A stretch of 63,995 nucleotides of DNA, the filler included, from Atractiella rhizophila (lineage: Eukaryota): the NCBI GenBank assembly GCA_021432655.1. It is 4 parts of 4 records of this genome, joined end to end, with 100 filler letters (N's around TTAATTAATTAA, not from the genome) between each part and the next. Parts side by side here need not be neighbours in the genome. Positions count along the whole stretch, not along the records: positions 28,610 to 37,467 come from MU271490.1; 3 more parts are not named here. One strand, written 5' to 3'. This document shows, piece after piece, positions 1-63,995 of the stretch (positions are counted from its first letter, which is position 1; the number at the start of each line of letters is the position of its first letter). Below the pieces are notes generated by a model. The model did not search any database, was not told where the DNA came from, and saw nothing but the letters and a program-made list of their open reading frames with translations. Made by a program: the position numbers and the translations under genes.

Positions 1-2909
1 TCTACCTCTTCACACCTCCACCCCTCCCCCTTTCCCCCCTCCTTAATCTTCTCCGCTAACGCCACCAAATCCTCGAGGTCTGCCACCTTATTCCCACTGA
101 GACCTAACCACTCCAGACCCTTCCCTTTACTCGGCATGAGCAGGGACTGAATGCCGTCACAAGACGTGAAGAAATTAAAGGTCAATTCCAGGCTCTTCAA
201 ACCCGGCGCAGCCTTCGCCACGACCTCGAAGAAGAGCGCGGACGTCGCTGTGCCACCGTTAGGGGACGAAGTGGGAGACGTGACCTTGACACGATCGGAG
301 AGCGAGTTTCCAGATAGGTTGAGCGATTCGAGGTTTGGAAATACGACGTGGTTTCCCCTGCCGTCCATCCAGCCCATCAACTGTACTGCGGCTATCTTGT
401 TCCGACTCAAATCAAGACTTTTCAAGTTATCCCTCCATCCCCATGCAGCCAGTGAATCCCACGGAAGATCCTTCATGGCGTTCTTGGACAAATCCACTGT
501 ACGCAGATCGATAGGTTCGAAATCGTCGGATGAAGGTATGGGGAGGCGTTCGAGTTTGCTGTTTGATAAATTGAGAGAATGGGAATGTGCATTGTAAGCG
601 TGATAGACGACGCTCAAGTCTTCCCCCTCTCCAACCTTATTCTCTCTTTCCTCGACTGCTGCACGTCTCGACGCCTCTATCCTCGCTCTTCTCCTGGCAC
701 CTTCTGTCAGTCCCGCTTCAGCATCTACCTCCCACGCAAGTTTCTCAACCTTCTTCCCTTCTGTAGCAGTCGTAACTTCTGACGCCTGTCTCTGCCTTGA
801 CTTGAGTGGCTTCTCTGAAGGCATGTACGGAGGAGGGGGTGAGTTATCCTCTCTGCCCTTTTCTTTCAGCGGGACTTCCACGACCTGAGTCTCCTCATCC
901 GCGTCCGCCTCTCTTTCATCTCGCTCCTCCTCCTCCTCTTCGTCTTTATTCTTCTCCTCTTTCCCAATAGCAGCAGCCGCGAGCTTATTCTCAGCTCTAC
1001 TCGCTTTCTTCCGCCTCAACATCTCCCTCCTCCTCTTGCCTTCATCCTTCAAGAAATTTTCTCCCACTCCAACGCTTACATTCCATACCCCTTCTCCTTC
1101 CCGCGGCATCGTCGCTTTCACCAGCTTCGTCAAGCTGTCAGGCAAGCCTCGATATTCCGCTCGCCTCTCCTTCGATTCCATCACGATCCCCAACATGCCT
1201 TCGAGCCCGGAAGTGGAGTCGATCTCGTTACTCATGAGATCGAGTTCCTTCAACGATTTCCAACGGCCCTGCTCCCTCGCTTCATTCCCCTGCGCGTCAC
1301 CCTCCAAAGATCGGAAGAAGGAATCTCCAATCTCGTTATTCCTCAGACTGAGCTTTTCCAATCGTTCCAGTCCTCCAAATACCTTCAACACCTCTCCACC
1401 GTCTCGTTTTCCCACACCAAGTACATTTCCATCCATCTCCAGGGTCACGAGTCGGACGGGCCAAGCGTCCCCAATCTCCTCCAAAGCGGGTAGCGTCAGT
1501 TTGTTGGCCACGAGCTTCAGACTTGTCAGCTTAGGCCATGGTGCGCTATTGGGGTCGCGGGATAGAGGAGGGGATTGAGCCCTAGGAAGAGGAGGGGGTA
1601 GAGAAGCCTTCTTTTGCTGGAAACCGGCGAAAAAGCCACCGCTGGAATTGTAGGAGGAATCGAGTAAGGATCCGAAAGATTCGTCGCCGGTTATCGCTTT
1701 TATGGCTTCTTTCCTCTCCACTTCTTCCTTCGCAGATTCCTCTTTACATTTCTCCAAGTCATCTCGAAAGGAAGAAGCCCAAAGAGAAGGGAGGGAGTTG
1801 GAGGAGAGGTCGAGAGAGGTGAGATTGGAGAGCGCAAGGAGGGGGAGGGGAAAGGAGGAGAGTTTGTTGGAGGATAGGTCGACTGTCGTCAAGTTGGTAA
1901 AGTTGAGGAAGGTGGAGGGAAGCGACTGGAGTAGGTTATTATGCAGATCGAGGTGTTCGAGATCCTTAAAATCCCCTATCTGGACCTCGAGAGAAGTAAG
2001 CTCGTTTGTGCCCGCCTTCAACGTCTTTAGTTCCTTTTCGTTCCAATACGAAGAGGAGGACACTGGCTCGTACGTCGAGAAATCAAAGTTAAGGATCGTA
2101 TTTGAGCCAGAACTCGCGCTTTTGGATGGCAGGGAAGGCATATTGGACGGATGATATGGCGACGTAGACGGTAGAAGGGTCCACAGTTCAGATGGAAGGG
2201 ATGGCATAGACCGGGAACTGATATTCAAGTGTCCTGTGCAACTCATTCTTTACCACTGCACCGTGATGCACATCTAGGCAGGAAGTAGACATACCTGTAC
2301 TACGCGCTTTCTCTACCAGCGGACCAACGGGAGGCAGCAAGCTATCAGCCGCGCTGTCGAGCCATCCGCCTCCGCGTGCTGCTCCACTCCCTCCTCCAGA
2401 CCCTCCACCTCCGAACCCTCCAAAATCAAAGGCACTCGCACCATCATTCCACTTATCTTCCTTCGGCAGCACCTTCCTTCCAGGCGTCGTCGTCGTCTTC
2501 GCCGCTCCTCTTCCGCGCAATCCAGAAGCGGATGGGCTTTTCCTTATCGCCCCTCCCCTCGTAGAAGAAGCAGAGGCAGTCCCAGTGCGTGGAGCAGTAG
2601 GAGTGCGAAGGGATGACCCGGCGGCTCTTCCTAAGCTGGAAGAAGTCTTGGAAGCCCCAGCACGCGGCGTTGGCGTTGGAGATGCTGGCTCTGGAGGAGG
2701 AGAAGTTGCCTTTGCAGGCGTAGGTGTTTCTGGCGCCTGTGATTTAGCACGAAGGGCGGCGAGGGCGGCGCGTACTGTGCATGTTTTCGTTGGCTTCTTC
2801 GCTCAACTCGGGAGATGAGAGACGCACCTTGGGGAGAGGCAGCTGTCGATGGCCCCGTAGACTTTTTGACTGCTCTGGGCGTCTGATTTGGAGGCCGCAG
2901 GGACGACAT
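1..2909 (-). CDS. Leucine-rich-repeat protein (LRRC40-like), 3' end runs off the window
   Basis: ATG at 2909 (MSSLRPPNQTP), with GT-AG introns near 2827-2775 and around 2290-2240. A long minus-strand exon then carries LRR consensus repeats (LEHLDLHNNLLQSLP, LTTVDLSSNKLSSFP, LTSLDLSSNSLPSL). The plus-strand ORFs here are antisense shadows. Confidence 0.8.
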
Positions 2910-2999
2910 CTTGGCTGCTGCCCAACCTGTATTGTTATGCTGGTCGTCGAATTTAGAGTCACGACGATCACAAGAAGACCAAGTAATTATAAGACGACG

Positions 3000-4734
3000 A
3001 TGTCGCAGCCGTCCTTCCCACCTTCAGCAGGAGGGGATCCAGACCCACGCATCCACTTTGACCGTCTCACAGGGAAATGGAAGTTCGAAGACGACGCCAG
3101 CGGGAAAGAGTACGAATACGACGATGGGAAGGCAACGTGGGTGGAGTGTGTGGATGACGAGGTTATCAAAAGGCAGCAGGAGGCTTATAGTGTCCAAGGG
3201 GTTGATGAGCAGGTGGGTTTCTTCTCCCTTTCTCTACGATGCACCAAGGGCTGGCATGCGGTGAAGTCACCACCGAAGGAATGAGAAGAACGTGCCTTGT
3301 AACAAAATGGAAGCGGGGACTGTCAGCGCTCGTGAACATTGGACGATGCATTCGCTCAGAAGTTCCGCTGCATCCCTCGCTATAGCTTTTCCTTCCTTGC
3401 GGGATGAAGGCTCCAGAAGGAGCCAAAGACTGGCCTTTCTTGCCTTTTACAACAGCAGAAACATATGTCCAAACCACCTGCTAATATTTGGCGAATTAGA
3501 CGCCAGCTGCGCCAGTCTTGAATCGTGGGAAGAAACGAAAGAAGCAAGACAACGACGACGACGACACGCCAGCGATCCTACGAGGAAAAGTGAAAAAGAG
3601 CAATTCCTCCAAAGCCTCCACTTCCGCCGCCCCTCCACCCCGTCAAACCGCCGTGTTCGTTTCCAATCTTCCATCCTATACCACCGTTGAGCTCCTCCAT
3701 CGGACCTTCCTCAAAGGCGGAGTGATCTTGGAGTCGTCGGATGGAGAACCGAAGATCAAGATGTATTATGATTCGGAGGGACGGTTCAAGGGGGAGGCAC
3801 TCGTCGTTTATTTGAGGGAAGAAAGCGTTGTGCTGGCTACCACCTTGTTGGATGACACGATTTTGGAGAGAGAAGAAGAGGAGGGCAAACCCGGCGCAGA
3901 AGGTGGAGAGGGCAATAGGATGAGGGTCGTGAAGGCTGAGTTTGGAAAGAAGATGGAGGTCGATTCGACGAGGAATGGGGAAGCAGGTGGGAGAGGAGGG
4001 GGGAATGGGAACGGGATGGCGAAGAGTGAGGAGATGAAGAAGAAGAAGCAGGGGAAGCAGGCCGAAAAACTTAAGATGTATGCCCCTCCACCTCTTCCTT
4101 CCGTCTCAAGCAGTTCCCAATCGAAACCTGACCACGAACGTTCACGCAGGAAACTTACTGACTGGTCCTCAGACGAAGAGGACGCATTAAAGACCTTGAA
4201 CAAGTTACCTAAGATTGTTATCCTCCGAAAGATGTTTACGCTCGCCGAGTTGGAAGAAGATCCGAGCTTGCTGCTCGATTTGAAGGAGGATGTCAGGGAG
4301 GAATGTGGCAAGTTAGGCGAGGTCACGAATGTGGTGCTTTACGATGTGCGTCTTCTCACCATGCTTCGCTTCATTTCATTGTCGATACTGATTTCACATC
4401 TGTGGGAACAGAAAGAACCAGAAGGGATCATGAGCATCCGTTTCAAGGATGAGCTCTCCGCACAAGCATGCGTCCTCGTACGTCCTCTTCCTAATTTCTT
4501 CTCCCCAATCATCTCTCTCAAAGAACTACTGCCTGACGTCTCTTGATTGGATCCTAGAAAATGAACAATCGTTTCTTTGGCGGCCGACAGATCCAAGCTG
4601 CCCTCCTGGAGGGAAAACCCAAGTTTCGAAAGAGCGCAGATAAGGAAGCGATCGTGCCCGACAAGGCGACGGAAGAGGAGGAAAAGAAGAGGATGGATGA
4701 TTGGAACAAGTGGTTGGAGGAGGGAGGAGAGTGA
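3000..4734 (+). CDS. CUS2: U2 snRNP-associated splicing factor Cus2/Tat-SF1 (RRM + UHM)
   Basis: ATG at 3000 (MSQPSFPP...QQEAYSVQGVDE). RRM1 reads AVFVSNLP...KIKMYYDSEGRFKGEALVVYLREESV, and the UHM reads IVILRKMFTLAELEEDPSLLLDLKEDVREECGKLGEVTNV...MNNRFFGGRQI. TGA at 4732-4734. Confidence 0.9.
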
Positions 4735-4886
4735 AATAATCATGTAACCTTGCTTCTGTATTCAGTATCACTTGTCACTGTCTGCCTCTTCAGTCCAATG
4801 TCACTCCTAAAGTGTCTTTGACAGAGATTGCACAAAATAACTGAAAATAAGTACAAACGTAGCAAGGACGGCGAGGTGAAGAGAGA

Positions 4887-6395
4887 TCAAGAAAAGTCAT
4901 CGAATCCCATCAAGAAATGCTTGTACACCGACATGATCTTTGCCACAAATGCTAAACAGGGAGGCGCAACCTTCAGTCCAAAGTCAAATGGAGGAAGTAT
5001 GACATACCTTCGATGTGGAATATCGGTTTGTTGCCTTGCACCACTCGATGTTCATAATGTGCTGCCCAATGGATAATCTCCGGCTTTAACGCCTCATCAA
5101 CCCTCTCTGTCAATCTTTTCGCCAACGTCTGTCCCACAATCTCACCGTCAATTTGGATTCGAAGGAAAAAGGTGATCATGGAGAGACATACGGAAATGAC
5201 GATGCCTGGAGGAATGCAATGGACGAGCAGCTCATAAATCATCCCTCTGACCTCCAACAGCCTCTCTGGCGACTGATCGCTGATGATTTTCTCAGCAACC
5301 TTTCCCGCATACTTCTCCCAGTCCGGCCTCGGCACCAAGTCGAGAGCATCGTTCAGGGCTTTGCGTGTGGGGTTCGGTTGCAGCAGTGGATGGTCGTCTG
5401 GGATTTTGGAAAAAGTGGGATCTATGGTGGCTAGGGATTCAAGGGTGAGAAGGGCACGCCGGAGGTTGCGAGATGAAAGACGGGAGAGGAGCGGTGGGAT
5501 GTGAGGTGGAACTTGAAGGGAGGCGAGGGTGGAGACGCGTTGGATCACTTTGCATATCTATGTCCCCTTCAATTATCTATTCCTTCCTGGGAGAACGAAG
5601 CAGGGAACAACCTCGTCTTCTGATGGCGCTCCGACGCGCAGGAGAAGGCAACGAGACTTGATGGGACTGATAATTCGTGAAGTGGAATTCGCACAAAGGA
5701 TGACCCGTAAGTTGGCGGTGTACTTCTCCATCGTACGGCGAAGGGCTGCCTGGGCGTCTCGACTCAACAAATCAGCCTCGTTGATCACCACCACTACTTT
5801 CCAGTTAGATCCCCACCATTGAGGAGAAAGTCTGTGCTGACCTTTGAAACGCTTTTTTGCATTCAGATCCACTTGCTGTGTCTGAGCAATTTCTTTGAGG
5901 ATGTCTTGCACGACAGAGCGGTCCCAGTTCCCAACGTCCCTGCCTCTCCTTTCAACACTAACTAAAGGTGACGCAGGGTTGAAGCTCACGCAGGAGTCAA
6001 TTCAATGTGGTAATTCGACTGAACGACATTCACGTCCAATTTCCGCCGGCTGGGGGTGACGAAAACTCTCTGATCTATCCTCAACTGTCCTCGAGAAGGT
6101 ATCACGCTCCCCTTCGCCGTTCTTCAGCACGAGAGAGCGCACCTTTTCAACGCCAGGTCCATAAAGCTCCCTCAGCGTTGCCATTATCCTCGTCTTTTTC
6201 CCAGCACCTGAAGGACCATAGAACAAACAATGCGGGAAGTCTCCTCCTTCAGCCTGTAGGACGCGGTTATTGTCAGGACTTTGGTAGAAGTCGTTTGGGA
6301 CGACGAACGAGTGTGGAGATGCGCTTTGAAAGCTCGGGGTGGTAGTCCAGCTCCTCCAAGCTCTTTGGGCGGTATTTGTCTACGTATAGCGACAT
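4887..6395 (-). CDS. RFC5: Replication factor C small subunit (yeast Rfc5 / human RFC3)
   Basis: Spliced reading: MSLYVDKYRPKSLEELDYH, Walker A FYGPSGAGKKTRI, DRSVVQDILKEIAQTQQVD, INEADLLSRDAQAALRRTMEKY, ISPIKSRCLLLRV, YELLVHCIPP, GNKPIFHIE. Confidence 0.95.
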
Positions 6396-6425
6396 CTCGA
6401 AAACTTATATTCGCTAGAGGAAAGT

Positions 6426-6466
6426 CGCGAAATTGGTTGAATTGTCGTTTTGCAAGTCGTACGCGT
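6426..6466. promoter_or_regulatory. Candidate G1/S cell-cycle elements (CGCGAAA and MCB ACGCGT) upstream of RFC5
   Basis: CGCGAAA at 6426-6432 and ACGCGT at 6461-6466, 30-70 bp upstream of the RFC5 ATG. MCB boxes are established in fungal DNA-replication gene promoters. Confidence 0.45.
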
Positions 6467-6933
6467 CGGCGGTACGTACCCCGCAGCGTTTCTACCACAC
6501 AAACTTTTTTTCGGGAGAGAACATGGAACAAGACGTGAACGTTTCAAGTGAGCTCCAGAGTTCCAAAAGACAAGCGAATTCCAAACATCTGCACAGAAAG
6601 AAAAATGTTCATGGTATCAAAACCACTCAGCCCAGAAGCTGCGTTAGCAGAAGGCTGCTTAGGGTCGTTTTGCCATCAGGCACATATCAGTTTAACGCTC
6701 TCTTCTTTTCGTCACGCTTCACCCTTTTTCAGCGACTAGCTAAAGGCCTCATTCCAAGTCGCGGATCATCTCACTTCCCTTCACTGGCTCCAGTGTGGAT
6801 ATTTCGAGGGTTTGGTTGTAGATAAATACCTAGTTCAAGGTCTCAACGTGGCCATTCGAATCTCTCACGCTCCTTTCTCACATTGAATTTCCTTTCAAGC
6901 TTACCTTCGTCGCTCTTTTCCACAACTTTCAGG

Positions 6934-7665
6934 ATGCGATACCTTCTCCTTTCTTCCATCTTCATCCAGTTCGTTCTAGCCATCTTTCTTCGGTCTGCAG
7001 TCGACCGTCTCCTCCTCCGCGATCGTTACTCCCTCGATCCAGTTCATCCGCGTTCCTTCGACAAGAGTTACGATCTGGAGCAAGGCTTCGGCTCCTTTGA
7101 CCTGGAAGGAGCGGACGTCCCGACGCGAGCCAAAAGGTGGAATCCATCGCCTTCACCATCTCCCTCGCCAAGTTGGAAGGAGCATGAGCGGAAGAAGGAA
7201 AGAAAGTGCAAGAAAGGAGACAAAGGGTGTCACGCAGAAGAGAACAAGAAATCTTCGAAACAAATCTATGAGGGTCATTTTGAGAAAATCAAGGAGAACA
7301 ATGTGAAACCGATCAGACGAGTGGAAGACGAGGAAACGTGCGTGGAGGGCATGAGATTGTGTCCCTCGAGCACTTCGGGAAGCTTTGAGGTCAGAGTCTA
7401 CCTCATGCATCCTTTCGTACTCACAAATAAGAGCAGTGCGTCGATCTCGATGATATCTTCAACTGTGGCGGTTGCGCACAATCCGGAGATGGTGTCGATT
7501 GCGCTGCGAAACATCCTGGCGCTAGGAGCTTGAGCTGTGTCAAGAACAAGTGTGTCGTCCGTGCGTTGTCCCCTTCCCACGAAGAAAACTGCCAATCGAA
7601 AGCGCGTAGATGGCTGTCAAGCTGGTTATCGCTATAGCTTTGGAGGCACCTGCGTTCTCCCTTGA
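6934..7665 (+). CDS. Secreted PriA/CPL1-like protein with Cys-rich C-terminal domain
   Basis: Signal peptide MRYLLLSSIFIQFVLA and a Kex2-like AKR site. The spliced C-terminus TCVEGMRLCP..SFE|CVDLDDIFNCGGCAQSGDGVDCAAKHPGARSLSCVKNKCVV|DGCQAGY...CVLP matches the basidiomycete PriA/CPL1 cysteine pattern. Confidence 0.75.
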
Positions 7666-8963
7666 TTCTTCACAGATCCTGGTGAACAAACCTGAATACC
7701 TCCAGCCTCTCACTATGACAAATGTTCACCAGCCCTTCCAAACCTTCGATTTTCACCATTTCATATCGTTTTAACCGGCCGACATATAGTGCTTTTGATG
7801 AACTTATTTCTATTTCTGTGTGCAAATTTCAGGGATCTCTAAATAAACAGATGCAATACTGCTCCTCAGACTGAAGTGCAATACTGCGACATCACTGCCA
7901 AAGAGATTAAATCTTCAACGCGGTTCCACAGTCAGGTGATATTTCAATTAGTCTGAGATAAGGTTGAGGAAACCCTTTGTCTTCGGGCTTCCTCTCGCTG
8001 GACCACCATCAAACCATTGACACATCGCTCCAGTTTTCGCTCATCCAACCTGCGTGGCTACTCGATAAAGTGACTATACCTGCAAGATTGCTGGGCAGAC
8101 TTTTCTTTTGAATTTTACTATAATTTGTCAGTCCCAACCTCTGCTTCGCCTTCCTTATCCCGCGGCAGCATCCCCCTGGTTGCTTTGCGATTTGTAGGTC
8201 CAGCCGCTCACATGAACGATTGGGGAATAGTTTTTTCGTGCTTGCGTTATCCTGTCTGTACGTTTTAGGGACTTAAAAACAGCATTGGAGAGAACACGAG
8301 TATAGTCTGTTGGGTTAATCTACATTGGTGCTTTCTAGGTGAGTGGACATCCGATTCCCTGTTTCATGTGTTCAAAAGTATGGGTGTTTGCGCAAACATC
8401 AGTTCTGGGGGACTTTACATACCCTCAAAGTTTGCCCTGATCGCGCTGGCACTCCTCAGTTGAGAACATGCGTTGATTCTCTTCGTTTTGCGGGGTTGGG
8501 TGGTCCGCCCAAAAAAAATAGTCTTTGTAAACACTGTCACGCCTTCAAGTTCGCGGTCCTTGGTTCTGTGGATCTTGGTCACCCGTCTGAAGAACGCTTT
8601 GCTTTAATCTTCATCCACAAGCACACATGCCACTGCCACCATATTCAACTGGGAAGACAGAAGTCGGATCAAAGTCCTGGCAAGTCCCCCGCGACGGAAC
8701 CCGGGTACGGGAACTGAATTTTGAGATCTGAATTGTTTGTAGGCGCGCAAAACAAGCGGAACTGGTGTCCCTCCAGAGGGAACGAGAGGTGGGTACATCC
8801 GCAGTTTGCCCAACTTTTTGGTTCTGTGTGTGTGCGGTACCAACATATATCACAACGTCCGCTCCTACGAGAGCTCCTTTCTTGATGCTCCTTGAATGTC
8901 CATGTCGATATCCATGGACCTTGGGGTCTCGCCGTTCATTTCCCCTCACTCTCTTTGTTCAAA

Positions 8964-11629
8964 ATGAAGAAACCTCAAACAAAAACTAACGCCTCCTGGC
9001 GCCGCTTTGGCTCTACACAGAAACTGACCGAGGCCACTCAGCGAGCGATCCTCGAGGTGCGTTTCAAAGCATGAGTTTGTTTTGTATCTCACCTTTATTT
9101 GCATACATAGAGCGAAATCCAAGCCAAGTTAAGGGACGGCGAATACAGCGATTTAAGGGAAATGCAAGAAACTGAAGAAAGGTTCGTGCCCCTACCTTAT
9201 GCTGCCCCATCTTAACTATCAAGCTTGATAGGCTTCGTTTGTTGAGGGAAGAAGTTGAACTCTTAGAAAGTCAGAAACTCGACGCTGTCCGGTGTACCCT
9301 GATCATCGAACAATGGTTGCTTATTTTTGTTGATAGGAATCTGGATTCGATCGATCCAACTTTGAATCTGAAGCTAGAGGTCTGTTCATCACCCACAAGC
9401 GATTGCACATAGTGATGTGGAGTTGCTTGCAGAACTTCTTCTCCGACAACAAGCTGAGGAGCGAGCAAACGCACTCCTTAACGGCAGAGACGTCGAGGAC
9501 CAGCGAAGGGTGCGTTGTTCAACTTCACTTATGTATAGCCTCTAAATGTAATATGCATAGAATCCACGTCTCGAGGCGGAGAAACTATTGATGGAGCAAC
9601 GGGACAAAGATAAACAGATGCAAATGTTGCGGGCGAGGTCCGTAGAGGGGCTCATTTTCACACATCAGTAATGTTGACACATAAGTCTGTAGGCTGAGCC
9701 AACTCGGACAAACTCAGGGACCTCAATCCAGGAATGGGCAGGATCCTCTCGAGACATATCGTCGAGCCATGCAAGCTAACAACAATAATCGACAAGGCAC
9801 ATCTGGCCGCGTTGTGTCTGGTAACTCGAATCAGAACGCAGATTCAAGGTGGGGATCAATGCTGAACGGAAACAACAACCGCAATGCCCAACCAAGTGCT
9901 CAATCGATCCTTCGCAGCCTCCAGGGAAATCAAACACCGGGTTGGAACCGAGGAGGTGAAGCTGCCACTACCAATCGATGGGGAATGCCCGCGAATTCGC
10001 TCTCGACCCAATGTGAGCAAACTTCTCTCCGCATTCTTCCAGAACTCATTGTGACCTTGATAGCCAAACGACCCTCACCCAAATACTCTGCAGCCAAGAT
10101 GGACGATTTCATTGGTGTGTATTCTCCATGGAGATTCCTTAGCTCATCTGAGGCTGCTTTATAGTCGTAACGGCCGACACAGTCCCTGGCTTTACCGTCA
10201 CTCGACTACTTGGAGACGTCTGGGGGACAGCCTTGCGAGAAATACCGACACACAACCTCACTCCTGCTGAAGAGGAGCTTGCTCGCCGTTCTGCCCATGA
10301 GGACCGCCGGCATGCTGTTTCAGAGATGATCGAGAACGCTCTCCACAGAGGAGCCAATGGTTCGTCTTGCCCTATATTCAGTGCCTATCGCCGAGTGCCC
10401 TGACCAACTCTTGGTTAGCCGTCTTTGGCCTGCGATTCGAATCCTCTGCTCCTGTCACTCCCAATAAGGTTCGTCGCCCCTACATATGAGCCATGATCTG
10501 AAGCTGGAAATATCAGGCTGAGATCGTCTCTTACGGAACTGCAGCGATTGTTAGCCCTTCGAATTCCCCTATTCAGCGCCAACAGCCCCCATTGATCTCT
10601 CCTTCTGCGTCCCGCGGCGGCGGCTCGAACTCCTCCATGAACTCTGCCCTTCTGCAGGCCCTCCAACAAACTCGCTCGAATGCCGCTAGTCGTCAGACAG
10701 GTAAAGGATCCGAGACTCCTGGGCTCAGTAATTATCATGGCTTGAACGGTGCGAGCTCAGGTCTGGGCGGCGGTTTGGGTGGTCTGGGAGGGAGAGGTGG
10801 CAGTCAGAACCTTCTGAGCCAACTGAGCAATGCGGCTGCCGGCGCCAACCGTCGGACTAATTCTACGAGCGCTCTTACCTCTCGAAGCCAGTCGCAGTCT
10901 CGATTGGGCGGCCTCCATGGCTTAGGCTCCTCTACCGGTCTTGGAGGAAGGACCAATCAACTAGAAAACGATCTTGCCGGTCTTCAGGATCGACTCCTGA
11001 AAGAGCGAGCTCGACAACTGGCTTCTCAGGGCGGTGGAGGAAGAGGAGGTCCTCCGGCTATGTACAATGGCATTGATCTCTCGAACCTTCACGACTCTCT
11101 CGACAACAACGATGGTTATGGAGGGGGAGAGGATTATGGAGAGGAGGAAGAGTATCAGGAAGATTATGCTAATTATGATGAAGAGATGGACCAACTTGCT
11201 CATGATGACCATCAGAATCTTCCCAACATGGCTACAAGAGGACGAGCGGGTTCCATGTCTGGCGCTGCTAGTGGCGCACTTGGTAACATATTGAGAGGAT
11301 CGAAATCTGGCGATTTGCGTGCGAAGAGCCCAGGACGACCAGGACTGCCAAGTGCCAACTCATGGAGCTCAAACGGCGCAGCTTCGAAGGTGATGAATAC
11401 ACCGGGAAAGATCTCCGAGAAGGGCAAGTCGTCCTCGACGCCGTGGGGAACAACTCCAAGAGCCCCAACGGATAATTGGGGAGGAGACGGCGGTGATGGC
11501 GACGAAAGCGGATGGAACAACAATGGGAACTTGCCTGAAGAAAACGACGGCGGATGGGGAGGTAAAAATGACAACTCCAACCCAAACGATGGCAGTTGGG
11601 GCGCCAATGGACCTACAACGTGGGGCTGA
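8964..11629 (+). CDS. Coiled-coil + YbjQ/UPF0145 domain + WG/GW-rich disordered protein
   Basis: About 10 introns read by eye. Coiled coil RLRLLREEVELLESQKLDA. The YbjQ signature spans exons in 10164-10553: VVTADTVPGFTVTRLLGDVWGTA...DRRHAVSEMIENALHRGAN|AVFGLRFE...|AEIVSYGTAAIV. The long G/S/N-rich last exon ends in six WG/GW motifs. Confidence 0.75.
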
Positions 11630-12207
11630 TTTCCTTTCACGTTATTTTTCGACCTTCATTTGTTTGTGCACGCATCTATCTTACGTCCATGTCTTCGTAT
11701 TTTCTAATTTGCATCATTTCATTCAAAACGGGGAGGTCGGTTTTCCAAACCGTAAGCACTTTCCTCCTGTCTCACGCTCTGCTCCACCACTTACTATTCA
11801 ATTGTCATATTCAAAAGAGCTTTTCTGCCTTTCAAAAGAGACATGGACCCCTTTCTACGTTGGGACCAAAAGTCCATTGCTTGGTATAATTCGAAACACC
11901 AAACCCAAAGAATTGCCCCCGTTTTGTATTCGCATCGTTTGTGCCTTGACTCCAGCTGTGGCGTCTTCAGAAACGATTATCTCTGTCTTCGATAAGTTTT
12001 TCTCATACAACAATACCTTACTGATTTTGGCCTCTTGTTTTTTTGCATATTTTTCGGACTTTCTCACACGGTCGACATTCCATCGCCTGCCCGGATTCGG
12101 ACCTCGTCAACTTGCTGCCTGCAACTTTCGATCAATTATACCTGGATACCTACACTTCTAAACCCGCGGTTACACGTCGATTATCGCATTACAGAGAGAC
12201 GAACGAT

Positions 12208-12516
12208 ATGAATAATCCACGAACACCCCGACCCGACGTCGCAGCAGTGGAAGCGGCATTGAGAGAAGTTGATGAAGCGAACGCGAATGCAAGTGTAAAA
12301 TTACCCTTGATGACCGAAGATGACACAGGCTTGGGAGGGGGAAACGAAATGGATATGGTTGCTGAGCTAGGAGGCGATAACTTTGGTGCCTTTGGTGCAG
12401 GAGAAGGGCTTGGAGGAGAGGAGATTGTGGCACCGAGCGCGCCAGACGACTTTGCCCCCGCTATAACAAAGAAGAAGGGCGGTGGCGCTGGCGGGAAAAA
12501 GGGAAAAAAGAAGTAA
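12208..12516 (+). CDS. Small acidic/Gly-rich hypothetical protein with Lys-rich C-terminus
   Basis: ATG at 12208 opens 102 aa, MNNPRTPRPDVAAVEAALREVDEA...KKKGGGAGGKKGKKK. The composition is protein-like. An upstream exon cannot be excluded. Confidence 0.55.
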   Translation: MNNPRTPRPDVAAVEAALREVDEANANASVKLPLMTEDDTGLGGGNEMDMVAELGGDNFGAFGAGEGLGGEEIVAPSAPDDFAPAITKKKGGGAGGKKGKKK

Positions 12517-12655
12517 CAGATGATTGGATTTATGTCCAGACTCTTGGATTGCATCAGTCGAAATAGTTTGTAAACAATCTCTTTAGCTTCACGGTTGATA
12601 TCCCCTTCATATACACCCTGTTGTAACTTAGACGACTTTCAGATCACCTATTACC

Positions 12656-15448
12656 TCACGTTGCCTTATGAGACCCTGGGGCAGCAGTTAAAGTTTTCAA
12701 CCGCAACTTTGCCTCCTGCCTCAGCTCCTTCTCGTCTCCTCTCTCCAGTTCATGATGCTGGATCAAAGTGGCACTGACGATGAACCCGAGCGTGCAAAGC
12801 CCGGCACAAACAAGAAAGACTGTTCGAAATCCCAAAGCGTAAGCGTGAATGAGAACCTTTTGGTCTTCTGGAGAAAGTATCCTTGAGAGACTTGACCGGA
12901 TAGCCGTGGGATCGTCTAGCACAATTTGCAGTACCTCATCAGGTAAGTCGATGGATTGCGCCTCTTGCCTGATGACGTTGTTGATCAAAGCGCTAGAAAT
13001 GGCGAGCCCAAGGGTGCCTCCCAAGAAACGGAGGAAGGATCTGTTGTGAAAAAAGAAACGAGTGAATTGTCGAGGCTTGCGATAGCTGAACAAAGATTAC
13101 CTGACTGAAGTGACAACAGCCTGTGATGAACGGGTTATCACAATCAGTCGCAGGGGATATAACAGACGGTGAGCGCACCATATCTTTCCTATCCACACTT
13201 GCCTGGAGGCCGGTCAAGGATGTGAAGAAAATACAACCTGGTCCGACCGCTGCAAGGAAGAGAAACCCCATAACCTTGGAGTCCTTGGTGTTCTCTTCAA
13301 TGGTGGCCAGAAGTCCACAGGCAACGCTCCAAATCACAAATCCAGTTATGATCATAGCCTACGGAACGACGATCTTGGTTAGATAAGAAGCAGTTTGCGG
13401 GGATGGCGTACCCTCCATACTCCTGTCAGAGCAGTAATCTATTCACCAAAGTTGAGTAAGTTGGGATGGACAACGATAGGAACGTGCTTACTTGTCCACA
13501 AATCAGCACCATCACAGTTACTCCCAGCACAAAAGGAATCATGAGAACTCCGGCTCTTTAGATGCACATTAACAAGCCGCTTTGAGACATGGGAGACTTG
13601 GACTTACCTCACCGCTATAAGCGTTTGTTTGATTAGCGAAAACCGCAGTCACAAAGAGGAAAACGTACGACTGTAACCTTTGGCGATGATGAGAAGCTGG
13701 GGGACAAAGATTATTGAATTATAATAAACCATGCCCAAACACAGTGTGACGAGGCAAACCCCGGATACCGTCCGAAACCTTTACTACACAGTCAGAATGA
13801 ACCGTCGAGGATGCCAAGCGTTCTTACCTGAAAATATACATGGGAACAATCGGTAGTCGTGCAACCTGTGATCCTGTCCGAATGCCGTCGTCTTATCAAC
13901 AATGATGCTCACCTTCCATTCCCAAAACCAGAATGCAAAAAAAGTTGCAAGAGAGACGAAGATTAGGACTAGCACTGGGGCTGACCTGAAAAGGAGAGTT
14001 TGGACAGAATTTCTAGGAACACGCTTGAGAGCTTACACCCATTCATACTCGACACCACCCCTTGAACTTGAAATCAGAACGTAACACGCATGGGACTACT
14101 GCTACGTACCAATTGAGAGCGATCTGCAGCCAACAAGTATCAGTAAAGGACGGAATGAGATAAACTAAATTTACGAGTAGGAGGATGGAGCCGGTTAAAG
14201 TCTGATATCAGCAAAATCAACCTTCACGTACCCTTTAGAGGCAATGCAATACTCACAAACGCCGACCCAACATAGTCAATGGACTTCAACTTTGAATAAA
14301 GGTCCCCTTCAACTTTTTTTAGCGGCAGGCAAAGAGTTATGAGCTTCTCATCTGGATGAGATTTGTGATCCAGCTTTGTGATAAGGTACTCACGGTCAAC
14401 GCGACGCCGCTGATGGGAAGATTGATCTGTTGTAAAATTAAACCGAGTAAAGGAATATTGATTGACCTCGGGACGGACCCAGAAGCACCAACGCCATGAA
14501 ACCTGCTCAGAAAACACTCCTCCTGTGCTCAGTATCAGCACTGTTCCAGTGGTTACGTGGGACTCAATGACCCAACAGTGGACCTAATCCATTTGAGATG
14601 GCAGCGACGCATTCGAAGATTCCTTGATACTGGTCCCCTTAGCTCAAAAGTAAAGAGACGGGAAAAAACGAACTTTTCCTCGATTTTTAAGGTCCACAAT
14701 GTCAGACTAGAATAACAGGCAGACTAAATATTAATCGTACGGAGTAGATTCAACTCACCGCTATTATATACGTTAATGTCATGATATTCCCTCCACCGAT
14801 TCCTACGCCTAGTCAGGTCACTGTCACATCGTGGGCACATTCTGCGAACCTTGAAAGGCCCTGAAAACAATTAATTGTGTCATCGACTGAGAGAGTGCAC
14901 AGGCTAGAGAAGCCAATAAGAACTCGATCTAACAGATGGTCATCACAATTTCAGGTCTAGAAATACTGAAACTCACAACTCCGATCAGCAAAACCAATTT
15001 CCGGCCAAAGATGTCACTGAGACGACCAAAGGACGGTTGAAACGCAGTTGAAGTCACCAAGTAGCTGTTTACGTTCTCAATATACCGTCCATCAAGAATC
15101 AGAGAGGATAAATTGGACGCACGCCGTGACCACCCATACTGATTGACGACCACCATTGAAGTAAGCTGCCACCGTTGGAAGTGCTGGACCAATGATGACT
15201 TGGTCAAGGTAAACGAGCGCCAGACAGAGTGCCAAGGCGATAAATACGACGACAGCTTGTTGGGCGGGGAGGAAGTTAGTTTGCGTCGTCAACACCACGT
15301 TTGAGGCACTGGGAGAATCTTCTTTGAGCCCGCTGGCATCTTTGAGATCTTGGTCTTGTTTTGTGTCGAGGCGAGAGTTGATCTCCAAAATTTCCAAATC
15401 AACTTCATTCTGGCAATCACGGATAGGAGCAATGGGTTTGTCTGACAT
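12656..15448 (-). CDS. MFS drug:H+ antiporter (DHA2, 14-TMS type)
   Basis: Motifs LVYLDQVIIGPALPTV, SYLVTSTAFQPSFGRLSDIFGRK (motif A), GGVFSEQVSWRWCFW, IDYVGS, FLRFLGGTLGLAISSALINN. Many short introns. Confidence 0.9.
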
Positions 15449-16233
15449 CTAGTGTTTACTGCCTGCTTCGAGTTTAAGTTGAGTTGGAAGCAATGGCAGG
15501 GTTGGGGAATGAATGGGAAAGAGCAAGTTTAAATCAATAATGCCCAGTATACGCTAGAGAGGAATATCAAGTAAGCGTCGAATTTGTGGTTGAGGTAACA
15601 AGGGTCGAGTTAACTCGCTGGAGTTAGTGATGAGTAAGACAGAGCAAGGGTTTGACTCAGCAGACCTCTCTGGGGTGGAGATGCTCTGGAAGGCGGAGTT
15701 GACTTGTCCAAGCAATGCCGCTGGTATTAGTCCAAAGTCAAGGGCTCATTTCAATGTCTGACGGAAAATATTATCCAGTAAACCAGCTTTCCCACAAGAT
15801 CTCGTTCAAGGCAGCAGCGAAAAAAAATAAGACGAAAAATACGCTCTTGTGCAAGGGAAGCAGCGTTTCACTCTAGCCGTGGTGAAAACGCACCTGTACC
15901 CTGTCGCTTTAGACCTTGACCATCAACTAGCCACACTCAAAAGAACTGCGGCACGAACGGAACTCGCCCCAAGACTTCAGGCACCGATCTTATCGTAGAG
16001 ACTCAATTGGATACTCCTCGATAACCCTGTCAATTTGCAGCAGCATCAATGAATGAGTGACGATTATGAAGTTCTGAACCACGGGTAATGCAGCTAGTGA
16101 AGCTGTGTAGGGTTGGGGTTGACACGGTGTCGCTTTTGACCTCGACCACTATTAAGCCACTCTCCTACTCCAATTCTCGCTTGCCTCTCCTCGATAAGTC
16201 AGACAATAAGTGAACACCTGCAGAAGAACAAAC

Positions 16234-17022
16234 ATGATAAGTTATATTCCTCAAGCGCCACGAACACCAGCTGATTGCGGGTTCTGAATGGCTACAGCTC
16301 TCCCAAGCGAAGAATCGAGACAGATGTCATGAAACTGTGGGCCTCTTCGACTTCTACAGCGATGTGACACGCAGATGCTGATAGCTGTTTGCACAAGGTT
16401 GATGTCGGATTACGAAGTTACACTTGTGAATGACAACATGCAGGAGTTCTACGTCAAGTTCTCAGGGCCAACAGAGAGTAAGCTCATCGTTCTGGAATGG
16501 TTAAGGCAGGGATAATGCTAATGTGACCGAAGCACCCTTTTCCGGTGGAGTATGGAAGATCCACGTCGAGCTACCAGACCAATATCCCTACCGATCCCCA
16601 TCCATTGGGTTCATGAACAAGATCTTCCACCCTAACATCGACGAGCTCTCCGGTTCTGTCTGCCTCGATGTCATCAACCAGACTTGGTCACCAATGTTCG
16701 ACATGATCAATATCTTCGAAGTGTTCCTCCCACAGTTGCTCCGGTACCCCAATCCCTCCGATCCATTGAACGGAGAAGCGGCAGCATTGTTGATGAGGGA
16801 GCCGAAGAGGTATGACGAGAAGGTTAAAGGTGCGTCCTCTATTCGCTGTGTACGGGTATTTGTAGAATGATGTGTTGCGATGGCGCAGATTATGTGCAAC
16901 GGTTCGCGACGAAAGAGGCGGCTGACGATGCCGGGAAAGCGGACGACGACGATGATGAGGAGTTGAGCGATCTCGAACATCTCTCGGATGAAGGGAACGA
17001 AGCAGACGGAATGGAGTTATGA
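16234..17022 (+). CDS. UBC8: Ubiquitin-conjugating enzyme E2 Ubc8/UBE2H
   Basis: [15 protein letters not shown]..., [80 protein letters not shown], then an acidic tail. The first intron appears to be AT-AC (16237-16295). Confidence 0.95.
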
Positions 17023-17484
17023 GTTCCTTCTCCTCTTCCCCTCGCCCTATCTGCTTCGCCCCTTTCACCGATCTGTGCCACTGTAGAACATTTGTTTCCG
17101 TTTGACGCCTTTCTTTTCAGTTTGTACTCTTGATCGATTTGATCTATAGCTTGCCTTGCAATCAGTTTGCTATCTGTTTAGTCGTGTGACAATACCAAAT
17201 CAATGAAACTACCTTTTTCCTTTACACGTACGGTCCAAATTTCGATAAGGCGACCACAGTGGTTCAGTACATTTCTCCATACGAGCGTTTGATGTGTTGG
17301 CTTCAGGCAGACTTCTGCGAGAGAGAATGGGAATGGAACTCTCAAAAATCGGTTTCACGTCATACAATATATAATACGAGAAATTCAGAGGACAAAACTG
17401 ATGACGGTATATACAACCAAATTCACTCCTTTTACTGATCACCCACATCCTCCTCATCAACTCTCCGCCACATCGTATGATTAC

Positions 17485-17991
17485 TTAGAAAGCCTGTTTC
17501 TGAGAGCTCGTCGTCCCTATCCTCTGCTTCCTGTTCTTTGGAGCGTACACATTGTTGTACCAATAGATGCCACCTGCAACAAATGCTAGCGCGACAAAGT
17601 TCCCTGTACCCAGGTTCATTTATCAGGCGGGGACATAGGGAAGTGGAAGCTGGAGACGGACCGAGCACAAAGTGGATAGCTCCGCCAGTTAATTTTATTC
17701 CGGCATTAACTGTGTCCGTGATGAGACCGATAGCGCTGGAGAAGACGCTTTCGAGGGTCTTGAAGGCGGCTGAGAAGACGTTCTCGAATCCATGGAAGAG
17801 CGTCGTCAGGAACGAAGTGATGGTCACGGCAATACTTCATGTCAAAACAAGTTATCAATGGTTTTCATAGAGAAGGTAAATGGGGGGAGGACTTACAGAT
17901 TGAGCACGTTCAGAAGCGCTTGGAAGAGGGAGATGGGGATTTGGAGGAGGGAGTTGAGGAGAGAGCCGATGGATTCAAAGATTCCTGACAT
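17485..17991 (-). CDS. Small amphipathic-helix protein with C-terminal TM segment and basic tail
   Basis: Three exons: MSGIFESIGSLLNSLLQIPISLFQALLNVLN|LIAVTITSFLTTLFHGFENVFSAAFKTLESVFSSAIGLITDTVNAGIKLTGGAIHFVL|GNFVALAFVAGGIYWYNNVYAPKNRKQR...AF*. The first donor is a canonical GTAAGT. Confidence 0.75.
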
Positions 17992-18118
17992 GGTCGTTAA
18001 TTATTTCGATAATATCGTTATATTTTGGTTAGATTTGGCGTTAAGCGTCGTTATGATTGTTATGTGAGGCAACCCAGACGTTGCTTTACCTCTTTTTATG
18101 TTGTTCGAAAAGATTGGA

Positions 18119-18188
18119 TGACGTAACAGCGTCATCTCTGGGATTATGACGTAAGGTTAAAGTTTGCCATCCAATTATTGTTGAGTCA
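18119..18188. promoter_or_regulatory. Cluster of bZIP sites (2x CRE-like TGACGTAA, 1x AP-1 TGAGTCA)
   Basis: TGACGTAA at 18119-18126 and 18147-18154 and TGAGTCA at 18182-18188, 130-200 bp upstream of the small gene starting at 17991. Confidence 0.5.
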
Positions 18189-18515
18189 TAGTCGATGATA
18201 TAGGACTAGAATATTATCAGAAGTTGCTAGTGAATAATAATGATTGTAGATTGGCAGATGCGTGCTTTCTAGCTGGCTATTTTGTCCAGACGGGCTTGTT
18301 GCACGATGAAATGGAGTTTACACGTTGGTATACCTAGAATATTGTAGAATTATTCTACAATTAGCTCGCTCCTTAAAAGATGGTAAAACCCCGGATGCTA
18401 CTGAGCTTTCCTTTAGGGGACAGACGCAGCAGCGGAAGGACTGTGAATACGTAGACATATATTCTCCATGAGAACCCAAAAGACTTGATATAGACATTAA
18501 TCCTAGAGCGTTGGT

Positions 18516-21141
18516 TCAACCAAAAATGATCCCCAACCGCTCCTGCAATTGGTCAGCATCATACTTGAAATATTTCGAGGGATCTATATTGTAAATCAGC
18601 TATCCGACTGTTTCAAGCTTGAAACAAACGCGTACTTTTGCTAAACTCTCTATCCTTATGTTTCTGTGCAAACTTAGCATAAGTAGGCACCACCATCCTA
18701 TTGACCTCATCCTTGAGCCTATTTCTGAGCTCGTTCCCGCCTTCCTTCTCCAAGGTCGCTGTCAAATGGAGCGCCTCAATATCTTCTAGACCCTCGTTGA
18801 AGCGACCAAATCGGTCCTTCACCTCTTTCCTCTCGTTGCTCTCCTTCCCACCGACGACGGCCTTGACGCCAGTCGGCGCATTGCCCACATCCAACATGGC
18901 AGAGACGAGAGGCGACCAGATTTCGAGGTACGCCGTCTTGGCTGTCCGCATCTTCTTATTCAGCTCATCTTGACAGGCGTCTGGCAGAAGATCAGATACG
19001 GCGCTGGAGGTGATCTCACGTCGGATGTACGACAAGTTGTTGAGGAAGAATATGGGAGAGAAGCCAGAACGGGTTCGGGTGGAGAGGGTCTTGGCTCGCG
19101 CTTCCAGTGAAACGAGAAGAGTGTGTAGCACATCCGCTAAATCACTTATTGGTGACTACTTTGGAGAAGTAAGGGATGGGACAAACCAAGGTACTGCTCG
19201 ATGAGAGGATCGTTTTCTGATACTGCCTTCGAGCCTCCACCTACTCCTCTTCCTCCGAATATCCAATTTCCAGGCCCAAGAGTAGACAGTAGGCTTTCCA
19301 CAACGTCCTGCTTGTCGCAAAGCTGGCGCATAAAATTGACAACCTGACCAATCCGGTTATTCACCTCGCATTATACTTTTCCAACAAAAAATGAACACTC
19401 ACATTGACAGCTACGCCGCTGACGCCAGCGTCTGCCAGCTCCGAAGTAGAAGGGGCCTTAGTACCAAAGGCCTTGGCTCAGATATCCATCAGCAACGAAG
19501 ACAACTGGGCTATACGCAGGAGAGATACATACTTTCGTATCCTCGATGAATTCAGGAAGAGTCCGGAGACAGCTGGCACGGAAAGAATGTATCATATCTC
19601 CCAACTCGTTCTCCTTCCTCCCACTCCTTCCCCTCACAACTTCATCGAACCGGTCTTGGCGACCTTTCCACGCACACATCAGCAGCTACTTAAAGGGCGA
19701 AAGACGAGTGGAAAGACTCTGAAGTTCGGCATAGCAATCGAAAGCTAAGGACACCGTCGAGCCTAACGACTTCTTCACGACGGAATTAACGGATGTACAA
19801 GCGTTCGCGAAGGCGGCCAAGGAGTTAGACATCACTTTGGCGAAAACAGAGGGGGCGGCTGCTGGACCCCAGAGGCGATCGACGAGCTTGTACTCAACCT
19901 ATGCCAGACCACACGTCAGCAAGGATTGATGTTCCACAATATGAAACCTGAGGAACAAAGGGGACGGAACACACCTCCGCCTGCTCTAATAGGAAATCGG
20001 CGTATCTCCCAAGCCTCGGGACATCACCTTCTTTCACTCCATCTAGCGTCTTCTTTCCCACCACCTCAGTGCAAGAAGTCACGTATTGGTTGCGCAGATC
20101 AGCGTAGGTGACGTGTAAGCCTTTCTCAATTGACGAGACGTTCGGAAGGGTGCGAATGTAGAGAAGGACTTTGAGGATTGGATCAAGAACGGTTGGTAGG
20201 AGACCAGGAGGTTGCGCTGCATATGGAAGTCGTGGAATTTGAGTTAGGATGCGAGGTGAAAGAGACGAGACGAACAAGAAAGCAGTTTGCTTGCATCGGG
20301 GGATTTCGATGGAGTCTCCTTCTTCACCCATCCAAGTATCATATCACCGAGCGAGCGCGCTCCTTCCTTGAGCAAGGCATGCTATTTCTCGCTCGTCAAA
20401 TTCAAAAGCCGTCATGAGTTAGAGAGGCACGAACAATCTCATCGTACGTAGGATCCTTCGTCCTCCCTCCCCCAAGACCGGATTTCTCCATCTGCTTGCT
20501 AGCATCCAGCAGTCTATCGAGTGAAGCAGTGTACGAAGTTGACCATGTCGATGAGTTAGGTCTTCCGCAGGAAAATACAGCTGGAGTGAACACTTCCATT
20601 CTATAGACGGGGGCTTGAATTGACGCACCCAGCCTTTATGATCTCGCTCTCCGTTTCAACCAAATCGTGATAGCCCAACAACCCATCGAGGGCACGGAGA
20701 ACCTGTTCAATGTCTTCGCGGCAAGAATTGCGAATCAGAATCAGGCAGGAAAACAGGAGCAGAAGAGATGGGCTGACTTCGTGCTACTTTTGTGAGGCGT
20801 GAAGTGGACTTGTGGATGGGCAGAATGGACGATTCGAGCTTCGATAGTCTAGATTAACAAGAGTCAGTGGGTGTGAAAGAACATGGTTACTATTCATGCA
20901 ATTCAGAAAAAGCGTCTCACTTGCACGACAATCATTCAAGCCGTAAAGTTAAGCGTGTGTGCTCAGATATCCAAAAATCACAGGTAACTTGTTGGACACA
21001 TCGAAAGAAGAGGGTCGCTCACCGCGTATCGAAGCCCTTCAGTCCACCAACCATGCGCTCCGTGACCCTCTTTCCCTTTTCGAGATTCTGCAGCAACAAG
21101 TCCAAGTCCGCTTCGGACTGTTCCAGTGAAGAGTTCATCAT
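18516..21141 (-). CDS. EXO70: Exocyst subunit Exo70
   Basis: N-terminus MMNSSLEQSEADLDLLLQNLEK...LKGFDTR|LSKLESSILPIHKST. C-terminal motifs IFFLNNLSYIRRE, KEVKDRFGRFNEGLE, RLKDEVNRMVVPTYAKF, FSK|DPSKYFKYD. Confidence 0.9.
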
Positions 21142-21235
21142 CTTTGCTTCCACTAGCCAGCGATTCTGCGACACTCCCACTCGAAGTCGTAATGTAAAAC
21201 CACGTGACAATTACCCTGGAACGCAGAACTTCAGT

Positions 21236-22456
21236 ATGCCTCGCTGTGTAACATGCAATCTGCCCGTCGAAGCCCTTTACACGCTCTACAGCGCAGGTGC
21301 GTCTGCCATCCCATGACTTAAGCAGAACATTCGGTGACAAGTTGAATATTGAATACTGATGCCGAGTGAAAGGGCACTATTCTCTGCTCGAGTGTCCGTC
21401 ATGCAAGAACCTCGTTGACCCTTACGTCGAATTCGAGGCGCCTATAATCCTACTCGACCTCTTCCTTCTAAAACCTCGCGCGTACAGACATTGTATCCAC
21501 AATCGCGTGCGTCAGTTTCTCCCTCGCAGAACTCCCATTTCATGCTTTGGACTGAAGCATCAAAGAGATATTGACACACGTCGTGGATGATGATGCTGCG
21601 AGTATGAAAGCTGACACTCGCTTTGCTTTCTATTTGACAGAACGGTGATTGGCTGCCACTCCTCACTGCGCTCACAGGGATGGATACATGTACGCATACC
21701 TCATCCTCCTTCCAGGTGGTCCACACGTTGATTCTCTTCTTCCATTTCAAACTCCCAAGTCGTGCGATGGTGGCCATCGCACACTACTCCCACCTCGCTC
21801 ACATCATCACTCATGCTCCTCCTCCACTCCCTCCGGCGCTCAATCACAGGTTCGTTACGTCTCTCATCTATAAAGAGTCTTCAGACCCCTTTCTAAGAGG
21901 ATCTGCTCTGATCAATGAATGCGGCATGTTGTAGAAACCGCCCTATTCTTTATTGGTGTCACACTTTCCTGCTACCTGCTCAAGACATTTGACCGCCGAA
22001 ATACCTCTTTCATGTTAGTACTTCTTATTCTTCCATCTCTCTCGCTGAAGCAGATATCTACATTGTATCTTATGCGACTGGATTGGATTCGGATGGATCC
22101 ATTCTTCGAACAGCCCGTCCCTAGCCCCACTAGCCCTCCTATATTCCTCTCTACCTCCTGCCCTCCTCCTCTTCCTCTCGCTCATCTGGACTCCTTCATC
22201 TGCTCCCTCCACGTCCACATCCCCACCTCCTTCCACCTTCGGCAACAGGGAACTGTTTGGGTTTGGATTGGGTGCAGAAGAGTGGGCAAGTAGAATTGGG
22301 AGGGATTGGGGATGGGAATGGGATAGGATGGAGGTGGTGCGGTTTGCGCTGAAGCGCGTGTATGCGGTTGCTGGTGTGTGGGTAGTGATGGGAGGAAGTA
22401 AGCGATAGTGTTTTCCATACTCTTCTCTGTGACCTGTCACGGCAACGGCAGAATAA
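21236..22456 (+). CDS. ARV1: Arv1 lipid-trafficking/GPI-pathway protein
   Basis: Arv1 homology domain MPRCVTCNLPVEALYTLYSA...LLECPSCKNLVDPYVEFEAPIILLDLFLLKPRAYRHCIHN, followed by hydrophobic segments. Confidence 0.88.
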
Positions 22457-22543
22457 TTCGAAAGGAGCACTCGGCGTTGAAATTGTCCAAGAATATGCAT
22501 GAGGGTATGTAGATAATGTAAGTTCTGTGGGAAGGAATCCCAA

Positions 22544-23841
22544 TCACAGATTCGCTTTGATTTTCTTTGGTTTGACCATACCCAACCGTTCCCTTCCGGC
22601 TAACTCATCATCCTCCGCCATCCCAAACCTCTTGTCCTCCTTCATAGCGTCGACGATAGGTCCATTAAGCGCGACCTATCCATCATCCAGCCAGCAGTCA
22701 GTGCTAAATACGAACCCAAAATCCCCAAAGGGAACAGAAAGACTGAAGGATTGAAAATAAACAGGAAGAGGAAAGGGGTTCGACACGCACCTTCAAAACG
22801 CCGAGAACCCCCTTTTCCGCCTTCACTGCCGCCTTGTCAGCGAGCTGGAACGCGACAGGCAACATCTTTCCGACTGCGTCGTCAGAGGGTAGACAGGGGA
22901 CGATGGTATCCACCAGCTCATGCTTGAGCGCTTCTGTGGCGGTGAAGCGGTGACCCTGTTTGAAGAGCGTAGATGCTTGTGTTAGATGACAATCATGGGA
23001 TGTGGGATGGGGATGAGGATGGGAAAGAGGATGAAAGATGACGCACTTGGAGGACAACATTTCGCAGAGTTGAGAGCGACATTTTGTGCCTGAGCAGCTC
23101 CATCATTCCTCCAATCAACTATTCACCAATTCGCACGTTAGCGCTCCTTCGTTGCTTCGAAAGGTTGCAATAAAGGAAGGGAGGATAGGGGGAAGAAGAA
23201 CATACGGGAATCCCGAGGTCGACCTCGTTCATGCACATGAACGACGCTCCCTTAGCAGCCTCGACATGCTTGAAGACCCTATAGTCATGAGCAAGGGCGA
23301 GCATCATCCCTCCAGCAAAAGCGTGGCCTGTTATGCATGCGATGGTCGGGAGAGGGAAGGTGAGCAGTCGAATCATTAGCGGGAAGAAGACGTCTTGCAT
23401 CAAGCGCGGGTTCGCAAATCCCTGGCACCCATCCCATCACATATCAGACTTGGCTTCGCTACATTAAGGGAGAAGTGGGGATGTACGGCGGGAAAGTCGA
23501 GTCCGTTACTGTTGTTTCGTTCGGTTCAGTCGCATAGGCAAAACTAATCATTCATAATGTGTATCTGAAGAGGAGACAGCGAACCTGTAGAACCTCCCAT
23601 TCCCAACAGTCACCACGGCTGCCCGCCTATCCTTCGAACCCCATTCTGCGCTCCTCCAAATGCGCTCAATCTCGTCTAACGCCGGGAGGAAGGATTCGTT
23701 GACGAACTGGGGCGTGAGACGGTTGTCGAACACTTTGCCATGTGCAGAATAGTTGAGTGTGAGCAGGAATATGGTCGGCTGGGGCCGCGTGAGGGTGATG
23801 AGCGGGGTGGGCGAAGAACGCGGGAAGGTGATGGGCTCCAT
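22544..23841 (-). CDS. Crotonase-fold enoyl-CoA delta-isomerase/hydratase, probably peroxisomal
   Basis: DNRLTPQF, AVVTVGNGRFY|SNGLDF, LLTFPLPTIACITGHAFAGGMMLALAHDYR, CMNEVDLGIP, GHRFTATEALKHELVD. C-terminal -ANL is PTS1-like. Confidence 0.88.
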
Positions 23842-24466
23842 GGCTGTTGCTTATGCTCTGAAGGATGGGTCGTGAGCTGGCTCGTGGGTTATTTTGTGAG
23901 ACGGAGTATTGTTATATGGCTCTGCGCTCGGAGAGCAGCTCGAAGGCCGTTGAAGCTGAATACCCGGCTGTAAGGAGGTGGCTCTAGCCGGTGATACCGC
24001 TGGTAAGCCAAAGGCCCGCAACTCACCTGAGCTACCACACACGATATTTCCTCGGCGAGGGAAGGAATGAGTGGATGTTAACGTTGCAATCGCAATGCAA
24101 TTAAGGCAGGTCTGCTAGGCAGGTTGTAGCCCATTTGTTTATTATTCCTGATTTTCTGTTTGAAGAAACATAACTAGTCCGCTGCAAGAGCATCGAATTG
24201 TAGCTTGCCAAAGATCATATTCCAGGTCTTCTCCATTCTTGACAAGTAACTTGTCAGCACACCAGCACCAGTAATCAATAAGGTAGAGGTGGGAGTCCTA
24301 AACTGGAGCATATAGATAGATGCAGTTGGTCAAATTATGAATCGTCATTGACATCGTAAAGGATTACCATTGCTCATGTTAAGTCATAACATCATTTTTA
24401 TTTGTCAATACTGAAAGTTATAGGTTCTCTCATAATTACCAGTGACAGAACTTTGTACAACCCACA

Positions 24467-26281
24467 TCATGCCCCCCCTTCCTTAAAGGTGAAATGGAAA
24501 TCATGAGACACGACTGAAAAATCATCCTTTGTCGGCACTTGCCCCGTCCCTCCTTCAATTGTAGCTTGCAAGTTTGAAAACATATCTCGAAGAGTCATCT
24601 CATTCACGCTCTGAGCCACTTCGTCGTTGTAGAAGGTTCGTAGAGCAATACGAAGGAAATATTCACTTGGAATTCCTCTTGTACGCCTTCGCTGTAGAAA
24701 TTTATGGACCTCAGTGATCGGAATGTGACAGTGACTTATTGAAAGTTCGGTGACAAAAGGACAGTGGAAGGTTTGGAGAAAATCAGGCTCAAGAATCCCA
24801 GAGAACTCATGAAGGCCGTCAAGATACAGCTCATGAAGAAAGACGCTAGAGTTGAAGTTCCCCTTCAGAGGAATAGTAAAGAAGATGCTTTTTGATTGTT
24901 GCAGAGGACGCAAGGAGAACTTGAAGTTATTGAGCCACCTTCCATGATTTTGTAGCAAGTCCAGGATATCTTGGGATCGCAGTTCGGCAATCCAATTGTC
25001 ACGCAAATCTAATATGTTAAGAGGGAGTGGCTCGGGACGAATTGCTTCAAGGCCATTGGGTCCATCGAAAAATTCAGGCTCCCAAGCAGCAACACTCAGC
25101 ATGAATGGCAGCATCTGACTGATGATTTCCCTAGACATAAATGAGCTGTTGATTGAAAAGCAGGTGAGCTTTGCTCGAGGTAGAGGCTGAAGAGCGGAGT
25201 GTGGCAAAGGGACAAGGTCCCAACCGGAGAGAAGAAGGTTCATCAAGCTGGTAAGTGGCTGTTTCAGCAGCAAACAAAGGTCGTGGGTGCCCCAGGCATC
25301 TGTGGCATCCCAAGATATGATTGTGAGAACTTGAAGATGCCTCAGAGCTCCAATCTGCTCAAAGAATCCTTTTCTGGACCAATCACTCGATGGTGTCTGG
25401 AGTTGGATATAGAGTGAGAGCAGATTCAAGGTTTCACTGAGGATAGAAAGCACAGTGTTCCAAGTCGCTTTAGGGTCTTCAGTTTCCATACTGAACCTGA
25501 ATAAGTTGAGCTGTCTGATCCATGGCACAATGCGTGTTCCCCAGGTCTTAACCATGGGAATGACGTTCAGGTGGTGTTGTAAATCGTAATACCCCATTTG
25601 TCCCGTAAGCTGGCAAATTTTGGTGATGCCAACAGCATTGAAACGTTTGCAAACTAGCCGAAAATGCTGGATTCTTCGAAATTTGATTGTCCTTCTCTCA
25701 TCATCCAACATTTCAGTTAAACAACGGTCAACAAGCTCGGTTGGTAACTGGAGAAATGGATCTATCGACCAGGATTGAAGGAATTCCAATTGAAGCTCGA
25801 AGCTTGTTTTAGAAGTTTGTGGAAACCGCATCCAGTCTCGGATGACAACTCCGTCATCCTCATCGTAGATCAAATCAATCTGATCCGTAAATGACAACTG
25901 CTCCAAGTCCAATAGACAGCCGTGCCACAGTTGATTGTGTCGAATCCCAAAACCCATCGCAGGCAAGGCTCCACCATGGAAGAAACACAAGGAAAACTCC
26001 ATAAAGCAGTCTTCTTTTTCAGCGACATCCACAACAGTTTTGTGCTGACACTGTTCTGATACTAAAACAACCAGTTTCTTTGAAAAGTAGACCTTGTTTG
26101 TTCCGGTGAGGATGCGATTTGTTGTCAGGGTGCTTGCTACTGCAAAAGCACTGAAACGAAACTGACTCGTAGAATCTGGTTCTCCGTCACACTCTTTGCA
26201 CTGCGGTATGAGAGAGGCTAGCATGACAACACTAAACACAGTCTCAACATGAGCATGACAACTGTGCACACACAGGAACAC
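24467..26281 (-). CDS. F-box + RNI-like/LRR protein with unknown N-terminal extension (5' exon(s) unresolved)
   Basis: 604-codon uninterrupted frame. F-box-like FLQLPTELVDRCLTEML...FRLVCKRFN is followed by LxxLxL repeats (LNLLSLYI, LRHLQVLTI, LMNLLLSG, LHELYLDG). Confidence 0.7.
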   Translation of the reverse strand: MFLCVHSCHAHVETVFSVVMLASLIPQCKECDGEPDSTSQFRFSAFAVASTLTTNRILTGTNKVYFSKKLVVLVSEQCQHKTVVDVAEKEDCFMEFSLCFFHGGALPAMGFGIRHNQLWHGCLLDLEQLSFTDQIDLIYDEDDGVVIRDWMRFPQTSKTSFELQLEFLQSWSIDPFLQLPTELVDRCLTEMLDDERRTIKFRRIQHFRLVCKRFNAVGITKICQLTGQMGYYDLQHHLNVIPMVKTWGTRIVPWIRQLNLFRFSMETEDPKATWNTVLSILSETLNLLSLYIQLQTPSSDWSRKGFFEQIGALRHLQVLTIISWDATDAWGTHDLCLLLKQPLTSLMNLLLSGWDLVPLPHSALQPLPRAKLTCFSINSSFMSREIISQMLPFMLSVAAWEPEFFDGPNGLEAIRPEPLPLNILDLRDNWIAELRSQDILDLLQNHGRWLNNFKFSLRPLQQSKSIFFTIPLKGNFNSSVFLHELYLDGLHEFSGILEPDFLQTFHCPFVTELSISHCHIPITEVHKFLQRRRTRGIPSEYFLRIALRTFYNDEVAQSVNEMTLRDMFSNLQATIEGGTGQVPTKDDFSVVSHDFHFTFKEGGA

Positions 26282-26481
26282 CTAGAGGTTGAAGGAGGGC
26301 AGAGGGGCACATACAAATTGTCAAGATCCCAACACCTCTGTATTCACCCTGATAAAACTAACTATGTGCATCAAACAATTCTTACTCGCTAAAGTACTCT
26401 CACTGTCTCATAATTGACAATGCTGTGTAGGGCGGACCTTCCATTTTCGGAAGTTTCCATTCTCCAACTGTGTCATCAAAG

Positions 26482-28135
26482 ATGAACGACATGAACAAGT
26501 TCGACATTGCTCAAAAGGATTTAGAAGCCAAGCTGGCACAGTGGCTTGTCCGCTTTTCGAAAGACGTTATTTTGGACGGTACGAGGGACGACATGGCTCT
26601 CATGCATCTTTGGGAGCGTGTTCGAGGCTGGATGGGTGGGTTACCTGCTGGAGCTAATTTCAAGATAGATATTTCTTTGTCTGTTGTTTTTATCGAGATA
26701 TCCTCCATTGATGAGGCGGCGACAGACCGCCTATCGAACCTCATCCCAAATCACCTCAGCAGGCCTCCCCGATCGGTTTGAGGCAGAGCAGCCAGTTATT
26801 TCGGCTTCCAGCAGAGCTTCTAGATGACATATTTATGCGTGAAGGCGTTGTAGATAGTTGGGAAATCAGGAAGTACAACTTATTGCTCATTTGCAAGGGT
26901 CTCTTCCCCCATGCACGTTGTTTTCCCTCCTTATCCCTTGTGCTCAGAAGTCTTGTAGGTGCAGCGAGCCCTGTGTTGGTCTTTGCCAATGGTCAAAAAT
27001 CCTCTCCAGCTATGGCCACACATCCGTTTTCTTACCCAGTTGGTTTACTTTGTTCGTCAGCGGGCAAGTTTTGAATTATTGTTCTCGCAGGCATGCTCAC
27101 TGCCCGAGAATGGTTCGGAATCTCGAAGTCCGATTCTCTGGGGGATTATCCAAGTTTCAATCTCTCGCCTACATACGGCTCTTATCCCTCTGTCCGGAAA
27201 TCAAAGTCCTCTCACTCCTGGGCAACTTTATGTACACTTTTTCAATGTTCCAAGAGACCGTCATTTCTGTCCTGTCCGGGTTGAAGAATCTCACAGAGCT
27301 CAGAACCTACGATGATGGTCAACTTCTATGTCCTACCTTGCCTTTGTTCCAGCAAGTGCAAGTGATCAAGATCTTTGAGAAGAGATACGCTTTTTCAGAT
27401 ACGTTTGCAAGTGTTATCGAGATTCCAGACAACGATCATCGTCTTGCACTACCCCCTTGCCTGACGCGGTTCGTCAATAATGGTGCAGCGAATCCGAACT
27501 TCTCTCAATACCTATCCACTTTTGTCCTCAGCTCCTCTCTCACTACCTTTCCACGCTTAACCCAATTAGAGCTTGACGTAGGGCTTCAATTGCACGACAA
27601 ACTCCTCCTCCCTCTGTTGGAGAGACTGTCCTCGTGCGTGAGGATCCTCCGCGTGTCAAATGAGATGGGTCATAGCTCCACTTTCGACGCAACCGTATAC
27701 GCTGCGCTTCGACTGTGTACATCTCTTCGGCTACTCGTGCTCCAAAGCTTCACATTGGCTTCATGGGTCAAATACCACGGCCCATTTGCCCCTTCACTTC
27801 GAATAATCACGCTTTTATCATGTCATGGACCAGGATGTTCCATGACGCTCTGGCAACAAGCTGTAGCGTACAAGCCTGGGGGTAAGAGAAAGTTAAAAGC
27901 AATCAACCTGGACTGGAGGACAGTTGCGGCATGCGAGGAGATCGGAGTGGAGAAGGACGGAAAGGTGTTTCATGGCCTGTTTCCTAGGTTTAAGGAGACG
28001 TGTTGGGAGAAAGGTGTCGCGGTTAATACTCCTAAAGAGTGCGCTTGGCTTGGTGTTTGTCACTTTTCCTTCTTGTGTGAAAGCCATAGTGATCACTATG
28101 AAACTAGGAAAGATCGGCCTATCCAGAGAAGGTAA
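26482..28135 (+). CDS. F-box + RNI-like/LRR protein
   Basis: Spliced model MNDMNKF...DISL|PPIEPH...LFRLPAELLDDIF...LLLICKGLFPH|VQRALCW...FLTQ|HAHCPRMVRNLEVRF...LLSLCPEIKVLSL...LKNLTELRT...LTQLELDV. One donor is GC-type. The 3' end is uncertain. Confidence 0.65.
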
Positions 28136-28509
28136 CGGACGAAGGGTCTTACCACTATGTCAGAAGAACCTAACAATGGTTTCTTCGTCCGGGTCCGTCG
28201 TGTCCACTCCATTCGCACCTGTTCTTGTATAATTCTTCCCACCAGTCAAGCGGCTTTCTCCTCCGCCTAGGCTATGATTATCCAGGAGAGAAACGGTTCT
28301 CATGCATCTTCTGCGGGACGCAGGCAGTGGTTCGAACCATCGTAGTGCACTACGCGAGATCTGATGATAATCCATCCCTGAGTACTGTTTCTGCACCGTC
28401 GGCGTTGTATCATCACTGCACGGCTCATTCAGGACGAGCTCCCTCACTTTCAGATCGGTGAGATGGAATTCCGCCGTCTCAGCAAAGTGCAGGTGATCCG
28501 TCTTGCAGC

Positions 28510-28609
28510 NNNNNNNNNNNNNNNNNNNNNNNNNNNNNNNNNNNNNNNNNNNNTTAATTAATTAANNNNNNNNNNNNNNNNNNNNNNNNNNNNNNNNNNN
28601 NNNNNNNNN
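28510..28609. other. Artificial contig linker (N44-TTAATTAATTAA-N44)
   Basis: Exactly 100 bp. The core at 28554-28565 has stops in all six frames. The same structure occurs at 37468 and 45647. Confidence 0.95.
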
Positions 28610-28903
28610 GATGATATCGACGCCAACCCCCTCCCTGCTCCTGACGCTAATCCCAATGCGGACCCGAGGGATCAAACGAAGGACCCAATGCTGAAAGATA
28701 GGACACATGGACAGCATCTCCTCGAAGTTAGGAAGCAACTTGCATTCCAAGGATTCACTTTTAAGCGGCCGAAAAAGAGTGTGTACGATCCCAGAAACGG
28801 GGTCATAGACATCAAGGATATGGGGGGAGAGAAGGAGAAGGGGAAGGCATTCAGCAGATTGCTTGCTCCAGATGGCAGCAGATTGAGGAGCATGTCGTTG
28901 TGA
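28610..28903 (+). CDS. 3' fragment of an AGC/NDR-family protein kinase (C-terminal tail)
   Basis: DDIDANPLPAP...KDPMLKDRTHGQHLLEVRKQLAFQGFTFKRPK contains the AGC hydrophobic motif FxGFTF. The gene is truncated by the linker. Confidence 0.6.
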   Translation, partial: DDIDANPLPAPDANPNADPRDQTKDPMLKDRTHGQHLLEVRKQLAFQGFTFKRPKKSVYDPRNGVIDIKDMGGEKEKGKAFSRLLAPDGSRLRSMSL

Positions 28904-29573
28904 TCTCTCTCGTTTTCTTTTCTCCATTTGTTTCGCGAGTGCCTGAATGAGTTCTTGGGATCTTGACTGAAGCCTTCGGTTTCATTAATCGCATCTTCCT
29001 TGTTTACTTCTCTAATTAGCCTCGATCGAGAAGAGAGCTATGTTGTACTCGTTTGTTTAGCACCAAGAATTTGTGTCGACTGATTTGTTTTTATTAATTC
29101 CCTCTCCTCCCTAACTTCCTTCCTCATTTGTCTTATCATACCTAGTGCCCGCTTCACTCTCACGTTCACATTCCAAATGACCGATATGTTCGCAAAATAG
29201 CCTTTCATACAATTCACTATTTCTGTGTTCAATTTATTTGGGCTCAAGTGAAGAATGGGAATATCATTGGACTTGTTGATGCTGTTATACAGATCTATCC
29301 GTACTTCGTATTTCGACCGAATGAAAATTGATGTACCAAAGCACTGAGTTGCTATGCATTGATCATTTAAGTCGTCAAAAGCGATCAAAAACTGGGTACC
29401 AAAAGCAATACCATGCAAGCTAAAAAATCAATTGCTCAGATCACACAACCTTGCCGAAATCGTCTATGTCGACCGTCGAGTCCCGATCAGATACCTACAT
29501 TTATTCGGTAAGTGAAAGCAAGAGGGAAGCTCCAAACTTACAGCAACCTCTTGCAGCTCCACTGAAACAATGT

Positions 29574-31053
29574 TCATATTGCTAGCCCTAGAAACGGTCC
29601 CATCTTGCCTTCGACCTGATGCTCGAGATAACGATCTGTCAGCTTGGGAATCTGTGGAACCGCCTGTATCTGAAATTACTAGTTACAACCAGTATCAATC
29701 GGACAAGTTCTGACAAGAAAACGTTCTGCTTACTTTCTTCCTCCTTGATGATATACTTGGAGATTCCTCGTCCCATCCCGAAATTCCTCGACGGCGTCCC
29801 TTCCACAGGCGAGAACTGCCCTGAGCCTCTGGCTGGCATTTCAATGCGTACCTCTTCTTTCGGGAGAGAAGGCCACGTTGAAGATCCTCTCAACCACGAT
29901 TTCGTTCGACCGGGTGACTTCCGAAGTGGTGTGCTTACTGCTTGACTTTGTACGGTCTGCTCCCCACGATCGGGCCCACTGAGGAGGATGACGAGAAAGG
30001 AAACGGAGTAGATCGAAGGTAGGATGGTGACCATGAATAGACTCCAAGCCGCCTGGTCGGACCCTTCGACACCCTCCCAGATGGCCAATGCGACGACGAC
30101 GGCTTGTGCAATCCAAAGTAGCGTTCCGCTACAGATGATATACACAATGATGTTGTCGATAATGCTTCGCACGCGCACGGATGTGGCGGTCAAAGAGCTT
30201 TTCGCGTTCCGAAGTTCGGCGACAAGGAAGAATGACAAGCTGACATCGACCACCAACGAGACAGTAATCCAACTGGTGAGGATGCCTTCAAATCCCTGCA
30301 AATGGCTGATTATCCCAAACTTGAATATGATAAACATCCCGCCAACGATTCCAAGTGGCACATTCAGGACAGTGAAGATGAACGTGATCCAAAGGACGGT
30401 TTTCACCCACATCTTATCCCATGTCACAAGTTTGCTCAGTTGCAAGCCACCTGTGAGCCATTCAACGCCTCCGCAAGGAGAAGGAAGAAGGAGAAACATA
30501 CGGTACCAGATAAAGAGTTGGCACTGGGCCTGGAGCAAAATTGTTGTGACACTGAGTATGGCGTCGGCCCATTCGTCTCCTGGCTTCAGGAAATAGTTCA
30601 CGTCGCCCCAATGAGCAGCATGGAGGAGAGAGAACTGTAGACTACAATCTTAGCACTTGTAAACAGAGGAACATACGACAATTCACCTTTGTGACGCCAG
30701 CAACGTTCATGAGGGTTTGTAAGAAGACGACAAATGCAACTATCCATTTCATCTTCTCGAACGTTTTGCCCTTGGCCAGCCTGAAGTAGCGATTTGCGAG
30801 CGCGACGATGATGCCATACAATATACAACAAATGAATGTACCCAGCAGACTTGCTAACAGCCGATTATGCTGGTACGACAACGGAGCTCAGTCCACGAAC
30901 CTGAAAAGAAAAAGACCTCACATAATTTGGCGGCAATCGTGAGAAGATCTCATCCGTGGTGCCATCTTCAGTTGTGACATTTGTATCATGACTAGATATT
31001 GTGGTGACGATCGGAAAAGCTGACAATCCGCGTGTATGAAGATGAAGACCCAT
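29574..31053 (-). CDS. DUF6534-like 7-transmembrane (fungal GPCR-like) protein
   Basis: About seven hydrophobic segments: LLGTFICCILYGII...YF, KWIVAFVVFLQTL, QLFIWYRMF, WITVSLVVDVSLSFFLVAEL, IIDNIIVYIICSGTL, LPSIYSVSFLVIL. Both ends are approximate. Confidence 0.7.
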
Positions 31054-32689
31054 TGGATTCGACTAAAACTGGCACGTATGATAAAAGAAAAAGCGCTAGA
31101 AAGAAGAGCAGCGTTTGCGTGCTGAAAATTCTCAAGTTTTTGCTCTCCTTTGTCCCATCCTAAAATTCGTTCCTTCAATCCTCCCACAGCACCCTAGAGC
31201 TGTTATACCCTCGCCGCATCAACACAGTGAAGTTTCCTCCGTCCACCGAAACCCATGAGGGGTAGTGGTACTGAAAGTGCTGCTCGTTCAGTTTTAGAAT
31301 GGACCTCGATGGGGCAATCAGCAATTCAGAAAGACGGGCGAGAATTTAGAGTGCCTCAAGCCTGGACCTCTACGAATTTTGCAGTTCAAACAGGTTAAGC
31401 TTTCAAGCGGAGAGTTCAAGGAGCAACTCAACTGCAACAGTGTGGGGTGTAGAGCCATTCTCTTTGCATCGATCGATGTCGAGGCCAACTTGTCCACGAC
31501 AAAGGAAGCGGAGCTGGCTTCGGTTTGCCTTGAGTTTGCTCCACGCTTGGACACGGGGAGTTAGAAGTCTACTAAGCTTCTTGAAATGCGCAGCATCCCT
31601 CAGAGAAGGCCATCATAGTTGGAAACAACCGCGCAATTCAAAGGCTGCAGGACTTGGACGCCATTAAAATCAGAGTCAAGCAGAATACTCCGCTTGATTG
31701 GCGAAGGGCTTCCAAGGAAGCGGTGGCAATATCTCGGGATCACTGTTGGACCAATTCAAGCCTGATTTCAACCGAATGTGGTCTCATTCGTGGAGTGTGC
31801 TGATCGCGTCCAGCTGTGAGAAGGAGCAGAAGCGAAACCAGAACCGTTGAACCTCTCTCTCTGAGTGTACACAACATCCAACAGTTGACTGGCTTCTTCG
31901 GAAGTGGGAAAAGAACACGAATTAGAATGGTTGGGGCTCACAGATAAAGGTCTCTGAGCTCCCCATGTCTCCTTCCTTTGCACTCAAAAACATTGCATCC
32001 TTCCCCCGTCCCCCATTCGTCCTCTATCAAAGAGGCCCATCATCCGTAAATTCTCGCACGACTCGGTGGTCAGAAGCCCGTTTGAATTTGTTTGAATGCT
32101 TCCTGATGATCTTGACACCTCTGTCTGAGCACCTTCGTTCCTTGACCGTCCTGTTCTTGTTTCCTTCCCGCAGATCCCGACCCCATTCCTTGTGCGCACG
32201 TTGTCACATTGCTGGTGCGTCTAGATGCGACGTCTTTGTGTCTCTGCAGCAGAGGGCAGCGTCTACTCTACTATCAAGCTTCACTGTGAACAAGTGCGAG
32301 CAGCACGCCTGGAACGTGTAGACCAGCAAAACTAGATTGATTGCTGGTTGAAATGGGTCGACTTTCATTCTGTTATGACTAGCAATACAAATCCAGCCTC
32401 CATTGTTCCTCCAAATCAATAATTCTGTACGAAGAATTGAGCAGGAATATTGACAAAGGTTGATAACGAAGCGTGGATACGAAATGATGGGCTAAACAGG
32501 AGTCGACAGAATCAAAAGGATCGAATGGGAGAACCCGTTACCAACGGAATCCTGTGCAACATCTTCCACCTGGAAGACTGTACACGATAGATAAATCACG
32601 AGGAAATCTACAACAGGAAGAAAAAGAAGATCAGAAACGAAGCCGCGTGCCAATGCACGTCATTTTAATGCTTTAGTTGTTGGTGTCGT

Positions 32690-35600
32690 TTATGGCGCCA
32701 TCATCATGGCGTCCGCATTTTCCTCTTCGATTGTGTCCAAAATGGCTTTGATAATTCTTCCACCTTCCTCAGCTAAATAAGACGAGTTTCAGCATTACAT
32801 GCTGCAGCGAAAGAAGGTAGACAGACCAATTTCCCATCGGCTATCCTTGATAAGCTCCCAGATGGTATGCAACAATCCAGCAATACCATTCAAGTCGTCC
32901 ATTTGTGGGAGAACTACAACCGAAGGTGAGGAGATTCTCTTGGTTCATCAATAAACTCACTGTCGGGAGATTGTGTGCACAAGNNNNNNNNNNNNNNNNN
33001 NNNNNNNNNNNNNNNNNNNNNNNNNNNNNNNNNNNNNNNNNNNNNNNNNNNNNNNNNNNNNNNNNNNNNNNNNNNNNNNNNNNNNNNNNNNNNNNNNNNN
33101 NNNNNNNNNNNNNNNNNNNNNNNNNNNNNNNNNNNNNNNNNNNNNNNNNNNNNNNNNNNNNNNNNNNNNNNNNNNNNNNNNNNNNNNNNNNNNNNNNNNN
33201 NNNNNNNNNNNNNNNNNNNNNNNNNNNNNNATAGGGAGGAGTTCCTTTACATCCACAACCTGCTGTCAGCTCGCACTCGTGTTTATGCCCTTGCCTTTCG
33301 CTAGGGAGCGGCAGTTGCTCGTCCCGTTGTTACGGAAAGAGGGGATGGTGATTAGTCGACGGAGAGAAGAGCGGATGGAGCCCTTCAGTTGTCTAGGAGC
33401 AGTGCTGGTGGCGGTCACCTTACGGTCAGCACCATTGATCGCGTCCGTGCTGGTAAGGGTAGTGATGACGCTGAAGCTAGCGTCAGGGGTAGCGAGTCGG
33501 CTACCCTTTGCCTGGTATAGGGGTAGGGATGCCGCGACCAGGAGAGGGTCAAAGGTACTAGGGAGAGGGATGATGATGTGGCGAGGGTTACGGACCTCCC
33601 TGACATGGTCAGAGACAAGGTCAATTGCATAGGGGCTGCTGCCGCTGCCGACCTTTACCTAACCTTAACGTCAACCCTCACCCTCCACCTCCTCATCATC
33701 CACCGCCTTACCCTTTACCTTACCCTCCTGGTCAGCCTCCAGGACCTGTCCTAGTTCTGGGAAAGAAGCTGGGAAAGAGGAAGCCTCCCGTGTTGCTACC
33801 ATGCAGCAGAAAGTAGAAAGAAGAGTAGTATGAGGTAGGAAACGCAATGTACGAGTAGATTACCTACACTTCGTGGTAAACGGAGACGATAGCTGGAAGT
33901 TACCGAAGACCTACCATAACCGCTGTACTTGCTGGGCAGGTTAGGCTTACGGCGCGCCTATAACCTCTTAAAGGTCTACGGCGGATTGTACAAGCTAGGA
34001 AGCTACCCGTACTTCTTATGTTTATGTGGTGGATCGCAACCTCTCCCTTCGTTACGCTCGTTATTCTCGAGTGGAACAAATGGTATGTACTACCTTGGAC
34101 AAGGTCATGCAAGTAGCGAACTTCTCTACCCTCACTACAACTTACACTTTATCCTGCTGCGCGGCGACTTCTCTCTCCTGGGCTGGTGCAAACACCTAGT
34201 TTAGTGAAAAGTCTCCTAGTAACTAATAGAGAGACATTCAAGTAACGGAGGAAGAGATAGCTTCTCGACTAGTCTTTAGTAGCTTCGGCTCATAGGGTTA
34301 CCAGTAGTTGGTAGGCTTTGATTGAGGTGTTAGATAAGTTGAGATGGACGTGGAGATAACCTGAGCGCACGTACTTTGAGTTAAGGGCTAGTAGGTGTTT
34401 CGTTGTAAGTCCACGCAGTAATATAACGTGCGCGATGGGATCCGTCTAAATTTATTACGTCCTGCCTTTGTTGCGGCTGCGGCGATAATACGAGGTACAA
34501 GGAGAAACCTACAATAATACGGCTAGACCTCCGCGTGTGCTACCGCTTCTAACACGTACTTTTTAACGCTCCGTACTAGTAGACGCAAGCTTAAAAATAA
34601 GGAAACATAACATAAGTTGATTATTACAACTACTTGTCAGCCTTGTAATGCACGGTGCCCGTCTTTACACCGAAAAGGTCCGACAAAATGAGACATAGTA
34701 TAAACCCTTCTACACGAGGCTAGCTTCCGCGTACTTTACCAGAGGGGGAAGAAGTGACGGCAAACTTGTTATGACTGATTGGTGGTAGATTTCTCAGTAT
34801 AAAAGACCCCTAGGCATCACTGCCATACTAAGCGTAAATTTGTGTCCTAAAGGTCAACTTCCGTTATATGTCGATCGTGCGTCCTCGCGCGACAAGAGAG
34901 GGTTTAGTCAACGTCTCTAACTGTTAGTGTTTCTGTTTCGACTACGTTCTACCTCACTCAGAGGGAACCAAGTAATGACTACGTAGTTAGGCTAACAACT
35001 GCTTACTGTAGGTCCTCGTACCTAGCGTCTTCTTAGTCGTTTTGCTACACGGAAGAGCCGAAAAGATTAACTGCATCTCGTGCGGCGGTAGAAAGCAGTG
35101 TGAGGGTGCGAGAGTCGTAAGGTCGAAGTCGAGTGGGACGGGAGACTACTCTCGCACACCTGCCGGTGTAGTCAATCACTCACCTTATCCTCCGTAGTAC
35201 GACGAGCTGGTGGTGATGGCAAGTAGAGACCATGCATGCGAGAGAGCAATGTCGTCTCTAGTTTTTGCTGACACGCTATTGACAAATGGACATCGTGAGT
35301 TCCGTAGGTACTAAGGGCCCGTAAGAGGCGGCCAAGACTTACGCAAGAGCTCCTAAAACTAGGACGTACCTGAACACTCAAGGAGAGGTTACGTAGGACC
35401 TGTCTTGATTGGTACCACTTATCTACTCACAGAGCAAGCTATCACGCGACAGGTAGAAGTTGTGACCTTACCGAGATTGTCATAGAGGACTGTCACGTTA
35501 CCGCTCTAGTGAAATACCAGAAAGGGGGTAAAGAAGGGCTTTTCTAGAAACGACTACTCTTACTTAGAAATGTCGAACCTTAACGTTGTGGTCTGCCCGG

Positions 35601-37278
35601 TTGTTTTCTAACCGCGCTCTACTACAGACGTCGCATATTGACAACCTTTCGGGCTGATCTATGGTCAGACTAGTTGAGCTTCATAGGGCTGAGCGTCGAA
35701 GAGGCCTCGAGTTATAGCTACATACGCTAGCGGGTGTATCAGGTTCCTCAACTGCAGGTGCTTGAGGTTTAAACCCGACATTCGTTTGACGGTCCGATGA
35801 CTTGGGTAGTTAACTTCCGCGACTTACCCTGTCCCACGCCTTTCTCGAGACCCAGAGCGGCAACGGGGTCGACAGCACCTCCGATGTTTCTGTTCCTAAA
35901 AGAGAACCAGCAGTTGTTTTCTTCCGTCCGTCCGTTGTACCGTGAGACGAGTAAAGAATGCCATATATATACCAGCGGAAACCAAAATAGGCTTAATGTT
36001 GGGGCCTGGACGCCTGTATATCCTATGCGCTTGAGAGGATCGTTCGGCGGTCTACCCGGGGCTAACGGAGCCTGAAGTGGTAGTCGACGAGGATCCATAC
36101 TCGCTGGCTGAGGAGGGATAGCGCCGGGCATGATGGATGCTGATGAGGGCGGTATGGAAGCGTTGATTCGCGGGATATTGGCGAACTGAGCGGTAACAGC
36201 TTGAGCCTCGCGTTCCCGACGATCATGTCGCTCGGCGTGGCGTATCAGTAGGTCAGCTTTTAGATTGGAAGAAGGACAAGTCGGCGGAGGAGTTGGAGAA
36301 GGAGCGGTCCGGGAAGACCAGCGAAGTGCGGGGAAGGAGGGTTGTGCATGCATGGTCAGGATTCGAGTTCGGAGGAGAGAGGAAGCGGAGACGACTCACC
36401 ACGAACGAAGACTTTGGCACAACGGTCGCAGCTGTATATCTGGCTTGGAGTATCTGCATCCAGTTGCTTCATCAGTATTGATGCAACGACTAGTTAAATG
36501 AAGGGAGACGAACGATTCAGTCGGTGTCTACTCAAGTGGTCCGGTCTTCACGTAAACAAAGTCGTCAACATTCTGCTTGAGTGCGATAGGATGAGAAGGG
36601 AAGTACCTGCTAAAGACCTTCCCACATCCCTTTTGTCCCAACCCATCAACGATGCAATGAAATTGAGAGAAACGAAGTGCAGACCTCCCAAGTGCAAGGA
36701 AACTTGCGTCCATTGCCAGCATTCGAGTTTCTCCTCCTCCTTTTCTTACTTCCCTCTTCGACCATCTCGTCCTCTTCCTTTTCCACGCTTCCAGCACCAC
36801 CGCTTCCATTCCCACTTCCACCTGCAACTCCATTCCCATTCCCATTCCCCATACCCATAGCATTATCCGAGGCCATACCCTCTGCAAACTCATTCACGGT
36901 ACCATTCCTATGAGCTGACAACATCGAATCTACGCTCCCAGACTGAGGCTGCTGAGGAGGGAGACCAGTGAGGGACGCAGGAACATGTTGTTGGCCGTTC
37001 TGCTGGTTCTGCTGGAAGTTGGACATTGGAGCGAGTGCGAACTGATGGGGGTGAGTGGGGGATGGACGCTTGGGTGGGGTTGGTCCAAGTGAGTCACGCA
37101 TCGGCGATATCACGGTATCCCTCCTTCGTTTATCAGTCGGCGTATCAGCCTTTCGAAATCGATTATCAGTGCTCAGACGCTGGAACGAGGACAGATTGCA
37201 GGACTGAGACTGATAGGGGAAGACAGAAAGTTGGCTGGAGCCGAAGTCTGACAACCGTGAATGTGCGAGTTCATTCAT
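32690..37278 (-). CDS. C2H2 zinc-finger + Fungal_trans transcription factor (YPR022C-like); middle part mirror-written in the assembly
   Basis: Two spliced fingers, CTWEGCGKVFSRPDHLSRHRLNH and CDRCAKVFVRADLLIRHAERH, lie at about 36220-36700. The Fungal_trans domain is recoverable only from the un-reversed complement of 33231-36108. The C-terminus (LNGIAGLLHTIWELIKDSRWEI...DAMMMAP*) lies at 32983-32690. The start codon is uncertain. Confidence 0.85.
32984..33230. other. Assembly gap (247 N)
   Basis: Run of N inside the C2H2 TF gene, abutting the mirror-written block. Confidence 0.99.
33231..36108. other. Reversed-but-not-complemented (mirror) sequence block
   Basis: The complement read left to right gives exons and canonical introns continuing the TF (IPPQGNVGVGRQ..., LYWTRVHETQFPIIHKATF, WIAEESAKRCAFSAFLIDVEHAAIFRH, LPSDESVW). 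33231-33242 ATAGGGAGGAGT is the exact reverse of 36109-36120 TGAGGAGGGATA. Confidence 0.95.
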
Positions 37279-37467
37279 TTCATCTTTCCAAGCCTCGTGC
37301 AGGTCCTGTTCATCACCTTCAATCAACGAAATCGATCATGATGGAGATAATGTCGGACAATCTGTTGCACCCTCTTCTTTGACCTTCATTCGAAACAAGT
37401 CACACACAAGCTGGCGTCAACAGAACATACAATAATCACTTTCCTCGGTTCAATCATACCGCGGCCG

Positions 37468-37567
37468 NNNNNNNNNNNNNNNNNNNNNNNNNNNNNNNNN
37501 NNNNNNNNNNNTTAATTAATTAANNNNNNNNNNNNNNNNNNNNNNNNNNNNNNNNNNNNNNNNNNNN
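37468..37567. other. Artificial contig linker (N44-TTAATTAATTAA-N44)
   Basis: Same 100-bp structure, with the core at 37512-37523. Confidence 0.95.
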
Positions 37568-37599
37568 CCTTCACTTCCTTATTGTCACTATTGCTTAGA

Positions 37600-39877
37600 A
37601 CGGAGACAGAAAGAAGAAAAATCGCACGATGATTCTCTCTCCTCGCTGGATACGAAGCTCAAGAAAGCCTCCATGGCATACGACAAGACGCGCACCGCTA
37701 ATTCGGTTCCTGATCCGGCGTCACAGAGCAAATACCTTACACTGCTCAACACGCTCTCATCTGAGATGTCGTTGGCGAAACAAAGACATGCGGCACTGAT
37801 GGGGCTGAGAAGGACGGAAGTTGTGGTGGAAGTTGCGCGTGTACTTGGAGGTGTTGGAGAGAGCGAGTGGAGGCGAACCTGCGAGGGCATCAGGAAGGGA
37901 GGGAAAGAGATAGGAGGTGTAGTAGAGTGGACTACATATTGTGGACTTGGAGTGGGAAAGATGTCGGGAATTGTAGCTAGCGATTTTTCGGAAAAGGACA
38001 AGGAGAGGGAGCGACGAGATGAGAAGAAGGAGAAGGAGTCTACAGTCACCTTCGCCGATCCGCCTTCGTCCAGGAGAGATTCGACCATCCGACCCCTTCC
38101 GAGTCAACCGAAATCTCCACCTCTTCCTTCCGCCATCAAACAAAACACCATGACTTCCCCAACCCCTGAACCCTCTCCCTCACTTTCAACACAGACACAA
38201 CCTCAAAAGTCTACAACTCCAACTTCTCCCTCCGAACGTCCACAAGCAGGGAATCCGAAGCCAGTTGCAAATCAGGCGGACTCAGCTCCGCTCGCAACTG
38301 TTGCGGAGGAGAAAACAGCTTCGTGGGGTTCTCCTCGGGAAGGGAGAACGTACGGATCCACCACCTCCCCGCCTCAGCCGCAACCCAGCTCTCAAAGAAC
38401 ATCCGGACAGTTCTCCCCTCGCCTACCCTCCAATCCTGATATCCCAAATCTGCTGCAGAAACCAGATCAGGATCGGCCTCTTCCTTTGTCGTCGTCACCG
38501 AAGATGGTCGACGACGGGCAACTACCTCCTCAGTATTCGCCTGGGATGATGAAGTTTCCGTTGAGGGAGAAGGAAGGTTTCGCGGATAGCAACAATGCTT
38601 CTACGTCTGGATCAGGAAGCAATACTTCGAGTAATATCGTCCCTCCTACCCCGAGAGACGAAGATGGACGACCGCGATTTGAAAAGGGAGAAATTGATAG
38701 TTTGCTTCGCAAGGGCTTCACGATGGAGGAGATCGAGGACGGGGACGATCGACAAAGCTTGGTCTCACCTATTCTGGGGAAAAATAAGTTTTGGTCGGAC
38801 CTACCTAATCCTGCTCCGCCTATTCAACATCAACAACGCATACCTCCTCACCAGCATCAGCAACAGCAACGCCCCCTCCCCACGCCCCAACCCCAGCCGC
38901 AGCCAGATAGGAGGATGTCGACATATGAGGGCGACCTGCCGCCGATGCCGATGCCTCAACCGATACCTCAGACGAGCAGAAGACACACGATGGACCCGTA
39001 TTCCATGTCGCAATCAGGCTTCTCGCAAGGATCTTATGGCATGTCACATTCCCAACATGGAGGAGGAGGTCAAGGAATAGGAAGAGCAGGAGGAAGAGTA
39101 GAAAGAACGTTGAGCATTGAGAGCACAGACAGTTCCCGCTCTTTCGTCGCAGAGATGAAGCGCCGGTACGCCGCTGAGAAGGACTCGCGTAACTCTCAGC
39201 CTCACCCGCAGGGTAATAATTACAGACGCGTCTCCTCCCCTCCCATCCCCATACCATCTAATCACGGAGGGAGAGTGGCGGACCTTGCTTCCCGGTACAC
39301 TGCCACGCCTCCCCTCGATCAATCCTACCCTTCTTCCACGACGAGCTCAAGACACATGATGCCGACTCACCAAAGCAGACATAGTACTTCTGTCCTCCCG
39401 CCCCCTGGCTCTCTTGGTCTTAGATCCTCCCCGCGTCCATCAGACTCTTACTCTCGAGACCGAGACGACCGTCGACTGAATTATCCGGAAGAGAACGAGT
39501 ATGTCGATCGAAACAGACGTTATAGCAACTCCAATCTACAGCAGCAGCGGAACCTCGAGAGTTTGGTCGTCGAGGAACAGGAGCGGGAAAGGTATGGAGG
39601 AGGGGGTGGAGGCAGTGGGAGTCGACCTGGCAGTCGGCCACCGTCAGCGCAGGACAGACAACATCCGCCCAATTGCGGTTGCTTTAGGTGTATGAAGGAG
39701 TATGGCGTCAGTGGTTCTCCAAGAGGAAGTCCCGGGATGGGTCCTAGTGCAGGAGGGGATTTGAGGGAGTTTGGAACGCTTGACGGTGGGAGAGAGAGAC
39801 CGGAGGAGAGGTATTATGGGGATGAGAGGTACGGCTCGAATATGAGCTCTAGTGGTGGTGGTCATCGGAGAGAGTGA
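37600..39877 (+). CDS. 5'-truncated protein: helical (possibly I-BAR/IMD-like) segment followed by long Pro/Ser-rich disordered tail
   Basis: Open frame of more than 730 codons starting just after the linker. The N-terminal part is amphipathic/coiled-coil (LDTKLKKASMAYDK...YLTLLNTLSSEM...EWRRTCEGIRKGG). The domain assignment is tentative. Confidence 0.7.
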
Positions 39878-40152
39878 AGGAGGGTTTTTGGGATTGATGG
39901 ACTGACGATTTTGGATGCACACTGATGATTTCTGGTCGCAGTGAAGAGATTGATTGTTTCAAGTACATGTACTTTATCCTTCAATATTCGGTTGATATTT
40001 TGCTTTCTATTCCTCTGTTGTATCTCCATCTCCACTACTGGTGGATGAATATTCGAATAGTCACGTTGTTGAATTGAATTAATCGCACACTGAACATCGT
40101 ACCTTTAACATTTAGGAATTTATGATAAATTCATTCTCGTGAGCTTAACATG

Positions 40153-41977
40153 TCAAACCCCAATCGTATTCCCACCAATCTTGCCGACATCCTCAAAAAC
40201 AGTCTTTGTGGTCAAGAAATGCTCCGGAAACCATCTCGGTCGCTCCCACTCCTCTCCAGCCAGATCAGACACCACCATTTGAGCCAATGCTTCCCCACAA
40301 GCAGGTGCTCTGGTCATTCCATGACCAGTGTATCCCGCACTGCATTTACATTTAGTCTTAGAGCAGAGACAGTAAGAGAAAGAAGAAGGCACGAACCTCA
40401 TCCATTGCCCTTTCAGTACCTTCCCTTTCGAATCGACCACCGGTCCGACCTATCATCACGTCTTCTCTCAACAGCTGTACAGTGTATGGCACAGCAGCAG
40501 AGGGGGACGAACCCAAGGGTCTTCAGATCGAGTGAATCCCATCACACCCGTCCACTCCTTCTGTACCTTCACATCCTCCTCCTCTTTCCAATAGCGTGGG
40601 AACCAGCCCTTTAAGAACCGTCTGAGGTACTCTCCCACCCTTTCGTCTGTAGAGCTGTCGTCGGAGTTCGCGTACTCGAAGGTAGGAAAAGTGGCATGCC
40701 GTCCGCCTCCTAGGATTATCTCTCCTCCTCCCCTGCTGCCCTCTTCACCCTCTTCTTCGCTTACAGTCTGGTTCACAGAGCCGGCAGTAGGAGCAGAAGA
40801 TGCTGGAGCGAAGGGCCGTTGGAAGAAGTACTCGAATCCTTCCTCTGCAGATAGCGCGCATGTCCAGATCGCTTTCGTTGGAATTGGTGGTGGGACGGCT
40901 ATACACTGGCCTCTTGTGGGAACGACAGAGTGTGGATGGTTCGAAGCGAGGTGAGGGAGAAGATGTGAGATATAAGCGTTGGTAGCGTGGACGATGGTGG
41001 GTGCGCGGATGGATCCTCTGGGAGTGGAACAGGTGTAGATACCGCTTGAAGAGGGTGAGGAGATGGAGGTGCAGGGTGTGTGTGTGTAGAGAGAGAAGTG
41101 GAGGAAGGGGAGGGAGGAGGTGAGAAAGAGGACGGAGTCGAAAAGGTGCGATACCAGTTTGCGTGGGAACAGGTTGTTGCCGTCAGGCAGACAAAGCGCG
41201 GAATGGATCACTTCCTTCGACGCGCCGAGCTTCTATTCATATCCATCAGCACGTCGTAGCATCCAAGGATCCTAGCCTTGTTGGAGAGAAAACGAAAGCA
41301 CACAATTTCTACCTGCCTTTCATCCAACCAAACTAATCCCTCGACCTCCCTCCTCCCCGCCTCCCTCGCAGCCTCCAACTCCACTCTCACCTCCTCCGCC
41401 TCCTCTCGATTCTTAAAGATCTGCACTCTCCCTCCATTCGCCCAATCCACCTCCCTCTTCAAATTGTTCGTTTCCAAAAAATCGAGCACTTTGGAAAGTG
41501 AATACCTCTCCAAATCCACCGCTTGATGTGCAGCCTCTACACCGTGCTTAGATGTGCAAGTAGCGAAGCCAAAGCATCCAGTGGGGGCGAGATGGCCACC
41601 GTTCCTTCCTGAATATTCAATCAATCCATCAGCACCTCGAATTTCAAGGAAAAGGGAGAAAACCCACCAGTAGCGCCTGAGCAAAATTCCCTAGCCTCTA
41701 ACATCGCGATCCTCAGCTTGTCGCCTCGAACTTTGAGCCCCTCGATCCCCCCTCGTCTTTGGAGGAGTTTCGCGAGCTCGTGCGCAAAGGATACGCCGGT
41801 GATTCCGCTCCCGAGGACGAGGATGTCGACTTCGTCGGGAAGGGGACTGTGCTCGCCATGGTTCGCGTGTGGACTAGGGAATTCGAGCCAGTAGGATGGT
41901 GGAGCTGATGCATTTGGGAGGCATGACGGTGGGAAGGAGACTGGGAGGGACGAGGCCACGGTTACATAGGATGCCAT
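40153..41977 (-). CDS. FAD-dependent oxidoreductase (DAO family)
   Basis: Rossmann motif DILVLGSGITG, MLEAREFCSGAT|GRNGGHL, IVHATNAYISHLLP, PTRGQC, EWTGVMGFTRSEDPWVG, AGYTGHGMTRAPACGEALA. Confidence 0.92.
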
Positions 41978-42114
41978 GGTGGAATGGACCGGAAGCCAAA
42001 AAATCAAAATGGTGCCCAACAACCCGGAAGTTAAGAACAAAAGCAATCAAGCTGCTCGGGAAAAAAAAGAACATAATTCTCAGCTGAGCACTCAAGTACC
42101 CAGCAGCAGCCAAT

Positions 42115-43443
42115 ATGCTGTGCACACGATGCGCTTTCCCATTTACTCTCCACCGTCTCACCCTTCGGCAGTACTCCGTTCTCCCAGAAGGATCTACCAA
42201 GTACGAGTTCCATATTCCTTCGTCCTCACTCACTCTCACCGCACAATACCGAATAAGTAGGACCCAAAAGAGAAAACGAGAGGAAGAGAAGGACACCCCA
42301 ACTATCTCTGTCTGGGAGCCAGAAGAAAAGGAAAAGCTCCCATCCGACGACACAGCTTCCACACGAGGAAGAACCGACAACCATCTCGAGCTCCTTTCAC
42401 CTCGTCCGAACTCGCGGCGCTCAAGCACAAACATAGAATGGTATCGAGCTCCACGGCGGCACCGAACAACAAGAACCACCGCGTCATCATCGTCCGGCTC
42501 ACGCTCAGAGGGAGGAGGTGAACGCAAGTCGGACGTATTTCGACACGCCTTCGAACGCTTCGTCAGCCTCGACATCGAACCAGAGCCTAGTCCCACCCCC
42601 AATCCACCGCAAGAACATCCCGACCCTGAAAACCACGACAAGTCTCGCCAACGGCTCAAGCTCAAACCGTGGATTGGTCGAGAGATGATTCCTACGCTTC
42701 AAACGTTAAAGCTTCTTCGGGACCCTGAGCACCAGAAGGCCTTACGGCGAATTCGGGATAAGGAACGGGAGGCGAAAAGGAAGTGGCGGAAACGAGTGGA
42801 TATGAATAATCTTTTCTTGCGCGCTTCGAGGACTTTGCCTGGTTTTCGAGAACCTTTCAATCCTGCACCTCCTTTGAGAGAAACCTTTGCAGTCGGCATT
42901 CAGCTACCTAGATTGCTGACATCACCCCCTGCTTTGAACCTCGCTATGTGGGATCCGAACGATCGTTGGTCCCACAGGATAGCTCGGATTGATAGGGTAG
43001 ATCGTGCGCTTCAATATTCCACAAACACAGACACGAAACCAAAGTTCAAAAAGGTGATCGCTTATTTCATCAAGAAGGAAGATGCGGAAGATGCAGTCAA
43101 GAATGGGTTTCTATTCGAAGGGAAGAGATACGACGCTTGGTGGCCCGACAAACAGTCGGTCAAACAATGCATGCGGTGTCAACAACTAAATCATCTCCTC
43201 GAAGATTGTAAAAGCCAACATCCGGTCTGCCCGTTCTGCTCAAAACCTCATTCTGCATCCGAATGTAACTTGACGAGGAAGATGAAGACGGGGTTCACTT
43301 GCGCTCTCTGTGGTGGAGATCATCCTTCTTTTCGCAGCTCAAAATGTCCAGTTTGGTGGCAGCATAGGGTGGCTTCGAAGGCTGCTTTGAGTTCCGAGTT
43401 AGCTGTTGATACCCAATCGCATGAATATCATGAGGAATCTTGA
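42115..43443 (+). CDS. Intronless LINE ORF1/Gag-like protein (RRM-like + three CCHC knuckles), no ORF2
   Basis: KKVIAYFIKKEDAEDAVKNGFLFEGKRY is followed by CMRCQQLNHLLEDC, CPFCSKPHSASEC and CALCGGDHPSFRSSKCP. This is the triple-knuckle layout of fungal Tad1-type non-LTR ORF1. Confidence 0.75.
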   Translation: MLCTRCAFPFTLHRLTLRQYSVLPEGSTKYEFHIPSSSLTLTAQYRISRTQKRKREEEKDTPTISVWEPEEKEKLPSDDTASTRGRTDNHLELLSPRPNSRRSSTNIEWYRAPRRHRTTRTTASSSSGSRSEGGGERKSDVFRHAFERFVSLDIEPEPSPTPNPPQEHPDPENHDKSRQRLKLKPWIGREMIPTLQTLKLLRDPEHQKALRRIRDKEREAKRKWRKRVDMNNLFLRASRTLPGFREPFNPAPPLRETFAVGIQLPRLLTSPPALNLAMWDPNDRWSHRIARIDRVDRALQYSTNTDTKPKFKKVIAYFIKKEDAEDAVKNGFLFEGKRYDAWWPDKQSVKQCMRCQQLNHLLEDCKSQHPVCPFCSKPHSASECNLTRKMKTGFTCALCGGDHPSFRSSKCPVWWQHRVASKAALSSELAVDTQSHEYHEES

Positions 43444-43572
43444 CTTCTAATTTTTGCACACCCTCATCGTTTGCGCTCCCTGAAAACAAACATGATGCTA
43501 TTGCGAAGTTTGTACATGGAAATGGCGAATTGTCCACTGATGTCATCAAAAAAAACAGCGATAACCAGATCT

Positions 43573-45646
43573 CTATGCCCGCAGGTGAAGCAAAATCTCG
43601 TCGGATTTGCCCTGAATCACAGTTAGTTACTGAACAAATATTCTGGAAAAAAAAGAGAAAACAACCTTGTATCCCAGTTTCTTTTTCAAGCGTGCAACCT
43701 CTAAGTCCTCGAAATATTCATGGAGAGCTCGCGATTGCTGAGATAATCATATCAGCACATAATGTTCAGAACGCTGTAGCGGAAGAAGAACCTGGTACTT
43801 CTTCCTGCTGTTCGCCCACTCCACTTCTTCCTCCTGAATCTGCCTCTTCAACTTCTTGTTCTCCGCCTTCAGCTCCGCGAGGGTCTTCTCCAAACTCGCC
43901 TTGGTGGCCTTGCCACCAGTACTGGCGAAGGAAGTAGTGATGGCTGGGAGGATATGAGATGTTAAACATTCTTGAAGACTAGTCTTGATAGGTTTGCTCA
44001 GTGAGGCGGCGTGAGACTGGAAAGCCTTTGTCAGAGCGGCCGCAATGATGGACGTCGGGGAGCCTTCTTCCTCAATTGCCATTTCTGTCTCCAGTTCATT
44101 ATCAGAAACCAAGCCCGACTTTGACCTTTTCGATTTCGGATTTGACTTTGGAAGGTCTTCAACCTCTTTGCGTTTCTTGCCCTTGGTCATGGCTAGCTGC
44201 GACTCTACCTCGACCACTTTTGACTCTGATCCCTTCCCATTCTTCTTCTCCTTTTTCGCTGCTCTCTGCACGGGAGGGACCTGTTGAGCTTTCGGAATGT
44301 TGTTCTGGCGTTGTAACCGTTTCTCTTCTTCATCGACGTCCGATACCTCCTCGGATGGAGGAGAACAATCTACTTTGGACCTTTTGGCTTTCTTTGGATG
44401 GGACTGGTCGGCTCTCTCCTCTTCATCGTTAGGCGCGTCTCGCGTTTTCCTCTTCAGGTTCCGATTTTTCTGAACAGGAAAGGGAGGGGATGAATGAAGA
44501 GGTTCGAGTTCGAGTTCGACGCCGACACCTGCAATCTTCCTCTTTCGTTTATTTGCGGCGTCTTTCGAACTCGCAGGCCCAGGTGCTGATTTTGTGACGA
44601 TGACTTTTTCCTTGTGGCCCACATTTTCTTCCTCTATTCCGTCAGATTGGAGCTTCGAGCTCTTCACTCTCTTCGTAGGCCCGCCCTCCTCCTCGCCAGC
44701 GGCACCCTTCGTCCTTTTCCGCTTTGAACCCGTCTCTTTGTCGTCAGATGCAGCCGACACCTTCTTTGCCTTCTTCCTTAATTCTCGATCCACCTGTTCA
44801 TTTTCTTCTTCCTCTTCGAGGGCCTTCTTTTCCTTTCCTGACTTCTTAACAGATATCTCGACCGGCATTTCTGGTTCCTTCTCTCTAACCTTGCCCTTCC
44901 GTTTAGTTTTCTCGACTGAATGTAGATCCTCCTTCACGTCCACGTCTTCATCCTGTTTCCGAAGTTGTTTCTTGCGCGTACCTTTACTCGGTTGCTCCTC
45001 CACGTCTCCCTCGTCCTCTTCTTCCTCTACCACCTTTCGTTTGCTCTTCGCTGTCTTACTTGGTATCTTCGCGAGAGTAGTGTCCTCTTTGCTCGTACTG
45101 TTCTTTCCCTTTCCCTTTCCCTTTCTTCTCTTCTCTGTCGGCGCCGCATCTCCATCACTGCCTTCAGCTTCTACAACCTCCACTGGAGTCACGCCCCTCT
45201 TTCTCTTCGACTTCCCTTCCTTCTTCGATGGTGAGAAAATAGCGGGTCGCATAGTCTCCATCTCTCCAGCCGCCGTCTTGTTCCTATTCCGGCCCTTACT
45301 TGTGGGAGGAGGCGGGCGAACTGTCCTTTCCGAGCTATTGGTCTTCGTGCGCGTCCTCGTCCTCCCGTTTCGCGTTGTTGGAATTGTGGGCACCTCATCG
45401 ACCTCAACCTGAGGAGGAGAGTGAGGATTCGTATTTGGATTGCGAGAGGTCGCCGCGTTCGCTGCTGCTCGTGAGGTGGACGCTTGATGGGGAGGTTCGT
45501 CTACCATTAGAGGTGCAGTGGAGAAATCGAAAGAAGCTTCTGTGCCATCTGAATCTGAATCGAACGTTGTATACTGAGTTACGGCGGTGTTCTTTCCCAC
45601 GCGCGTGTTCGTATTCTTTGTAGTGGAGACTGAGGTCTGCTTCTCG
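43573..45646 (-). CDS. Lys/Glu-rich nuclear-type protein with C-terminal coiled coil (5' truncated)
   Basis: Frame of more than 600 codons with many KRKR clusters and coiled coil LEKTLAELKAENKKLKRQIQEEE. Two further small exons end at ...LLHLRA*. The 5' end is cut by the linker. Confidence 0.7.
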
Positions 45647-45746
45647 NNNNNNNNNNNNNNNNNNNNNNNNNNNNNNNNNNNNNNNNNNNNTTAATTAATT
45701 AANNNNNNNNNNNNNNNNNNNNNNNNNNNNNNNNNNNNNNNNNNNN
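45647..45746. other. Artificial contig linker (N44-TTAATTAATTAA-N44)
   Basis: Same 100-bp structure, with the core at 45691-45702. Confidence 0.95.
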
Positions 45747-45989
45747 GGAAGAAAACTTGAGGATCAAAGGATCCATCCATTGGTTAAGGTCTTGGGAACA
45801 GACTGGTATAGCCTGCATGTACACTGCAATCTGACAGAACTCAGGTGGCTCTATCATTAGTTTTCAAACGAGATTCAAAAGCCTGTCTCCTAATCATTCC
45901 ACATATGCACAAGAACATGGGGCACTGATTTCTGTAGATATTTTTGATGATTCCTCAGAATGAAACTTCCTGATCCAGAAAGGACACAA

Positions 45990-47498
45990 CTAATCATCGT
46001 CATCATAATCATAGTCGGCTCCTACGTGCAATCATGGGTTCATAAAGGATTGTCACGGCCGCAAAACTCACCATCTGGACTTTCATCTCTGAAGGCTTTC
46101 CTGTAATACCCCGCTTCGGAGTCGACATCGCTCTCATCATCCTCATCGTCTTCGCCTTCAGGATAATCGTTGCGATAGAAATCCTCATCTGCATTCCACC
46201 GTCATGGTCAATTCGCAAGACCCAAGTGAGGCGAAGACGCAAGGAGCCATTTGGCATACCATTAGAGTCCTCATCTGCTTCATCTGGCGCCTCTTCATCT
46301 GTGTCTGCGTTATTCTCGTCGACAAGAATATCTCCGTCTTCAAGGCCCGCACTACCAGTCAATGAGACGGCTACTGCAGGGACGGGAGGGAAAGAGGACG
46401 AACACAATGCCAATTCGTTGTAAGCCAGCAAGACTCCCCACATCATTTTGGTCTCCAACATCAGTTGATGCAGGGGTGAGATCCGGGTAATAGACGTCGT
46501 ATACATAGTCGCCTTCTGGAGGAGGTGGAGCAGTGCCTTCTTTTGCCTTGCCCTCTTTCTCCACATCGTCCTGCACTATAGGTCCGCCATCACATTACTT
46601 TCGAACATGATGAATAAAAGAAATAAGACGCACAGACGAGATATTTCTCGACCATCTCCAACAACACTCTGTCCTCCTCTTTCTTCCCCAGCAACTTGAC
46701 ACCACTTCCCTCTATCCCATCAGTCTCGTCCTCCGCCACAGCATCAATGATCCTCATCTTCCCGGGTTCCTGTTTGACACCTTCCGGTGAAGGATCATCG
46801 ATATCCATCGCGATATCCTCGTCTTTCTGTCTGACGACGCGGAAACGCAAGGGACCACTGTTTGGAGGAGGAGCGATGGGTTTGCCGGGATGTGACTTTA
46901 GGATTGGAGCTCGACGGAGAGCTGAAGAGCGCTTATATTTCTTCGTTGGAGGGTCTTCGCTGGTTGAAGCTGTTGGAAGAGAAGCAAGAGCAGCAGGAGG
47001 GGACGACATGGAGGCGGTTGGCGCAGCGGATGGGAGGGACTTTAAGACGGGGGGTTTGAGAAACGCCTGGTGAAAGATAAGCCGATTGGAGAGGAAGAAA
47101 TATTTGGACGATATACCTGCATCATTGACTGAGAGCTCATGGCGCTCCATTCGGACTCCTCGACTGTCTTTGCAAACTTGTATTTCCTTCCTTCACACAA
47201 ACCAATTACTTTCCATCCTCGTGTAAATCACCACGGATAAAGTACGCACCATGTTCCAAAGGGCTCGTCAGTCCTTCTCCTGGCTCATCAGCGGCCAAAT
47301 CACTCCTGCTACGCTTCACACCCTTCTTCCCAGCTGCATCCTGCAACACTACCCGCCAACGTGAGCTCATACATCCGAGAAACAACGTGCATACGTCGCA
47401 CCTAGTGTTTCGAGCGGATTATGGTCTGCTTGTCGCTTGCGCTTGATACGGAGAACGGAGAGATAGGCTGGATCTTGTGGAGGGATGGCAGTCGCCAT
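45990..47498 (-). CDS. IWR1: RNA polymerase II nuclear import factor Iwr1
   Basis: N-terminal MATAIPPQDPAYLSVLRIKRKRQADHNPLETL, then DYVYDVYY and DEDSN|...FYRNDYPEGED with an acidic tail. These are hallmark Iwr1 motifs. Confidence 0.85.
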
Positions 47499-47543
47499 TT
47501 CTCGTCGTCGGTCACCACCAACTGAGTTTTATAAAGCCTGGTA

Positions 47544-47993
47544 NNNNNNNNNNNNNNNNNNNNNNNNNNNNNNNNNNNNNNNNNNNNNNNNNNNNNNNNN
47601 NNNNNNNNNNNNNNNNNNNNNNNNNNNNNNNNNNNNNNNNNNNNNNNNNNNNNNNNNNNNNNNNNNNNNNNNNNNNNNNNNNNNNNNNNNNNNNNNNNNN
47701 NNNNNNNNNNNNNNNNNNNNNNNNNNNNNNNNNNNNNNNNNNNNNNNNNNNNNNNNNNNNNNNNNNNNNNNNNNNNNNNNNNNNNNNNNNNNNNNNNNNN
47801 NNNNNNNNNNNNNNNNNNNNNNNNNNNNNNNNNNNNNNNNNNNNNNNNNNNNNNNNNNNNNNNNNNNNNNNNNNNNNNNNNNNNNNNNNNNNNNNNNNNN
47901 NNNNNNNNNNNNNNNNNNNNNNNNNNNNNNNNNNNNNNNNNNNNNNNNNNNNNNNNNNNNNNNNNNNNNNNNNNNNNNNNNNNNNNNNNNNNN
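47544..47993. other. Assembly gap (450 N)
   Basis: Run of N that removes the 3' end of the glyoxylate reductase gene. Confidence 0.99.
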
Positions 47994-49181
47994 TTCCAAT
48001 ATGCTATCGAATCCGCATGAGCACTCAACGTGAAGAAAAGGAAGGTGTGAAACAACTCACAGGGAAAATGACGCATCTAGGCAGCTTCCCCAGACCCTCG
48101 CTCCCCTTCACATTCGGTTCTCCCTCGACCACATCCAGACCAGCACCCCATATCTTTTCCTCCTTCAAAGCAGCCTCTAAAGCTTTATTGTCGACTATCG
48201 GTCCTCTAGCAATATTGACCAACACCGCCGTCTTCTTCATCCTCGCGAGGAAGACTTCATCTACAAGGTGGAACGTCTTTTCGTTCAGACTGCATCCGAC
48301 GATCAACACGTCGCTCTCCACCGCCAACCGGTCCATCGAATCCACCGGCGTCAGTTTCCCGTCTTGAAGAGAGGGATGGGAGAGCAGTCCGTAGTGATCG
48401 GAAGAGGAAGAAAGTGGGGAGCCAAGTTGGGGAAGTTGTGTAGATGGCGCGGGAGATTCCGAAGGGCAACAAGCGGAGGAGGAGCGCTTGGGATATGCGT
48501 CCAAAGCCTAGGAAGCCTACGGTCGCTTTGGAGAGTGAAGGCCCCCAAAGCATCTCGGGAGACCAAGGAGTGACAGGCCACTGTTGGTCATACAACCTTC
48601 CGTGTAAGAATATTGCAGTGAATTGGTGTATTATGGAGGACGAACCCTGTCTTCCTGCACGAGCCGGATTGCTTCTCCTGCTCGCCTCATTGCTGCCAGA
48701 ACGAGGAGCACGCCGAGATCTGCGACTGCATCCGTGAGGACGTCTGGAGCTGGGTGCGACTCCACTTGTTAGTTACGTCAATGATTGATGGAGGAGGGAA
48801 CGGCTCACTGACTCCCAAACGAATATTCCTCTTCTTCAGAGCGCCAATGTCAATGTGATCGAAGCCTGCAGACATGGTGGAGACGACCTTAAGGGACGGC
48901 CCAGCCTTGTCCAAGAACTCTTCGTCCACCTATGAACTCACATATCCATCTTCAGCACTTAATACAAGGATTGATTGAAGACTCGCCTTCTCAGTCAGGG
49001 TCAAAGCTACGCCCTCTGCGCCGTGGATGTTCTTCAAGAGCCATTCGCGATCGCATACCTTGTCCTCTGGCTCGGGATAGATGATCAGGTCGAGATCGGC
49101 GGCTTCTTTGAGCAGGGAAAGCCCTTCAGAGGGGATCTGGCGCGCTACGACGACCTTGTGCTTCTGCTTTCCCGGCGCCAT
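47994..49181 (-). CDS. Glyoxylate/hydroxypyruvate reductase (D-2-hydroxyacid dehydrogenase), 3' end in gap
   Basis: AGPSLKVVSTMSAGFDHIDI, TPDVLTDAVADL, TVGFLGFGRIS, MKKTAVLVNIARGPIVD, WGAGLDVVEGEP. Confidence 0.92.
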
Positions 49182-49597
49182 GATCTCTTCAGGTTCTGAA
49201 GCGAGATCGTTGATGCAGATGGTAAGCAGGAGGAGATGATATATTCATTACTGCTGATTTGTTGTTCCGTGTGCCGCAATACAGCCAAGCACAGTCGAAA
49301 TTGAAATTGATAGTGATCTCATCGAAATAATTATGCGGCAAAGAAGGCAGTGAAGACGCAACGTGAAGTGAGAATGAGTTCGCCTGTTCTTTCACTGTCA
49401 AGGGTATTATAATTGCAGTAGTTCTAAGCAAATATGTGACCCTTTGGCATCAGGAGTCTAAGAAGTTGCCATTGTTCTCAGTATCATTTACATCCGAGTA
49501 AAAACGCTTTAACGACTCATCGATTTGATCAGAATTCCATCCTTATAAGCGCCGAAACAATCTACCACAACTTAACAGAATAATATAGCTCAACGCA

Positions 49598-51353
49598 ATG
49601 TCGTATTACAATCAGCCTCCTTACCCTCCACCACAAGGATATGGTCAGGGATACAACGTTGGATATTCTCAAGGACCACCACAGCCACCGTACCCACCTC
49701 AGGCTCCAGGAGGCTATCCAGGTGGGTTTGGACCTCCTCCAGCTCCATACTATCCTCCCAAGACTCCCTCTCCCAAGCCTTACCATCGCAATAACCCAGG
49801 CTATGCGCCATACCCACCACCACCTGCCCCATCAAGCTACGGTCCACCTCCTCCCATTCCTTACGGCGCACCACCCGGAGCACCTCCTGGCCCACCCCCT
49901 CCAATTCCAGCTCCTTACGGCGCACCTCCCCCCGGTCCGCCTGCTCCCAACCACTCCGCGCGTCCCCCGCCACCAGGAGCTCCACCCACGAACGCATATG
50001 GAGCACCAGTGCACAACCCAAATGCGCCTCCCGCTGGTGCTGGGACAGGTCAGTGGGTGAGCGGTGGGCACAGTTACGGGGACCATTCGTCCCAGGCCAA
50101 ACCGACCTATCTAGGCTGCGTCCTCCTCCTCGATCCTTCCCTCCCTCCTCCTCCTTATCCACCACCAGTATCCCTCCCCACTTATAACGCCGCCGCCGTT
50201 AACGCCGACGTCCAATCTCTGCGTAATGCCTCCAAAGGATTTGGGACGGATGAGTCCGCTCTCATTAGGACTTTGATATCGACTAAGAATGCGAACCTTG
50301 AAGTCCAAACGCTCAGAAACGCTTTTGCTCAACAGACCGGAAAGACGTTGATCGATGAACTCAAAGGAGAGTTGAGCAGCTGGTTCGAGTTCGGAATGAC
50401 AGGCGAGTCAATGTTCCGACTCGTAGGAACTGGACACTGATACGCTGTTTGCATGACAGGCATAGTTTTTGGACCAGTCGAGTTCGATGTTGAGCTCATC
50501 GAGCGCGCTTCTGCGGGTATAGGCACCAAGGAGGACTTGCTCACTGAGATTTTGTTGGGAAGGAGCTCGCAGGAGATGAGCATGCTCAAGGCTGAATATC
50601 AGAGGAGGACTCGACGTCAATTGGAGGCGAGGGTTCAAGGTGAACTCTCCCTGTAAGTCCTCCCTCCCTCCCTGCCTTCCCTTCCTTCACGAAAAAGCTC
50701 CAGAAAGTGACATGTTTTGATCGGGATCACAGGAAAACAGAACGAATGTTCAACATCGCCATGGCCGCTCGCTACGAAGATCTCCTCCAGCCACCGCAAC
50801 AGATCGAAAGCCTCTTACAAAGTGACCTCCAAGCACTCAACAACTCTCTTCGCACCGGAAGGACCGACGAGATCGGGGTCTGCTCCATCATTCTCGCGCG
50901 TTCACCAAAGCATTTACACGAGCTCCAAAAGAGGTACCAGTCCCAGAACCGGAAGACGTTGACCAAAGTCATCAAGTCCCATTTCTCCGGTATGTCTCCT
51001 CCATCTTATATCTTATGTGGTTGTTGACGACGCAAGTAGGTCACATGGAACAAGGCCTCGTCTACGTCCTGAACGGTGCGAAGAAGGACACGACTGGAGC
51101 GTGGAGAGATGCGAAGTGGATAGAAAAGTCGATGAAGGGCATGGGAACGAAAGATAACGAACTGGTGTATCGCGTCTTGAGGGCTGCTTGGAACCCTCAA
51201 CATTTCGTGCAGGTCTCGTTAGCTTATCAGAGCAAATATAAGAAGAGCTTGAAGGATCGTATCAGGGGAGAGACGAGCGGAAAGTATAGGGATATGTTGG
51301 TCGCTATTTACGATAATGCTACTAGGTTGGGAAGCGTCACCGCTTTTCATTAA
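49598..51353 (+). CDS. Annexin with long Pro/Tyr/Gly-rich N-terminus
   Basis: Annexin repeats KGFGTDESALI, AGIGTKEDLLTEILLGRS, TDEIGVCSIILARS, SMKGMGTKDNELVYRV...IRGETSGKYRDMLVA. Confidence 0.93.
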
Positions 51354-51527
51354 GTGTTCTTGTTGTGTGATATGAATACTAAATCTCCTCTATTGATTAT
51401 ATTGACACCTTTCGAGACTTGTCGTTGTCCTTTTTTGAGCTTGAGCATTGATATATACAATTGAATGTAAAGATAAGTTATGATACGACATCTGAAGCGC
51501 GAAAGTCACAAGCTCTTTCCACTGACC

Positions 51528-53420
51528 TCACTCGAACGATATGAGTGGTGTTGATAGAGGTACCTCCTGATTGAGTTGTTCAACAAGGCTTTGTTGTAAG
51601 GCGGTTCGTATCCGTTCCCACTACAAACCAGTCAGCTTGAATGCAATGTCTGGAGCGAGACTTACTTTCGAGAAATACCTCGTCCGTACGTCATCATCCA
51701 GCTTAGACACCAATTTGGAGATGGTCGCATCAAGAGGATTTCTTTCTGAAGCAGCAATATCCCAAATCGAAGAATCCGATGGCTGGCTTTGATATTCCAT
51801 CTTATGGTCCAGCACACCCTATGAAAGTGTTACGGAGTTACAACTGAGCGTCGTTGGAGGACTGACCCGGATGACTAGCTTCTGTGTGAGAACGCTCATT
51901 TCTGCGATAATGAGCTGTAATCGTCCCTTCGTCCCACGCAGAAAATTCGTCGTCCAAGGTTCGTGCCCAACGGATCGACATAACGCGACCACTGAATGAA
52001 ACGATTCTTTAAGAATCGGTTCTAGTAGTTTTCCAGCTTCTTCTCGAGCCTTAAGAACATCATCCATCGTCGATAAGCCCAAACAAGCCATGGTGAGTCT
52101 AAAGTGTTGATATGGAAACAAGACGTTGAACAAGAAAATCCAGAAGCATTTATGTGGTGGAGGGACGGTAGAAGGCGCTTGCTCAAGTTGGAGGAGACGG
52201 CTGTACCAAGAGGAGTACCAGTGATTGAGCTCCCCATGAAAAATCTTCAAGATCTTTACCCTAGCCTTCAAAGTGAAACCTGCGTGATCTTTTTCGAGCC
52301 GAAAGACCTTTTCGAGATGTTGCACCAGAGTACAAAGTTCCGCCCAAGCCGCAAGTCGAAGATCATCCTCGCTCCCTGTCGTATCGCACACCTTCATAGC
52401 GTAAAGACGGTGATCTTGGCTCGTGGTGTGAGGTTGAAGAATTTCCAACGCAAGAGCAACGCGAACGTATCGACAGTTCTCCGCTGTTGCAGGTGCCTTA
52501 TAATCGAATTGTTCTCGAAGGTCGCAACAGCGTCTACACATGCTCGTGAGGATGCAATTGCGGGATAGGACGGCATTCGTCGACGCTTCCGGAGTGGTCC
52601 AGAAACACCACACCAAGAGCGAGGCAACTAGGTCGTAATCCCAATCTCCAACTGGAATGCCCTCCAGTATTTTTCGTCCTATTCGTCCTTGAAAAGCAGA
52701 TGAGAGGATCCGCGATTGCGGTGTCGAAACAATTGGGCTCGCTGAGCAAATGGACAGTGCAGTTAATGGGTAATCTTTAACTAGGTCTGCTGTCGCGAGT
52801 TGTCGAAGTTGGGGCATAAAAGGCAGAAATGGGTGCAAGTATTTGAAGAAACTGTATTTTCCTGGTAAATAAACTTCGAATGGTATTGGAGAAGGTGTTT
52901 ACTAATCAAAGCACTCTTCTATCTGCTCGATCTTCACCAGCTTATCCACGAATGGCAGAGGCGGGGCTTCAGCGAGCAGCTGAATTTCGTTTGATAGAGG
53001 CTTATGAGCGAGGGTACATTCCAGCTCAGTCAATCGAGCTTTTATCGCACTGATTCTTCCCACCATATTCAGAACGTAGAGCAAATGTATGCGCGAGGCT
53101 CACTGAGATACCACCGTCTGCGATCCGACAGACGACGATGAACTCGAACCATTGTCAAAAACGCAGGCTACATTCCTCCTAGATCAACGATAAAATCAGA
53201 CAATACAGCTTAAATTTGTGCTAGAATCATACTTCTTACAACGGACACAGCTCCCATCCCGCTCATCGGTACTAGCAGCATCAGTAACACACTTCACTTT
53301 CCCACGTTTGCAGCGTACGCAGGCCCTATCCCATTTCCTTTAATCAGTGGGTTTGCTTTAGGAATAAGAGACTCACCTCCGGCTTCTCTGCGTCTTGCTC
53401 TCAAGTTTTCCATCCATCAT
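51528..53420 (-). CDS. Zn(II)2Cys6 transcription factor
   Basis: Binuclear cluster ACVRCKRGKVKC...SCVRCKK...CVF, and middle homology region FFKYLHPFLPFM...PLTALSICSAS. Confidence 0.85.
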
Positions 53421-53738
53421 CAATCTACAGTCAACATGGGAAAGTCAGGACGTTCTTGGCCATGGGACCCCTTTTGAAGAGCATTGGCCATCATCCGCGC
53501 TGAATCGCTCCTCGCGCGGACCAAACAGGGAAAAGGGTCACGCCGCTGATTCATCCGCGGCTCACCGACGCGGTGATAAATCAAATCGTGGCTGCTGCAC
53601 GTGTGGCTCAAAGCGGACAAGTGCGGTTGAAAGCCAGTTCGAGTTGGGAGGAATATAGGTATACTGATTGACATTGCGAAAAGTACTGTACAACGTTTGC
53701 GATGGTTGCTGGAGGATGGTGTAGGTAATAAAAATAAT

Positions 53739-54928
53739 CTAATCACCGAGCTTCTCCCGTATGCCTATTCCGATCGTGAGCGGTCGTTCCGCATTTCTTT
53801 CAAAGGAAAATGGAATGAGAGGAGAGACGCACGATCAACGATATCGAGATATGCCTTTGTAGCCGGACTCTCCGGATACTCATCTACAAAGCTCCTTCCA
53901 AAATCACAGCTCTTTCCGATCCTGGGATCAAGAGGTACCTTCCCGAGCAGTTCTACACCCATTTCAGTTTCTAAACTCTTGGCTCCTCCAGTTGACGGGA
54001 TGAAGATATCCGATTCGCCTTGACAGTTGGGGCAGACGAAGCCGGACATGTTCTCTATTACTCCTAATACCGGGATCTTCACTTTCTTGCAAAAGTCTAT
54101 CTCCTTCCTGACGTCTTGTAAAGATATTTCTTGTGGTGTAGTGACAATCACTGCCCCGTCTATTCCTGCTTCTTTGAGGTATTGTACGACGGAGAGGTGC
54201 TCGTCGGACGTGCCAGGGGGGGTGTCGACGATGAGATAGTCGAGTTCGCCCCAGTCTACGTCCTTCAAGAATTGCTTGATCATCCCGTTCTTTTTCGCTC
54301 CGCGCCAAATGACAGCCGAGGATGAGGATGGGAGAAGGAAGCCGATGGACATCAGGGATAGATTCGGTAGGACGTAGAGCGGCGACCATCCCGTACTTGT
54401 CGTTTGTAGACGTGAGGAAGAGACACCGAGCATGAGGGGAAGAGATGGGCCAGTTATATCGATGTCCATGATGCCGGCCTTTGGAGCGATATTTAGACTG
54501 CCCGCCATCCACTTGCAAGGAAACAAAACGGTAACGTACCTGTACCTCATCGTCCTCTCCGGCCAGTGCCCACCCCAGCATACTAGCGACTGTGCTCTTC
54601 CCCACTCCTCCCTTCCCGCTTAAAACGAGCACCTTCCGCTTCACCCGCTTCATCCGCTCATTGATCAACGGCAAGTCAGGATCAGGTCCCTTCGGCGCTG
54701 TAGCGCAATGTTCTTGGTTTGGGCACCCTTCGCATGAGGCTGCATGGCCGGCGAGAGTGGATTCTGTACCTGGACAGTGTTCGTTCGCGTTGGAAGGCAC
54801 CTGATGCTCAGTAAGCAACGCCGCTTAGAACTTTTGGGCAGACGAACATCTGATGGGCCGATAAGCGTTAAAGATGTTGTTGTGCTGGGAGAAGCGGAGG
54901 ATTGGATGATGATGGTAGTGGTGGACAT
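53739..54928 (-). CDS. NBP35: Cytosolic Fe-S cluster assembly factor Nbp35
   Basis: N-terminal cluster motif EHCPGTES...[76 protein letters not shown]. Confidence 0.95.
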
Positions 54929-55152
54929 AATGCTGGAGCAATCGACAAGCGAGGCGAAGAGTCAATCTCAAATCTCGACCGTTGCCCAAAAGAAGTCGGT
55001 TGACCAACCTGATCGTGAGAAAATCCTGAGAAAATTCAGCGTCTTAGCACTGAGTTTGTTGGTGAGCACGCACCTTATAAACTAGCACGCCTGACAATTG
55101 TAGAGCCTCTGCAACTGCAACTATCGATTTTGGGTGGCGAGACTGTTCTACG

Positions 55153-55183
55153 CTCACGTGAGGTTACGGAACCAAAAACGCGT
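55153..55183. promoter_or_regulatory. Candidate E-box palindrome and MCB element in the NBP35/CKS1 divergent promoter
   Basis: CTCACGTGAG at 55153-55162 and ACGCGT at 55178-55183. Confidence 0.35.
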
Positions 55184-55313
55184 TCTCTCGCCTTGTTTCC
55201 TGCCAAACAGACCAACTCACGACCATCGACTTCCCTTTCACGACCCCGAGACCTAACACCCAGAACTAGCGCCAGCAATCTGCTAACGCACGCTACAGCA
55301 GACACTTTGCGAA

Positions 55314-55762
55314 ATGCCTAAAAAAGAGCTCATGACGGCGGAGGAGCTGGAGGCGCAGAAGCAGAGGGACATTATAAAGTACTCAGATGCTATTTTCTAC
55401 TCTGCCCGGTACTCAGGTTCGTCACTTTCCTCCTCTTGCTTATGCACATTAGGATAGAGCGTAATGCGGGTATGCGGTGTAAAGATGATCAATACGAGTA
55501 TCGACACGTTATCATCCCCAAACAGCTCCTCCAATACCTTCCAAAGACAGGCCTCCTAGAAGAAGAGCAGTGGCGAGGGATCGGAATCAAGCAATCACCA
55601 GGATGGCATCATGTACGCTTTAACTTCCTCCCATGACAGAAGGCTCATGTGTCTCCTCTTAGTATCTTCGACATGGTATGCTTTCATTGAAAAACAACCC
55701 GTTCTCATGAGGGAGCCGCAGATCCGGAACCGTGGGTACTCCTCTTCAAGCGCGACCTCTAA
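55314..55762 (+). CDS. CKS1: Cyclin-dependent kinase regulatory subunit Cks1/Suc1
   Basis: [23 protein letters not shown]...[37 protein letters not shown]. Confidence 0.95.
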
Positions 55763-56213
55763 CGCTGTCCCCGATGCAAACGACTTTGATACGCTCACTC
55801 AGAACTAACGACCTCTTTTCGTTGTTTTACCGCACAATCTTGTCTACCCGTCTCACACAACATTTATGAATTTTTTCTTTCTTTTCTTGAAGTGATAAGT
55901 GTATATGCAGTGGGATATGGAGCTAATTCATTGGAATGCTCATTCATGTTTTTTCTTCTCTTCTCCAAAATTTCTCCAAAATCGTTGCTGCATATCAAAC
56001 GGGAGTTCCTATAAATGCCGATCGAACAAAGTTCGTACCTGTCACGGTACGGCCGCCGCAACTTTTACCACACAACGCCTCTAACGACCTCCTCTTCTCC
56101 CCGTCTACATCCCCATCCACCTTCCAACCCGTCCAAAAGCAGCCCTAAACCTCTCGGAAATGTCGAGATTTTCATCCGCATCAGCACAAATGTTCAAGGA
56201 GGGAAGGGACAGG

Positions 56214-59200
56214 ATGTCGAACAACCATTCATATGGCGGTGCTGACGATTTTGGGGGGATGTCAAACGGAAGGGTACGTGCTTCATCGTGAGAAAGATGG
56301 CTGGATGTCGTGTTGCGAATCTTACCACGATGGACTGGGCATCGGCCCATGATTGCCGTTTGGGATGTTGGTGTGCAAGCGCAATGCCTGGCGGAAAATC
56401 ACCGCGGTTGAAGGCTTTGCATCGGCTGCTGCAGGGAACTGTTGGACAGCCGCACCGAGCATCGCTAGAATGACTGAGTCCACGTTTAGCCTTGCTTCCG
56501 CTTTCCCAACTTCCAAGCATTTAGGCTGAGAGCCGGGTGCGGTGTTGGCGTCTCAGTCTTTATCTTTAGGGTTTCTTGGATCCCCGCCATTCTTTCTTTT
56601 TCAATAAGATACAATTACTGTATCTCCTTGTTGCCCTTGCTTTACTGATTAGCCGTTCCTCCATCCAGCCCAATCGTTTCCTCAATCCCCAGAACGGATC
56701 CTCCAACCGCTCGTCCTCTCCAAACTACTACGGATCCTCATCTCCATCTCCTTCCCATCGCCAAAACATGAGTACCTCGAACGAGTATATGTCGGGTGGC
56801 GGAGGTTATGGAAGCTCTAGTGTAAGCAGCAGAGGAGGAGGTGGAGGTGGAGGAGGAGGGAAATACGAAGAGTCGTACGATTCAGAACCGGGAGGAGGTG
56901 CAGGAGGATCTATGAACGGTAACGTCATGTCGCCTTCCTCTTCGAACGCTCGTCATTCCATGTCATACGACGAACATGGGTCCCCTCGCTCCCCAGTTGG
57001 GGGTAATCGACAATCTTTTGCACCTCCTCCCCCTAACAAAGACGCCGGCCGACCCACCGTGCCGCCTATCGCAAAGATAGGACCAATCGCTACTACCCCC
57101 GAAGGCTTGTTGAACGTGTTCATGGATATGGAAAGGGTGGTGCAGCTGCATAGTGGACGCAAATTTTATGTCGAGGGTTGGATTTTCAGGAGGATCGAAT
57201 TGGACCCAGGCGGAAAGCAAACCAAACCCATGGACCCCAATTCGCAATGGGACAAGTTTTTTGCGCAGCTTGCGGGCACTACCTTAAGTGTTTGGAACTC
57301 GAGGGAAATGGAGGATGCCGCAAAGAGAGGACAGACCGTAAGCTCACTCGTCTCTTTGTTCCATGAGATAGAGTATTGAATTGGCGAATGGCGTCAAAGG
57401 TTCCCCCGACTTACATCAACTTGCACGACTCTTTCGTCCTCCCTGTCCCTCCCTCTCAGAGCACTATGGCGCAACCTCCTCCCGCACCCTACGTTTTCGC
57501 TCTGAACAGTGCAGGGCACAACAAGATGTTATTTGCGGTGCAAGATCTCCCCTCTCTTCGGCAGTGGGTGAATGGGATCCGACTCGCCATCTGGGAGCGG
57601 GGTCGGACGGGCGAAATCTACACCGGAGCCTTAGTTGGGAAGATTGGGGAGAAGGGATTGCCAGGCGATGGATGGAAGAGTCCTCTCGCTCCTGGCAAGG
57701 GCAGGTTGGAGGGACCGCTCAGAGCTCGATTGCCTGGAGAGACGAGTTGGAGATCAGTCTGGGGAGTGGTCAGTAGTGGATCCAGCAGTGGGTCGACGAC
57801 GGCGGATGGGAAGAAAAGTCGGAGGGCATCAATACTGAGTTTTAAAGGGAGGATGGACGGAGGAGCAGGCCACTCTCCTTTTGCGGAGGATGTGCCCATG
57901 ATCAACTTCTATGAGAGCAAGAGGGATTCGAAGAAAGGGATGCCCATACAGACGCTCACAAACCTCTTCTATTGTGCTGCTGTCTTTCCCGAAAGTCCCA
58001 AACTGATCGACTCCGCAACTCTCTTCAAAATCGAGGGAACGTTCCCTCCCCTTGGAAGAGGGAAGTCAGCTGATGGCCATACTAGACCTGACGGTGATGA
58101 CATTTTGCCAAAAGGCGTTGGTGGCAGAGGAGAGAGCCAGGGTTATGCCCTTCTCATGCCTGAGGATGGCGGGACTTTGGACATGATGCGGTGGATCCTA
58201 GCAATTTTGGATGCATTCAAGGTGTGTCCGTCATCGTCAAAAACAACAGAGTTTGACAAATGCTGTAGCTTTTTGGACGACCCGCTGGTTTCGCTTTCGA
58301 TCCCCGAGATCCATCCGGCTTCTTCTTTGGCTATCCTCTCCAAACACCAGAAATGCTCTTCCTCTCTCGTGATCTCGCCGATCCCTTGGAACTTGGCCTC
58401 TACAGACCAAAGGACATCCGCGACTCCTTTCATCACATTCTTTTCGAACGAATGCGCGGTCCCATTTCCGCAATGCCTCTTTCTGCAGCGTCGGAAATGC
58501 CTCCCCACCCTGCACTCGGGAGAGCCCCAGTCCTTCCTCCGATTGGGGAGGGTACCAGTCCGGAAGATAACGGCAGAATGTCCTTCGATCACGCAAATGG
58601 AGCCGGCGTGCGACGATCAGAATCCAACACATCTTCATATCTTTCTCCAAGGAACAATGCAGCACAATTGAGGGATAGAGACATAGGTGATCGCATGGAT
58701 AAGATGAGCTTGAACGACCGCACCAAATCTTCAACCTCGACGCGGACGTCTCAGTCCCCTCCTCCAGCCAATAGTAACCACAACAGAATGAGCTCGCGAG
58801 ATCCAGAAGAGAAGAGTATCGCGTTGCGCATCAGCAATGAGTTCTCCAAGAATAACTCCCGCAGCAGCTCCCCTGGAACGACGAAGACGAACGCCGCTTC
58901 ATTTTACGCCCCTGGGGTCACAGAACAGTACAAACTTGCGGCACAAAAGGAGAAAGAAGTTAGACCGACCGATATCGTGTCCGTCCAGCCCCAAAGAATT
59001 ATTACTACCCCATCCGTCGAGAACAATGATCTAGGAGAGGACGTGATGGCCGCTCTCAATTTCATGGAACGAGCTGCACAGGTCTCTCGTGGCCCTTCTC
59101 CCAACGCCAAAGTGTTATCTACCTCCCCGACATCGATGTCCACCTTCAACACAAGCCGTGATACTGCTGCTAAACCTTCCGCTCCCGTCTCCGCATCTAT

Positions 59201-60645
59201 GTCCCCTTCTGCTTCTTACAACGAAATGCCAAAGAAGCCAGAGTCCTCCTATTCCAAGAATGCGGCTCCGGACACTGACGACGATGACGAGGATATCTCT
59301 CGGTTCGAGGATAAAGGCGAGTCGAATCATAGGCGTGAAGTATCTGCGGCACCGTCAACTACTTTCGGACGCAATAAAGCGGCGGAGAGGATGGCTGCCC
59401 AACAAGCTGCACAAGCTGGGAGGAAAGAGAATATCAGTAGACCTGGACGGGCGATGAAAGCCGCTGGTAAAGGCAGGAGGATTGCGGATGACAGTGATGA
59501 GGATGAAGAGGATGAGGAGGACCATGATAAGGATACTGAGGAGGACCACGGAACGACTGGTGGATCTATGGATCCCGTCCGCCCTCTCCCCGTCATGCCT
59601 CGGAAACAGTCAAGAAATCTCCCTGTCCCTCCGAGTCATCTCCAGGCTCACGAGGGTTCCATGTCTGCTGGCAATTATCGACGGTCTACTCCCCAAGGCC
59701 CGGGTGGGCCAGGAGCATTACGCCATCGTGCACACGAGGATTTCGAAGCGGGGCATTCTCCATCTCCTTCGTACGGTGGTCAGGACGGCCAAAATGAGAA
59801 GAAGATGCAGAACGCATTCTCGCCTCACGGACTTCTCGCATCCGGAGTTCAGGCGAAGGAGGAGCGTTCGGCGAAGATGAAGGAAACATTAGCTCGCGAA
59901 ACTGGCGGCACACTTATCGACGTTCCTTCGAAGCCTCCTCCGCCTCAGACCGGCCTGTTAGGAGCGATTACTGCTCACGAACAACACTCGAATCGGCCAG
60001 GTGGTGTTGGGGCAGCGTTAACGGAGAAAGAAAGAGATAGGAAGAAGGCAGAGATGCAGCAGAGAGAGATGGATCAGATGCAACAGCAGATGATGGGTGG
60101 ACCCGGAATGTTCCCTTTCCAGCAAGGATTTTACGGAATGAATCCGATGATGGGAGGAATGGGCTATCCTATGGCGCCGTTCGGGTTCGGGTTCGTCTTT
60201 CATTGCCTTTAGGAGATTTCTGACTGAGATTGATTTACACTTTAGGATGCCGGGCATGCAAGGCAACGTCGATCCTCAAGCCGCAATGCAACAGCAACAA
60301 GCAATGATGGCCGCCCAAACCGCCTACTTCCAAGCGATGATGATGCAGTCTGGAGGAATGCCAACTGGAATGTCTTCGATGCCAGGAATGCCGATGCCCA
60401 GCGCACCTTCTCAAATGGGCATGTTCCCAATGGGGCAGTTTCCCATGGGCACTCCAATGGGTGGTTTTCCGGGAATGCCTCCTCAGTCAGGTTACATGAC
60501 ACCCATGGCGACTGGAATGCAGCAACAAATGCCGCTGGGTGGAATGAACACAAATTTCGGTACGAGCCCTGTCACTGCTCCTCGACCTCTTCCTCAAGAA
60601 GGCGGTGGACATTCTCCCCCTTCTCCCCAGAATCACGATGGTTGA
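56214..60645 (+). CDS. PH-domain protein (Skg3/Caf120-like) with disordered Met/Gln-rich tail
   Basis: HSGRKFYVEGWIFR...WDKFFAQLAGTTLSVW...VPPTYINLHDS...FALNSAGHNK...WVNGIRLAIWE...EIYTGAL, AVFPESPKLID, SKPPPPQTGLLGAITAHE. Confidence 0.85.
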
Positions 60646-61313
60646 TCAAGTGGATCAAACATAACTCTAGCATACTGTTTAGGTACATAGTCAAATTTTC
60701 TCTCATCCTGTCGATGCTGGGATCGGATGGGAAACTGACAATTCAATCTGTTTTGCTGCCTTTTGGGATATCTCCTGCTTTTTCGATGATTTCTTTTAAT
60801 AATTTCCGTTCCCGTTTCAGTCTTCCAAAAGAACAACAACACGAACGTTTTCTCTTAGTTACTAGTATGGTTGGATTGCACATTCGTTTCGTGGCATTCT
60901 TTGATTCTCTGGATTCAAAATACTCTATCACCTTAGTTGGCGTTATTTCCAAAGCCAATGATATATCCTCTCCTTATTGCTGGGAAACCTGCCTTCCGCA
61001 GTGCCTTCGTTGTGCCTAGAGCTGTAGATGTATATTTCAATCAGTAACGTGAAATTTACACACCTCATGTCATTTTATCCAACCTTTTTATCCAACCATC
61101 CAACTATGTCTGTCGTGACCTGGTTTGCCCTGGGTCATGCTGTTATGGTGGCACCTGATCAACTTTATTTGCGCCTTCCTTCTTTGGACGCTTCTACCGA
61201 CGCCATCTTTGACCAAGTCAAACTCGCCATTTACACATTCGTCCAGTGCTCGTTTGCCTTCTTTTGTGTTTTTTTCGTGTCTGACATTCTCTTCTGTAGT
61301 AATCCCCAAAATA

Positions 61314-62260
61314 ATGGCCGAAAACGTGACAGAACTCGACGCTGCTGGGGTACCAGACACTCAGGATGTCGTAATGGAGGAACCGATTGGAGAAGCGGGG
61401 GTCACTGAGCCCGTTCAGAAACCCGTGTCGAAGAAGAAGGCACCTGCGTCTGCTGCGAACAAAAAGAGGGGGAAGGCTTCGAAGAAGAGCGTCGAGGCAA
61501 ATACCGCTGATGCAGCAGACGGAGATGCTGAGGGTGGAAGGAAGACAAGGGCGTCGACGAGCAACGCAACGGAAGCTTCTAAAGCTAATGGGTCAACTAA
61601 AAAGAAGTCGACTGGGAAGAAGAACGCGAACGGGACTGGCGCTGGCAACGGAACGGCGAAGGGAGGGAAGAAGGCGAAGAAACCAACCAAAGCTACCATC
61701 AACAAGCTGCTTGCGAGCAAGGTGGAGCCTGTCAAGGTCCCGGAGAAGTATAAACTGGCGGATGGCACTTTAGTTTGGGCGAGAATGACTGGTGGGCTGC
61801 CTTCCTCATGTCCCTTCCAATTACTTTAGGGCTGGCTGGACTGATTTTTCCCCGCCTCAACAGGATACCCCTACTTCCCGGCTGAGGTTTCAGATGAAAG
61901 TGAAGTCCCCGATCACATTCAGGCATCGAAACCGGAAGATGTCGACATTCCATTATACCCCGTCCAGTTCTTTGACCTAGGCACTCAGGGCTTGCGATCT
62001 TGGTTCGTCACTCCGGTCCCCTCCCTTGCCCTCCGTTATCTCCCTCTCCCTCCATCCCTGTCAACTAACTAATCATACCTCGATACAGGCAATGGCTCCC
62101 CAGAGACCGCCTTCTCCTTCTCGGTGAGAACAAAGAGATCGATGAATTTTTACAGACGAAGGAAGCGTTTGTGGATGCGGGAAAGTACTTGGAGAAGGTT
62201 AAATGGGGCTACAAGTGGGCGTGTAACAACATGGATGAGAAGACAGCGTTCAAAAAGTAA
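61314..62260 (+). CDS. PWWP-domain chromatin protein with Lys-rich N-terminus
   Basis: GTLVWARMT|GYPYFPAEV...YPVQFFDLGTQGLRSW|QWLPRDRLLLLG. TAA at 62258-62260. Confidence 0.85.
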
Positions 62261-62671
62261 GACCAACTCATTTTACCAGGCTACATCATGCTCGGAGAAT
62301 ACAACAGTCGGCTACTACCAACGGAACCGAATCGACTCTTGATCAAGAATTTTCACATTCGTCACTTCAATCTGCTCCAAAACATTTCGGACCACTTCTC
62401 ATCCAGTCAAGAAATAAAGTCCAAACGTTAATTATGGAATCGACGATTCCCTTTCTTCCTTCCTTAAATGCTTCTTTCATCTTCCTATTGCTATACGTGA
62501 TGTTTTAGATATGGCAGCCGTGTTTCAACCCTTTCAAGTGGTTCTTCCTCGTTCTCGAACTTCTTTGGCTTTGAACTTAAGAAAATGTTGCGCCTATCTA
62601 CATATGAAACAGCCCTGTGATCTCGACCTCCTTCATTGCCACCTTCAGCGCTCAACGCTCAACTTCAATCC

Positions 62672-62971
62672 TCAAATATATATATACTCTCCAACCTTGC
62701 AATTCAAGTTACTAGTAGTCCACGTCTCCATCCAGTTCCAGCTGCAGCTTACCTGACGATGGATAACATCATCAGCAGAGTAGAACTCCGTTGCACAAAC
62801 ATTTAAGTAATCGATGTTGTGTTCAAGTTGATAAGCCGTGAACAATGTAACTCGCTAGACTCTTGCCGCGTTATAGTACCGAAGAGTTTTACCACTTGAA
62901 CACAGAATACGAGACCTTACTTGGGAATCGGGTTTCAACTGGAATACGAGTTGGTATATAGCTGTCGCCAT
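62672..62971 (-). CDS. Possible small three-exon orphan gene (~58 aa)
   Basis: ATG at 62971 with two phase-0 introns carrying GTAAG donors: MATAIYQLVFQLKPDSQ|RVTLFTAYQLEHNIDYLNVCATEFYSADDVIHRQ|VGEYIYI*. Confidence 0.3.
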
Positions 62972-63404
62972 TGAAGATAGAATGTAGTATTAGTGTACAT
63001 CTGTCTTGCCATCATATCTCCCATCCCAAAACTAGTCGGAAGATTCAAAAAGGAGAAAAGGTTTCACAGTTGTGAATCTCAATCTAAGGTTCTCGAAAAA
63101 AAAACCAACGGAGCACGAACGGCAAGTCGAAAGAAAATAGATTATGTATATACTGGATGGGGCAGGATAGAACGAATGCGAGAAGAGGACGTCTTTACCC
63201 ATCGACAATAGTAAAGTGGGAATGTTGGTATGCTTGAGGCGGATGTATCGATTAGGGTTTGGATTGATGGACGATGCTGTTCGGAATTGGATCAAGCAGG
63301 TTGGTACAAGATTTCGATGACGGATTCGCATGGATGGATAGGGAACCAGGAGCAGAGCATAAATGATGCCGATAGCATTCTCCTCTTCAAAGCACCATCA
63401 ACTT

Positions 63405-63995
63405 CTAGACATCGAGATGGGAGACCAATCCGACCCCCCAAGAAGAAAATACCTGTAACAGTCAACATTAGCGATCTATGCATATGACAAGGAATAGAAG
63501 TAGAAGCGGGACGTACTCGTGCACAGACAGCCCGTAGATGCCGTGCCCTTTCGTGTTCCCAAAGATCCATCAATAACAATTCGCGACCATAATGCATGCA
63601 TGCTTCTTGTCTGTACTTTTTGTACAGTTTATCAGATATCGCCTCCTGTAACCATTCCACGAAACCATGCCATGAACATCTTTTCCATCCAAGAGCAGGA
63701 AAGCAGGAGCACAGGAAAGACGGACCTTAATCGCCTCCGCCTCGTCGACCACCTCCAAATCCGTCTCCTCATCCCCCCTCATTTCCGGCCCACTCATCGC
63801 ACTCGTCGTAGAGTCGATATTCCATACCCAACTCCAAGCATCCGGCAAAATCCAAACCTCAGCTCCACCAAGGTAATTCTGATACACGCACGCCTCCCAC
63901 TTATGCTCAAATCTCTCCGTGCACCATGGATGACCTTCTTTAGACATGAGGATCGAAGGGCTGAATCGATAGTCGTAGTTATGGGCCAGGTAAAG
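63405..63995 (-). CDS. 3' part of a hypothetical protein (5' part outside window)
   Basis: Spliced frame LYLAHNYDYRFSPSILMSKEGHPWCTERF...WEACVYQ...|EAISDKLYKKYRQEACMHYGREL...AVCAR|VFSSWGVGLVSHLDV*. Family not recognised. Confidence 0.7.

Follow-up and report, generated by a model that had tools for sequence, protein, structure and literature searches.

What a YbjQ/UPF0145 domain does in the middle of a long eukaryotic protein rich in tryptophan–glycine pairs is the question raised by a locus of the fungus Atractiella rhizophila. It lies on the + strand at positions 8964–11629 of the window, that is, the whole stretch of DNA analysed (63,995 nt, filler included). To our knowledge, YbjQ/UPF0145 is a very widespread family with solved structures, and no function or activity is known for any of its members. 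The literature matches listed for YbjQ, UPF0145, PF01906 or DUF74 included neither a fungal member nor an established function, and no literature was found for the three locus tags. An earlier note on this DNA had interpreted the locus as an oligomeric hub that displays many Argonaute hooks, and its claims are examined here against transcripts, domain profiles, structure models, and homologues.

The gene and its transcripts

The locus is an expressed gene of 11 exons. Its ten introns, all GT..AG, were placed by contigs from root metatranscriptomes (Table 1), with all ten joints seen in run X4 and nine of ten in run X2. Translation of the 11 confirmed exons was identical to a deposited hypothetical protein of A. 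rhizophila (P0001, 714 aa). One X4 contig (8905 to 9806) crosses introns 1–6 and one X2 contig (9748 to 11247) crosses introns 7–10; the latter places the YbjQ domain together with both arms on a single spliced contig, and the shared piece 9748–9806 links the two sets of introns. The 5′ and 3′ parts, which the earlier note had considered might prove to be separate transcripts, are thus joined by spliced contigs. Two raw-read runs (X22 and X24) contributed no reads at the locus and carry no weight either way. The contigs and the window differed at 16 coding positions (11 synonymous and 5 nonsynonymous), an excess of synonymous changes that fits a coding gene. Enumeration of splice forms from the sequence had left four open models of 717–734 aa, which the RNA joints showed to be wrong at introns 3 and 4; a donor at 9292 for exon 3 was rejected because the joint puts the exon end at 9286. 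Rfam gave no matches in 8000–13000. At the 5′ end, the X4 contig begins at 8905, so that the second ATG of a short upstream ORF (8914) lies within the leader that was seen.

Table 1. Coordinates of the gene, its protein features, and its alternative 3′ end in the window.
Feature	Position	Strand	Details
Upstream ORF, 21 codons (MSISMDLGVSPFISPHSLCSK, then stop)	8902–8967	+	Stop overlaps main ATG (ATGA)
CDS exon 1	8964–9056	+	Start codon 8964; residues 1–31, including conserved W12; joint 9056/9111 in X2 and X4
CDS exon 2	9111–9181	+	Contig joints
CDS exon 3	9232–9286	+	Joint 9286/9337
CDS exon 4	9337–9379	+	Contig joints
CDS exon 5	9433–9509	+	Contig joints
CDS exon 6; end of E/L/R-rich helical N region (residues about 20–140)	9561–9637	+	Joint 9637/9693, X4 only
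CDS exon 7; N/S/Q/G-rich disordered arm 1 with W192 (SRWGS), W223 (PGWNR), W235 (NRWGM)	9693–10012	+	
CDS exon 8; linker, final bases open the YbjQ domain	10064–10114	+	Contig joints
CDS exon 9	10165–10359	+	Contig joints
CDS exon 10	10419–10468	+	Contig joints
CDS exon 11; domain end, then C arm	10517–11629	+	Stop 11627–11629
Introns 1–5	9057–9110, 9182–9231, 9287–9336, 9380–9432, 9510–9560	+	
Introns 6–10	9638–9692, 10013–10063, 10115–10164, 10360–10418, 10469–10516	+	
YbjQ_1 domain, residues 262–355	10111–10549	+	Broken by introns 10115–10164, 10360–10418, and 10469–10516; coded by last 4 bases of exon 8, exon 9 (10165–10359), exon 10 (10419–10468), and start of exon 11 (10517–10549)
GW tail, residues 651–714	11435–11626	+	G 25%, N 17%, D 11%, W 9%; net charge −8
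Optional 575-nt GT..AG intron	11620–12194	+	Donor aac/GTGGGG, acceptor CATTACAG/aga; in frame
Alternative last exon, in frame	12195–12516	+	106 further residues (P0151), ending KKKGGGAGGKKGKKK

The 3′ end has a second form. Removal of the optional intron deletes the final Trp-Gly and the stop codon. A loose end at 11619 was present in one contig of each run, and its first 30 letters equal 12195–12224 exactly, a match obtained in none of 100 shuffles; the form retaining 11620–12194 was also seen, in an X2 contig. The depths of the X2 contigs (23.4 for the shared piece and 7.4 for the unspliced branch) hint at most that the intron is often removed. As a last exon, 12195–12516 would give an 818-aa isoform; it could also be a small downstream gene, with its own ATG at 12208, joined by read-through. 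The additional residues (P0151) matched no Pfam or NCBIfam family and gave no usable Atlas match. All five rust-type homologues end in an acidic G-L/M-x-G-G-A-F/Y-E-F motif, and the idea that P0151 carries this motif was rejected (best BLASTP match 7/12 identities, E 1.3; in a small-profile test, 727 of 1000 shuffles reached its score).

A YbjQ domain between arms with tryptophan motifs

Residues 262–355 of the spliced protein matched YbjQ_1 (PF01906) with 45.8 bits against a cut-off of 23 (E 1e-11, profile positions 2–102 of 103), while exon 9 alone reached 21.4 bits and stayed under that cut-off. Splicing thus rebuilds a domain that a plain ORF scan misses, as had been proposed; regarding the ‘three short exons’ (10164–10553) named for it, the number was correct, and the third is the 1113-nt last exon. 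The AF2 model of the domain (pLDDT 86, pTM 0.74) gave its best Foldseek matches to 1y2i_A (TM by target 0.77, E 1.8e-7) and 1vr4_B (0.87, E 1e-6), with a further match to 3qkb_A (E 6e-5). The central domain has true YbjQ identity and fold. PDB profile matches of the domain were 2gtc, 1vr4, and 1y2i, each an entry of five chains; by analogy with these bacterial homologues the YbjQ core would self-associate, and the embedded domain may also have lost this property.

Compared with the YbjQ/UPF0145/DUF74 family (1Y2I, 1VR4, 2GTC, 3QKB), the central 94 residues of P0001 fit nearly the full profile, keep the strand–helix–strand order and the GAN and YGTA motifs, and model into the same fold. In contrast, the best 149 non-self relatives are mostly short (86 are at most 160 aa, and eight exceed 350 aa, six of these from the fungal family described below), whereas P0001 is a eukaryotic protein of 714 aa, largely disordered, of which the domain makes up 13%, and three introns interrupt the domain. 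Where 2gtc and the tandem-repeat proteins P0002 and P0008 have a Gly-rich loop, P0001 has a charged stretch. A YbjQ-type domain within a long eukaryotic protein also occurs in C2CD5 (PF23025, YbjQ_2), although P0001 lacks a C2 domain and is not otherwise related to it; PF23025 was passed by the homologue P0007 (31.7 bits, cut-off 29.1) but reached only 16 bits in P0001. All 212 relatives found with HMMER matched P0001 through its YbjQ region, and a Pfam scan of P0001 to E 1 yielded YbjQ models only.

The regions around the domain are of a different kind. The N-terminal coiled coil of the earlier note was checked in part and is still a prediction: residues 1–140 are rich in E (16%), L (14%), and R (14%), and a crude heptad scan marks residues 37–75. 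The low-complexity arms said to flank the domain were found, with arm 1 rich in N/S/Q/G and the C arm in G/S/L, and the full-length Atlas model of P0001 had a mean pLDDT of 0.45 and a pTM of 0.22; a feature-based Atlas search gave no usable match. After the domain end, exon 11 continues with the G/S/L-rich arm, an acidic block rich in Tyr (residues about 540–575), a Ser-rich basic segment, and lastly the GW tail. The arms would be displayed by virtue of this disorder.

All nine WG/GW dipeptides reported outside the domain are present (W192, W223, W235, W654, W665, W677, W691, W705, and W713), and the six near the C terminus fall within the last 61 residues, at spacings of 11, 12, 14, 14, and 8 residues. 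Glycine adjoins 10 of the 12 Trp in the whole protein and 9 of the 10 in the disordered arms. The observed Trp-Gly count was reached by none of 20,000 whole-protein shuffles and 9/10 by 16 of 100,000 shuffles inside the arms, while shuffling of the tail alone reached 6/6 in 640 of 100,000 trials. The W-G pattern is therefore non-random. Of the 285 ORFs (80 aa or longer, six frames) in the window, only the P0001 tail has six Gly-adjacent Trp in 64 residues; the next-best ORFs have three, and one of these is the N arm of the same gene. No DNA tandem repeat was detected in 8900–12600.

A family in Pucciniomycotina

The same architecture was found in other fungi. Seven other long proteins (664–1247 aa) share one layout, in which an N-terminal Trp motif is followed by charged helices, a first arm, the YbjQ domain, and finally an arm rich in Trp. 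The five named ones, from Cronartium, Melampsora (two), and Phenoliferia (two), are all from Pucciniomycotina and, together with Atractiella, span three classes of this group. PF01906 was over its cut-off in eight of nine homologues scanned, and the six long homologues scanned contained no Pfam family besides YbjQ (E up to 0.1–1). The N terminus is available for five homologues (P0004, P0049, P0152, P0007, and P0065), and all five carry a K[TE]WR-type motif there.

The tails are otherwise unalignable, and their Trp content is 1.9–3.2% in all eight long members. Each of the five rust-type proteins has 11–16 tail Trp, of which 6/11 to 12/16 adjoin G or N, while in Phenoliferia just 1/10 (P0007) and 5/14 of all Trp adjoin Gly. 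Positional conservation of Trp was close to that of all residues in the Melampsora pair (0.81 vs 0.82) and between Melampsora and Cronartium (0.57 vs 0.53); the higher Trp values of distant pairs (0.49 vs 0.34 and 0.75 vs 0.40) are inflated because the aligner rewards W-W matches. Conservation of the Trp residues in orthologues, which the earlier note had set as a test, is thus seen in the richness of the tails and not clearly in positions, which stay near background in close pairs, and the GW flavour is weak in Phenoliferia. Overall, the layout and the Trp richness are conserved.

In a quick tree (125 columns, unrooted, with the careful search unfinished), the long-family domains and four shorter proteins fell on one side of a branch with an SH-aLRT of 98. 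Three of these shorter proteins have no Trp-rich arms: P0009 and P0020 contain one Trp each, and P0148 contains five, all near the N terminus (the fourth is P0032). The putative scaffold protein is so far known only from Pucciniomycotina. Among the best non-fungal matches of the domain (37–42% identity) are P/Q/Y-rich proteins of Actinomycetota (Propionibacteriaceae and Microlunatus), which have the same loop subtype as P0001 and likewise carry disordered, low-complexity regions next to the domain, in some cases with W-P motifs at the end; they differ in being bacterial, in their length (200–300 aa), and in the chemistry of their arms. An origin of the domain by gene transfer from Actinomycetota is not supported, because the quick tree sets the fungal clade outside its nearest bacterial relatives instead of nesting it among them.

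Possible roles of the tryptophan motifs

We lean towards a scaffold that displays Trp motifs on an oligomeric YbjQ core, either for a partner with Trp pockets or for Trp-driven clustering. The segmented helical N region and the central YbjQ-fold domain would join several copies of two long disordered arms, in which solvent-exposed Trp would be set in G/S/N/D-rich spacers. Since each of the joined arms carries Trp motifs, such an assembly would show many copies of one short motif, and it would function by multivalent low-affinity binding of a Trp-pocket partner or by Trp-driven clustering. The domain itself may do more than join copies.

Argonaute would be the leading and best-precedented candidate for such a partner, though at a low probability. 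Tas3, NRPE1, and SPT5L are GW/WG ‘Ago-hook’ platforms, and a distance of about 10 residues or more between Trp lets two of them reach separate pockets. The spacing in the P0001 tail (8–14 residues) agrees with this distance, and its composition is that of the hook class, with six Trp, each adjoining Gly, in a disordered, net-acidic, G/N/D/S/T-rich region that resembles the Argonaute-binding regions of GW182 and of plant and fungal GW-repeat proteins. Excerpts of PMC12477606 describe GW/WG Argonaute-binding platforms in general, as well as three spaced Trp pockets in human AGO2. As in platforms of the GW182/TNRC6 type, Gly-flanked Trp stand about 10 residues apart in disordered G/S/N/D-rich sequence, and their number may likewise be maintained as neighbouring sequence changes; the rust-type homologues retain their tail Trp largely in [G/N]W or W[G/N] context. 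A basidiomycete precedent exists in Cryptococcus, where, according to excerpts of PMC10402008 and PMC4778953, the ‘GW182-like’ Gwo1 binds Ago1, is located in P-bodies, and affects siRNA production, and Gwc1 is a ‘GW/WG protein’. These RNAi-tied, GW/WG-rich proteins are likened to P0001 by description and not by sequence; they belong to Agaricomycotina instead of Pucciniomycotina, and the same excerpts do not mention YbjQ for them. PMC12210899 reports core RNAi genes for each of its 12 Pucciniomycotina genomes.

Several observations limit this reading. P0001 has no sequence homology with GW182/TNRC6, whose own domains are absent, as Pfam found YbjQ alone in P0001 and in the six long homologues scanned, and its candidate motif arms are attached to a YbjQ core plus a helical region. 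Phenoliferia shows a weaker GW character, the neighbouring genes show no RNAi link, and Gly-rich composition alone raises W-G adjacency, as seen in the tail-only shuffles, which is a further point against Argonaute hooks. Fungal Argonautes keep the Trp pockets only in part, and the TRP2 pocket scores low in fungi (PMC12477606, in the excerpts cited). A phyletic signal is absent, since the family is seen solely in Pucciniomycotina while Argonaute is nearly universal, and co-occurrence with Argonaute is uninformative given the core RNAi genes in all 12 Pucciniomycotina genomes of PMC12210899. Atractiella does not appear in the main text of that study, so that an Argonaute of its own is an assumption. 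Among the matches listed for GW182 combined with rusts, none contains the name GW182. The hub interpretation of the earlier note is partly supported: the YbjQ match and the common spliced contigs do not refute it, and conservation of Trp holds in kind only. That the motifs are Argonaute hooks, and that the protein serves RNAi bodies of Pucciniomycotina as a multivalent, GW182-like hub that recruits Argonaute, is in our view an unlikely reading.

A bolder version would give rust fungi and their relatives a GW182-like organiser of their own, built on a prokaryote-type YbjQ oligomer, with Argonaute hooks nucleating RNAi bodies. A ring of perhaps five subunits would carry Trp-Gly arms with dozens of putative hooks per particle, and use of the alternative 3′ exon would put a polybasic tail in place of the last hook. 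We regard this version as distinctly unlikely.

The scaffold could also cluster by itself, with Trp and Tyr as ‘stickers’, G/S/N as ‘spacers’, and an oligomerising core, and form a condensate or gel that needs no dedicated Trp-pocket partner. This would suit the long low-complexity arms, the 352-residue P0001 tail whose aromatics are W and Y only (7 W, 7 Y, and 0 F), the acidic Tyr-rich block, the oppositely charged segments that P0001 also carries, the putative multimerising core, and family tails that keep aromatic content but not sequence. Strict W-G pairing (the 16 in 100,000 shuffles given above) and the regular spacing favour a recognised motif over such generic stickiness, and we consider self-clustering without such a partner decidedly unlikely.

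If the YbjQ domain instead performed a real activity, such as the ligand or metal binding of its Pfam label, the arms would have no more than an auxiliary effect on solubility, localisation, or turnover, and the Trp motifs would serve to contact a different machinery. Only the YbjQ region aligns family-wide, with 13 of the 23 invariant columns, including the GAN motif, within residues 271–353; shorter proteins of the domain clade (P0009, P0020, and P0148) do without Trp arms, and Propionibacteriaceae and Microlunatus pair the same domain subtype with unrelated P/Q/Y-rich disordered regions. No activity is known to us for any YbjQ protein, however, and the Trp richness kept in the tails of all eight long members argues that the arms matter; we consider this account quite improbable. 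Finally, an annotation artefact, in which separate genes or a pseudogene were merged by splicing on paper, might be suspected from a domain invisible to a plain ORF scan, a sequence-based splice model that was wrong at two introns, and a 3′ end made ambiguous by the optional intron, but it is hardly credible and already refuted as far as the contigs allow, given overlapping spliced contigs from two independent runs that bridge introns 1–6 and 7–10, a frame that is open throughout and equals the deposited model, the 11:5 synonymous excess, and homologues that keep the same order of parts.

Returning to the favoured scaffold, a conserved eukaryotic family in which YbjQ is the folded core of a long, disordered Trp-motif protein provides a new handle on YbjQ, which would act in this Pucciniomycotina family as an oligomerising hub. 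Should the arms bind Argonaute, this family would supply a missing GW-type adaptor in Pucciniomycotina; the RNAi cofactors of this subphylum, to which the rust pathogens belong, are essentially uncharted. The bolder GW182-like organiser, if true, would represent the first YbjQ function and a structurally new way to recruit Argonaute multivalently. Even without Argonaute binding, the family would still be a clean natural case in which an oligomer core is paired with short linear motifs set in spacers, a design typical of condensate scaffolds, in lineages that include Atractiella, a culturable, non-pathogenic root endophyte.

Gene model and transcripts of P0001

The window DNA was eukaryotic, and the interval 8964–11629 (+) contained no single long ORF. 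One of its exons (10167–10358, 64 residues) was 100% identical to P0001, the sole match among 319 candidates, whose record describes a 714-aa 'hypothetical protein BT69DRAFT_531952 [Atractiella rhizophila]'; Atractiella is placed in class Atractiellomycetes, Pucciniomycotina. Contigs from two public root metatranscriptome runs, X2 and X4, were compared with window 8800–11800, and 8 and 10 of them matched, respectively; two raw-read RNA-seq runs, X22 and X24, yielded 0 reads there and do not bear on expression. All 10 GT..AG joints were seen in X4 and 9 in X2, the introns so defined were 48–59 nt long, and the 11 exons translated exactly into P0001. Enumeration of GT..AG introns without RNA gave open models of 717–734 aa, whose introns 3 and 4 were contradicted by the RNA joints. 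Single contigs spanned introns 1–6 (X4, 8905–9806) and introns 7–10 (X2, 9748–11247); thus, the N-terminal arm, domain, and C-terminal arm lie on common spliced molecules. These bridging contigs contradict the possibility, raised in the earlier note, that the 5′ and 3′ parts are separate transcripts, and they make it extremely improbable that the gene is an annotation artefact. The contigs showed 17 differences from the window, 16 of them coding (11 synonymous and 5 nonsynonymous), the balance that constraint on the protein would predict, disordered parts included. A 21-codon upstream ORF (8902–8967, +) lies within the 5′ leader, and its stop overlaps the main start (ATGA), as is typical where translation is controlled via re-initiation.

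In one contig each from X2 and X4, the match ended at 11619 and was followed by 255 other letters, the first 30 of which correspond to window 12195–12224. The intervening in-frame GT..AG intron (11620–12194, +) has 575 nt, about ten times the length of the other introns. Its removal keeps Thr712, loses the final Trp-Gly and stop, and adds 106 residues (P0151); these finish with the polybasic K/G run KKKGGGAGGKKGKKK, and the stop codon is 12514–12516. The unspliced 3′ form was likewise present in contigs. P0151 contains an ATG of its own, at 12208; neither Pfam nor NCBIfam assigned it to a family, and Atlas gave no usable match. Segment 12195–12516 could serve as an alternative last exon, or else belong to a small downstream gene joined by read-through. 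No Rfam match was found in window 8000–13000.

YbjQ domain and tryptophan-bearing arms

Residues 262–355 of the spliced protein matched Pfam YbjQ_1 (PF01906) with 45.8 bits (cut-off, 23; E, 1e-11; profile 2–102 of 103), confirming the earlier proposal that splicing rebuilds a YbjQ/UPF0145 domain overlooked at the ORF level. The domain was missed there because exon 9 by itself reached 21.4 bits. A profile of nine eukaryote-type YbjQ domains (A2) retrieved the YbjQ crystal entries 2gtc, 1vr4, and 1y2i, with five chains in each. The AlphaFold2 domain model built on this profile (pLDDT 86, pTM 0.74) found 1y2i_A, 1vr4 chains, and 3qkb as its best Foldseek matches (E, 2e-7 to 1e-4; TM by target, 0.71–0.87). 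The YbjQ domain in P0001 is genuine and, by analogy with its five-chain homologues, probably multimeric.

Segments of P0001 outside the YbjQ domain and genes near it
Feature	Position	Strand	Basis or property
E/L/R-rich N region	residues about 20–140		crude heptad scan flags 37–75
N/S/Q/G-rich arm	residues 141–255		composition
G/S/L-rich arm, then acidic Tyr-rich block, then basic Ser-rich stretch			composition
Tail, 64 residues			G 25%, N 17%, D 11%, W 9%; net charge −8
RRM-type protein	window 3500–4546	+	by eye from ORF translation
Clamp-loader-like (replication-factor-C-type) AAA protein	window 4973–6379	−	by eye from ORF translation
Transporter-like gene, major-facilitator-type	window 12656–15448	−	by eye from ORF translation

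The Atlas model of full-length P0001 had a mean pLDDT of 0.45, consistent with disorder. For the N-terminal coiled coil suggested previously, the crude heptad scan marks residues 37–75 as a candidate. P0001 contains 12 Trp residues, 10 of which adjoin Gly, and the nine WG/GW Trp residues outside the domain were exactly those listed before. The observed Trp-Gly count was reached in none of 20,000 whole-protein shuffles and in 16 of 100,000 arm-confined shuffles; when only the tail was shuffled, 640 of 100,000 reached its count. The window holds 285 six-frame ORFs (at least 80 aa), and none besides the P0001 tail exceeded 3 such Trp per 64 residues. The tail Trp residues are spaced by 11, 12, 14, 14, and 8 residues, and no tandem repeat was found in the underlying DNA. 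The W-G pattern of P0001 is non-random.

Relatives and family layout

A HMMER search over 1.84 billion representatives (E up to 0.001) retrieved 212 proteins, all matching via the YbjQ region and none over the full length. Of the 149 best non-self matches, 86 had at most 160 aa, 55 had 161–350 aa, and 8 were longer. The whole layout begins with an N-terminal K[T/E]WR-type motif (scored only in homologues whose recorded sequence includes the N terminus) and charged helices, followed by a disordered arm, the YbjQ domain, and a long N/G/S/Q-rich arm that contains Trp. Six of these eight have this layout, as does P0152, which came from a separate search. The named long homologues belong to Cronartium quercuum, Melampsora larici-populina, and M. 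americana (Pucciniales) and to two Phenoliferia (Microbotryomycetes); with Atractiella, they represent three classes of one subphylum, Pucciniomycotina. The PF01906 cut-off was passed by eight of nine homologues scanned. The exception, P0049 of M. americana (21.5 bits), fell below it because its domain holds 19 additional residues (at about 545–565), probably an intron retained in annotation.

Tail Trp content was 1.9–3.2% in all eight long members. Trp adjoined G or N in 6 of 11 to 12 of 16 cases in the tails of the five rust-type proteins, and adjoined Gly in 1 of 10 and 5 of 14 in the two Phenoliferia proteins; a Trp is among the last three residues of P0001 (TTWG) and of the Phenoliferia proteins P0007 (GHW) and P0065 (GGWAG). 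Trp identity and overall identity in five pairs were 0.81/0.82, 0.57/0.53, 0.49/0.34, 0.37/0.33, and 0.75/0.40, noting that aligners favour W-W. Conservation of the Trp residues in orthologs held in kind, and weakly in position. Layout and Trp richness are conserved in the family.

A quick maximum-likelihood tree was built from 140 domains (125 columns, unrooted, with the careful search unfinished); in it, the eight long proteins and four shorter ones shared one side of a branch (SH-aLRT 98). The best-matching bacterial group was Actinomycetota (Propionibacteriaceae, Microlunatus), within which the fungal clade was not nested in this tree. YbjQ proteins of Actinomycetota (P0006, P0010, P0011, P0012, P0015, P0017, and P0057; loci L001–L057) carry at the N terminus a low-complexity region rich in P/Q/Y that starts MSNYGQQP..., and several have C-terminal W-P-P motifs; they parallel, in bacteria, the combination of a YbjQ core and disordered arms. 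P0002 (627 aa) and P0008 (460 aa), with four to five tandem YbjQ domains and the canonical Gly-rich loop, did not group with the fungal family in that tree.

All five rust-type proteins (P0003, P0004, P0013, P0049, and P0152) have in common a C-terminal motif in which an acidic run precedes G-[LM]-x-G-[GA]-[AL]-[FY]-E-[FG]. The hydrophobic sequence that comes after the motif in four of these proteins resembles intron sequence read through in their gene models. P0151 was considered as a carrier of this motif and lacked it on sequence comparison.

Scaffold and Argonaute-binding readings

We somewhat favour a general scaffold, in which the YbjQ core, probably multimeric, and the helical N region would bring several copies of the disordered arms together. 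Exposed Trp motifs on the arms could thereby engage a partner with Trp pockets multivalently, or they could cluster with one another.

The Argonaute-hook function proposed earlier, with P0001 acting like GW182, is possible but unlikely. The tail resembles Argonaute-binding regions described elsewhere, and Argonautes of plants and fungi are reportedly bound by GW-repeat proteins (PMC12477606). A basidiomycete precedent is the 'GW182-like' Gwo1 of Cryptococcus, described as binding Ago1 and shaping siRNA production, with Gwc1 also listed as a GW/WG protein (PMC10402008, PMC4778953). However, of the three spaced Trp pockets described for human AGO2, TRP2 is reported as poorly conserved among fungal Argonautes (PMC12477606). 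The Pfam scan of P0001 and of the homologues covered by it found no family other than YbjQ; thus, P0001 is not a GW182 family member. One study, whose main text does not name Atractiella, reports core RNAi genes from each of the 12 Pucciniomycotina genomes it covered (PMC12210899), so co-occurrence with Argonaute is trivial and uninformative. Judged by eye, none of the flanking genes suggests an RNAi link. Clustering driven purely by aromatic stickers is quite unlikely, and an activity centred on the YbjQ domain very unlikely.

The deposited P0001 entry is 'hypothetical' with PF01906 already precomputed, and no paper on P0001, its rust homologues, or any fungal YbjQ protein was among the literature matches listed. 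Overall, the observation is solid and the family is conserved, with Argonaute binding a candidate function; P0001 is a new architectural variant that combines two known elements, GW-type motifs and a YbjQ domain.

Follow-up and report, generated by a model that had tools for sequence, protein, structure and literature searches.

The closest described counterparts of the error reported here are the orientation errors and misjoins of draft assemblies, which are likewise computational errors at a contig edge beside a gap, and in which real content is likewise misplaced and gene models are broken. They differ in one respect. The reverse complement of an ordinary orientation error still translates and still gives matches in BLAST, whereas a block that has been reversed without complementing is invisible to any alignment or six-frame search. 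A full-text literature search returned no description of reversed-but-not-complemented assembly blocks in the parts of the articles that it opened to view. As for the gene concerned, its nearest relatives in design are the fungal transcription factors in which C2H2 fingers at the N-terminus go together with a middle region of the Fungal_trans type (PF04082), a layout common in fungi; the classical C2H2 finger (PF00096) follows the spacing C-x(2-4)-C-x12-H-x(3-5)-H.

We analysed a stretch of 63,995 nt (hereafter the window) from the Atractiella rhizophila assembly GCA_021432655.1, in which positions 28,610-37,467 are those of record MU271490.1. Positions 33231..36003 (2,773 nt), delimited by the loose ends of independent contigs and by a Markov test, almost certainly hold the true plus-strand sequence that lies to the left of 36004, reversed without complementing. 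The block is equivalently the complement of the sense strand of a gene, written 5′ to 3′ from left to right, so that the base truly adjoining 36004 stands at 33231 and the farthest base at 36003. It is no biological structure; what underlies this curation error is an ordinary gene of the organism. A remaining gap of 247 N (32984..33230, from the listing of N runs) stands directly left of 33231, as the preliminary description had pointed out; in the true order this gap adjoins the text written at 36003, not at 33231. The left flank and the reversed block share no exact end overlap of at least 8 nt.

Order of the bases in the block

As written, the block contains 53/50/53 stops per frame on the plus strand and 55/53/48 on the minus strand, and none of the 11 as-written open reading frames of at least 60 aa inside it has a Pfam match. 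The earlier remark that neither written strand codes sensibly is thus correct. A true chromosomal inversion was considered and rejected, the reverse complement showing 55/53/48 stops per frame with no Pfam match, and contigs matching the plain reverse of the block rather than its reverse complement.

The order of the bases was compared with contigs from four public runs (X1-X4), which represent at most three samples and possibly not the assembled strain, X1 being nonetheless identical across 557 nt. These contigs fit 36004-37467, and over 36004-36560 record 1 of X1 shows 0 other letters. Left of 36004 the contigs continue with the exact reverse of the first 30 nt of the block (30/30 in X1), and their letters before 36004 differ from the text written at 35974-36003. 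Six of the seven loose-end rows, drawn from X1-X4, are located at 36003/36004, and it is their consensus that equals this reverse; the five besides that of X1 carry a one-place shift or one differing letter. A spliced, cDNA-like contig from X3 (records 17-19) also passes the junction into normal-order sequence, with record 19 extending to 36058 within exon 5 of the gene described below.

Over 36004-36560 and farther right, the contigs of the four runs carry 0 other letters, which identifies 36004-36108 as normal DNA. The preliminary description had drawn the block as 33231-36108. Its left boundary stands, the sequence being scrambled from 33231 onwards, but the right boundary has to be moved to 36003, since the contigs match 36004-36108 as written.

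Contigs of X1-X4 gave no cover of 33231-36003, an absence that does not count as evidence, and no RNA runs figure among the public runs listed for the window. The best share of sampled words in the public runs was 0.29, where ∼0.35 would be expected if only 36004-37467 were present. Direct comparison with independent contigs extends to 30 of the 2,773 letters of the block; the remainder rests on statistics and reading frames.

For the statistical part, a fourth-order Markov model was trained on both strands of the window outside the block. The reversed block scored +0.060 bits per base over the written order, and the preference was similar at order 3 (0.058) and order 5 (0.066). All 18 control tiles of block length preferred the written order (mean −0.043, s.d. 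0.0085, maximum −0.027), which places the block ∼12 s.d. away from them. At a finer scale, 400-nt windows favoured reversal in 24 out of 24 cases inside the block (minimum 0.040) and in 5 out of 581 outside it (maximum 0.013), and the change of sign falls at about 35930-36040. The window as a whole consists of contigs chained via spacers. The Markov test found no scrambling in its other six N-delimited pieces, and the same error was not seen at any other gap flank within the window.

The interrupted gene

Read as its complement from left to right, the block contains 44/20/28 stops per frame and opens with a frame of 209 residues starting IPPQGNVGVGRQ. Exon 5, coming from the normally written side of the junction, runs in frame into this reading, in agreement with the earlier proposal that the block resumes a C2H2 gene that breaks off at its edge. 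We are highly confident that the re-ordered block belongs to a minus-strand gene for a transcription factor. Its predicted product has a pair of C2H2 fingers at the N-terminus, a long linker rich in Pro, Thr and Gly and a middle region of the Fungal_trans type; the gene would be split by ∼15 short introns and probably has its end beyond the gap.

All of the N-terminal exons lie on the minus strand. The coding part of exon 1 (36685..37026) begins at a chosen ATG (MSNFQQ...); an in-frame ATG farther upstream is also possible, and the spliced contig extends to 37157. Exon 2 (23 nt, 36607..36629) is set by the joint 36628/36684 with 'cut +1', and exon 3 (32 nt, 36514..36545), read from the spliced contig, carries the first C2H2 finger's helix. 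Exon 4 (54 nt, 36400..36453) holds the start of the second finger and is placed by its translation and by the joints 36256/36400 and 36453/36514 in X3 record 19, the contig that fixes introns 1-4. Exon 5 is written normally over 36004..36256, an open frame under contig cover with 0 other letters, which encodes a linker rich in Pro and Gln as well as the end of the second finger. When joined at the contig-supported splice sites, the N-terminus presents two fingers with the spacing C-x(2,4)-C-x12-H-x3-H. In the unspliced frames no Pfam match for C2H2 fingers was obtained, as would be expected of fingers that introns interrupt.

Within the block, a gene model curated by hand contains 11 GT..AG introns of 48-73 nt, in keeping with the dozen or so that had been reported for the complement, and yields an open reading of 952 residues, in which a single X stands for a possible frameshift. 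Homology did not guide this curation, because no homologue was found. The fewest GT..AG introns that allow the block to be read through number 10 for the complement and 13-16 for the other three orientations; among 30 shuffled blocks the figure was 12-18 for the 29 that had a path, one having none. Strict donor hexamers fail to single out the complement, with 10 on it versus 12 on the reverse complement. Two further models, one minimising introns and one based on codon usage, were dropped as mis-spliced in several places.

The X in the curated reading marks an apparent switch of reading frame, from 1 to 0, at 34716..34727, seen in the three-frame print of the re-oriented exon; the filled sequence may have lost 1 nt here. 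The switch is required if the first AG (34793) serves as acceptor of the next intron, and a GAG acceptor at 34795 avoids the need for it. A codon-usage run that permitted frameshifts chose none, at the cost of an implausible 143-nt intron. The preliminary description had likened the filled sequence to a raw long read; that comparison, which has this one possible frameshift as its sole basis, is not retained.

The three protein motifs quoted in that description are all present in the re-oriented reading. One 27-residue motif, at 35020..35100 on the complement read from left to right, matches PF04082 (E 4.8e-4, 19.7 bits), the sole family that it matches, at profile positions 143-170 of 262. The score falls under the cutoff of 23 because only these 27 residues were scanned. 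On the other side of the gap, a normally written stretch on the minus strand (32690..32944), predicted from its open frames, probably contains the last two exons and the stop codon of the same gene.

Homologues were sought with several parts of the gene. Exon 1, searched against longer proteins, gave 968 candidates, exon 5 gave 9 and the probable C-terminal exon gave 72 (at E up to 10), none of which was scored; in metagenomes, none of 598 pattern matches to exon 5 was confirmed. The gene resembles the fungal C2H2/Fungal_trans factors in its two N-terminal predicted fingers of classical spacing, its PF04082-like motif (positions 143-170), its long low-complexity linker and its many short introns, and departs from the known members in that the PF04082 match lies below the Pfam threshold and no homologue was retrieved. 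For the latter reason neither an orthologue nor a function can be named.

A public protein built from the block

A protein of 314 aa in the public collections, P0001, has its footprint at 33269..36353 on the minus strand (tblastn, 100% identity). Its residues 1-175 map to 36353-35829 and its residues 185-314 to 33658-33269, and only ∼84 residues (36256-36004) are real protein. P0001 is a chimeric nonsense gene model built from the scaffold text as written, and it sits in the collections as a singleton. When 1.84 billion representatives were searched by HMMER with exon 5 as the query, P0001 and a low-complexity match, P0002, were the only proteins returned. The expectation that the block would mislead automated annotation has therefore been borne out, in the form of this junk model of 314 residues.

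A real gene of ∼1,000 residues is hidden in the record from BLAST, six-frame translation and gene finders. Nothing biologically new is involved, the gene being that of an ordinary C2H2/Fungal_trans-type regulator, and the relevance of the finding is one of curation. The main claim of the preliminary description, that a reversal without complementing beside the gap hides a C2H2/Fungal_trans gene, is upheld by the contig loose ends, the Markov test and the continuity of the reading frame, and it is further backed by the PF04082 match of the 27-residue motif and by the junk public gene model.

Origin of the error

The most likely route, as we infer it, is a mis-pasted gap-closing extension. A gap-closing or finishing step would grow the contig from 36004 leftwards into a gap of ∼3 kb, and the extension would then be pasted in its order of growth, leaving 247 N; in a variant of the same route, a minus-strand read would be complemented without reversal, leaving the same 247 N. 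Gene prediction on the written text would afterwards yield the nonsense protein of 314 residues.

A less probable but possible source is a separate small contig in minus orientation that was complemented, instead of reverse-complemented, by the scaffold builder or by hand. The outcome would equal that of the mis-pasted extension letter for letter, and the window is made of spacer-joined contigs, hence placed and oriented by software. Yet no N stands between the block and 36004, unlike at the other joins, and the other six N-delimited pieces are unscrambled, which we estimate to have a chance of ∼1.6% if half of them were in minus orientation. A general bug affecting minus-oriented contigs is unlikely for this reason.

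The mis-pasted extension and the complemented contig both end at 36003. It is very improbable that the scrambled block instead runs to 36108, with its first 12 nt an overlap with 36109-36120 that needs to be merged. The first 12 nt of the block are indeed the exact reverse of 36109-36120, as previously noticed, though at length 12 only, and merging them gives a reading ...IPPQ then GNVGVGRQ that is in frame. Against this, four runs match 36004-36108 as written and show reversed text only before 36004, the spliced X3 contigs contain the stretch 36004-36108, and the complement, in the frame that is coding as far as 36003, hits a stop at 36020-36022. Chance alone, moreover, readily yields 12-nt matches of the block with the window (BLAST E 8.7; for the reversed block, 7).

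The 12-nt identity had been interpreted as a duplicated overlap, an interpretation that fails because the real DNA carries a 14-nt direct repeat, both copies of which are present in the 896-nt X1 contig. One copy, seen in the re-ordered contig and in the X1 contig, lies at 36109..36122; the second is formed by the final 12 nt of the reversed block together with 36004-36005. Accordingly, TGAGGAGGGATAGC occurs twice, 117 nt apart, and encodes AIPPQ twice in frame. Since the 12-mer belongs to this repeat, the overlap merge that had been proposed would remove 117 real coding bases, or 39 codons, and reversing as far as 36108 would also attach 36004-36108, in complemented form, to the opposite end of the gene.

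That the strain truly carries the segment in mirror order is barely conceivable. Nothing beyond the assembly text speaks for such DNA, and we know of no replication or repair process that copies DNA reversed without complementing. The independent contigs keep the normal order at the junction, as does the spliced, cDNA-like contig that passes it, and a mirror block would ruin an otherwise intact, expressed gene. Least credible of all is a coincidence of open frames and motifs in the complement of non-coding DNA, for which it can be said that the strict donor hexamer counts leave the orientations unseparated, but which is opposed by loose ends matching at 30/30 letters, a Markov statistic ∼12 s.d. 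off the controls, 209 residues in frame with exon 5 and PF04082 as the sole Pfam match of the motif.

Implications for other gaps

Other gaps that were closed in part, in this assembly or in assemblies from the same pipeline, could have been filled back to front by the same finishing step, a proposition that we put forward tentatively and consider rather unlikely. Were it true, further reversed stretches would hide genes from every alignment-based check and seed public databases with nonsense proteins, and the Markov score would locate them without a reference. In the reverse-fit Markov test the block stood apart from all controls; the test is cheap and applicable to whole assemblies.

Reversal of the block and its right border

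The block at 33231-36003 (2,773 nt) is an artefact of assembly or finishing, and an uncommon one. The core inference of the preliminary description, that real gene sequence beside a gap was reversed without complementing, stands; it is supported by the continuations of public contigs, a Markov test of letter order and a gene that reads on in frame.

Real DNA is asymmetric under plain reversal. Markov models were trained on both strands of the window minus the block, and each stretch was scored against its own reverse. The reversed block scored better by 0.058, 0.060 and 0.066 bits per base at orders 3, 4 and 5, respectively, versus control tiles of the same length, which were worse on reversal in 18 out of 18 cases (mean −0.043, sd 0.0085, maximum −0.027). 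The block lies ∼12 sd from these tiles. Among 400-nt windows, reversal was favoured in 24 out of 24 inside the block (minimum 0.040) and in 5 out of 581 outside (maximum 0.013). The sign switches at ∼35930-36040, consistent with the border derived from contigs.

Public runs were sought for 33231-37467, the best two containing 0.29 of the sampled words, and four runs (X1-X4, from at most three samples) were aligned to this region as contigs. Contigs of X1-X4 match 36004-37467, and X1 record 1 equals 36004-36560 with 0 differences. Six of the seven loose ends reported, where a contig leaves the written sequence, fall at 36003/36004. To the left of 36004, the 30-letter consensus of the X1 contig is the plain reverse of the first 30 letters of the block (30/30); the remaining rows at this site are offset by one place or differ by one variant letter from the reversed block start, and the written letters 35974-36003 are unrelated to the continuation. 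These continuations are positive evidence for the true sequence left of 36004; 33231-36003 itself is covered by none of the four runs. They place the end of the scrambled block at 36003, instead of the previously proposed 36108; 36004-36108 matches the contigs and is normal DNA.

Contigs of X1 and X2 carry two variant forms at 36003-36087, 36531-36709 and 37128-37288, those at 36531-36709 (178 nt) differing at 12 letters and by one 1-nt gap. The paired forms look like those of a heterozygous or dikaryotic fungus with two haplotypes. The first split (records 9, 10, 17 and 18) falls on the contig edge at 36004, which offers a reason for the original contig ending there.

A direct repeat at the junction

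The first 12 nt of the block are, as had been described, the exact reverse of 36109-36120. Because 36004-36108 is normal DNA, the real sequence has TGAGGAGGGATAGC in two copies, 117 nt apart: one at the junction, made up of 36004-36005 and the final 12 nt of the re-ordered block, and the other at 36109-36122. Both encode AIPPQ on the coding strand in the same frame, so that the protein reads AIPPQ, 34 residues, AIPPQGNVG. The 12-nt identity, earlier taken for a duplicated overlap, therefore reflects a short direct repeat that is genuinely present in the DNA, and the suggested repair by merging would lose 39 codons. Matches of 12 nt between block and window are expected by chance (E 8.7); the reversed block has 7, and the written block 1 plus two 13-mers.

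The gene hidden in the block

As written, the block is non-coding, with 48-55 stops in each of the six frames and no Pfam match among 11 open frames of at least 60 residues. Its complement, read left to right, has 20-44 stops per frame, opens with a 209-residue open frame starting IPPQGNVGVGRQ and contains all the motifs quoted in the preliminary description.

Four GT..AG introns are absent from X3 record 19, a spliced contig that thereby defines minus-strand exons 1-5. C2H2 fingers are generally defined by their spacing, and by this spacing the joined N-terminus has two classical ones. From 36256, exon 5 extends leftwards to 36004, and its frame carries on into the block's complement, where hand curation of a three-frame print picked 11 GT..AG introns of 48-73 nt, similar in length and ends to the four supported by the contig. 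Many introns in the window measure 50-70 nt, which, taken with a DUF6534 frame elsewhere in it, suggests a mushroom-forming basidiomycete as the source. The reading stays open to 36003 (952 residues, including a single X where the frame may shift). A frame change at ∼34716-34727, previously interpreted as a 1-nt deletion, is required if the next intron ends at the first AG (34793); an acceptor GAG at 34795 would make it unnecessary. The fewest GT..AG introns needed to read the block through were 10 for the complement, 13-16 for the other three orientations and 12-18 for 29 of 30 shuffled blocks, the remaining one having no path. Strict donor hexamers fail to discriminate the orientations.

A 27-residue motif from the preliminary description matches PF04082 (Fungal_trans) alone, covering profile positions 143-170 of 262 with E 4.8e-4 and 19.7 bits, short of the 23-bit cutoff. 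By this partial identification, the middle region is predicted to be Fungal_trans. Open frames on the minus strand at ∼32690-32944, left of the gap, look like putative last exons with a stop codon. The gene behind the block is thus predicted to encode an ordinary fungal regulator of the C2H2/Fungal_trans type.

Run X4 carries the label of probable DNA, yet one of its contigs, at low depth (2.6), lacks intron 1 (joint 36628/36684), which may reflect cDNA carry-over, a mislabelled library or a processed copy.

A public protein predicted on the scrambled sequence

No relatives were found by word-index searches with the normally written exons or in a metagenome scan. HMMER over 1.84 billion representatives returned two proteins only, the strong match being P0001 (314 residues). 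P0001 is ruled out as a relative: it matches the minus strand as written at 100% identity, with residues 1-175 lying at 36353-35829 and residues 185-314 at 33658-33269, and is therefore a gene model predicted on scrambled sequence. It begins within intron 4, has ∼84 real residues of exon 5 and continues as nonsense, bearing out the forecast of faulty annotation here.

Origin of the reversal

The block directly follows the N run 32984-33230. It sits in the correct slot, abutting the contig at 36004 without N, with the leftover N on its far side, and its first letter is the one that truly adjoins 36004. A contig edge grown leftwards one base at a time, with the new bases pasted in growth order, would give exactly this arrangement and may be how it arose. 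A minus-strand read complemented without reversal would give the same text. A general bug hitting every minus-oriented contig is unlikely, since the window's other six pieces are free of it.

Usual orientation errors produce a reverse complement, whereas this block is a plain reversal, which alignment cannot see. In the literature reached by a full-text search, as far as its texts were accessible, no published description of plain-reversed assembly blocks was found. The artefact matters little beyond curation; the reversal score could also serve to screen cheaply for further blocks of this kind.

Layout of the window

N44-TTAATTAATTAA-N44 spacers at 28510-28609, 37468-37567 and 45647-45746 join contigs, each spacer placing a stop codon in every one of the six frames; the window is therefore a pseudomolecule, a chain of ordered contigs and not one continuous assembly. 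The second of its two plain N runs (450 N, 47544-47993) adjoins a split 2-hydroxyacid dehydrogenase gene (48028-48772, minus strand), and its flanks are in normal order (z 0.0 to 0.8); the Markov test gave no reversal signal at the flanks of other N runs in the window.

Elsewhere in the window, frames match ordinary eukaryotic families: LRR, RRM, RFC, Exo70, DUF6534, DAO, 2-hydroxyacid dehydrogenase, annexin, NUBPL-type ATPase and a fungal PH-like domain. DUF6534, a family typical of mushroom-forming basidiomycetes, is found in an open frame at 29642-30649 on the minus strand (E 2.5e-6).
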